From positions 6,510,001-6,542,000 of the forward strand of contig NC_010628.1 of assembly GCF_000020025.1 (NCBI RefSeq): a stretch of 32,000 nt of DNA, given 5' to 3'. Source of the DNA: Nostoc punctiforme PCC 73102. Lineage in GTDB: Bacteria > Cyanobacteriota > Cyanobacteriia > Cyanobacteriales > Nostocaceae. Shown here piece after piece: positions 1-32,000 of this stretch. Below the pieces are notes generated by a model that did no database searches, had not been told where the DNA came from, and saw nothing but the letters and a program-made list of their open reading frames with translations. The position numbers and the translations under genes are program-made. How positions within the stretch are numbered: the stretch's first letter is position 1; every line of letters starts with the position of its first letter.

Positions 1-254
1 GCAATTACAGTATGAATTTTTGGCGGAACTGAGATATCGATGGAGGTTTCTAGCGGCTCAATTGGGGTAGCATTAGCAAATAAAATGCGATCGCGCCATT
101 TTTCTTGGCGATCTATTAGGTCTTGTTGAGACTCATAAGCATTTTTTAGATGTTGTTGTGCCAATTCTAAACGCTGGCGACTGGCAGCAGCTTCTAAGGT
201 AAGATGCTGACTTAAGCCCTGCATTTGTCGCGCCAGTTTTGTTAAATCAAGCAT
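1..254 (-). CDS. Hypothetical protein, N-terminal part only (gene runs off the left edge)
   Basis: Own translation of the minus strand from ATG at 254-252 stays open to position 1 (MLDLTKLARQMQGLSQHLTLEAAASRQRLELAQQHLKNAYESQQDLIDRQEKWRDRILFANATPIEPLE...), about 84 codons. It is not in the ORF track because it is truncated. No family recognised. Confidence 0.45.
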   Translation of the reverse strand, partial: MLDLTKLARQMQGLSQHLTLEAAASRQRLELAQQHLKNAYESQQDLIDRQEKWRDRILFANATPIEPLETSIDISVPPKIHTVI

Positions 255-369
255 AAAGGTAAGTAATAAATTATAAATTAGGAGTGATAAATTAGTAGTT
301 TTAGTAATTCATTATGATTTATCTACATCTTTTAAATATCTCGCTCTATTGCCATTTTGCTAAAAAATT

Positions 370-543
370 AAAATAATTCGTAATTGATTATTACGCTTTA
401 ATACCTGCTAATGTAATTCGTAATAAAAGTAAGTTGGGATTTAGACCACTTACAAATTACGAATTACGTAAAGCCTGCGGCATAGCTTTGCTTAGAGCGT
501 AGCGGTAGCGAGCCCGCGAGCGTCATTACGAATTACGAATTAG
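370..543. repeat. Block of AATTACG/CGTAATT heptamer copies in both orientations, foldable as a long interrupted hairpin
   Basis: CATTACG AATTACG AATTAG at 524-543 abuts the stop codon (544-546) of the HAD gene. GTAATTCGTAAT (413-424) pairs with ATTACGAATTAC (456-467). An inner GTAAGT (429-434) pairs with ACTTAC (448-453). A further copy lies at about 376-385. Confidence 0.7.
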
Positions 544-1329
544 TTAAAGCCAAGCAGAAAAATCTCTGGCAAACTGAGACAGTGATAACACCTGAATTTG
601 CAGATCATTTTGAGCCGCTTCTCTTTCTGCTTGAGTGTTATAGCCCCAGTCTGCAAGGAACAGTTTCACATCTTCAAGGTCTGTTTGCTGTTGGACTAAC
701 TGCAATGTTTTGAGTCTATCTTCTACAAACCAGAGACTAACTGGCTTGTTTTCTGCTTGTTGTTTTAATTCTCGCAAAATTTCATATTTGGGACGCTTGA
801 CTTCTTTGCCAAAAATTGCTGCTGTCGGTAAATTAACTCCTTCTTGTTGGAGCAACTGCTGTACAAAACGTCCCTCTTTAGTGGTTACAATGTATAGCTT
901 AACTCCACTGTCAAGAGTTAATTTGATTTTTTCTACTACACCCGGATAAAATCTATGCAGACTTAGCCAACCGTCTAAATCCGTGGTAATCCATTCGTCA
1001 CGTTGGTTATCTAGTTTCGCAGCAATTTCTCTTGCTTGTAACTTGTCATTTAACAAAAGTTGTGGGGCGATGCTTAACCATTCATGAAAAATTTTTTCAT
1101 CAGGAATTCCATCTACTAGCGCTTTGATTAAAACGGGCATTTCCCAACCCGTCTCAATTACGGGGCGTAGGCGATAGAATCTCAAAGCTAAATCATCGCC
1201 TGGCGTGTCGTTAGCTGGCGACCAAATTTCACAGTAGGTACGCCACGCTACCTCAAAATATTCAATTAGTCCGTCGCAAATCACTCCATCAAAGTCCAGG
1301 GCTAAAATCGTGGGACTACTTGCGGTCAT
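544..1329 (-). CDS. HAD-superfamily hydrolase
   Basis: ORF track 544..1371. The long ORF begins with TTG. I prefer ATG at 1329 (MTASSPTILALDFDGVICDG), which puts HAD motif I (DxDG) about 10 aa from the N-terminus. Later VTTKEG and FVEDR segments fit HAD motifs II and IV. Confidence 0.8.
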   Translation of the reverse strand: MTASSPTILALDFDGVICDGLIEYFEVAWRTYCEIWSPANDTPGDDLALRFYRLRPVIETGWEMPVLIKALVDGIPDEKIFHEWLSIAPQLLLNDKLQAREIAAKLDNQRDEWITTDLDGWLSLHRFYPGVVEKIKLTLDSGVKLYIVTTKEGRFVQQLLQQEGVNLPTAAIFGKEVKRPKYEILRELKQQAENKPVSLWFVEDRLKTLQLVQQQTDLEDVKLFLADWGYNTQAEREAAQNDLQIQVLSLSQFARDFSAWL

Positions 1330-1461
1330 TGTTTTGAGGATTAAAACTGCTGTTGTCAGCTTACCCGACAAATTTAAATTATGCAGTAATTTTTGTTAGT
1401 CTTTTAGAATTTCTAACTTGCTCAAAAACTATGGTGGCATTTCTAATTTGATACTGGTGAG

Positions 1462-2031
1462 TTAACGAGGATCTACGGCAGGTTTATGAGCAACTAAACG
1501 AACTTGATTTTGCTTGACTACTACAGTGAGCAGTGGTAAAGAACGCTTTGCTGGGCCATGAAGGACTCGGCCCTGAGAATCATATTGAGATCCATGACAA
1601 GGACAAATAAAGTGATTCTTCTCAAGATCCCACTCAACTGTACATCCTAAATGGGTACAAGTTGGATTGATAGCATACTCAGCAATCTTTGGCCCGTCTT
1701 GAATGATGAGATAATCAACGCTATTGTCTGGCAAGCCTTTTACGAGAATTGGAATTCCAGACTTTGCAGTTGTTAATAGTGCATTAGTTTCGATTTGCTT
1801 ACCGTCTTTGTCTAGTGCAACAGATCCGGGAAGGTAATTTTCACAGCGCGAATTTTTTGGATAAAGGGAACAAAGGGTTTCTAGGCTGATCTCACGACCT
1901 TGGCTGACTTTGGGAAATAGATATGCGATCGCTACTGATGCAGCTGTACCACCTAGTGTGTAAGTTAAAAAATCCCGGCGCGTTTTTATTCTAGCTGGAA
2001 TTTTGCCATTAGTAAAAGAATTTTCTTTCAT
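1462..2031 (-). CDS. Rieske [2Fe-2S] protein, PetC-like paralogue with a Tat-type signal
   Basis: Rieske boxes CTHLGCTV and CPCHGSQYD. N-terminal TRRDFL twin-arginine motif followed by a hydrophobic helix. ATG at 2031 preferred over the TTG at 2046 of the ORF track. Confidence 0.9.
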   Translation of the reverse strand: MKENSFTNGKIPARIKTRRDFLTYTLGGTAASVAIAYLFPKVSQGREISLETLCSLYPKNSRCENYLPGSVALDKDGKQIETNALLTTAKSGIPILVKGLPDNSVDYLIIQDGPKIAEYAINPTCTHLGCTVEWDLEKNHFICPCHGSQYDSQGRVLHGPAKRSLPLLTVVVKQNQVRLVAHKPAVDPR

Positions 2032-2168
2032 GACCCGGTTTACCAAGAGAGGTCTACTAATATACTACGGTGCGATCGCTCTCATCAAAAATCAGATCGT
2101 CATCTTTGTCATATTTATTCTTATAGGTTGGGAATTATATGTATAGAATTTAATTGATAAAAGATGTT

Positions 2169-2675
2169 ATGCGCTCGCAACATGAACCACAAGTTTTTTC
2201 TGCTGTCATTAAAAATTCAATAATGCAAGGAGATATTTTATGTGAAACATCTAATAATTATCTGATAACCAAAACTTCTCTGATGCCCGATCTTTCCTGG
2301 GACAATCTTCGTATTCCAGAAATTAGCATTTATGGAATGACTATTATAGGTTTTCCTCATCTCCGAAAAGAGACTTACGATAATTGGATATCCATCAACA
2401 ACCAACCTTCATTTTTAACTCCATTGATGACAAATCTTCAGATCAATCTGGTTTCTAAGGAAGAGTTGAAAAAACTTGAAAAGAGGACTGATTATTTATG
2501 GTCTACGATATATACTTTGACTCGTCCAGGATTTTCTCAAGATTTTTCCCAGGCATTAATTCAAATAACTGGCTATTGTGCAGCAATTCCATGTAGCTAT
2601 GGGAATTTGCTGTATTTGGAAGGCACTGGCGAACAATGGCAAGTCAAGTCATCCTATGGTCTGTATAATCAATAG
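2169..2675 (+). CDS. Hypothetical protein
   Basis: ORF track 2154..2675 (first codon TTG; first ATG at 2169). No motif recognised. AT-rich. Confidence 0.4.
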   Translation: MRSQHEPQVFSAVIKNSIMQGDILCETSNNYLITKTSLMPDLSWDNLRIPEISIYGMTIIGFPHLRKETYDNWISINNQPSFLTPLMTNLQINLVSKEELKKLEKRTDYLWSTIYTLTRPGFSQDFSQALIQITGYCAAIPCSYGNLLYLEGTGEQWQVKSSYGLYNQ

Positions 2676-3019
2676 AAAAAATCTATTTTTGATTCATGCT
2701 TGGCATTAAAATTCTATGTTTGGGCAATTACTCAAAAAATTAGTCCCATATTAACTTTACTATGATTCAATTGGCGCAAAGGGAAGTGATGGAGATTCGT
2801 ACATCAAAATCATGAAAGCCAATACCCGGAATTTTATAAAGTATTGAGAAAAATATCCACAATTTAAACCAAAGAAGTAAATTTATCTGAGCGAATATCT
2901 AACCTAAGAGGTGTTTCGCTCAAATTTAGCCTCAAAGTCTCTCCAGAGAAAGAACTCTTTATCCCTTCACTTTTTTAAAATGTTATTAGGAAAACTACAT
3001 CGTTTAAGACCTGAAAACC

Positions 3020-3355
3020 ATGACTGAGAATAATCAAGAAAATCAAATTAATCAACCAGTAAGTGAAGATTGGCATTCTCGTGAAGAACCCAATGTCAAA
3101 GAAAGAAACTTAACCGCAAATCCGGGAGATAGAATTGCTGATGAGTCTCAACCTGTTGAAGAAAAGGCTAAACAGGTTGCTGTTGATGATGTCCCAGACA
3201 TTACAGGTGACAAAATTACAGTCCCGACTTACTTCGTTGTAGATGAACCCGACGGTGAAAAGAAGGCACTACACCATGTTAAAGATGCTGAAGAGATTTC
3301 TGACGTAATTCGGCAAGCACGAGTAGACGAAAATGGAAATCGAGTTTGGTGGTAG
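3020..3355 (+). CDS. Hypothetical acidic protein
   Basis: 111-aa ORF with an ATG start, rich in D/E. No motif recognised. Confidence 0.45.
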   Translation: MTENNQENQINQPVSEDWHSREEPNVKERNLTANPGDRIADESQPVEEKAKQVAVDDVPDITGDKITVPTYFVVDEPDGEKKALHHVKDAEEISDVIRQARVDENGNRVWW

Positions 3356-3483
3356 TCGTTTATTGAAGAGAGACGGGGACACGGAGAGTTGTTTCTTTGT
3401 GTCCTCGTATCTGTCTTGTTTGCTCAAGTGGCTCTATTAATGACGCACTCAGAATCTGGAAATGTTACTTAGGATAAAGGCTA

Positions 3484-4221
3484 ATGGCAAATGTAACAAG
3501 TAGCAAAGAATTAATATATTGGAGTACATCAAAAATTAAAAATCAAATTTTAGAACTTGTTAAAAATCGCAATGTAGAACCGTTAAAAACCAAAGTAGAA
3601 TTTTATAAAAATGAATTAGCACTATATTTTACAGAGTTAAGCCGACGTAATCCCTTTAGTAAGGTTGCAGATCAAGTGGCGATCGTTACGGGAGTATGGG
3701 TACCAATATGGTCTACTATACCTTTTCAAGATATTTTACCTGGTAGGATACACGAGCAGTCTTACCAAATTTTCCATAATGATGGTTACTATGCAAATAT
3801 TGCCCGTTATGCACCAGGACATCAGTCTGGTTTTTGGAAAAAAATTGCATCCAAACTACCAGCTTATGACTTAATGTTGTTGCAAAAATATTCAGTTAGA
3901 GATGAGCAGTGGGATATTAAAAATGTTGGGATATTCCAAGCATTGAAAAATAGAGAAATTTCGTTGACAATTGACTGTGCAGACGAATGGTTTACGACAA
4001 CAATTAAATCTAAATTGAAGAAGACATCACCAAACATAGATTTACAGCCAGAACTTTTATTAAAAGATATGGACAGGAATACTGTCAAAAAATTTGAAAA
4101 AGTTTACTTAGCTACTTCTTTTTTAGAGCATATATATATAGATAATGACTTTCGTTTAGTTAAGAGTCAACGAGAAGCAACACAGCGACCAAGTTATACA
4201 ATAGCTATTCGTAGACGTTAA
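3484..4221 (+). CDS. Hypothetical protein, weak PAP/fibrillin-like features
   Basis: 245-aa ORF with ATG preceded by AGGATAAAGG. GVWVPIWST and the C-terminal IYIDNDFRLVKSQ resemble the GxWxLxYT and YLDxDLRI motifs of fibrillins. This is from memory only. Very AT-rich: 16 G+C in the 60 nt at 3541-3600. Confidence 0.55.
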   Translation: MANVTSSKELIYWSTSKIKNQILELVKNRNVEPLKTKVEFYKNELALYFTELSRRNPFSKVADQVAIVTGVWVPIWSTIPFQDILPGRIHEQSYQIFHNDGYYANIARYAPGHQSGFWKKIASKLPAYDLMLLQKYSVRDEQWDIKNVGIFQALKNREISLTIDCADEWFTTTIKSKLKKTSPNIDLQPELLLKDMDRNTVKKFEKVYLATSFLEHIYIDNDFRLVKSQREATQRPSYTIAIRRR

Positions 4222-4242
4222 ACTAAGAAAATTTTTAATTTT

Positions 4243-4911
4243 ATGCCGTCACTACAACAACAAGTTACTTCTACCGACAGTTATAATTACTTACTATTCT
4301 TGCCCAATGGACTGCACCCAAATGGGAGCCGCAACGAAACACAAGAGCCACTTTTACCAACAATTGTATCTTTACACGGTTCGGGTGAGCGAGGCTCTTA
4401 CTTAAATCATGTGAAAAAGCACGGTGTCGCCAAGGTTGTAGAACAACAGCCAGATTTTCCCTTCATTGTCATTTCTCCCCAATGTCCGCGCGGTGAATAT
4501 TGGAATATAGAGCGATTAAGCACCCTTCTGGATGAGGTTATTGCATCCTATCCTGTTGATCCAGATCGGGTTTACCTGACCGGTTTAAGCATGGGTGGTT
4601 ACGGAACCTGGCATTTAGCAGCAGCGCAGCCAGAACGATTTGCTGCGATCGCGCCTATCTGTGGCGGTGGTAATCCAGCCCAAGCACATAAGCTGAAAAA
4701 CCTTCCTGTGTGGGCATTTCATGGAGCAAAAGATAATGTCGTTCCCTCAAGCGAGTCCGAAATCATGGTTTCTGCACTCAAAGCCCACGATGGGAATGTG
4801 AAATTTACAGTTTATCCAGAAGCCGATCACGACTCATGGACGCAGACATACAATAATCCAGAGTTGTATGAGTGGTTTCTACAGTATCGACGACAGCCGA
4901 CTTTAGATTAA
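4243..4911 (+). CDS. Alpha/beta-hydrolase esterase (phospholipase/carboxylesterase or PHB-depolymerase-type)
   Basis: HGSGERG, nucleophile elbow GLSMGGYGTW (GxSxG), FHGAKDNVVP and ADHDSW give a Ser-Asp-His order. Confidence 0.85.
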   Translation: MPSLQQQVTSTDSYNYLLFLPNGLHPNGSRNETQEPLLPTIVSLHGSGERGSYLNHVKKHGVAKVVEQQPDFPFIVISPQCPRGEYWNIERLSTLLDEVIASYPVDPDRVYLTGLSMGGYGTWHLAAAQPERFAAIAPICGGGNPAQAHKLKNLPVWAFHGAKDNVVPSSESEIMVSALKAHDGNVKFTVYPEADHDSWTQTYNNPELYEWFLQYRRQPTLD

Positions 4912-5273
4912 AGATATTTTTTTCTGCATTTGAATACATCTCTAAATTAAAATCGCAATACAATCATTCAATTAGTTAGACTTGCTAGGATTTACGCAAG
5001 AGCTATTGCCCTAACTTCAACATATTTTCATCAAAAATATTTTTTAGCGCCCAAAGATTAAAACTTCTAACAAGTCACCACTTGCACCTTTGACATCAGA
5101 GTATATAACTTCAATAATGTTCTTACGTACAAATCCGTAGTCATATAGGATTCTTATTTCATTTTTGCCAAATATACTGAGAACTAGAAACATATCTAGC
5201 TAGCTCTTAGTCAGTTTTGCTTTGAAAAATCAAATGGGATTGCTATACGAATTGGCATTAATAGGGTTGCATT

Positions 5274-5579
5274 ATGCTTTTCTCGAATTCAAAAACTAAC
5301 TTAAAAACTCGCCAAAAAAATAATAAAATAGGTACAGTTTTTTGGACTCATACTAACGTTGTGCTACTCACTGGATATTTAATAATTTTACCAATTTGTA
5401 CATTGACAACTTTATCCTTATTATTGCCCTTATTGACTGCTAGTTTATTCGCTTCCATTGGAACCTCGCACTACTCTACATCGATTCCTTGGATAGATGA
5501 TGCCTCTGAATGTGAATATACAGGGAGAAACTGGCGCGATCGCAAGTGTTGGGATAATCAACACGATCCGATGTTCTAA
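5274..5579 (+). CDS. Possible small membrane protein
   Basis: 101-aa ORF with two hydrophobic stretches and a Cys-containing tail (CEYTGRNWRDRKCWD). No homology recognised. Confidence 0.3.
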   Translation: MLFSNSKTNLKTRQKNNKIGTVFWTHTNVVLLTGYLIILPICTLTTLSLLLPLLTASLFASIGTSHYSTSIPWIDDASECEYTGRNWRDRKCWDNQHDPMF

Positions 5580-5626
5580 ATGGATATTCCACAAAGAGGT
5601 GTGTAAATAATTAGAACAATTGCTTA

Positions 5627-5695
5627 ATTTGACAAAACAGGCTATCAGTCTTGAAATTAGATCAAAATGGATATGTAGCCTGTTGTTTGTCAAAT
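5627..5695 (+). promoter_or_regulatory. Imperfect 18-20 bp inverted repeat ending 2 nt before the GTPase start codon
   Basis: ATTTGACAAAACAGGCTA (5627-5644) and TAGCCTGTTGTTTGTCAAAT (5676-5695) are reverse complements apart from a 2-nt bulge. Spacer is 31 nt. Confidence 0.4.
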
Positions 5696-5696
5696 C

Positions 5697-7061
5697 TTGA
5701 ATCAACCTAACTTTGTGCGAAATCTGCAAGAAACTCATTTAAATCGTGCCCGCGCTAGTCTCAGACAAGCACTGTCTTGGTATGGATATCTCCGCAAATC
5801 AGGACAGTTGTCATCTAACCCGGAATTGGCAGGTTTGTTAAAACCGGAATTGGAAGCTTTGAACTCTACACTCAACAAGCTGGACTCTAACGTGATTAGA
5901 ATTGCCGCTTTTGGTTTGGTGAGTCGCGGTAAGTCAGCAGTTTTAAATGCTTTACTGGGAGACAAAATTTTGCAAACTGGGCCCCTAAATGGTGTCACTC
6001 AATGGCCCCGTTCGGTGCGTTGGCAGCCAGGAGGTAAGGTACTAGTAGAGTTAATTGATACCCCAGGATTAGATGAAATTGAGGGTGAGTCACGGGCGGA
6101 TATGGCACGAGAAGTTGTGCATCAGGCGGATTTGATTTTGTTTGTCGTGTCTGGTGATATCACGCGCACTGAGTATCAGGCATTGCTAGAATTGCGGCGA
6201 TCGCAAAAACCCCTGATCTTAGTATTTAACAAAATCGACCTTTACCCAGATACAGACCGGGGAGCGATTTACCAAAATTTGCAACAATTGGGTGCTGGGC
6301 ATCCTGAAGCAAAGCCTCTATTAACTGATGAAATTGTCATGATGGCGGCGGAACCAGCAGCAATGGAAGTGCGGGTTGAGTGGCCTGATGGGCGTGTCAG
6401 TTATGAATGGGAGACACCACCACCGCAAGTAGACGAACTCAAAGAAACAATTCTGAACATTCTGAATCGGGAAGGGCGATCGCTTCTGGCTTTAAATGCC
6501 CTCATCCAAGCACGGGATGCAGAAACCGCGATCGCTCAAAAAACCATCGATTTACGCGAACAAGAAGCTGAAAATATCATTTGGCAATTTACCAAATACA
6601 AAGCTTTGGCAGTAATGCTCAATCCCATCGCTTTCTTAGATATCCTTGGCGGAACTGTTGCCGATTTAGCTTTAATTCGCGCTCTAGCTAGATTATATGG
6701 TTTGCCGATGACTAGCTATGAAGCCGGAAAAATTTTAAAAACGATTTTATTTAGTTCTGGTGGCTTGCTACTGGGGGAACTAGGTAGTAGTTTTATTTTG
6801 GGCTTAGGTAAAACTACTGCTGCAATAACCAGTGCTGACAATCCCAGCAATATTAGTGCTTTTGCTGGGAGTGCGATCGCTCAAGCTGGTATCGCTGGTT
6901 ATGGTGCATACTCCGTTGGCAAAGCCGCTCAGGTGTATCTCGAAAAAGGCTGCACTTGGGGACAGTTGGGCGCTAGCAGTGTAATTCAAGAAATTCTCTC
7001 TCAAGTCGATCAGAATACAATTCTGTATCGTTTGCGACAAGAGCTAGGCATAAAATATTGA
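5697..7061 (+). CDS. GTP-binding protein with a C-terminal DUF697/YcjF-like membrane-associated domain
   Basis: G1 P-loop GLVSRGKSAVLNALLG, G3 DTPGLDE, G4 FNKIDL (NKxD). Gly/Ala-rich hydrophobic C-terminal half. The ORF starts with TTG and has no nearby ATG. Confidence 0.85.
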   Translation: MNQPNFVRNLQETHLNRARASLRQALSWYGYLRKSGQLSSNPELAGLLKPELEALNSTLNKLDSNVIRIAAFGLVSRGKSAVLNALLGDKILQTGPLNGVTQWPRSVRWQPGGKVLVELIDTPGLDEIEGESRADMAREVVHQADLILFVVSGDITRTEYQALLELRRSQKPLILVFNKIDLYPDTDRGAIYQNLQQLGAGHPEAKPLLTDEIVMMAAEPAAMEVRVEWPDGRVSYEWETPPPQVDELKETILNILNREGRSLLALNALIQARDAETAIAQKTIDLREQEAENIIWQFTKYKALAVMLNPIAFLDILGGTVADLALIRALARLYGLPMTSYEAGKILKTILFSSGGLLLGELGSSFILGLGKTTAAITSADNPSNISAFAGSAIAQAGIAGYGAYSVGKAAQVYLEKGCTWGQLGASSVIQEILSQVDQNTILYRLRQELGIKY

Positions 7062-7256
7062 GAATAAATAAATTCTATTAAGCATTTGTTACCGTTTACA
7101 AGTGTTTATGAACTTCTATCAAGCTCTTCTGACAATTGACTGACATTTCGAATTTGGGATGCAAGATTGAGGGAACAGGTTACAGGGAAAAGGTTATAGA
7201 AAAAACTATCCTCTATCCCCTAATATCTATCTGCGTAAATTAAAGGTGAAAGGATC

Positions 7257-7517
7257 ATGACAACTACCCTAAACTCATTTGAAACTGCTGGTGCAGCAAA
7301 TCTTGAAGAAGCTATTACTGAAGCCATTACTGAAGCTCGCACAACTTGTGAGCTAAATGGCAGCGATTCTGCTAATTGTGCCGTAGCCTGGGACATTGTG
7401 GAAGAATTGCAAGCTGAGAAATCCGATCAACAGCAAGCAAAAGCAAAGAAAAACTCTTTAGAAAACTATTGCGATCGCCATCCAGCTTCCGTAGAATGTC
7501 TAATCTACGACGTTTAA
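7257..7517 (+). CDS. cp12: CP12 (Calvin-cycle GAPDH/PRK regulator)
   Basis: AWDIVEEL core motif, C-terminal Cys pair CDRHPASVECLIYD and N-terminal Cys pair CELNGSDSANC. 86 aa. Confidence 0.9.
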   Translation: MTTTLNSFETAGAANLEEAITEAITEARTTCELNGSDSANCAVAWDIVEELQAEKSDQQQAKAKKNSLENYCDRHPASVECLIYDV

Positions 7518-8332
7518 CTTTTCCGTAAATCAGTTGTTGCTGATTGCGTTATTTGCTTAATCGCCTCTAAATCAGGTAATGGTATTTCACTTTCCATTGC
7601 CAACCACAAAAGATATTCGATATTCCCAGCCGGGCCAGTGATCGGCGACCAAGTTAAGCCTTTATATTTCCATCCTAATCCGTGGGCTACTTGTAACACC
7701 TGGAAAATAGCATCAGCTTGGTCGTTTGGATCTCGCACAACACCTTTTTTACCCACACGGGATCTGCCGACTTCAAACTGTGGCTTGACTAACAATACAG
7801 CTTCTCGGTTAGCTTGAGTTAGTTGCCACAAAGCAGGCAGAATCTTAGTTAAAGAAATAAACGATACATCAACCACCGCCAAATCAGGAATCGGATCGTT
7901 TTCGCTATATAACTCATCTGGTCGTAGTTGGCGTAAATTGGTACGTTCTCGCAAAATCACCCGCGAATCATTTCGCAACCGCCAGTCAACTTGTCCGTAA
8001 CCGACATCAATGCCGTAAACTTGTTTTGCTCCAGCTTGCAAGAGACAATCAGTAAAACCACCTGTAGAAATCCCACCATCTAAACAAATACGCTCTGCTA
8101 CAGGGATGGCAAATACTGACAAAGCTTTGGAGAGTTTTTCACCGCCTCTAGAAACAAAAGGCGATCGCTCTTTAATATTTATTTGAGCCGAAATATCAAC
8201 TTCAGTACCAGGCTTATCAACTAGCTGCTGATTAACAGTCACTTCCCCCGCCTGAATTAACCTTTGTGCCAAGGCGCGAGAAGAACATAAATTTAGCTCT
8301 ACTAATAGTGTGTCGAGTCGCTGTTTAGCCAA
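7514..8332 (-). CDS. tlyA: TlyA-family rRNA 2'-O-methyltransferase
   Basis: S4-like N-terminus RLDTLLVELNLCSSRALAQRLIQAGEVTVN. FtsJ-type SAM fold CLDGGISTGGFTDCLLQAGAKQVYGIDVG. 272 aa. Confidence 0.9.
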   Translation of the reverse strand: MAKQRLDTLLVELNLCSSRALAQRLIQAGEVTVNQQLVDKPGTEVDISAQINIKERSPFVSRGGEKLSKALSVFAIPVAERICLDGGISTGGFTDCLLQAGAKQVYGIDVGYGQVDWRLRNDSRVILRERTNLRQLRPDELYSENDPIPDLAVVDVSFISLTKILPALWQLTQANREAVLLVKPQFEVGRSRVGKKGVVRDPNDQADAIFQVLQVAHGLGWKYKGLTWSPITGPAGNIEYLLWLAMESEIPLPDLEAIKQITQSATTDLRKS

Positions 8333-8587
8333 TTAACTAGACTCTCCTGGTGAGATTAAAACCAAAGCACTTGAAAATCCAGCTAGAAACATCTTACTGC
8401 AAGGATTGGGTACGGTAGTCAATACCAAAACCTCTACGAAGCTTGAGGATTTGACACTTTCAGCTTTAGAGAGACTGAGTTTCCCGTATCCCGTATATTA
8501 CTATGGAAAACAAAACCCATCTAGAAAGTATCTAAATGGGAAAATTTTTGGTGAATTTTTGAATTCGCCAACAGGACGCATTTTTAG

Positions 8588-9364
8588 CTAAATACATATT
8601 TTCAGGGGCTGCCCATCCTGAAAAACTAGTAATTCTCCCGGTTGGATTTTTGTCCAAACTTCGTTGTCTGTGAGGGGAGTCGTAGCAATGACAGCAACGC
8701 GATCGCGTTCGGTAGTCACTTCCCGAAAATCTACGGTCATGTCTTGATCGATCAAATGGGCAGCTGCAAAGGGCGCTTGACGGACAATGTAGCTGAGGTT
8801 AGTTGAACAATAAGCAAAAAAGTGTTCTCCATCAGATAATAAGTAATTGAATATACCTATTTTTGCAATTGCATCACTAATTTGTTTTAGTACAGGGTAC
8901 AGTTTCTTGATGTCAGGCTTACCATCGGGAAAGCGCGATCGCAATGTTTCTAGCATCATACAGAATGCTTTTTCACTATCTGTATCACCTACAGCTTGAT
9001 AAAAGCCCAAATTTTCTGGATCAAAATTTGGCAAATTACCGTTGTGAGCAAATACCCAATACTGACCCCACAATTCTCTACGGAAAGGATGGCAGTTGTG
9101 TAAGGCAACTTCACCCTGAGTAGCTTTACGGATATGGGCTATGACATGGGTTGAATGGATGGGATAACTCCGCACCAACTCCGCTACTGGAGAAGCAACA
9201 GAAGGTTGGGCATCTAAAAACATCCGACATCCCTTCCCTTCAAAGAAAGCAATGCCCCAACCATCGCTATGATCATCCGTTTTTCCTCCCCGTGCAGAAA
9301 ACCCTTCAAAAGAAAAGCAAATATCCGTTGGAACATTGCAATTCATTCCGAGCAATTGGCACAT
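8588..9364 (-). CDS. Class II (Ntn) glutamine amidotransferase, YafJ-type
   Basis: Starts MCQLLG (Cys nucleophile at position 2). DGWGIAFF and FAHNGN motifs. Confidence 0.9.
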   Translation of the reverse strand: MCQLLGMNCNVPTDICFSFEGFSARGGKTDDHSDGWGIAFFEGKGCRMFLDAQPSVASPVAELVRSYPIHSTHVIAHIRKATQGEVALHNCHPFRRELWGQYWVFAHNGNLPNFDPENLGFYQAVGDTDSEKAFCMMLETLRSRFPDGKPDIKKLYPVLKQISDAIAKIGIFNYLLSDGEHFFAYCSTNLSYIVRQAPFAAAHLIDQDMTVDFREVTTERDRVAVIATTPLTDNEVWTKIQPGELLVFQDGQPLKICI

Positions 9365-9460
9365 GAATGTTGCACTCTAAATTTTCGACTAAGGTCTCAG
9401 GATCAAGATACTTCAGAATGCTGCATTGATTCTGGAGCGATCGCTTCAATGTTGGAATTT

Positions 9461-9488
9461 AATTGGGAATTGGGAATGGGGAATTGGA
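9461..9488. repeat. STRR-like heptamer tandem repeat (AATTGGG-type)
   Basis: AATTGGG AATTGGG AATGGGG AATTGGA read directly. It resembles the complement of the CCCCAAT-type repeat at 28658. Confidence 0.7.
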
Positions 9489-9536
9489 TATGCTTATTTT
9501 CTATGTCCTTTGCTGTACTGTTAATATTTTTTAACA

Positions 9537-9556
9537 AATTACGAATTACGAATTAT
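9537..9556. repeat. AATTACG heptamer repeat abutting the purE stop codon
   Basis: AATTACG AATTACG AATTAT at 9537-9556. The purE stop (CTA on the plus strand) is at 9557-9559. Confidence 0.75.
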
Positions 9557-10075
9557 CTAAAACATCTGCTTTAAATATTGCTCATAGCCTAGTTGTTCTA
9601 GCTTTTCTTGCTTTGCAATTACTGATTCACATAGGGTTTGGCGATATTGTTGGACTTTTTCTAGCAATTCTGGTTGTTGAGTTGCCAGTATTTGTACTGC
9701 TAAAAGTCCGGCATTTTTGGCATTACCGATCGCCACTGTTGCTACAGGAATACCCGCAGGCATTTGTAAAATAGAATACAAAGAATCTACACCTTGTAAG
9801 TTCCTGGTGACTACAGGAACACCAATAACAGGAAGTGGTGTTAAAGACGCTACCATTCCAGGCAGATGGGCAGCACCACCGGCACCGGCAATAATCACCT
9901 TAATACCGCGTTGGTGTGCAAGTTGAGCATATTGCACCATCCGTTCTGGGGTACGGTGAGCAGAAACGATCGCCACTTCGCTCTCAACACCAAATTCGTC
10001 ACAAACTGCGATCGCGTCTTTCATGGTGGGCAAATCAGAATCGCTGCCCATGATAATACCAACTAGGGGAGTCAT
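9557..10075 (-). CDS. purE: 5-(carboxyamino)imidazole ribonucleotide mutase
   Basis: [21 protein letters not shown] and [13 protein letters not shown] signatures. 172 aa. Confidence 0.95.
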
Positions 10076-10212
10076 AATAATTAAAAATTCAAAATTTAAA
10101 ATTCAAAATTATTTGAGCTAGCTTATGGAAGCTAGGTTATGCCGATTTATCATCTCATTGATTGATGTTGGTTGCATCTAAAATCAGATTTATCTTTCTT
10201 CTCGTCAGTGTG

Positions 10213-11433
10213 ATGACCCAAGCAACACAAAATCCTGTAGATATTATCAATGCTAGAGTGCCTGGTTACAAAGATTTGCAAATGCTCTTGGTTGATGAAG
10301 AGGACATAATTGAGCAAATCTTGCCAATGGGTACAGTAGAAGCACGCAGCCGTGCATCTCTAATAAACGTTGCTGGCGACTGGATTTCATTGGGTGGCGT
10401 TGATTTGCAAATTAACGGTGCTTTGGGATTGGCATTTCCTGATTTAACGGCTGAAAATGCTCATAAGCTCCAGGAAATCTCACAATTTTTATGGAATGTC
10501 GGAGTAGATGGATTTTTACCGACACTTGTGACAACTTCAGTAGAAAATATTCAGCGATCGCTTGCTATTATTGCTGAAGTTCTCCCCAATCAACCAGCAG
10601 GTGCCAAGATTCTGGGAGTACACCTAGAAGGGCCATTTTTAAATCTCCAAAAGCGCGGCGCACACCCGGCAGAGTATCTATTACCCCTGACAATGGATCG
10701 GGTAAAGCGGGTTTTGGGTGATTATGCCTATATCGTGAAAGTCATCACCTTAGCACCGGAGTTAGATTTCACTGGGGAAGTAATTCCATATTTGCGTTCT
10801 CTGGGGATTACTGTCAGTTTAGGGCATTCTCAGGCCACATCTGCTCAAGCACAATGTGCCTTTGAACAAGGTGCAACGATGGTAACTCATGCCTTCAATG
10901 CCATGCCAGCATTACATCACCGAGAACCAGGATTATTAGGGGCAGCAATTACCCATCCTGATGTGATGTGTGGTTTTATTGCTGATGGTGAACACGTTTC
11001 GCCCATGATGCTGCAAATTTTACTTCGCGCTAGCTATCAAGAAAAAGGGCTGTTTCTCGTCAGCGATGCCCTTTCCCCTCTAGGGCTATCCGATGGCGTG
11101 TATCCTTGGGACAGTCGGCAAATTGAAGTTAAAAACGGTACGGCACGATTGGCCGATGGCACTTTGTCAGGGACGACTTTACCCTTGTTGGTGGGAGTGC
11201 AAAATTTGGTGAAGTGGGGAATTTGTGATGTAGAAAGTGCGATCGCTTTAGCTACTAATGCACCTAGAAAAGCGATTGGTTTACCAGGGATTGTTAAGAG
11301 TCAATCCGCTAACTTATTACGCTGGCATTGGGATGAGACTACAAAAGAATTAACTTGGCGACGTGCCATCACCACAGAACTGCTCAAGAAGCCAGAAGAT
11401 GGGAATTTATCTGTTGTTCTCAACTCCATATAA
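10213..11433 (+). CDS. nagA: N-acetylglucosamine-6-phosphate deacetylase
   Basis: Amidohydrolase motifs HLEGPFL, GHSQA, THAFNAM, ADGEH and VSDA. The ORF track starts at 10162. ATG at 10213 (MTQATQNP) is favoured because the upstream 17 codons look like a hydrophobic artefact. Confidence 0.88.
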   Translation: MTQATQNPVDIINARVPGYKDLQMLLVDEEDIIEQILPMGTVEARSRASLINVAGDWISLGGVDLQINGALGLAFPDLTAENAHKLQEISQFLWNVGVDGFLPTLVTTSVENIQRSLAIIAEVLPNQPAGAKILGVHLEGPFLNLQKRGAHPAEYLLPLTMDRVKRVLGDYAYIVKVITLAPELDFTGEVIPYLRSLGITVSLGHSQATSAQAQCAFEQGATMVTHAFNAMPALHHREPGLLGAAITHPDVMCGFIADGEHVSPMMLQILLRASYQEKGLFLVSDALSPLGLSDGVYPWDSRQIEVKNGTARLADGTLSGTTLPLLVGVQNLVKWGICDVESAIALATNAPRKAIGLPGIVKSQSANLLRWHWDETTKELTWRRAITTELLKKPEDGNLSVVLNSI

Positions 11434-11436
11434 TTC

Positions 11437-11538
11437 AATACGGTTCAGTTAAGGATTTTTGGTATTGATTTTAGGTCTGTAGAGACGTTGCAATGCAACG
11501 TCTCTACAAAGGATTTCGGGCTTAACTGAACTGTATGG
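11437..11538. mobile_element. MITE-like nested palindromic element immediately 3' of nagA
   Basis: Terminal inverted repeats ATACGGTTCAGTTAAG / CTTAACTGAACTGTAT (1 mismatch). Central perfect hairpin GTAGAGACGTTGC-AAT-GCAACGTCTCTAC (11479-11507). Flanked by an 11-bp direct repeat CCATATAATTC (11426-11436 and 11539-11549). The left copy contains the nagA stop codon. Confidence 0.55.
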
Positions 11539-11561
11539 CCATATAATTCCAAAATAGCGAA

Positions 11562-11593
11562 AAAGGGAAAGGTTTTATTATCCCTTTCCCTTT
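11562..11593 (-). terminator. Stem-loop with a T-run on the minus strand (candidate terminator for the M50 protease gene)
   Basis: AAAGGGAAAGG (11562-11572) pairs with CCTTTCCCTTT (11583-11593). Read on the minus strand, the hairpin's 3' arm ends in TTT and continues into TT, giving a T5 run (CCTTTCCCTTTTTCGC). Confidence 0.5.
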
Positions 11594-11742
11594 AATTTGA
11601 GTGGAGTTTAAGCTTTAACGCCTTATGTGAATTAAAAATGCCCTACCGATAGCAAGGGTTTCAGGCTGTGGTTTAGCCAAGATGTTTAGCTATGTTGACG
11701 TATTTACGCCTTTCCAGACTCCAACTCACATAAGCCGTCTTT

Positions 11743-11763
11743 AATTACGAATTACAAATTATT
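11743..11763. repeat. AATTACG-type heptamer repeat 3 nt from the M50 protease stop codon
   Basis: AATTACG AATTACA AATTATT at 11743-11763. Stop codon at 11767-11769. Confidence 0.7.
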
Positions 11764-11766
11764 CAA

Positions 11767-12900
11767 CTATGCAGGGTTTGGTTGAGTTCGGCTTTGAAGC
11801 AGCTGGATAATTGCAGCTTTTTCTAAAATTCCAACTAGAACGCCGTTCTCACGAATTACAGGAAGCACAGATAGCTTTTGTTCTTCGAGTAACTGTATGA
11901 CTTCTAGCAGAGGTTGATCAGATTGGACTGTGGTAGATTCGGTAATTGGTCGCATGACTTCTTTTACTTGAGTTTCTGACCACAGTGCTGTTGGGACAGT
12001 TCGTAAATTATCAACTGCGATCGCACCTACTAATTGTCCATCATCATCAGTCACTAAAAACCGATGCCAGTTTTGTCCACTGATGACTCGCTCATCGGCA
12101 AACTCTCTCAGGCTAAGATTACCAGATACTATGGGGCTGTCATGAGTTACAGCATCTTCAGCAGTCAAACCTGTGAGTTTTTCTTGCACTCTGGCAAATT
12201 GAGCCGCATTACCAGCATTTTGTAACAAGAAGAAGCCAATTAACAAGTTCCAGAAGTTATCGGCGTTGCCAAAGAATACTAGGGGAAGTACACCTGAAAG
12301 AATTGCTACCCAACCAAAGATTTGTCCAACTCGACTAGCAAAGGTTACACCTTTATAAGGATTGCCTGTAACTTTCCAAACGATAGCTTTCAGTATATTT
12401 CCGCCATCTAATGGCAAACCAGGAATCAGGTTAAATAGGGCTAACGCCAAGTTAACAGAAGCTAGAACACCAAGAATTGCTGCTAACGGGCCTGATGCAG
12501 TAGTAGTAATACCAATAGCTGTAACGATACCGCAGAGTAGTAAGCTAACTATTGGCCCGGCGATCGCTACCCAGAAAGCCTCACCTGGGGTTTTTGACTC
12601 TTTTTCTAAGCTAGCTAAACCGCCAAATATAAACAGAGTGATGGATTTGACATCAATTCCTTGACGAATCGCAACAAAACTGTGGCCTAATTCATGGGCG
12701 ACGACAGAGGCAAATAACATCAGCGCTGTCATCAATCCCAGTAGCAAAGCTAATCCCGCAGATAATTGGGGAAATTGTGCCGCCAGTCCACTGCTATAGC
12801 TCCAAGTTACCAAACCCAGAACTAAAAACCATGACGGATGGATATAGAAGGGAATTCCGAAGAGATTACCAACGCGAATTGTGCCATTCATGTCGTTCAC
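11767..12900 (-). CDS. Site-2 (M50) zinc metalloprotease with tandem CBS domains
   Basis: HELGH in a TM helix, NLIPGLPLDGG second motif, several TM segments and a C-terminal CBS-like pair. The first codon is GTG. An ATG lies 3 codons in, at 12891. Confidence 0.9.
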   Translation of the reverse strand: MNDMNGTIRVGNLFGIPFYIHPSWFLVLGLVTWSYSSGLAAQFPQLSAGLALLLGLMTALMLFASVVAHELGHSFVAIRQGIDVKSITLFIFGGLASLEKESKTPGEAFWVAIAGPIVSLLLCGIVTAIGITTTASGPLAAILGVLASVNLALALFNLIPGLPLDGGNILKAIVWKVTGNPYKGVTFASRVGQIFGWVAILSGVLPLVFFGNADNFWNLLIGFFLLQNAGNAAQFARVQEKLTGLTAEDAVTHDSPIVSGNLSLREFADERVISGQNWHRFLVTDDDGQLVGAIAVDNLRTVPTALWSETQVKEVMRPITESTTVQSDQPLLEVIQLLEEQKLSVLPVIRENGVLVGILEKAAIIQLLQSRTQPNPA

Positions 12901-13046
12901 CTTTGATTTCAGCTTCGAGAGGTTTGTTTTCGTCCTTCTCGATATCTTGATTGTAACGAAAGGTTAAGAGATTTTAATCTTCGTGGCGGTAGTGGTGTCC
13001 GTCTGTAAAGGTGCGGTTATTGGTATTATTTGCGAATAATAGCTCA

Positions 13047-13901
13047 CTACTTCTCTATAGCTACATCAGGTAGACGACTCCACTCATTCCAAGAGCCATC
13101 GTAATTGCGAACGTTCGGATAACCTAATAAATACTTCAACACAAACCAGATATATCCAGAACGCGCACCGATAGTACAGTAGGGAAAAACTTCCTTATCA
13201 GCCGTAATGCCCTTACTGGTATAAAGATTTTTCAATTCGTCGAATGATTTAAAAGTTCCATCCTCATTCAGAGTTAAGGTATGCTCAAGATGCACTGCAC
13301 CTGGAATATGACCAGTAAGTTGACCTTCTTTTGGTGGCTGATCGAAAAACCACTCACCACAGTATTCTTGAATTGTTCGGACATCTAACAACACGCGTAG
13401 GCGTAGCCCGTCGTAGACATCGCTTCTACCAATCGATGCCTGAACTTCATTATGTAATACTCGCAGATGAGGATCAGTAGCTCTGGCACGGTAATCAGTA
13501 GCAGGAAACGTGGATAACTCAGTTGCTAGTGGACGATCTTCTGACTTCCATTTCTGGTAGCCACCATTGAGAACTTTTACATTTTCATGCCCAAAGACTT
13601 GCAAAAGCCAGAAAATCCAGGCTCCAGTTCCAGGATAACTGCCATAAGCAATTACTGTTGTGTTGTTTGTGATACCTGAACGTGCCATCAGCCTCTCAAA
13701 AGCGATCGCATCCAAATTCAGTTTCAAATCGGGCAATAGTAAGTCTGTAAAGATGTTCCAGAAGACAGCACCAGGGATGTGAGCATTTTTGTACGGTTCT
13801 GGACTCATATTCACTTCAATAATGCGGACGTTTGGATCGTTGAGATGATTTTCCAGCCATTGGGTATCAACAAGAACGGATGGATCAGCATATTGAGACA
13901 T
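13047..13901 (-). CDS. Two-domain rhodanese (thiosulfate/3-mercaptopyruvate sulfurtransferase)
   Basis: Active-site loop CTIGARSG (CxxGxR), two rhodanese-like halves and an AGGAG Shine-Dalgarno before the ATG. Confidence 0.9.
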   Translation of the reverse strand: MSQYADPSVLVDTQWLENHLNDPNVRIIEVNMSPEPYKNAHIPGAVFWNIFTDLLLPDLKLNLDAIAFERLMARSGITNNTTVIAYGSYPGTGAWIFWLLQVFGHENVKVLNGGYQKWKSEDRPLATELSTFPATDYRARATDPHLRVLHNEVQASIGRSDVYDGLRLRVLLDVRTIQEYCGEWFFDQPPKEGQLTGHIPGAVHLEHTLTLNEDGTFKSFDELKNLYTSKGITADKEVFPYCTIGARSGYIWFVLKYLLGYPNVRNYDGSWNEWSRLPDVAIEK

Positions 13902-13923
13902 TTTTATTTCTCCTGTAATAGCG

Positions 13924-14367
13924 CTAAAAGAATTGAAACTTACCTATTGAGTCTTGGTTATGGTTGGGAAATACAATCTGCGATGTCCGATGAACTAGGG
14001 TTGTGGAAACAGAAAATAAAGAAAAGCCGATGAGTGGATGAAAGACAGCTAAAGGAAAAGAAGTCTTCAAGTGAATTGTGAGAAATTGCAGTCCCAGCAA
14101 AACTGGGATGCTTGCTGTCAGGCTCTGAACTCTTGAAGGAAACGGCATCGAAAACACCCATATCAACAAAATTATTGAGAGTCCGCTATATCCTCGCACG
14201 AGCAAAATATGTAGGTTCCACCAATCAGAGTTGTAAAAGTAAGCCAGTCCAACACTGAATACCTGGGTTGCTAAACAGAGATTGAAAAACACTACTGCGA
14301 TAAAAAAACTGATTTGAATCCAGCGCCCGGATATCTGTGTATCATCAATGGCAGAATTTAGAGTCAT
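13924..14367 (-). CDS. Hypothetical integral membrane protein (about 4 TM)
   Basis: ORF track 13924..14478 begins with TTG and would overlap the luxR-type start. ATG at 14367 (MTLNSAIDD) is more plausible. Four hydrophobic helices. Confidence 0.5.
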   Translation of the reverse strand: MTLNSAIDDTQISGRWIQISFFIAVVFFNLCLATQVFSVGLAYFYNSDWWNLHILLVRGYSGLSIILLIWVFSMPFPSRVQSLTASIPVLLGLQFLTIHLKTSFPLAVFHPLIGFSLFSVSTTLVHRTSQIVFPNHNQDSIGKFQFF

Positions 14368-14480
14368 GCTTAAGTAATCCAAAAAAAGCAAATAAGGGAA
14401 AAGACTTGATGTGACTAAAGCTAAGATAGGTCTGGTTGCTATACTGCGCCTAGACCTCGAAAGTGTACAATTTGCCAATC

Positions 14481-15146
14481 ATGATTGCTTTACAAGCTCT
14501 ATTTCATGCAATTGCTCAAGCTGAAGACGAAGAGGCGTTGCGATCGCACATCCGCGCAGAAATGAGTGAATATTTTTCAGCTACCCGATGTGGGCTGTTT
14601 TTCTTTGCTCAAATCCCTCTAGCTAACAGCAAGCTCCAAAAAGCAGTGGAAATTGCACTATCACCCCAACACAACCCAGTTGCACGTTACTTGCTAGAAC
14701 ACCATGCCCCTGTTCATGAAGGTTTAGTTGTAGAACCTAAGACGTGGAGGTTGATTTGTCCTCGTGCCGATCACTGGCACGTCATGGCAGGGCCAATTGT
14801 CAGCAATGGTCATTTAGTAGGCGTGGTAGGTTTTACTCGTCAGCAAGGAATGCCTACATTTGACTCACAAAATCTTATAGATTTGAGTGCGCTTTGTCTG
14901 CACATTTCTACTTGGGTGGCAAGGGTAAAATCGCAACATCCACTACTATTACAGACAGAGCGTTTAACGCCTCGTGAAATGCAAATTGCTCAGTTGGTGG
15001 CTCAAGGACAAACCAATGCAGAAATTAGTGCTGAACTTTGGATTACTGAAAACTCTGTCAAGCAAGCCTTAAAAAGGATGTTTCGCAAGCTTGAGGTTTC
15101 ATCTCGAACTCAGATGGTTGCAAAGCTTTCCACAATTTCAAAATAG
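14481..15146 (+). CDS. LuxR/FixJ-family transcription regulator with a GAF-like N-terminal domain
   Basis: C-terminal HTH LTPREMQIAQLVAQGQTNAEISAELWITENSVKQALKRMFRKLEV. The ORF track starts at GTG 14463. ATG at 14481. Confidence 0.85.
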   Translation: MIALQALFHAIAQAEDEEALRSHIRAEMSEYFSATRCGLFFFAQIPLANSKLQKAVEIALSPQHNPVARYLLEHHAPVHEGLVVEPKTWRLICPRADHWHVMAGPIVSNGHLVGVVGFTRQQGMPTFDSQNLIDLSALCLHISTWVARVKSQHPLLLQTERLTPREMQIAQLVAQGQTNAEISAELWITENSVKQALKRMFRKLEVSSRTQMVAKLSTISK

Positions 15147-15168
15147 TCATCTTCAAGTATGTTAAGTA

Positions 15169-16907
15169 GGGCTTGCTGAAAAAAAAGAAAAGGTTGCAGT
15201 CTCTAGATTCTCAGACCAAAGAAGTATATTCAGGTGCAAGACAAGAAGGTAAAATAGCCCAAAATCCTTGCATCACAGTGGTTCGTCGCAGCATAGTGTA
15301 TCATTATTAACTATGTACTGAAAAGAAGAATCAACTCCAATTCCAGCAGAAAGTTTTGAGCTTCCATTTGAGGGAAAGTTATCATCAGATAATCGTTGGG
15401 TAATTATGGCCGATTTAATACCCTGGACAGAATTTGAGTCGGAATATTCTGCCGGATTCTCCGCAGAGATAGGGGCACCAGCAAAGTCATTTCGGATGGC
15501 GTTAGGTGCATTAATAATTAAAGAGAAACTAGGTATAAGCGACAGGGAAACAGTAGAGCAAATCAAGGAGAATCCTTATTTACAGTACTTTATAGGGATG
15601 TCATCTTATAGTAACAAAACTCCATTTGACGCATCCATGTTAGTACATTTTCGAGAAAGAATCAGTGCAGAACTAGTCAATAATGTGAATCAAGAAATGG
15701 TTAAGAAGATGCTAGAGTTAGCATCTTCTATTGACACCGAAAAAAAAACAGAAGACGCTCGCGAACTCGCTAACGCTGCGCTATCGACAGAAAAAGCAGC
15801 AGAACAAGGTAATACGCTAAGAAATCGAGGGAAATTAATATTAGATGCGACTTGTGTGCCTAGTGATATCAGCTATCCAACAGATTTAAACCTATTAAAT
15901 CAAGCGAGAAAACAGACAGAAAGAATAATTGACTTGCTTTATGAACAGATAAAGGGAATATTAGAGAAAAAACCAAGGACTTACCGAGAAATAGCTAGGA
16001 AAGACTACTTAGAAGTAGCTAAAAAACGTCGTGTATCTCAAAAAGAGAGGAGAAAAGCGATTAAAAAACAACTCCAATATATTAAAAGAAACTTATCCTA
16101 TATTGACCAGCTAATTGTAGCAGGAGCATCTCTAAAAAGTTTAACTAATAGACAATATAAGATGTTGCTGGTAGTCGCAGAAGTATATCGTCAACAACTA
16201 TGGCTGTATGAAAATAAAAAGCAGAGCATTGATGACCGTATTGTAAGTTTAAGCCAACCACATATCCGTCCAATTGTCCGAGGAAAAGCGGGTAAAGCCG
16301 TGGAATTTGGCGCTAAACTATCTGCTAGTTACTTTGATGGATATGCATTTTTAGACCATATTAGATGGGATAACTTTAATGAATCAGGAGACTTAAAAAC
16401 ACAAATAGAATCCTTTAAAAACTACACTGGATATTATCCAGAATCTGTTCATGTTGATAAAATTTATCGCAAAGCGAGAAAACCGATCTTGGTGCAAAGA
16501 AAGAGGTATTAGAATCAGTGGAGTTCCTTTAGGAAGACCGCCAAAAAATGTGAGTAAAGAAAAAAAGAAGCAAGCTTTACAAGATGAGAGGATTCGTAAT
16601 TGTATTGAAGGCAAATTTGGACAAGCTAAAAGAAGATTTAGCTTGAGTAGAGTAATGGCGAAACTTCCTCATACAACTCTAACTGTGATTGCTATTACTT
16701 TTTTAGTCATGAATCTTTCTACTCACCTGTCACGGTTTTTTTGTGCCTTTTTATGTCTATTTTGGAAAAATAGACATTTTTTAGCGATTGACATAACCAA
16801 GCATTATGATTTTGCTAGCTATAGGCAACAAAAACTTATCTTTAACCTTGCTTAAATAACTAGTCAACCCAAAAGAATTGCTTTTTTATGACTTTTTCAG
16901 CAAGCCC
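15169..16907 (+). mobile_element. Defective IS element (IS5/IS1182-type DDE transposase), 1739 bp
   Basis: Perfect 15-bp terminal inverted repeats GGGCTTGCTGAAAAA (15169-15183 and the complement at 16893-16907). Direct repeat TAAGTA at 15163-15168 and 16908-16913. Because TA|GGGC...GCCC|TA is itself symmetric, the duplication could also be read as 4 bp (AAGT) or 2 bp (AG). The uninterrupted paralogous sequence at 17650-17665 supports these boundaries. Confidence 0.85.
15313..16855 (+). pseudogene. IS transposase with a nonsense codon at codon 3 and a +1 frameshift
   Basis: ATG TAC TGA at 15313-15321 is in frame with ...KEESTPIPAESFELPFEGKLSSDNRWVIMADLIPW (ORF track 15406..16512). The second ORF, 16451..16855, continues the protein (RENRSWCKERGIRISGVPLGRPPK). 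Removing one A from AAA at 16471-16473 joins ...HVDKIYRK to RENRSWCKERG. Confidence 0.8.
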
Positions 16908-16913
16908 TAAGTA

Positions 16914-17032
16914 GACGTAGTTAGGTTAATACTCAAGGTTTCAAGTTGTTGGTTTATCCAAGTAATTGCGATCGCTCCATCAGTCTCAATCGCCCGTTAT
17001 ACTTCTGTTTTAGCAATTTCCAGCAGTTGTTT
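16914..17032 (-). repeat. Copy C of the specificity-domain 3' end plus 3' UTR (degenerate remnant)
   Basis: The minus strand reads KQLLEIAKTEV*RAIETDGAIAITWINQQLETL, against KQLLEIAKTGVERAIETDEATATIWINQQLEAL at the true gene end. 82 of 98 nt match copy A by hand alignment. Its UTR part continues at 15156-15168 on the other side of the IS. Confidence 0.8.
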
Positions 17033-17408
17033 ATATATCCCTTTCTTCATCATTGATTGTCTGTTGCTCATATTCTGCAATGATGCTCTGAATATCCTTT
17101 GCTGCAATATCAACTTGTTCTGATTTGGTATAAACAGTAAGCAGAATGATTCCAGTTGCTGTTTTGACGTAATAAATAAGACGATAGCCACCACTTTTAC
17201 CTTTTTGAGCGTCGCTATTTCGGACTCTCAACTTGAAGATTGCATAACTAACACCAGGTATTTGATCTCCTGGCAACTCTCCTTGCTGAAGTTGTTCGAT
17301 AACAGGTTGTATATCATTCCGAATACTGCGATATTTCTTAGCAAGAGTGCGTAGATTTCGGTTGAAGGTTGCAGAAGCCTCAACTTGAATAAAAGGCTGA
17401 TCAGTCAT
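17031..17408 (-). CDS. RelE/ParE-superfamily toxin (HigB/Gp49-like)
   Basis: KGKSGGYRLIYYV ... ILLTVYTKSE pattern typical of this superfamily. ATG at 17408 (MTDQPFIQ) overlaps the upstream stop by 8 nt (ATGACTGA). The ORF track's longer start at 17435 is unlikely. Confidence 0.8.
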   Translation of the reverse strand: MTDQPFIQVEASATFNRNLRTLAKKYRSIRNDIQPVIEQLQQGELPGDQIPGVSYAIFKLRVRNSDAQKGKSGGYRLIYYVKTATGIILLTVYTKSEQVDIAAKDIQSIIAEYEQQTINDEERDI

Positions 17409-17640
17409 CTTTAAGACCTTCCCAAAGTTGAGCAACGGGAATTGTTTGTCCAGTCATGGCTTCCTGCCAAGCTTGCCGAAAATCTGCTAAAACTTCTGTC
17501 TGAGATGTCTCATCTGGGGTTTCTTCATCTGGAATTAAAACAATGACTTCTACACGGCTATTTTTATCTATTGTGAGAGGATGATCTAAGGTTAGTTGTC
17601 CCTCCTCATTGATCGTTGCCATGACTTTAAGTGCTTTCAT
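17401..17640 (-). CDS. Antitoxin partner (small acidic protein, AbrB/SpoVT-like N-terminus)
   Basis: 79 aa, directly upstream of and overlapping the toxin. GGAG lies 7 nt before the ATG. N-terminal GQLTLDHPLTIDKNSRVEVIVLI beta-rich segment and an acidic C-terminal half. Confidence 0.65.
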   Translation of the reverse strand: MKALKVMATINEEGQLTLDHPLTIDKNSRVEVIVLIPDEETPDETSQTEVLADFRQAWQEAMTGQTIPVAQLWEGLKDD

Positions 17641-17649
17641 TGCTACTCC

Positions 17650-17775
17650 AGTATGTTAAGTGGTTGTGATTAGGTTAATGACCAAGGTTAGATTCAAGGT
17701 TTCAAGTTGTTGGATTATCCAAGTTGTGGCTGTCGCTTCATCAGGTGCGATCGCCCGTTCTACTCCTGTTTTAGC
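17650..17775 (-). repeat. Copy B of the specificity-domain 3' end plus 3' UTR (remnant, 40-codon ORF 17656..17778)
   Basis: The minus strand reads M-AKTGVERAIAPDEATATTWIIQQLETLNLTLVINLITTT*. 70 of 80 nt match copy A by hand alignment. The UTR part (AGTATGTTAAGT...TTAGGTTAAT) is shared with copy C. Confidence 0.8.
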
Positions 17776-17783
17776 CATTCAAC

Positions 17784-18365
17784 TCAAACGTTTGAAAAGT
17801 CGATATTTTCGTAAAGTTCTGCAATTTGAATTTGCAACTCAAAGGTATTCAAAGAAAGGGTGACAGTTGGATCGTCGTATTCTGAAAATAGCCACTGATG
17901 AGCGGCTGTTTTGACATGATGCTCAACGTGTATGCGATATTGATCGATCAGCAAATATTCTTGAAAGGTAGGAATTTGACGATAGGCAACAAATTTATCA
18001 CCACGGTCATAGTTTTGGGTGGACTTAGACAACACTTCAGCGATAAAGCAAGGGTTCACCACGGTATCTTTGCGTCCAGTTTGAAGTTCTAAGGGTTTGG
18101 GCAGAACCATCGCATCAGGGTAAGTATAGAGATTTGCATCGGGAATCCAGAGTCGTTGATCCAGGATAAATACACGATAGGGCTTTCCCCGCAATGCTGC
18201 TTTCAGGATAGCCACAAGGTTGCTGGTAATATCATTATGGTCTGGGGTTCCACCAGTCATTGGAATAATTTCTCCATCACGGTATTCGTTGCGGATGTCT
18301 GAGGCGATTTCAAGTTCTAAATACTCTTCAACGGTGTAGTGTTTTGTCTCAGGTTGAGCAATCAT
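17784..18365 (-). CDS. Uma2-family (DUF820) PD-(D/E)xK putative endonuclease
   Basis: YTVEEYLELE...EYRDGEIIPMTGGTPDHN N-terminus, then YPDAMV ... IAEVLSKST (D...ExK-like) typical of Uma2. The ATG at 18365-18363 overlaps the TGA of the upstream specificity domain (ATGA). Confidence 0.9.
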   Translation of the reverse strand: MIAQPETKHYTVEEYLELEIASDIRNEYRDGEIIPMTGGTPDHNDITSNLVAILKAALRGKPYRVFILDQRLWIPDANLYTYPDAMVLPKPLELQTGRKDTVVNPCFIAEVLSKSTQNYDRGDKFVAYRQIPTFQEYLLIDQYRIHVEHHVKTAAHQWLFSEYDDPTVTLSLNTFELQIQIAELYENIDFSNV

Positions 18366-19291
18366 GTCAGTTTTACCCCCAAGGCTTCAAGTTGCTGGTT
18401 TATCCAAATTGTAGCTGTCGCTTCATCGGTTTCTATTGCCCGTTCTACTCCTGTTTTAGCAATTTCTAGCAGTTGTTTGGATTTTAGTTTTAATGAAAAT
18501 GATGATTTTATCTTCTCAGCAATCTTTTGCTGCTGATATTTTGGTAAAATTGGAATTAACAAATTGGCTAAATCTGGTTGAGAAATACTATAGTAAGCCA
18601 CACCATGAACTCGATGTTCAACCTGTAAATAACCAAATTTGGAATTCAAAAATAAACTCACATACTCTGGTAAAACTTCTTGTCTAGAAACTGAAGTTAA
18701 ACGTACAAGCATAATTTCACTACTTATAATACCGTTAACTTCTAGTTCTGTAACAACTGCGGAATTACCAAAACTACCTTTACGGGTAAAAATAATATCT
18801 CCGATTTGTAGACCTACAGACTTATCAACATTAGCCATCGTGATGGGAATTTTTACGGCACTTTCAAAATTAATCTGTCCGTTTTTGACATCACCAACAC
18901 GAATATAAGGCGTTCCTTCCTCGGTATACTCTCGATAGTCAAAACCGTTTTGAATTGGTTCTATCAATGAACCTAAGTTTTGAGATAGAAAACCACAATC
19001 TTTAATAGCTTCTTCTACTTGATCGTATTTTGGCTGGTAATATTCAGCGTCGAAGCGGCCAGAGGACAGGAACGACTCAGCAAAACTCTTGACGGCAACG
19101 GTTTCTTCCGTGGGTTGCCAGTCCTTCAAGCCAAGCTCCGACAACAGCAAATCCTCAGCTTGTTGATAAATGAGTTTGCTTGTATCTACTTCTATATGTG
19201 ATTGATCGACTAATTTCTCAATTAATTGCTGAAATAAGGTAGAGAAAATCGGAAAGAGAATATTCTTTAAGTAGTATGGGGCTAGTTCAGG
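18362..19291 (-). pseudogene. R-M-S fragment 5: central conserved region plus target recognition domain 2 (HsdS-like)
   Basis: Same frame as fragment 4: PELAPYYLKNILFPIFSTLFQQLIEKL...LSELGLKDW...GRFDAEYYQPKY...HGVAYYSISQPDLANLLIPILPKYQQQKIAEKI. ORF track 18362..19150 is the part after a TTG. Confidence 0.8.
18381..18478 (-). repeat. Copy A: native 3' end of the specificity domain (inside the coding sequence)
   Basis: Encodes KQLLEIAKTGVERAIETDEATATIWINQQLEAL. Reference copy for repeats B and C. Confidence 0.85.
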
Positions 19292-20458
19292 CTATACCCC
19301 TCCATACATCCCTTTATTAATCTGTTCTCTGCCATAAAAAGTATTTAGAAAAACTGCCAGAAAAGACTGGCTGATTTTCTTATTTCTTAGTATGAATACA
19401 TGAGATAATGCAATTGCTTCAATCTCTCCTTTGAAAATCAAGGTATCACCAAAATTTGCACCAGTTATTGTGATAAGGACATCGTTCTTTTGAATAATAT
19501 TTTTAGATAACTTTGCGGCATCTTCTTCAGATATATAAACTTGATTCGATAGGTCAACTCTTAGCGGACGCAAATTTTGAGTTCTAAAAAATAGGACTCC
19601 TGATGAGTCATCTTCTACATATTCTCGTTTGATTTCCGTTGGGTGAATAATTATAGGTTGAGTAGAACTTAGCCTTGTATGTGGCAAAGCTTTGATTTCA
19701 GCCTCGACTTGAAAGTATATTCTCTTAAAAAACTCACTGTCAAATCTAAAATGAAGGTTATGATCAAGAGCCTGATTTAAGCTCACTTCAACCGCTTCCA
19801 GCCCATCCATTAACTGCTGATACTTCACAGCATCAAACGGTGTAACAGATGGGCTGAGTTCAAAAAAACTGAAGTTCTCCTTTTTGGCAAACTCAATAAA
19901 CGCTTCCGCAATACCGTCTTCTGTCTTTCCTTCGTGGTTATACAGGTCGTGATCCACCACTAAATGTTCGTGATTATCTCGCAAAAAATCACCCTCTACC
20001 CCAACGACTCGTTGCACCGGAGAAGGCGGCATCAAGTCGCTGAGTTCATCATCGGGCGGTGAAGCCGTAGACGATGAAATCTTGCGCCAAATCTTGTCTC
20101 CAGAGTTATCCTTCCCTGACTTTCGCATCGTGGCAAAAAAGATATTGTAGTCATCCTGTCGAGGGCAGAGTGCGCCTGCTTTGGGGTCGTCGTTCCATTT
20201 CTGCACAAACAGCACTGAGGTTTTTGTGCCCGTGTGCGGCTTAAAGGTGTTGCCATGTAGTCCCACCACTGCCAAAATTCGGCAGCGTTCTGCAATAAAA
20301 TCTCGAATGTTCTTATCGGAAGAGTTGTTAAAGCGTCCTTGGGGAAGTACGATCGCCATTCTACCCCCTGGTTTCAAAAGACTTGTCGGGAAATAAGAGA
20401 GAATAGACAGCAGTGGTAGGGAAGAATGATGCTGAATATTGAAGGTGCGCTGAAGCAA
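19292..20458 (-). pseudogene. R-M-S fragment 4: methyltransferase C-terminus fused to target recognition domain 1, ending at an in-frame TAG
   Basis: The first 27 codons of the track ORF are IS-end read-through. Genuine sequence starts at KPGGRMAIVLPQGRFNN (20375-20373, just below the 20376-20378 TSD). RFDSEFF opens an HsdS-like TRD. TAG at 19292-19294. Confidence 0.8.
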
Positions 20459-21381
20459 GACCGACTGTTGAGGGCATTAACTGGGTTGAACCGGAAAGCA
20501 TTTGATGCCCTTTTGCCCACGTTTACCACGATGTACCTAGATACTCAACAGGCCAAGCCTCGTCAACGTGGCCTGGGTGGAGGACGCAAAGCCCGCTTAC
20601 TTACAGCCCAAGACAAATTGTTTTTCATCCTTTTCTATTTCAAATGTTATCCGACCTTCGATGTGGCGGGACTGCTCTTTGATATGCATCGCTCCCAGGC
20701 ACATGAGTGGATGCATCGATTGCAGCCAATATTAGAAGCGGCTTTGGGACAGAAGATGGCGCTGCCGGAACGCCATCTCGAAAGCATTGAAGCATTTTTG
20801 TCACGCTTTCCAGGAGTGCAACGAGTGATGATTGATGGGACAGAACGCCCAATTGCGCGACCTCAAGAAAGAGAACAACAACAACAGAATTACTCCGGTA
20901 AAAAGAAACGTCATACGCGTAAACACTTGGCGGCAGTTGATGAAACCAAACGGGTCTTGATCTTAAGCAAAGCACGAGAAGGCAAACTGCATGACAAACG
21001 TTTTCATGACGAAGATGACATTGCAGGTAGTGTGCCTGATGAAATTCCGATTGAAGTAGACTCGGGCTTTCAGGGATTACAGAAGCAGTATGACAATCTC
21101 CATCTTCCTCACAAAAAGCCCAAAGGGGGCAAGTTAAGTGACCTTCAAAAAACGGAGAATCGTCAATTGAGTCAATCCCGTGTAGTTTGCGAAAATGCCT
21201 TTGCTGGTGTGAAGCGCTACAACGCCGCCAGTGTCATTTATCGTAATCGGATTGAAAACTTTGATGACCATTTGATGCTGACCGCAGCAGGATTATGGAA
21301 CTTCTACTTGATGGCTGCTTAAGAGAATCCCAATTACAAGACCAGCATTGCCTCACTTATCTTTTATTTCCCGACAACTCT
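20379..21381 (+). mobile_element. IS element, 1003 bp (IS5-family, DDE_Tnp_4/Harbinger-like transposase)
   Basis: Terminal inverted repeats AGACTTGTCGGGAAATAA / TTATTTCCCGACAACTCT (1 mismatch). 3-bp duplication AAA at 20376-20378 and 21382-21384. Excision restores NLDFLKPGG in frame. Confidence 0.85.
20426..21322 (+). CDS. IS transposase, apparently intact (298 aa)
   Basis: N-terminal HTH-like LTGLNRKAFDALLPTF. DDE-type core with MIDGTERPI, YSGKKKRHTRK, VDSGFQG and VVCENAFAGVKRY. Confidence 0.88.
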   Translation: MMLNIEGALKQDRLLRALTGLNRKAFDALLPTFTTMYLDTQQAKPRQRGLGGGRKARLLTAQDKLFFILFYFKCYPTFDVAGLLFDMHRSQAHEWMHRLQPILEAALGQKMALPERHLESIEAFLSRFPGVQRVMIDGTERPIARPQEREQQQQNYSGKKKRHTRKHLAAVDETKRVLILSKAREGKLHDKRFHDEDDIAGSVPDEIPIEVDSGFQGLQKQYDNLHLPHKKPKGGKLSDLQKTENRQLSQSRVVCENAFAGVKRYNAASVIYRNRIENFDDHLMLTAAGLWNFYLMAA

Positions 21382-21384
21382 AAA

Positions 21385-21482
21385 AAGTCCAGGTTGCGCT
21401 CAATAAACAAAATGTCGCGCCCGACTTTGCTTTGCCACTTGCCATCCGGCTTTTTTGCTAGGTCATAGCGGGCAATCATGCG
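21385..21482 (-). pseudogene. R-M-S fragment 3: about 33 codons stranded between the MITE and the IS
   Basis: Own translation gives RMIARYDLAKKPDGKWQSKVGRDILFIERNLDF. It continues NPPFAGDIKEP upstream and KPGGRMAIVLP downstream. Confidence 0.75.
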
Positions 21483-21489
21483 CGGTTCT

Positions 21490-21621
21490 GATACTGTTGG
21501 CGAAAGTGTTACAAACGCATAAACAAAAGTGTTACAACTAAAAGCTGCAACGGCAGATTGAAGGTTTGAGCTTACATAATACTTTCAAATACAAGTATGT
21601 ATTACATTCGCCAACAGTATC
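21490..21621. mobile_element. 132-bp MITE inside the methyltransferase coding region
   Basis: Perfect 15-bp terminal inverted repeats GATACTGTTGGCGAA (21490-21504) / TTCGCCAACAGTATC (21607-21621). 7-bp target duplication CGGTTCT (21483-21489 and 21622-21628). No ORF. Confidence 0.8.
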
Positions 21622-22764
21622 CGGTTCTTTGATGTCCCCCGCAAAGGGCGGATTTGCCATCAGCACATCAAATTGAAACTCTCGATAGTCCTTGCTGTTT
21701 TTTGGTCGCAGCCGTTTGAGCCGTTTGAAGCCCTCATGGTAAATGTCATCCCAGTCATCTTGCTCGGTGACTTCATCCCACAGTTCATAGTCCAGGGTGT
21801 TCAGGTGCAACACATTCGTCTGCCCATCACCCGCAATCAGGTTCAGCGTCCGCGCCACCCGCACCGCCTTTTCATCAAAGTCGATGGCAAACACCTTGTC
21901 TTCCACATACTCTTTGCACCGGGGCGGCTTATCTTCCAGCGAAAATAAATGACTCGCTGACAATCCCTCATCATCTAAAATCTGCCGCCAGACATGAAAA
22001 ATCGTATGCACCGGAAACCCCGATGACCCCGCAGCTGTATCAATCATGTACTCATCCTCTTGCGGATTGAGCATTTTCACGCACAGATCAATTACATAGC
22101 GCGGCGTAAAAAACTGTCCCTTTTCACCCTTGCTGCTCTGGTTGATCAAATACTCAAATGCTTCATCGATTACATCCAGGTTGGAGTTAAACAGCTTCAC
22201 ATTTTCCAACGACGACACACAAACCGACAGGTGAGACGGCGTGAGGCTAATTTTGGCATCCTCACTAAACACCCCTTCCCATTTCTTCTTAGCCTTGTCG
22301 AAGAGATCCTGAATCTTAGTTTTCAGCGCGGCTTCTGTCTGTCCCGTATTGCGAAATTCTAGAGAACGGGTCGATCGCCTGTTGCCCTGCCCAGAATACC
22401 ACTCATCATAGAGCTTGGTGAAAATCAGCTTAAACAGTTCCTCAAATACATCTACCCCAGCATTTGCTAGCACATCATCTTCCATTTCTTCGATTAAGGT
22501 CTTGAGGGATTTATTCTCTTTCACCAACTTGTCATTGGCGATCAGGTCTTCTAGGGTAAACTTGATCTGGAGAATATCTGCCAGGGTTTGATTTGCATTG
22601 GGCAGCCCCGGAATGTCTTCAAAATAATTGGGGTCTTTGCGCTGGTAGTAGGAAATTTGATCGCCATTCGTCCAGACTGCGATCGGCGAACCTGTGGCAT
22701 TACAGTAAGAGCGCAGCTGGTCTTTCCCATCCTTCAGCTTTGGCTTTTTTAGCTCCACGAGCAT
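21538..22764 (-). pseudogene. R-M-S fragment 2: rest of the nuclease motif, HsdM-N-like region and methyltransferase motifs; the 3' end reads into the MITE
   Basis: VELKKP; QFFTPRYVIDLCVKMLNP; motif I IDTAAGSSGF; motif IV NPPFAG. After ...DIKEP the ORF enters MITE sequence (DTVGECNTY...). Confidence 0.8.
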
Positions 22765-23089
22765 ATAAACTGTGTTGGATGGAACGGTCTTTGTCCATCA
22801 CCACGATGTCTGCCCGTTTCACCTCTCGCCCAAAATTCACCCCATACTCAACCTGAATGCGACCGAGGGGATAGTGCAAGCGATCGCTCAAAACCCGTAA
22901 ATATAGTTGCCGGATTGCCTCCTCTGGCGTTAGCTTAATCGCCTTTTGGCGCACCAAACAAACTGTATAAGGAACATCACCGTTTTTGGTCGCCTTGAGA
23001 GTAATTGTCTGCTCTAACTGCTCAATTTCAGCGATCGCAAACTGCGACAGCTTATAATTTGAGTCCTTGAGGATATCGGCTAATTTCAT
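22700..23089 (-). pseudogene. R-M-S fragment 1: N-terminal HsdR-N-like PD-(D/E)xK domain up to the frameshift
   Basis: ...GREVKRADIVVMDKDR, then the frame is lost near 22775-22790. The other frame continues TVPSNTVYMLVELKKPKLKDG, so the D...ExK motif is split. Confidence 0.75.
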
Positions 23090-23195
23090 CAGGGGCTATC
23101 AAGTTGACTCTAAGGGCTGCTTCGTCATAAGAGTTTAGCGCCATTGTAGTCACGCCTGATAATTTTTTTAATTCTTTAATGGCGCGCTTCCATAC

Positions 23196-23238
23196 AAAAA
23201 GAATCTCAATCTAGTTACGTAGCGCTAGATTGAGATTC
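23196..23238 (-). terminator. Rho-independent terminator of the GGDEF-EAL gene
   Basis: Perfect 14-bp stem GAATCTCAATCTAG / CTAGATTGAGATTC with a 10-nt loop. Followed on the minus strand by TTTTT (plus-strand AAAAA at 23196-23200). 49 nt after the stop codon. Confidence 0.8.
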
Positions 23239-23286
23239 AAGTGGCTGTCGAGATCAGTGCAAAAGTGTGATTGGTTGTAATGGCTT

Positions 23287-24999
23287 CTATCTTGTACTAA
23301 TCTCCATCTGCTGAGAACTTTTCTGCAACATCGGGGCAATTATATCAGCAGGAACAGGACGACTGAAGTAAAAACCTTGACCTTCATCACATCCACGCAT
23401 TTTTAAATATTCAAGCTGTTCTTGGGTTTCCACACCTTCGGCTGTGATTTTCAAGCGGAGGCTCTTTGCTAGGGCAATAATCGCATTGGTGACGGCGGCG
23501 CTATCAGGATTAGACATGACATCCTGCACAAATGACTTATCAATTTTGAGCATATTTACAGGAAAGCGTTTCAAATAATTCAGGGAGGAATAACCAGTAC
23601 CAAAATCGTCTAGAGCCAAGCAAATACCCAGTTCTCGTAATTGTTTTAAGGTTTTAACTGAACGATCGATATCAGCCATCAAAAAGCTTTTTGTCACTTC
23701 TAGTTCTAAGGAAGATGCTTGGAGTCCAGTTTCTTCAAGAATTTGGTTGACAATCTCAACCAGATAGGGTTGTTCAAACTGTCGAGATGACAGATTTACA
23801 GATATCCGAATTGGGGTAAATCCAGCAAGCTGCCAAGCACGGGTTTGGGCGCAAGCAGTTCGCAAAACCCATTCACCAATTGGTACGATCGCACCATTGG
23901 CTTCTGCAATTGGAATAAACTTTACTGGAGAAACCAAACCTAATGTTGGGTGCTGCCAGCGAATTAATGCTTCCATCGCTATAACTTGTCCGCTATGTAA
24001 ATCAATTAGAGGTTGATAATAAACCAGCATTTCACCACGCTCCAGCGCTCCATGTAATTCATTCTCTAAAGTCAGTCGTTCCTGTAACTGAGCATTAATT
24101 TCTGGCGAATAGAATTGGTATTGGCTACGGCCTTGCTGTTTGGCCTGGTAAAGCGCTATATGAGCCTGTTGCAAAAGTTGAGCTACGCTATTAGGATCGG
24201 TTAGGTTATTAAGTGTGATACCGATACTGACAGTAATATGAATCAAGTTACCTTCTACAGAAAAGGGTTTACTCAGGTTACTCAACAGCACCTGAGATAG
24301 CTTAATTACGCTTTCCAAAGAATGAATATCCATTCGGGCAAGAGCAAATTCATCTCCTTTTAAATAGGCGAGAACATCTGTTTGCGCCGTGCAGTCTAAT
24401 AATCTCTTGGCAACTGCTCTTAACAATAAATTTGTTGTCTGATGATCCAACCCATGACTCATACCAGTGAAATCATCAATACTGAGCAAAAACACAGCTA
24501 CAAGGCGCTGGTTGTTTTCAGGTTGGGATAAAATCTGATGGAGGCGATCGCGGAATAGATCACGATTGGGCAATCCAGTCAGGTCATCATAATTAGTGAT
24601 TTGGTGAATTAACTCATCTAATTTGTGAAGAGTTTGTGAGGTATCTGCCATCAACGTACCCGCTTCATCAGCAAATTCTGTGGGCAATTTAGGCAGTGTT
24701 TTGGTGTTCAGATAATTTTGTAATGCACCAGATGTCAAAATGACCGGTTTGAGGAGATGGTTTAGCGCATAGAGGGTGACAGCTGTACCCGCCAATGTAG
24801 CCAATAGAGCAATAATTATAACTCGTGCCGCCATCCCAAAGGAATAGGAATTTGAAATGACGAAACTCAAAAGTAAGGTTAGAAGTGGTACATGGGTACC
24901 TAAAAAAGCCACCAACATGATTTTAGCGGTGTAACTTTTTTTGAGCCATCCAAAATTAGCTAGGAACGAGTACAAGTACAAGTTTTGATTAAAATTCAT
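23287..24999 (-). CDS. Membrane-anchored GGDEF-EAL protein (degenerate cyclase motif, intact phosphodiesterase motifs)
   Basis: Two N-terminal TM helices. DDLTGLPNR ... KGDEF in place of GGDEF. EALIRW, DDFGTGYSSL, KIDKSF, EGVET and QGFYFSRP. Confidence 0.9.
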   Translation of the reverse strand: MNFNQNLYLYSFLANFGWLKKSYTAKIMLVAFLGTHVPLLTLLLSFVISNSYSFGMAARVIIIALLATLAGTAVTLYALNHLLKPVILTSGALQNYLNTKTLPKLPTEFADEAGTLMADTSQTLHKLDELIHQITNYDDLTGLPNRDLFRDRLHQILSQPENNQRLVAVFLLSIDDFTGMSHGLDHQTTNLLLRAVAKRLLDCTAQTDVLAYLKGDEFALARMDIHSLESVIKLSQVLLSNLSKPFSVEGNLIHITVSIGITLNNLTDPNSVAQLLQQAHIALYQAKQQGRSQYQFYSPEINAQLQERLTLENELHGALERGEMLVYYQPLIDLHSGQVIAMEALIRWQHPTLGLVSPVKFIPIAEANGAIVPIGEWVLRTACAQTRAWQLAGFTPIRISVNLSSRQFEQPYLVEIVNQILEETGLQASSLELEVTKSFLMADIDRSVKTLKQLRELGICLALDDFGTGYSSLNYLKRFPVNMLKIDKSFVQDVMSNPDSAAVTNAIIALAKSLRLKITAEGVETQEQLEYLKMRGCDEGQGFYFSRPVPADIIAPMLQKSSQQMEISTR

Positions 25000-25342
25000 A
25001 AATTCTGTTAGATCGTTGGTAAATTAGTTCCGAGCTATTCTCGCAAAAGAGTATTTTTTATTCAAATAAAAAAGAATTAGCTCTCTTGGAACCCAACCCT
25101 GATAAGGTTCTATATTATGCTTCCCAATATTATTTTATAATTAATATCCATAACGATAAAGTTTCTATGAAACTTATTGCACAAGCAATTTCATCATCAA
25201 AATCAAATCGTATTTATTCTTACACTGACAGTAATTATTCTTGTGATTAATGTGATATCAACACAAATATAATCAAAGATATTTTTTATATAGTTCGATT
25301 TCAAAAATTTCGACTTATATGAAAATGTATTCAGAGAAAGTT

Positions 25343-25375
25343 AAATCCCCGACTTATCAAATAAGTCGGGGATTT
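25343..25375 (-). terminator. Perfect 15-bp stem-loop downstream of the hpnG-like gene
   Basis: AAATCCCCGACTTAT-CAA-ATAAGTCGGGGATTT. It lies 33 nt after the stop at 25408. The flanking T-run is poor on the minus strand, so terminator function is uncertain. Confidence 0.45.
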
Positions 25376-25407
25376 AAAAACCGCTAAGTGTGCTATTATT
25401 CAACAAA

Positions 25408-26115
25408 TTATTCCGGTCTATTACCAGAAAAGAGCATATTTGTAACTTGCTCTAACACCTTTAATGCTGTTAATGAACCTCGAATTAGCCGAGTAGCTGC
25501 AAGCGGTTGTCTAAGCATTGCCATCGCTAAAGAGAAAGGGTTTAGGGAACCATCAGAGTTAATTGCTGATGTGAGATCGGGGATATCGTGCTGACAATCG
25601 TCACTGACTACTCGCAGCATTGTCACGGCTACCCCACCCACATTGAAAAACTCTAAGGCAGTAAATCCTTCCATATCAACAACATCAGCCGCCAAAGTCT
25701 CACCCAAATGAAGTTTTTCGGCAGCAGACCAAATCATGCGATCGCTAGTTAATGACTTGACTAATGATACTTTTTCTGATAAAGAAGAGTGCAATTGTGC
25801 TGTGAATGTGCGATCGCATTCTAGAAGCTTCCCTTGATAAATACAATCTTGATACAGCACAATATCACCAACTCTGTAGCGATCGCTCAAGCTGCCACAG
25901 ATACCCATAATCAGCACCCTAGATTTGGGAGCTAAAAATTGTCCTTGGTGCAGATACTTAAGTAAGGGCTTCATCCCAACAGGTATGGCTACTACTGTTG
26001 GGATGGAACCAGTAACGCCGTTTAATCCGCGACAAACAGCTTTATATTCTGCTCCTTGAGGCACCAGAATAGTGTTGATGGGCAAAAAATTAGGCACTAG
26101 CCCTCTCACTCTCAA
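25408..26115 (-). CDS. hpnG: PNP/UDP-phosphorylase-family protein, HpnG-like (candidate adenosylhopane nucleosidase)
   Basis: Phosphorylase-fold segments ILVPQGAEY, VLIMGICGSL and ADVVDMEGF. Genomic context with hpnA and hpnH. The track start is TTG; GTG at 26097 or TTG at 26085 are alternatives. Confidence 0.65.
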   Translation of the reverse strand: MRVRGLVPNFLPINTILVPQGAEYKAVCRGLNGVTGSIPTVVAIPVGMKPLLKYLHQGQFLAPKSRVLIMGICGSLSDRYRVGDIVLYQDCIYQGKLLECDRTFTAQLHSSLSEKVSLVKSLTSDRMIWSAAEKLHLGETLAADVVDMEGFTALEFFNVGGVAVTMLRVVSDDCQHDIPDLTSAINSDGSLNPFSLAMAMLRQPLAATRLIRGSLTALKVLEQVTNMLFSGNRPE

Positions 26116-27061
26116 TATTCTGAAGTTTGCGTTTGGGTATTAACTCAAGGGTACGGAGGGCGATGTTGGCAAGTCTGGGTAGTAATTGTGGTTGGAGTAG
26201 TCGGTGGTCATACTTGCTCATCCGGCGCTGATTTTCTACTAGACAAATGCTGAGAAATTTTTCTAGTGTCAGGTCTTTGGTAAAGATGTCAGCACCTGTG
26301 ACAGCGAAGCCCGTTTTACTAGGATCATCATTGCCAAAGACAGCAATCAAATTACTGAGAGCCTTGCCGTATTGCCAGAGGGTTTTGGCGCTCCGTAATG
26401 GGATGAATCCCTGACCACGATGAATTTGTGTATAGGTAAACCAGTTGACAAAAAAAACAATATGACGTGTTTCTTCATCTATGATGGGATCAAAGATAGT
26501 GAAAATAGATTCTGGAAAAACATTAGCTTCACGGGCGATTGCAAATAACCCGTAAGCAAAGAAAGTATCCAGACACTCTTCAAAGCCAAAACGCGTAAAG
26601 ACTGACTCGATATTTTGGGGAACTTGAATTGGTTGACGTTTTGGTATTTCGATGCCGTAACGATCAATTAATGTTTGAAGTAGACGGGCGTGGCGTAATT
26701 CTTCTTCACCTTGGAGAGCGATCGCACTTTGTAAAATAGGATCGCTTACCGTTGCTGCGTAACCACTGACTATTGCTCCAGCTTGTCGTTCTGTATCCAG
26801 AGCTTTCTCCCAAAAGGGAATACTGCGTAAGAAACTCAAGGCTGTATCGTCCAAATCTGGCCAAGGGAGAGACTCAGGTTCGTATTCCCTGTAGCTTTCG
26901 GTAAAGCTCCGGCAGAATAATTCCTTATGCTCGACAGAACCAAGTTTCATCTTTGAAGTTTCCTTTTGTATTAAAGATTGGGTCATATCTGAGTGACAAT
27001 AAGTAATATTGCTGTTTAGTTGTAACCAAAGCTCGCAAGCCGAAGGTGATTGCTGTAGCAT
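26090..27061 (-). CDS. Ferritin-like di-iron carboxylate protein, function unknown
   Basis: Two ExxH motifs (EEELRHA and DEETRHI), each preceded about 30 aa upstream by an acidic helix (ALDTERQ, FEECLD). Alternative starts at 26986 (MTQSL) or 26950 (MKLGS). Overlaps the hpnG-like ORF. Confidence 0.7.
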   Translation of the reverse strand: MLQQSPSACELWLQLNSNITYCHSDMTQSLIQKETSKMKLGSVEHKELFCRSFTESYREYEPESLPWPDLDDTALSFLRSIPFWEKALDTERQAGAIVSGYAATVSDPILQSAIALQGEEELRHARLLQTLIDRYGIEIPKRQPIQVPQNIESVFTRFGFEECLDTFFAYGLFAIAREANVFPESIFTIFDPIIDEETRHIVFFVNWFTYTQIHRGQGFIPLRSAKTLWQYGKALSNLIAVFGNDDPSKTGFAVTGADIFTKDLTLEKFLSICLVENQRRMSKYDHRLLQPQLLPRLANIALRTLELIPKRKLQNIESERASA

Positions 27062-27100
27062 GACTAAATAATTGTGTCACCCACACGATAATTTTCCAAG

Positions 27101-29773
27101 ATGGTAAAGCTTCGTAACTCAAAATCTGCACGAGAAGTATTCAATATTTCTAAATTTGCGATTCAATTTTCGTGGCTGACGGTGAGTTTTTGGATTGCCG
27201 TAACGGTAGCTGGTATTCTGGCTTTCAGTTCCCTTAAGTACGCCTTATTTCCAGATATTACCTTTCCAGTCGTGGTTGTGAATGCTACAGCCCCCCTGAC
27301 AACTGCCTTGGATACAGAGACGAAGCTCACCAAACCCCTGGAAGAACGCCTCCGTTCTCTAGAAGGACTGGAGAATATCCGCTCATCCACCTATCCCAGT
27401 CAAACAGCCGTTAGCCTTTCTTTTGCCGTTGGTACGAATTTAGAAACATCAACCAAAAAGGTGGAAACTGCCCTCAAGCAGCTGACTTTGCCTCAAGGAG
27501 CGACTTCTAAAATTATTCCTCTGAACCTGAACGAGTCAGCCGCCATTAGCTATGCGATTGAGAGTCCCACCCGGAATCTTACAGATTTGACAAAGTTGGC
27601 GAAAGACGAGATTGTCAGTGCGATCGCTAAACTACCAGGAGTCCTGAAAGTCTCACTGTTAGGCGGTGCGACTGCAACTCCTCCCCTAAACCCATCGAAT
27701 CTGAGTGCAGCAGCCATCCCCCAAGCAGGCGCAACATTAGTTAGATTTAACGGGCAAGATGCACTAGCATTTCAGGTAATCAAACGCGGTAGCGCTAACA
27801 CCTTAGAAGTGGTGAGTCGAGTTGAAAAAGAAGTCCAAAGACTACGCTATACCCTCAAGGATGTCAAACTCACCTTAGCTGCTACCCAAGCAAAATATAT
27901 CCGCCAAGCCACCCAATCAACTATCGATGCTTTGCTCGAAGCAGTCTTGTTGTCCATTGTGGTAATTTTTCCTTTTTTATGGAATTGGCGAGCCACCCTA
28001 ATTTCTGCCTTGGCGATTCCTACGTCTTTGTTGGCGACGTTTATCGTCATGGCAATTTTCGGTTTCAACTTAGAAACAATTACGCTGTTAGCTTTAGCTT
28101 TGGTGATTGGGAGTATTGTTGATGATGCGATCGTGGATGTAGAAAACATCATGCGACACATTGAAGATGGAGAAACTCCTCGCCAAGCGGCACTTTTAGC
28201 AACCAATGAAATTGGATTAACAGTCACCGCCGCCACCTTGACAGCAGTAGCAGTTTTCCTACCCATAGGTTTGATGGGTGGGGTAATTGGGCAGTTTTTT
28301 AAGCCCTTCGGTATCACTGTTTCAGCAGCGATGCTTGCTTCTATGCTAGTTGCTCGGACTTTATCTCCAGTTCTGGCTATTTACTGGCTAAAACCTAGAC
28401 CCTCGCTTTCCCTGCGTCGGGAAGCAAGAAGTTGGGTGGCATTTGCCCAATCTTACAGAAATTTGCTGAGTTGGTCTTTGAATCACCGGAAGATAGTTGT
28501 CGGGTTAGCTGTACTCAGTTTTATTGCAGGTATAGCGCTAATTCCACTCATCCCCAAAGGGTTTATTCCCAAACTCGATCGCGGCGAATTCAATATTGCT
28601 TATACTGCTCCTTTACCGAGTATTCCCGATTTGGGTAGAGGGGGACAAGGGAGCAATATCCCCAATCCCCAATCCCCAATCCCCAATCCCTTAAACGATT
28701 CTCTTCAAGTTGCTAAAAAACTAGAAGATGTAGTCAGAAAATCACCAGCAGTTGAAACGGTATTTACTACTGTTGGTTCTCGTGAGGGTGAGCCGAATAA
28801 AGGCACACTATATATAAAGTTAAAGGAAGACCGCACAATCACAACTGGAGAACTACAAGATCAATTCCGCTCCACTTTACCTGTCCTTTCTGGGGTAACT
28901 ACCAGTGTGGAAGATATTCAGTTTGTTGATTCTGGCGGTCAAAAACCTCTCCAAATAGCTTTGCGCGGTGACGATCTTCAAGCCTTAAGTAAAGCAGTCA
29001 AGGCAATTAAAGAGAGAATTCAGAGATTGCCGGGATTTGCCGATGTCACAGTTACAGGTGAAACAAATCCTCAAGGTGAGGTTTTTCAGATCGAGCGTTT
29101 GAATAATCAGCGAGTAGCTTATGTCAGTGCTAATCTTGGCAAGGATCTATCTTTGGGTGATGCTACTGATAAAGTGGTAGCTGAAGCTAAGGCGGTGTTA
29201 CCTTCTAATGTTTCGTTAAATTTAGGAGGAGACTCAGCTAGCCAAGGTGAAGTTTTTAGCAGTTTTGGCAGTACTTTGGCTTTATCTGCCTTGTGTATTG
29301 TAGTGGTACTAATTTTGCTGTTCAAAAGCTGGGTAGACCCTCTGGTGATTGGTGTATCTTTGCCTTTAGCACTGGTGGGGGCAATGTTGGCACTACTGAT
29401 CACTAAGAGCGATTTTGGTATGATTTCGCTGATTGGTTTCGTCTTTTTGCTGGGGCTGGCCAATAAAAATGCCATCTTGCTTGTGGATTATATCAACCAG
29501 TTACGCAATGCTGGCACAGAACGCACAGAGGCAATCCTCAACACTGGATTAGTTCGCCTCAGACCAATTATGATGACTACTGCCTCCACCATTTTGGGGA
29601 TGCTACCGATCGCATTGGGTTTTGGTGCAGGTTCGGAATTGCGATCGCCTATGGCTGTAGCGATCGCTGGTGGGCTGGTAACTTCAACTATCCTCAGCTT
29701 GATTGTCGTGCCGGTAGTCTACACTATTTTAGATGATTGGTTTCCCCGCTTTCAGACGAGAGAGAGAAGTTGA
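27101..29773 (+). CDS. RND efflux transporter permease, AcrB/HAE-type, short form (890 aa)
   Basis: FPDITFPVVVV, GSIVDDAIVDVENIMRH and NAILLVDYINQ. Two 6-TM bundles. No adjacent membrane-fusion or outer-membrane gene in the window. Confidence 0.9.
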   Translation: MVKLRNSKSAREVFNISKFAIQFSWLTVSFWIAVTVAGILAFSSLKYALFPDITFPVVVVNATAPLTTALDTETKLTKPLEERLRSLEGLENIRSSTYPSQTAVSLSFAVGTNLETSTKKVETALKQLTLPQGATSKIIPLNLNESAAISYAIESPTRNLTDLTKLAKDEIVSAIAKLPGVLKVSLLGGATATPPLNPSNLSAAAIPQAGATLVRFNGQDALAFQVIKRGSANTLEVVSRVEKEVQRLRYTLKDVKLTLAATQAKYIRQATQSTIDALLEAVLLSIVVIFPFLWNWRATLISALAIPTSLLATFIVMAIFGFNLETITLLALALVIGSIVDDAIVDVENIMRHIEDGETPRQAALLATNEIGLTVTAATLTAVAVFLPIGLMGGVIGQFFKPFGITVSAAMLASMLVARTLSPVLAIYWLKPRPSLSLRREARSWVAFAQSYRNLLSWSLNHRKIVVGLAVLSFIAGIALIPLIPKGFIPKLDRGEFNIAYTAPLPSIPDLGRGGQGSNIPNPQSPIPNPLNDSLQVAKKLEDVVRKSPAVETVFTTVGSREGEPNKGTLYIKLKEDRTITTGELQDQFRSTLPVLSGVTTSVEDIQFVDSGGQKPLQIALRGDDLQALSKAVKAIKERIQRLPGFADVTVTGETNPQGEVFQIERLNNQRVAYVSANLGKDLSLGDATDKVVAEAKAVLPSNVSLNLGGDSASQGEVFSSFGSTLALSALCIVVVLILLFKSWVDPLVIGVSLPLALVGAMLALLITKSDFGMISLIGFVFLLGLANKNAILLVDYINQLRNAGTERTEAILNTGLVRLRPIMMTTASTILGMLPIALGFGAGSELRSPMAVAIAGGLVTSTILSLIVVPVVYTILDDWFPRFQTRERS
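28658..28690 (+). repeat. STRR1-type heptamer tandem repeat (ATCCCCA x 4.7) inside the RND coding sequence
   Basis: ATCCCCA ATCCCCA ATCCCCA ATCCCCA ATCCC read directly. Translated as NIPNPQSPIPNPLN. Confidence 0.9.
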
Positions 29774-30756
29774 TGCAAGTTTTTATCACGGGGGGTACGG
29801 GTTTTATTGGTGCCCACTTGGTACGGTTGTTACTGAAAGAGGGTTACACAGTCAAAGCGCTGGTACGCTCAAGTAGCAATTTGGAGAATCTACGCGGTTT
29901 GGAGGTAGAAATTGTCAAAGGCGATTTGAACGATCCAAATCTCTGGCAACAAATGAGAGGTTGTCAATATCTATTTCATGTCGCAGCCCATTATTCTCTG
30001 TGGCAAACAGACCGAGATTTACTTCACCATAATAATGTTCTGGGTACGCGCAATGTCTTGGTAGCAGCTAATAAAGCTGGCATTGAACGCACCGTTTATA
30101 CCAGTTCAGTTGCCGCAATTGGGGTAGGGCCGTTTGGCCAAGTGGTCGATGAAACACATCAGAGTCCCCTAGAAAAGTTGGTGGGTAACTACAAAAAGTC
30201 TAAGTTTCTGGCTGAACAAGAAGCCATGCAAGCCGTTGCTACAGGTCAAGAGGTAGTTATTGTCAATCCCAGCAGCCCTATTGGATCGTTAGATATCAAA
30301 CCTACCCCGACAGGTGATATAATCTTACGGTTTTTACGACGGCAAATGCCCTTTTATTTAGATACTGGTCTTAATTTTATCGATGTGCGGGATGTAGCGT
30401 GGGGGCATTTACTGGCCTTGCAACGAGGTAAGCCAGGCGATCGCTATATCTTAGGTCATCAAAATCTAAGTCTCAAAGAACTACTCGAACAACTTGCCGA
30501 TATCACAGGTTTGATCGCACCTCAACGCACAGTACCCGCTTGGTTGCCCTTTACTGCTGCCTGGGTTGATGAAAATATTCTCGCACCCTTGGGAAAATCG
30601 CCCTCAGTGCCATTGGATGGTGTTCGGATGGCGAAACAACCGATGTATTACAATGCTTCAAAGGCTGTACGAGAGTTAGGTCTACCTCAATCTTCGCTGA
30701 AAGCAGCACTCAAAGATGCTGTGGATTGGTTTGTTGCTCAGGGTTATGTCAAATGA
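29773..30756 (+). CDS. hpnA: Hopanoid-associated NAD-dependent sugar epimerase/reductase
   Basis: MQVFITGGTGFIGAHL Rossmann motif, YKKSK (YxxxK) and a VYTSSVAAIG segment. The ATG shares its A with the RND stop (TGATG at 29771-29775). The ORF track start at 29737 lies inside the RND gene. Confidence 0.85.
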   Translation: MQVFITGGTGFIGAHLVRLLLKEGYTVKALVRSSSNLENLRGLEVEIVKGDLNDPNLWQQMRGCQYLFHVAAHYSLWQTDRDLLHHNNVLGTRNVLVAANKAGIERTVYTSSVAAIGVGPFGQVVDETHQSPLEKLVGNYKKSKFLAEQEAMQAVATGQEVVIVNPSSPIGSLDIKPTPTGDIILRFLRRQMPFYLDTGLNFIDVRDVAWGHLLALQRGKPGDRYILGHQNLSLKELLEQLADITGLIAPQRTVPAWLPFTAAWVDENILAPLGKSPSVPLDGVRMAKQPMYYNASKAVRELGLPQSSLKAALKDAVDWFVAQGYVK

Positions 30757-30872
30757 AAAATATAGCGATTTATGTGTGGATGCAATAGACAGTAGGGGTG
30801 CAAGACCTTGCGGCCCTAAGAAGGTTTTATGTTTTCCTGTGGTGTTTTTATAAAAGAGGAGCGATCGCAACA

Positions 30873-31892
30873 ATGGCAGTTAATATACAACAAGCTATGG
30901 ATATCGGGAAGTATCTGGTTACTCAGCGTTTGAAAGGACGTAAACGCTTCCCCTTAGTATTGATGTTGGAACCTCTTTTTCGTTGTAATCTAGCCTGTAC
31001 TGGTTGTGGTAAAATCCAACATCCCAAGGAAATATTAAAGCAAAATCTCACCCCAGAACAGTGCTTTACCGCAGTGGAAGAGTGCGGCGCACCAGTTGTA
31101 TCAATTCCTGGAGGAGAACCTCTGCTACACCCCCAAATTGATGAAATTGTTCAAGGATTAATTGAGCGCAAGAAATATATTTACTTGTGTACCAATGGTT
31201 TGTTGTTAGAAAAGAGCCTGGATAAGTTTCAACCTTCACCTTACCTGACTTTTAGCGTGCATTTAGATGGAATGCGCGAGTTACACGATCATTGTGTAGA
31301 CCGCCAAGGTGTTTTTGATATTGCCGTCAAAGCTATCCGCGCTGCTAAAGCTAAAGGTTTTCGTGTCACCACTAACACAACTATCTTTGAGGGTACTAAA
31401 CCCCAAGACATGCAAGAGTTCTTCGACTTTTTGGAAACCCTAAATACTGACGGGATGATGATTTCTCCCGGCTACAGTTACGAGTGGGCACCAGATCAAG
31501 ATCATTTTCTCCACCGCGAACAAACCCGCACCCTCTTCCGGCAAATTCTGGCTCCCTACAAAGCTGGTGAAAAAAACTGGAACTTCAATCACAATCCACT
31601 GTTCTTAGATTTTCTTACTGGTGAAAAGGACTACGAATGCACGCCTTGGGGTAGCCCTAGTTATAGTGTTCTCGGTTGGCAAAAACCTTGTTATCTGCTG
31701 AACGAAGGTTATTACTCTACCTTCAAGGAATTACTGGCACAAACTGATTGGAGTCAATACGGACAGAAGAGTGGTAATCCCAAGTGTGCCGATTGCATGG
31801 TTCACTGCGGCTACGAACCCACCGCCGCAATGGATGCAATGCAACCGCAAAATATGGCGCGTGCCCTAGGCAGCGTGTTTGGCAGGAATTAA
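30873..31892 (+). CDS. hpnH: Adenosylhopane synthase (radical SAM)
   Basis: [21 protein letters not shown] (CxxxCxxC) close to the N-terminus. ATG at 30873 preceded by AAAGAGGA. The ORF track start at 30798 is unlikely. Confidence 0.9.
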
Positions 31893-32000
31893 TAATCAGG
31901 GGAAAAGGGGAAAAGGAACCCCATATTTAAAAACCTTGTTTTTACCCCTATCTTTTTAATCTCTTGCTTCGTTGTCAACCCGCCTTGGAATTTATTCCAA

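Follow-up and report, generated by a model that had tools for sequence, protein, structure and literature searches.

Why should the end of a restriction-modification gene be repeated behind the gene itself, with small defence genes lying between the copies? The question was raised by a 32,000-nucleotide stretch of the Nostoc punctiforme PCC 73102 genome (NC_010628.1, positions 6,510,001 to 6,542,000, hereafter the window). A sequence-only reading proposed that three diverged direct copies (A, B and C) of the 3' end of a specificity domain bracket two minimal defence cassettes, a Uma2 gene between A and B and an antitoxin-toxin pair between B and C.

We first examined whether the repeats are real, and this observation was confirmed. 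A direct-repeat search revealed one 113-nt family with three members at 16920-17032, 17681-17793 and 18366-18478. A 26-nt core matched three times with at most 2 mismatches, against 0.00 expected in 100 shuffles. Through local alignment, the earlier hand counts were reproduced exactly (A-B 70/80, A-C 82/98), and B-C gave 96/126 once the shared tail was included. Copy A encodes ...KQLLEIAKTGVERAIETDEATATIWINQQLEALGVKLT followed by the stop codon. The features of the region are listed in the table below, in which the module edges coincide with start or stop codons as had been claimed. No terminator-like site was found on the minus strand between the copies.

Features of the array and its surroundings (window coordinates; L011, L012 and L014 are related loci used for comparison)
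Coordinates	Strand	Feature	Support
18362..23089	-	Single-chain R-M-S gene (type IIB-like: HSDR_N_2 nuclease, N6-adenine methylase, two specificity domains); a pseudogene in this window	Pfam domains; frameshift near 22700-22764, 132-nt MITE-like insert at 21490-21621, IS at about 20380-21356, in-frame stop at about 19292; called as two ORFs of 524 and 592 aa in L011
18362..18484	-	Copy A: 3' end of the specificity domain still belonging to the gene, with a Uma2-type tail (..GGGGTAAAACTGACATGA)	DNA profile matches the window at E = 5.6e-37; homology with L011 starts at 18489, the boundary of the swapped recognition domain
17784..18365	-	Uma2-family PD-(D/E)xK nuclease gene (module of unit 1); its ATG overlaps the R-M-S stop codon (TGA), its stop is 8 nt from B	PF05685, 126 bits, positions 1-168 of the 172-position profile; same gene in the same position in L011, L012 and L014
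17650..17783	-	Copy B: displaced S 3' end (core 17681-17775) with a RelN-type tail ending 9 nt before the relN ATG	Repeat and profile searches; core 93% identical to the working copy of L014 and 85% identical to its own copy A
17401..17640	-	RelN-family antitoxin gene (module of unit 2)	NF050107, 118.7 bits against a cut-off of 70
17031..17408	-	RelE/ParE-fold toxin gene (125 aa); overlaps the antitoxin by 8 nt, its TAA overlaps the first bases of copy C	PF06296, 26.3 bits, just under the cut-off of 27; TIGR02385 weak
16908..17037	-	Copy C: older displaced S 3' end carrying an in-frame stop, with a RelN-type tail interrupted by the IS	Repeat and profile searches
15156..15168	-	Continuation of copy C's tail (TACTTAACATACT) beyond the IS; ends 9 nt from the stop codon of the convergent LuxR gene	The two pieces are contiguous in L011
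15169..16907	.	Insertion sequence (DUF772 transposase split into two ORFs) with terminal inverted repeats GGGCTTGCTGAAAAA and a TACTTA-like target duplication; not part of the array	Absent from L011 and L012

The sequence-only reading also held that copy C continues across an insertion sequence, and this was confirmed by L011, a related strain (95-98% identical) that lacks both insertion sequences and in which copy C runs straight into ...CACTTAACATACTTGAAGATGAC. One point needed refinement. The 3' extension shared by B and C is the tail that precedes relN in other genomes, and copy C is therefore the head of a lost third unit and not only a closing bracket.

We next asked whether the pattern is general. 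Related genome and metagenome loci were pooled, and 48 loci, all cyanobacterial, carried at least two copies of the 3' end (DCR, about 110 nt). Of the 70 intervals between copies, 66 held exactly one module, two held two modules and two held none. All 111 module genes run in the same direction as the repeats. Ten module families, 21 distinct array compositions and up to five DCRs per array were revealed. The gene is present in many phyla, but 27 non-cyanobacterial relatives of the same gene had no second copy.

Through the comparison of these loci, the repeating unit could be defined. The tail of each copy co-varies with the module on its right, and the start of each remnant co-varies with the module on its left; the junction is the same for the same module in different genomes. 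The same tail precedes Uma2, relN or relB whether that copy is the working end of the gene or a downstream remnant. So the unit consists of 3' end, tail and module, and each module travels with the S 3' end and tail in front of it. In the window, unit 1 is A with Uma2, unit 2 is B with RelN/RelE (RelNE), and unit 3 is C with a RelN-type tail whose module has been deleted. The R-M-S gene itself is dead, while both modules are intact.

The same modules were found in different orders and combinations, such as Uma2:RelNE, RelNE:Uma2, RelB-ParE:RelNE, RelB-ParE then Uma2, Uma2 then RelB-ParE, and DUF2283:RelNE, and a module that is first, attached to the working gene end, in one genome is second or third in another. 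Three Nostoc genomes share the upstream GGDEF/EAL flank but differ in cassettes: the window and L011 carry Uma2:RelNE, L014, which also shares the downstream LuxR flank, carries Uma2 then RelB-ParE, and L013 carries DUF2283:RelNE. Gene-only sites with no cassette also exist (loci L017, L019, L026, L040 and L041). Both recognition domains differ between the window and L011 although the flanks are 95-98% identical, and the homology breaks at 18489, 19018-19178 and 19788; allele replacement at these conserved boundaries is therefore ongoing. Remnant B of locus L035 keeps about 50 nt of the 'KIKSSF' class of recognition-domain end, whereas its working copy belongs to the other class, so that the remnant came from a different, earlier allele. 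Likewise, the core of copy B in the window is closer to the working copy of L014 than to its own copy A. Remnants carry in-frame stops, and terminal DCRs are followed by truncated starts of further modules. The remnants showed the same per-position conservation as working copies, including the three-base periodicity, with no sign of a separate constraint on them.

No conserved recombinase was found near the arrays: none was annotated within 10 kb in L011, and an integrase-like gene occurred only in L031 and L132. There was no hairpin signal (z-scores -0.9 to +0.6) and no Rfam match. Two findings had been named beforehand as fatal to the capture reading, and neither was obtained: no full-length neighbouring S gene was found in any locus, and the profile found the unit only downstream of the gene or in arrays that have lost it.

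How, then, might such an array arise? The sequence-only reading suggested serial, homology-guided capture of cassettes, each arriving with its own replacement 3' end and without an integrase, and this interpretation was supported by the comparison. With moderate confidence, we consider the region a tandem array of units, in which the first DCR is the real end of a type IIB-like R-M-S gene that has spread horizontally and the later DCRs are decaying ends of earlier alleles. In this view, DNA from another cell carrying an R-M-S allele with its own 3' end and attached module would recombine through the conserved body of the gene, and its right end would join near the resident 3' end, so that the resident 3' end and its module are pushed downstream instead of being lost. 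Toxin-antitoxin addiction would select against recombinants that delete a resident module, so modules would accumulate. Once units are flanked by DCRs, ordinary homologous recombination in the roughly 80-nt DCR core could move, reorder, duplicate or delete them within and between genomes, and no dedicated recombinase would be needed. Small deletions would remove leftover recognition-domain DNA until each remnant starts within a few bases of the preceding stop codon, and the far end of the array would erode.

The copies, the one-module intervals, the co-variation, the permuted orders and the allele differences were seen directly in the sequences, whereas displacement, retention, reshuffling and trimming are inferred from mosaic patterns only, without any observed recombination event. 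At least ten independent remnant starts fall within about 65 nt of the variable/conserved boundary, which trimming under constraint explains only after the fact, and a targeted break at that site is not excluded. Cassette divergence between genomes tracks divergence of the R-M-S body (91% against 93.5%, 83% against 90%, 76% against 79%), and much of the pattern could be long co-inheritance with occasional rearrangement rather than frequent capture. The RelN-type tail carried by both B and C also fits a single-crossover insertion of a circle, or a tandem duplication. A statistical mapping of crossover positions was uninformative (n = 31).

Among the other explanations, excision and reintegration of circles as the main route ranks highest, though with low confidence. 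Recombination between two direct DCR copies would loop out a circle of DCR and module, which would re-enter any DCR by a single crossover, as at the pneumococcal tvr locus but without its recombinase. Direct repeats of about 110 nt bracket every module, B and C of the window share the whole RelN-type tail on both sides of RelNE, the first DCR of locus L120 has the start typical of 'after PIN151', as if the unit had been rotated, and loci L025 and L125 carry duplicated units. At tvr, circles form at terminal hsdS repeats even without TvrR or RecA (PMC6265443). However, no circular junction was observed, and this route explains neither how the first DCR-module-DCR unit arose nor why the remnant of L035 derives from a different allele class. 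It is compatible with the displacement model rather than exclusive of it.

A dedicated, site-directed mechanism seems unlikely. Here a nuclease encoded in the arrays (Uma2, DUF559) or elsewhere would cut at the variable/conserved boundary of the S domain and repair would copy units in, in a homing-like way, or an unlinked recombinase would use the DCR as its site. Remnant starts cluster at profile positions 4-30 for at least ten junction types, the only single-gene enzyme modules are nucleases (Uma2 and DUF559), DUF559 is usually first in its array, and the arrays occur only in cyanobacteria. Nevertheless, most arrays contain no nuclease module, no recombinase is linked to the arrays, the DCR shows no palindrome or hairpin, remnant starts vary from about 50 nt upstream of the DCR to 30 nt inside it rather than sitting at one point, and the remnants show no conservation of their own.

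It is very unlikely that B and C are leftovers of a former tandem set of full S or R-M-S genes decayed by deletion, with the modules simply old neighbours; the sequence-only reading had likewise found random deletion of neighbouring hsdS genes a poor fit. The remnants are pseudogenised, that of L035 keeps its piece of recognition-domain end, and deletions clearly occur (L023_B, L030 and L146), but no locus out of about 170 showed a second full or half S gene downstream, truncation points are the same for the same left-hand module across genomes and all lie within about 65 nt, and neither the one-module intervals nor the permuted orders fit this reading. Equally improbable is that the remnants are kept as a promoter, operator or RNA-processing site for the following module, since, although the tail carries the ribosome-binding site of the next gene and remnants persist across deep divergence, there was no structure signal or Rfam match, promoter-like hits were fewer than in shuffles (6 against 11.9), the conservation profile is that of a coding sequence identical to the working copies, and modules also occur without any remnant in front of or behind them.

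Is such an arrangement already known? The sequence-only reading knew of no description, but it is less unprecedented than was thought, with a close conceptual precedent in the orphan toxin-immunity module arrays downstream of rhs and cdiA genes (PMC3967940) and in the tvr locus (PMC6265443). In the rhs and cdiA arrays, a main gene is followed by tandem modules, each starting with a fragment of the main gene's conserved sequence; the fragments lack their own function and look displaced, an orphan in one strain is the main gene tip in another, arrays reach many modules, and homologous recombination through the shared fragment is the proposed motor. Here, however, the repeated piece is the very end of the gene and not the region in front of a variable tip, and the modules are self-contained toxin-antitoxin or nuclease genes, not extensions of the main protein plus a cognate immunity gene. 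In the pneumococcal tvr (SpnIV) phase-variable type I locus, direct repeats derived from hsdS, including terminal repeats, bracket a toxin-antitoxin pair and guide excision and reintegration, but tvr has its own recombinase (TvrR) and silent recognition-domain segments between the repeats and serves to switch specificity, whereas here no recombinase and no recognition domain between copies were found, and the content is diverse defence and addiction modules.

Integron arrays likewise consist of co-oriented, compact cassettes of one gene or one operon, each delimited by a repeated site; in both, toxin-antitoxin cassettes are common and new cassettes probably enter at the proximal end. Here there is no intI integrase and no attC hairpin, and the 'site' is about 110 nt of coding sequence from the host gene. 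Recombination units spanning conserved cores in tandem paralogues (S. aureus lpl cluster, PMC2568036) and reassortment of recognition domains in type I / type IIB enzymes (PMC4027205, PMC3874165) share the inherited unit that runs from one conserved core across variable DNA to the next, with crossovers inside the core, and recognition-domain swapping at the same boundaries was seen here between the window and L011. Those cases shuffle parts of the same gene family, whereas here unrelated genes occupy the slots between cores.

Unlike in the rhs and cdiA arrays, recombination with a remnant would not change what the R-M-S enzyme does. Considering that the one-module-per-repeat layout recurs across the cyanobacterial loci with its module types in varying order, the array looks like a recombinase-free way of stacking and swapping small defence genes.

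We confirmed the three direct copies of the 3' end of the specificity domain (copies A, B and C) that the sequence-only reading had described in this window. A repeat search returned one 113-nt direct-repeat family with exactly three members, and a 26-nt core matched three times, against none expected. Local alignment gave identities of 70/80 between A and B and 82/98 between A and C, exactly as had been counted by hand, and the listed coincidences of module edges with start or stop codons are all correct. The R-M-S gene is followed by a Uma2 gene, a RelN-family antitoxin gene, a RelE/ParE-like toxin gene, an insertion sequence (IS) and a convergent LuxR-type gene. A promoter and terminator scan gave nothing above shuffle expectation, and no terminator-like site lies between the copies on the coding strand. 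A related strain, L011, located on an 8.33-Mb contig and 95-98% identical to the window, lacks both insertion sequences and shows copy C running uninterrupted into the bases where the sequence-only reading had placed its continuation beyond the IS. Apart from this contig and the 7.2-kb contig L012, searches with the exact proteins mostly returned contigs of 2-3.5 kb with the same arrangement as the window.

Coordinates of the features in the window and in related loci (L numbers)
Sequence	Feature	Coordinates	Strand	Remarks
Window	R-M-S gene	23089 to 18362	minus	pseudogene
Window	Frameshift in the R-M-S gene	near 22700-22764
Window	MITE-like insert in the R-M-S gene	21490-21621		132 nt
Window	IS in the R-M-S gene	about 20380-21356
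Window	Nonsense codon in the R-M-S gene	near 19292
Window	Segment with both recognition domains, different from L011	18489-19788		compared with L011 7838-9149
Window	Start of copy A, break of homology with L011	18489
Window	Central conserved region	19018-19178		89.5% identical to L011
Window	End of the second break of homology with L011	19788
Window	Uma2 gene	18365-17784	minus
Window	RelN-family antitoxin gene	17640-17401	minus	79 aa
Window	RelE/ParE-like toxin gene	17408-17031	minus	125 aa
Window	HIP1 palindromes	17745-17752 and 16966-16973
Window	IS with DUF772 transposase	15169-16907		target duplication about TACTTA
Window	Transposase ORFs	15406-16512 and 16451-16855		overlapping
Window	Continuation of copy C	15156-15168
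Window	Small dispersed repeat	455-505 and 11539-11618		same place in L011, 14160-14288
L120	ORF pair in the place of the R-M-S gene	3447-5100		compared with L028
L125	Tail with G/C hairpin before DUF559	3990-4100 and 4560-4660		duplicated in tandem
L104	Tail with G/C hairpin before DUF559			duplicated in tandem
L156	Tail with G/C hairpin before DUF559	about 1470-1560	reverse
L035	112-aa protein paired with a PIN-domain toxin	13437-13775		also in L028, L120 and L153

The host gene contains, in order, an HSDR_N_2 nuclease domain (PD-(D/E)xK type), an N6-adenine methylase (N6_Mtase/Eco57I) and two Methylase_S recognition domains. This is the single-chain architecture of type IIB enzymes of the AloI/TstI type, as described for TstI (PMC4027205), while the NCBIfam MADS hits were far below their cut-offs. 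The nuclease-methylase part is 73-98% identical at the protein level in 80 genomes from cyanobacteria, Bacteroidota, Proteobacteria, Firmicutes and Acidobacteria, and the identity of 73-76% between cyanobacteria and the other four groups (L013-L092) points to wide and fairly recent horizontal spread. Between the window and L011 the homology breaks exactly at the start of copy A, returns for the central conserved region and breaks again beyond it. Therefore, both recognition domains were exchanged in a recent swap of specificity with breakpoints exactly at the conserved regions, while everything around them stayed 95-98% identical.

In the window the R-M-S gene is dead, with four separate lesions: a frameshift, a MITE-like insert, an IS and a nonsense codon. 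The MITE-like insert sits inside the methylase coding region, has 45-nt terminal inverted repeats (GATACTGTTGGCG...CGCCAACAGTATC) and is flanked by a duplicated AGAACCG. The transposase of the IS next to copy C is split into two ORFs, through either a programmed frameshift or decay. Two short stretches elsewhere in the window match the same place in L011 at 99-100% identity and represent a small dispersed repeat unrelated to the array.

In contrast to the R-M-S gene, Uma2 and RelN/RelE are intact. The Uma2 protein matched PF05685 with 126.2 bits against a cut-off of 27, covering positions 1-168 of the 172-position profile. The antitoxin matched the RelN family (NF050107) with 118.7 bits against a cut-off of 70, and its gene comes first and overlaps the toxin gene by 8 nt. 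The toxin gave 26.3 bits against a cut-off of 27 with PF06296 and 20.3 against 27.9 with TIGR02385.

We built a DNA profile of the repeated 3' end (here called DCR) and searched the 80 genome loci and 87 metagenome loci found with a degenerate core pattern. The pattern is general in cyanobacteria: forty-eight loci carry two to five copies. Of the 70 intervals between consecutive copies, 66 hold exactly one module, two hold two modules and two hold none, and all 111 module genes point the same way as the repeats. Many metagenome contigs come from similar populations, and the loci comprise 21 distinct array compositions. In 27 non-cyanobacterial loci the gene's own 3' end is never repeated, and some cyanobacterial genomes have the gene with nothing attached. 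Among plasmids, RelNE relatives were found at 66-71% identity but no DCR arrays.

Number of intervals between DCR copies for each module family, by Pfam and NCBIfam assignment
Module	Intervals
MNT-HepT	23
RelN-RelE	12
Uma2	8
DUF559 endonuclease	7
HicBA	6
unknown 112-aa protein + PIN151	6
RelB-ParE	4
DUF2281 + PIN140	2
DUF2283	1
VapB75 + PIN133	1

The 112-aa protein is conserved, has no Pfam match and is presumably a new antitoxin family. The order of modules is permuted between genomes: Uma2 then RelNE in the window, RelNE, Uma2 and Uma2 in L025, RelB-ParE then RelNE in L052, RelB-ParE then Uma2 in L031, Uma2 then RelB-ParE in L014, DUF2283 then RelNE in L013, and DUF559 followed by three MNT-HepT modules in L156. 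The Nostoc loci L013 and L014 share the window's upstream GGDEF/EAL flank, and L014 also shares the downstream LuxR flank, yet they carry different cassettes.

Through the comparison of all junctions, we found that the repeating unit is composed of the 3' end, a tail and a module. The last 20-45 nt of each copy goes with the module on its right: ..GGGGTAAAACTGACATGATTGC comes before Uma2, a near-identical ..ACTGACATGA before MNT, ..ATTAACCTAAC..CACTTAACATACTGGAGTAGCAATG before relN and ..AATTTAATGGAGGCATAATG before relB, whether that copy is the working end of the gene or a remnant. The first bases of each remnant go with the module on its left: TTTGAGTTGAATKGCTAAAAC follows this Uma2, ATATAAACAACTGCT follows the RelE toxin and ..GCTAGAAATT follows ParE. 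The same junction is found for the same module in different genomes. So a module does arrive with its own replacement 3' end, as the sequence-only reading proposed. Terminal copies are regularly followed by the truncated start of yet another module. Copy C of the window carries the relN-type tail up to 9 nt before where the relN ATG would be, and only 9 nt then remain before the LuxR stop codon; C is therefore the head of a third unit that has been deleted. The tail in front of DUF559 contains a G/C hairpin, CCCCCCTTTTTAAGGGGGG followed by TAGGGGGGATCAATGAAC, which could be a terminator or a small mobile repeat. The cyanobacterial HIP1 palindrome GCGATCGC lies inside many copies of the repeat, in the window and in other loci, at two different positions.

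The remnants are ends of earlier alleles. They carry in-frame stops, and their per-position conservation mirrors that of working copies, including the three-base periodicity, with nothing to suggest a constraint of their own. The remnant of L035 keeps about 50 nt of a recognition-domain end of the 'KIKSSF' class, while its working copy belongs to the other class. The B core of the window is 93% identical to the working copy of L014 but only 85% identical to the window's own copy A. Decay was observed in several places: L023_B lost its middle between two GGAGTA(G/A)AAC repeats, L030 joined a truncated parE to a relN-type tail, and L146 has three copies with nothing between them. Arrays can also outlive the gene. 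L120 shares the upstream flank of L028, but where L028 has the R-M-S gene L120 has a 187-aa ORF and a 388-aa protein that is TIR-like judged from its N-terminal sequence alone, and the array downstream remains. In L172 only the last third of the gene is left.

The anatomy of the arrays is shown directly by these comparisons, and we hold it with high confidence. The mechanism is inferred, with moderate confidence, and cleavage by the host enzyme on both sides of a bipartite site and the nuclease activity of Uma2 are likewise inferred from sequence alone. We favour displacement followed by homologous reshuffling. In this view an incoming allele recombines through the conserved body of the gene, brings its own 3' end and module, and leaves the resident 3' end and module downstream; addiction by resident toxin-antitoxin pairs would select against recombinants that delete them. 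Once modules are flanked by DCRs, ordinary recombination in the roughly 80-nt core would move, duplicate or delete them, and small deletions would trim leftover recognition-domain DNA. This is favoured by the ongoing exchange of recognition domains at the same boundaries, the remnant from a different allele class, the interchangeable main and orphan positions, and the absence of a linked recombinase and of hairpin structure. However, cassette divergence tracks divergence of the gene body, so exchange may be infrequent. To locate crossovers, we measured how strongly each DCR column associates with the left-hand and right-hand module class, and found no gradient, but among 31 non-redundant remnants only, a sample confounded by lineage. 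On the whole the observation of the sequence-only reading stands, and its interpretation is supported with refinements.

The complete tail shared by B and C in the window also fits a single-crossover insertion of a circle or a tandem duplication. Remnant starts for at least ten junction types fall within about 65 nt of the variable/conserved boundary, which a targeted break would explain more directly. We might speculate that a break at this boundary of the S domain, made by the array's own nucleases (Uma2, DUF559) or by another cyanobacterial enzyme, drives homing-like copying of units of 3' end and module between the many chromosome copies and between cells. The 3' end of the gene would then be a true cassette-capture platform, and cyanobacteria would have a recombinase-free counterpart of the integron for defence and addiction genes, but we consider this unlikely. 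A dispersed repeat was rejected because every profile hit is downstream of the gene or inside an array, within the 170 loci of up to about 21.6 kb that were examined and not across the whole source genome, and an assembly artefact was rejected because the same structure appears in many independent assemblies.

The nearest described system is the orphan toxin-immunity array behind rhs and cdiA genes, where fragments of the main gene's conserved region head each displaced module and an orphan in one strain is the main tip in another (PMC3967940). Here too the main gene is followed by tandem modules that each start with a fragment of its conserved sequence, with all copies on the gene's strand and downstream of it, and Uma2, RelNE and RelB-ParE each occur directly after the working gene end in some genomes and after a remnant in others. 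However, the modules (Uma2, RelN/RelE, MNT/HepT, HicBA, PIN pairs and DUF559) are separate genes with their own start codons, not a C-terminal toxin domain of the main protein followed by its cognate immunity gene. The pneumococcal tvr locus uses direct hsdS-derived repeats around a toxin-antitoxin pair for excision and reintegration (PMC6265443), and B and C likewise bracket RelN/RelE. But tvr has its own recombinase and silent recognition domains, while we found no linked recombinase and no interval with Methylase_S-like sequence beyond about 50 nt.

Integrons share the layout of compact, co-oriented cassettes separated by a repeated site. However, no recombinase family, including an intI tyrosine recombinase, appears among the annotated genes within 10 kb in L011, and an integrase-like ORF occurs only in L031 and L132. 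Both strands of A, B and C fold no better than shuffled sequence (z-scores -0.87 to +0.60), which rejects hairpin-type sites such as attC, and an Rfam search gave only a chance-level hit inside the IS. Units that run from one conserved core to the next were described for the S. aureus lpl cluster (PMC2568036). Literature searches, including a 2025 review of restriction-modification biology (PMC12707154), turned up no description of the present arrangement. What is new is that a displaced-end module array is attached to a restriction gene and loaded with autonomous defence and addiction modules.

The assembly of defence islands is mostly explained by integrases, transposons and phage hot spots. 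Here a horizontally mobile restriction gene appears to collect and exchange at least ten families of toxin-antitoxin and nuclease modules using only the homology of its own last ~110 bases, which extends the 'displaced tip' logic of Rhs/CDI toxin loci to restriction-modification genes and to autonomous modules. The intervals between repeats could serve as a sieve for new small defence genes, of which the 112-aa partner of PIN151 is one example with no family match. If addiction stops resident modules from being lost during allele replacement, arrays grow like a ratchet, and that could help explain why cyanobacterial genomes are so rich in toxin-antitoxin genes.

What the first reader, a model, noticed from the sequence alone, without database searches (positions are those of the whole stretch)
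18362..23089. Reconstructable single-chain nuclease-methylase-specificity enzyme (Type IIB/AloI-like) inactivated by four independent lesions
**Reconstruction**
- Reading the minus strand from 23089, five fragments join colinearly once the insertions are removed.
- The domain order is:
  - an HsdR-N-like PD-(D/E)xK domain (ADIVV...VELKKP);
  - an HsdM-N-like helical region;
  - a gamma-class N6-adenine methyltransferase (FFTPR, IDTAAGSSGF, NPPFAG, LKPGGRMAIVLP);
  - with no intervening stop, two HsdS-type target recognition domains (RFDSEFF... and GRFDAEYYQPKY...), each followed by a conserved helix.
- Arithmetic: 4728 nt span, minus 1006 (IS plus TSD), minus 139 (MITE plus TSD), minus 1 (frameshift), gives 3582 nt. 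That is 1194 codons including the stop.

**Interpretation**
- An R-M-S fusion with two TRDs is the layout of Type IIB enzymes such as AloI, CjeI and TstI. It is not the layout of a classical three-subunit Type I system, and no hsdR gene is present here.
- Four separate hits suggest relaxed or negative selection on the enzyme, while its downstream passengers remain intact. The hits are the frameshift, the MITE, the IS and a nonsense codon.
Basis: partly seen in the sequence, partly recalled or inferred. Interest (0 to 1): 0.7.

Follow-up and report, generated by a model that had tools for sequence, protein, structure and literature searches.

The report
Dead single-chain restriction-modification gene in Nostoc
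This is the wreck of one large gene for an enzyme that recognises, methylates and probably cuts DNA, recently killed by two mobile-element insertions, a 4-base duplication and a stop codon. The family is widespread and already partly known, so the case is well documented but ordinary.

Summary
On the minus strand, 23089..18362, five colinear fragments rebuild one ORF.

The four lesions are:
- a 132-nt MITE plus a 7-bp target duplication (139 nt in all);
- a 1003-nt IS5-type IS plus a 3-bp duplication (1006 nt in all);
- a TAG at codon 883;
- a frameshift that is a 4-nt TCCA tandem duplication, not +1. The restored gene is therefore 3579 nt, or 1192 aa.

A syntenic Nostoc sp. UCD121 locus (about 96% identical) lacks all four lesions. 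It carries its own 206-nt deletion instead.

More than 100 intact homologues of 1160-1200 aa have the same layout: HSDR_N_2 nuclease, gamma N6A methyltransferase and two TRDs. They have no conserved HsdR or helicase neighbour.

The closest solved structure is the Type IIB enzyme BsaXI. Its catalytic residues E73/D90/E105/K107 align with E81/D94/E111/K113 here, which are invariant in the family. A 41%-identical two-gene relative on Anabaena variabilis plasmid D blocks conjugation experimentally.

Verdict: a recently pseudogenised member of a known kind (Type IIB-like, AloI/TstI architecture). Cutting on both sides of the site is untested.

A side observation may be more interesting. Toxin-antitoxin and Uma2 cassettes downstream are each followed by a non-coding copy of the gene's 3' end, and this recurs in other genomes.

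The parts
22784..23089 (-). Fragment 1: codons 1-102, the first part of the N-terminal PD-(D/E)xK (HSDR_N_2) nuclease domain. It contains E81 and D94.
   Evidence: ORF 22700..23089; Pfam HSDR_N_2 at residues 55-163, 3e-26; E81 and D94 invariant in 86 and 60 homologues.
22780..22783 (-). Lesion 1: a 4-nt tandem duplication (TCCA) that shifts the frame inside the nuclease domain.
   Evidence: Alignment with UCD121 and a Nostoc MAG, both of which lack these 4 nt; coordinates.
21622..22779 (-). Fragment 2: the ExK of the nuclease (VELKKP), a helical linker region, and methyltransferase motifs X (GQFFTPR), I (IDTAAGSSGF) and IV (NPPF), up to GDIKEP.
   Evidence: ORF 21538..22764; Pfam N6_Mtase at 305-597 and Eco57I; PADLOC MTase_I PDLC03034 at 1107 bits; alignment to BsaXI RM residues 234-622.
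21490..21621 (.). Lesion 2: a 132-nt MITE with terminal inverted repeats, flanked by a 7-bp target duplication (21483-21489 and 21622-21628).
   Evidence: Inverted repeat I1; perfect 15-nt termini, found only at these two places in the window; absent from UCD121 with a 7-nt overlap; 29 related copies on 23 plasmid records, nearly all Nostocales.
21382..21482 (-). Fragment 3: about 34 codons (RMIARYDLAKKPDGKWQSKVGRDILFIERNLDF) lying between the MITE and the IS.
   Evidence: Continuous with its neighbours in UCD121 and in all intact homologues.
20379..21381 (+). Lesion 3: a 1003-nt IS5-type insertion sequence with an intact 298-aa transposase (20426..21322, + strand) and a 3-bp target duplication. 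It is inserted in the FLKPGG motif of the methyltransferase.
   Evidence: 25-nt inverted repeats I2; DDE_Tnp_4, HTH_Tnp_4 and DDE_Tnp_1; 1006 nt absent from UCD121.
19295..20375 (-). Fragment 4: the C-terminal half of the methyltransferase (LKPGGRMAIVLP...), a conserved linker, and target recognition domain 1.
   Evidence: ORF 19292..20458; NCBIfam MADS5 and PRK09737 S-subunit hits starting at residues 731 and 781; PDB S subunits.
19292..19294 (-). Lesion 4: a TAG nonsense codon (codon 883 of the 1192-aa reconstruction). Orthologues have Gln here (CAA in UCD121).
   Evidence: the GGVQPE sequence in P0001 and P0007.
18362..19291 (-). Fragment 5: the central conserved helix, target recognition domain 2, the C-terminal conserved helix and the native stop codon.
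   Evidence: ORF 18362..19150; Pfam Methylase_S at 1005-1158; homologues end with the same sequence...WINQQLEALGVKLT.
17784..18365 (-). Context: an intact Uma2 (DUF820) nuclease-like gene whose ATG overlaps the stop codon of the restriction-modification gene (ATGA).
   Evidence: Pfam Uma2 at 1.3e-36; the same arrangement in UCD121 and in Nostoc ATCC 43529.
17681..17793 (-). Context: the second, non-coding copy of the gene's 3' end ('tail 2').
   Evidence: Direct repeat D1.
17031..17640 (-). Context: an intact toxin-antitoxin pair, a 79-aa antitoxin (17401..17640) and a RelE-like toxin (17031..17435).
   Evidence: Pfam RelE at 9.4e-6, just below the curated cut-off; the same pair lies downstream of homologues in L008, L009 and L011.
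16920..17032 (-). Context: the third, non-coding copy of the gene's 3' end ('tail 3').
   Evidence: Direct repeat D1.

Best explanation
**What it is.** The stretch is a recently inactivated gene for a 1192-aa single-polypeptide restriction-modification-specificity enzyme with a Type IIB-like build.

**How the intact protein would work (inferred from relatives).**
- Two C-terminal HsdS-type target recognition domains read the two halves of a bipartite site.
- The central gamma-class N6-adenine methyltransferase marks host DNA.
- The N-terminal PD-(D/E)xK domain (E81, D94, E111-x-K113) cuts unmodified DNA at a fixed distance from the site.
- There is no ATP-driven translocation, because there is no helicase domain or partner.
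- Each chain carries one nuclease and one methyltransferase for two half-sites. The enzyme would therefore have to act as an oligomer, as the TstI homotetramer does.

**State in this genome.** Every function is destroyed.
- A TCCA duplication shifts the frame between D94 and ExK.
- A MITE sits just after motif IV (NPPF).
- An IS splits the FLKPGG motif.
- A TAG separates TRD1 from TRD2.

**Timing.** Inactivation is recent. No other stop exists, and every residue that is invariant across the family is retained.

**Shown versus inferred.** Shown: the lesions, the architecture, the homology, the conserved catalytic residues and the absence of a partner gene. Inferred: the cleavage mode, oligomerisation and cofactor needs.
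For: - **Reconstruction and lesions:**
- **Domains:** Pfam HSDR_N_2 (3e-26), N6_Mtase (9e-30), Eco57I and two Methylase_S stretches. PADLOC MTase_I PDLC03034 scores 1107 bits over residues 6-623, with many Specificity_I hits.
- **Intact relatives:** more than 100 intact single-chain homologues of 1160-1200 aa at 64-86% identity. At least 494 related loci in GTDB species genomes, fused in some phyla and split RM+S in others.
- **Neighbours:** no conserved neighbour and no HsdR or helicase.
- **Closest structure:** the best solved relative is the Type IIB enzyme BsaXI RM (6e-21 single sequence, 8e-23 profile), ahead of Type I HsdM (about 1e-11 to 1e-14). S.BsaXI matches residues 767-1145.
- **Catalytic residues:** the profile alignment puts E81/D94/E111/K113 on BsaXI E73/D90/E105/K107. 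Mutating those BsaXI residues abolishes cleavage (PMC11997821). The four residues are invariant in 86 N-terminal and 60 full-length homologues.
- **Fold:** the N-terminal model (pLDDT 85.7) matches Cas4, REase-like fold proteins, DUF820, BsaXI, BpuSI, DrdV and HsdR.
- **Experiment on a relative:** the A. variabilis plasmid D HsdRM is 41% identical over residues 52-584 and keeps E..D..ExK. With its HsdS it strongly reduces conjugal transfer, including after transfer to other Nostoc strains (bioRxiv 10.1101/2025.10.21.683720).
- **Known architecture:** single-chain R-M-S Type IIB enzymes of similar size are established, e.g. TstI at 1251 aa, a homotetramer (PMC4027205).
Against: - No biochemical data exist for this subfamily. 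Cutting on both sides of the site, the defining Type IIB property, is unknown.
- The N-terminal part of the alignment to BsaXI is weak on its own (10.9 bits, independent E 0.66). Foldseek TM-scores are low (0.32-0.37) because only the core of about 110-130 residues superposes.
- PADLOC files the closest RM-subunit model under 'Type I methyltransferase', and public annotation calls the protein only 'N-6 DNA methylase'.
- The protein lacks the C-terminal 'paddle' that BsaXI needs for cleavage: the RM part is about 700 aa here against 916 aa in BsaXI.
- Direct comparison with AloI, TstI and CjeI sequences was not possible.
Confidence: 0.75

Rival explanations
1. The family is a Type I-like M-S fusion. 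Its N-terminal HSDR_N_2 domain would not be the restriction nuclease but a DNA-binding, regulatory or docking module. Restriction, if any, would need an HsdR-type translocase-nuclease encoded elsewhere in the genome.
For: PADLOC's best model is labelled 'Type I methyltransferase' and sources name the protein 'type I restriction enzyme M protein'. The methyltransferase and TRDs also match EcoKI M and S. The nuclease-domain similarity to BsaXI is weak by sequence.
Against: The catalytic tetrad E-D-ExK is invariant across phyla, with 61-93% identity over 229 residues. No HsdR or helicase is conserved near 80 loci. BsaXI outscores Type I HsdM. The 41%-identical A. variabilis hsdRM+hsdS pair alone lowers conjugation in two heterologous Nostoc hosts.
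Confidence: 0.12
2. It is a single-chain R-M-S enzyme of the Type IIG/IIL kind (like MmeI, BpuSI or DrdV). It would cut on one side of its site only, not excise the site as Type IIB enzymes do.
For: The Pfam Eco57I hit. The N-terminal model also matches the nuclease domains of BpuSI and DrdV. The protein lacks the BsaXI paddle implicated in cleavage.
Against: It has two HsdS-type TRDs with central and C-terminal conserved helices, which implies a bipartite Type I-like site. [quoted passage not shown] MmeI, DrdV and BpuSI are not found by sequence at E < 0.01, whereas BsaXI is.
Confidence: 0.1
3. It is a component (MAD2-MAD5 fusion) of a MADS-type multi-gene methylation-associated defence system.
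For: NCBIfam MADS2 scores 308 bits over residues 42-621 and MADS5 scores 178 bits. PADLOC mad2 and mad5 also hit.
Against: Both NCBIfam scores are far below the curated cut-offs (720 and 400). MADS is an 8-gene operon, and none of the other mad genes is present in the window or conserved near homologues.
Confidence: 0.02

Closest known systems
BsaXI (Type IIB, (RM)2S; PDB 8w0p)
   Same: It is the best solved relative by sequence and by profile. It has the same order of an N-terminal PD-(D/E)xK domain followed by a gamma N6A methyltransferase. Its catalytic E73/D90/E105/K107 align with E81/D94/E111/K113 here. Its S subunit, with two TRDs, matches residues 767-1145. It has no translocase.
   Different: BsaXI has a separate S subunit and a 916-aa RM chain with a C-terminal 'paddle' needed for cleavage. 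Here S is fused and the RM part is about 700 aa with no paddle. The similarity is distant: the profile match to BsaXI RM scores only 83 bits.
AloI / TstI / PpiI group (single-chain Type IIB)
   Same: One polypeptide carries nuclease, methyltransferase and DNA recognition for both halves of a bipartite site. The size is similar: TstI is 1251 aa against 1192 aa here.
   Different: Sequence relatedness was not tested because no sequences were available. TstI is a homotetramer that does not need SAM to cut; none of this is known for the present family.
Anabaena (Trichormus) variabilis ATCC 29413 plasmid D HsdRM + HsdS
   Same: It is 41% identical over residues 52-584, including the E..D..ExK nuclease motif and the methyltransferase motifs. 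It is cyanobacterial, has no HsdR, and is shown experimentally to block conjugal DNA transfer.
   Different: It is a two-gene system with a 917-aa RM and a 461-aa S. Its authors placed the nuclease motif at residues 444-452. The alignment here suggests instead that the N-terminal HSDR_N_2 domain is the nuclease.
Split RM+S members of the same family (e.g. Klebsiella pneumoniae IncF plasmid NZ_LR890357; many Bacteroidota and Firmicutes)
   Same: They are 60-70% identical over the nuclease-methyltransferase part. An S gene with two TRDs lies immediately downstream.
   Different: RM (about 674-700 aa) and S (about 460 aa) are separate, overlapping genes, which is a BcgI-like rather than an AloI-like layout.
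Classical Type I systems (EcoKI HsdM/HsdS)
   Same: The methyltransferase core and the TRD/coiled-coil organisation of S match.
   Different: There is no HsdR translocase. The nuclease is fused to the N-terminus of M.

Membership tests
Type IIB restriction-modification enzymes | Nuclease and methyltransferase in the same polypeptide, with an N-terminal PD-(D/E)xK catalytic site | tested here: met
   HSDR_N_2 at 3e-26. E81/D94/E111/K113 are invariant and align to the BsaXI catalytic residues. The fold matches nucleases.
Type IIB restriction-modification enzymes | Type I-like specificity module with two TRDs (bipartite site), either fused (AloI/TstI) or as a separate subunit (BcgI/BsaXI) | tested here: met
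   Two Methylase_S stretches. S-subunit models cover residues 725-1186. S.BsaXI matches 767-1145. Variable TRDs lie between conserved helices in 60 homologues.
Type IIB restriction-modification enzymes | No ATP-dependent translocase domain or partner | tested here: met
   No helicase domain in the protein. No conserved HsdR or helicase neighbour in 80 loci, nor in the window.
Type IIB restriction-modification enzymes | [quoted passage not shown] | not testable with these tools
   This needs cleavage mapping with a purified intact orthologue.
AloI/TstI/PpiI sequence family | Detectable sequence homology to AloI or TstI along the whole chain | not tested
Only the architecture and size could be compared.
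Classical Type I R-M | Separate HsdR with SF2 translocase in the same locus | tested here: not met
MADS (mad1-8) | MAD2 and MAD5 scores above the NCBIfam cut-offs, and the 8-gene operon | tested here: not met
   308 bits against a cut-off of 720, and 178 against 400. No other mad genes nearby.
Gamma-class N6-adenine DNA methyltransferases | Motif order X (FFTPR), then I (D.AAGSSGF), then IV (NPPF) | tested here: met
N6_Mtase at 9e-30.
Pseudogene (non-functional copy) | Disabling lesions that are absent from close orthologues | tested here: met
   The +4 duplication, MITE, IS and TAG are all absent in UCD121. The methyltransferase motifs are physically separated by 1.1 kb of mobile DNA.

The most novel reading that the evidence does not exclude
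The conserved last ~100 nt of this gene family may serve as a reusable landing pad for small defence or addiction cassettes.

**What is seen.**
- In the window, and independently in other Nostoc genomes, a Synechococcus MAG and a gammaproteobacterium (Methylovulum), the gene is followed by one or two cassettes.
- The cassettes are Uma2, RelE-type, HicAB, MNT/HepT, DUF2283 and Y1_Tnp+DUF2442.
- Each cassette ends in a decayed, non-coding copy of the gene's 3' end.
- The same cassette-plus-tail units recur with different neighbours.

**Reading.** The pattern (homology, insert, homology) is what Campbell-type integration of small circles [tail + cassette] would leave. That would make this a recombination-based, integron-like cassette array riding on a horizontally mobile restriction gene.
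Probability: 0.3. Interest if true: 0.6.

Novelty: new member of a known kind. Interest (0 to 1): 0.3.

Why it matters
**For this genome.** The locus should be annotated as one pseudogene plus an IS and a MITE, not as four or five separate 'methylase', 'HsdR N-terminal' and 'S subunit' genes. No bipartite m6A motif from this locus should be expected.

**More generally.**
- The analysis ties a large, poorly named protein family ('N-6 DNA methylase', 1160-1200 aa, common in Nostoc, Microcystis, Planktothrix and Picosynechococcus PCC 7002 plasmid pAQ6) to the Type IIB enzyme BsaXI.
- It also ties the family to an experimentally active cyanobacterial system. That relative blocks conjugal DNA transfer, so family members may be barriers to DNA transfer into cyanobacteria; by analogy with engineered Type IIB enzymes (prior knowledge), their swappable TRDs might also offer new specificities.
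- Four Nostoc orthologues, including the one in this window, are independently disrupted at or near the nuclease domain. This suggests the nuclease is costly and is lost first.

Tried and rejected
It gives an open frame, but orthologue DNA shows the real lesion is +4.
- **Full-length AlphaFold model.** The model of the intact orthologue P0001 was poor: pLDDT 60.8, pTM 0.33, with the methyltransferase region below 50. This is probably because the alignment is shallow in diversity. I did not use it for fold search.
- **Contig look-up of P0003.** Nothing was on record.
- **IS against plasmids.** No near-identical copy was found in the plasmid collection.
- **Literature.** A search for the Pfam architecture and for a methylome of the PCC 7002 pAQ6 homologue gave nothing relevant.
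- **attC-like hairpin in the repeated 3' tail.** Single-strand folding energies are ordinary, with z from -1.0 to +0.3. An integron-type single-strand recombination site is therefore not supported.
- **MADS membership.** Rejected on score cut-offs and gene content.

Full report

Yes. Reading the minus strand from 23089, the ORF listing shows five pieces in different frames whose translations follow one another:
- 22700..23089, ending in ...ADIVVMDKDRS...;
- 21538..22764, from MLVELKKP... to ...NPPFAGDIKEP;
- a short piece at 21382..21482;
- 19292..20458, ...LKPGGRMAIVLP... through TRD1;
- 18362..19150, TRD2 and the C-terminus.

Between them lie two mobile elements.
- The first is a 132-nt element at 21490-21621. 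It has 45-nt imperfect inverted repeats (I1) whose outer 15 nt are perfect and occur only there in the window. It is flanked by a 7-bp direct repeat.
- The second is a 1003-nt element at 20379-21381. It has 25-nt inverted repeats that are 88% complementary (I2). It carries an intact 298-aa transposase with DDE_Tnp_4, HTH_Tnp_4 and DDE_Tnp_1 domains.

Removing 139 and 1006 nt and restoring the frame gives one ORF with a single internal TAG.

**2. Independent proof from a sister genome**

The protein search found P0007 (Nostoc sp. UCD121). Its contig, L001, is syntenic with the window at about 96% nucleotide identity. It has the same GGDEF-EAL gene upstream and the same Uma2 gene downstream.
- L001 runs straight through both insertion points. 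The BLAST segments overlap by exactly 7 and 4 nt, so the MITE and the IS are insertions with target duplications.
- L001 has CAA (Gln) where the window has TAG at 19292-19294.
- At the frameshift, both UCD121 and a Nostoc MAG (L003) lack four bases. The window reads GACCGT-TCCA-TCCAACAC and the others read GACCGT----CCCAACAC.

The frameshift is therefore a 4-nt tandem duplication at 22780-22783, not a 1-nt insertion. The corrected gene is 3579 nt, or 1192 aa plus the stop. That is the length of the intact Nostoc orthologue P0004.

The MITE belongs to a real repeat family. There are 29 related copies on 23 plasmid records, nearly all Nostocales, including A. variabilis plasmid D.

UCD121 has its own lesion: a 206-nt deletion of window positions 22437-22642. 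It splits that gene into ORFs of 149 aa and 985 aa.

**3. What the intact gene encodes**

- Pfam finds HSDR_N_2 (55-163, 3e-26), N6_Mtase (305-597, 9e-30), Eco57I and two Methylase_S stretches.
- The methyltransferase motif order is X (GQFFTPR), then I (IDTAAGSSGF), then IV (NPPF), which is the gamma class.
- PADLOC's closest model, PDLC03034, scores 1107 bits and covers residues 6-623. The nuclease-methyltransferase unit is thus a recognised family, although it is labelled 'Type I methyltransferase'.
- NCBIfam gives only sub-threshold MADS2 and MADS5 hits.
- More than 100 intact proteins of 1160-1200 aa match end to end at 64-86% identity. They come from Nostoc, Anabaena, Microcystis, Planktothrix, Microcoleus, Synechococcus PCC 6312 and others, and all are annotated merely as 'N-6 DNA methylase'.
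- In an alignment of 60 of them, the first ~720 residues are highly conserved. The two TRDs are hypervariable and sit between a conserved central helix and a conserved C-terminal helix. This is the classic signature of swappable specificity domains.
- The window's sequence retains every family-invariant residue, so decay has not gone beyond the four gross lesions.

**4. Distribution and partners**

A scan of one genome per GTDB species found at least 494 related loci.

In the 80 loci fetched, two layouts occur.
- Fused single ORFs occur in cyanobacteria, Selenomonadaceae, Methylovulum, Planctomycetota, Poribacteria and others.
- Split RM (about 694 aa) plus an overlapping S gene occurs in Bacteroidota, Firmicutes and Proteobacteria. 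The RM part there is still 64-70% identical.

The same duality appears on plasmids:
- Picosynechococcus PCC 7002 pAQ6: fused, 1179 aa, 78% identical;
- Klebsiella IncF plasmid: split, 674 + 463 aa;
- A. variabilis plasmid D: split, 917 + 461 aa.

Clustering all flanking ORFs from the 80 loci found no conserved partner. The commonest neighbour family occurs in 11 loci, and no HsdR or helicase is among them. The window itself holds no hsdR.

**5. Is the N-terminal domain a nuclease?**

- E81, D94, E111 and K113 are invariant in 86 N-terminal homologues. Annotated members come from cyanobacteria, Bacteroidota (Bacteroidales, Aequorivita, Psychroflexus) and Helicobacter (61-93% identity).
- An AlphaFold model of residues 1-229 is confident (pLDDT 85.7).
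- The leading Foldseek PDB matches (ranks 1-18) are nearly all PD-(D/E)xK-type nucleases: Cas4, 'restriction endonuclease-like fold' proteins, DUF820, and BsaXI chain A (E 2.5e-3, probability 0.99). They also include the Type IIG enzymes BpuSI and DrdV and HsdR fragments.
- TM-scores are modest (0.32-0.37) because only the catalytic core superposes.
- A family profile searched against PDB sequences ranks BsaXI RM first (8e-23), well above Type I HsdM proteins. It also hits S.BsaXI over residues 767-1145.
- Its weak N-terminal segment (10.9 bits) aligns vEYgvn/aDivv/vElKkP with kEYTIK/vDVLV/iEVKAP. That puts E81/D94/E111/K113 on BsaXI E73/D90/E105/K107.
- Those four BsaXI residues abolish cleavage when mutated and are reported as conserved across Type IIB enzymes (PMC11997821).

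**6. Experimental anchor**

The A. variabilis plasmid D HsdRM is 41% identical to the repaired protein over residues 52-584 (E 4e-129). It keeps the same E..D..ExK pattern (LEVSVQFG / AADVIV / VECKKP).

Pratte and Thiel (bioRxiv 10.1101/2025.10.21.683720) report the following.
- Deleting hsdRM, or losing plasmid D, makes the strain a much better conjugation recipient.
- Moving hsdRMS into Nostoc PCC 7120 and M131 drastically lowers conjugation.
- They propose a Type IIB system.
- They placed the PD...(D/E)XK motif at residues 444-452, inside the methyltransferase. The alignments here suggest the N-terminal HSDR_N_2 domain is the real nuclease. That is my inference.

**7. Mechanism**

Combining the anatomy with what is established for TstI and BsaXI, the intact enzyme most likely works as follows.
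- It binds a bipartite site through TRD1 and TRD2.
- It methylates one adenine per half-site.
- On unmodified DNA, it uses the tethered N-terminal nuclease to cut at a fixed distance from the site, without ATP.
- With one nuclease per chain it must oligomerise. TstI is a homotetramer that bridges two sites.

All of this is inference for this subfamily. Cutting on both sides, the defining Type IIB property, has not been tested.

In this window nothing can work. The nuclease is frameshifted between D94 and ExK. The methyltransferase is broken twice by mobile DNA. The specificity module is cut in two by the TAG.

**8. Selection**

Besides this window and UCD121, two other Nostoc orthologues are disrupted at or near the nuclease domain.
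- Nostoc 'Peltigera membranacea cyanobiont' 210A has a frame break near residue 237, giving ORFs of 241 and 953 aa.
- Nostoc ATCC 43529 has a 978-aa ORF lacking residues 1-205.

A further locus, L021, has a fragmented S part. It also hints that the nuclease goes first.

The downstream Uma2 gene and the antitoxin/RelE-like pair are intact.

**9. Side observation: repeated 3' ends**

The last ~113 nt of the gene (18366-18478) recur at 17681-17793 and at 16920-17032. Taking the 16920 copy as reference, the other two are 73% and 81% identical.
- Uma2 lies between copies 1 and 2.
- The toxin-antitoxin pair lies between copies 2 and 3.
- The extra copies are non-coding, with stops and frame breaks.

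The same 'cassette plus tail' structure occurs elsewhere:
- UCD121: Uma2;
- Nostoc P12569: DUF2283, then the same antitoxin/RelE pair;
- a Synechococcus MAG: HicB/HicA;
- Nostoc ATCC 43529: Uma2, then MNT/HepT;
- Methylovulum: Y1_Tnp plus DUF2442.

In all, 7 of 61 loci with a tail hit have two or more tails. Two of the seven are copies of the same UCD121 locus, so six are independent.

Cassettes recur with different neighbours. The left edges of all extra tails fall within about 25 nt of where the conserved block begins.

The tails have no unusual single-strand structure, which argues against an attC-like site.

The pattern 'homology, insert, homology' is what single-crossover integration of a small circle carrying the tail would produce. 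I could not distinguish this from debris of repeated allele replacement.

**10. Verdict**

The object is a pseudogene of a widespread, database-known and partly characterised kind. It is solid but not surprising.

Noticed in passing
window 16920-18478 (minus strand); also L001 13565-13666, L011 10801-11636, L013 10964-11074, L020 10500-11364, L026 11306-11395: The gene's conserved 3' end (~100 nt, encoding KQLLEIAKTGVERAIETDEATAT.WINQQLE.L) is repeated as decayed non-coding copies after each downstream cassette. The cassettes are Uma2, antitoxin+RelE-like toxin, DUF2283, HicB/HicA, MNT/HepT and Y1_Tnp+DUF2442. The same cassette-plus-tail units recur in different genomes with different neighbours. 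The tails show no significant hairpin. It may be a recombination-based cassette array.
   Followed up: partly
L001 9583-12958 (Nostoc sp. UCD121); L024 7001-10545; L020 6995-9931; L021 7001-10505: Orthologues in other Nostoc strains are independently disrupted, mostly at or near the nuclease domain. UCD121 has a 206-nt deletion giving 149 + 985 aa. The Peltigera cyanobiont 210A has a frame break giving 241 + 953 aa. ATCC 43529 has a 978-aa ORF lacking residues 1-205. L021 has a fragmented S part.
   Followed up: partly
window 15158-17402 versus L001 13646-14030: The two ~96%-identical Nostoc loci differ in downstream cassette content. The window has antitoxin+RelE-like toxin, tail 3 and a second IS (DUF772/DDE_Tnp_1_2 transposase in two overlapping ORFs, 15406..16512 and 16451..16855). 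UCD121 has a 69-aa RelB-like antitoxin gene instead.
   Followed up: partly
window 17784-18365 and 18362-18364: The Uma2 (DUF820) start codon overlaps the stop of the restriction-modification gene (ATGA). The same junction occurs in UCD121 and in Nostoc ATCC 43529. This suggests translational coupling of a second nuclease-like protein to the enzyme.
   Followed up: no
protein P0088 (940 aa, 96% identical over the nuclease-methyltransferase part): A very close relative carries only one TRD between the conserved helices (a 'half-S' form), while others swap TRD1 or TRD2 independently (P0003, P0022, P0082). This points to active TRD reassortment within the family.
   Followed up: no
L071, L077, L080, L086 (about 10436-11288): In some split-type loci (Rodentibacter, Bacteroidales), an extra partial S gene (TRD2 plus C-terminal helix) lies directly downstream of the S gene. 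It could be a spare specificity cassette.
   Followed up: no
L006 (A. variabilis plasmid D) HsdRM, aligned residues 88-157: The published PD...(D/E)XK assignment for this experimentally studied enzyme (residues 444-452, inside the methyltransferase) is probably not the catalytic site. The conserved E..D..ExK lies in the N-terminal HSDR_N_2 domain (LEVSVQFG / AADVIV / VECKKP).
   Followed up: partly
window 21490-21621; H31 (NC_021575.1 26294-26426): The MITE that hit the gene has a 95.5%-identical copy on A. variabilis plasmid D, the plasmid that carries the related active hsdRMS system. It has 29 relatives across plasmids of Nostocales and one Acaryochloris.
   Followed up: no
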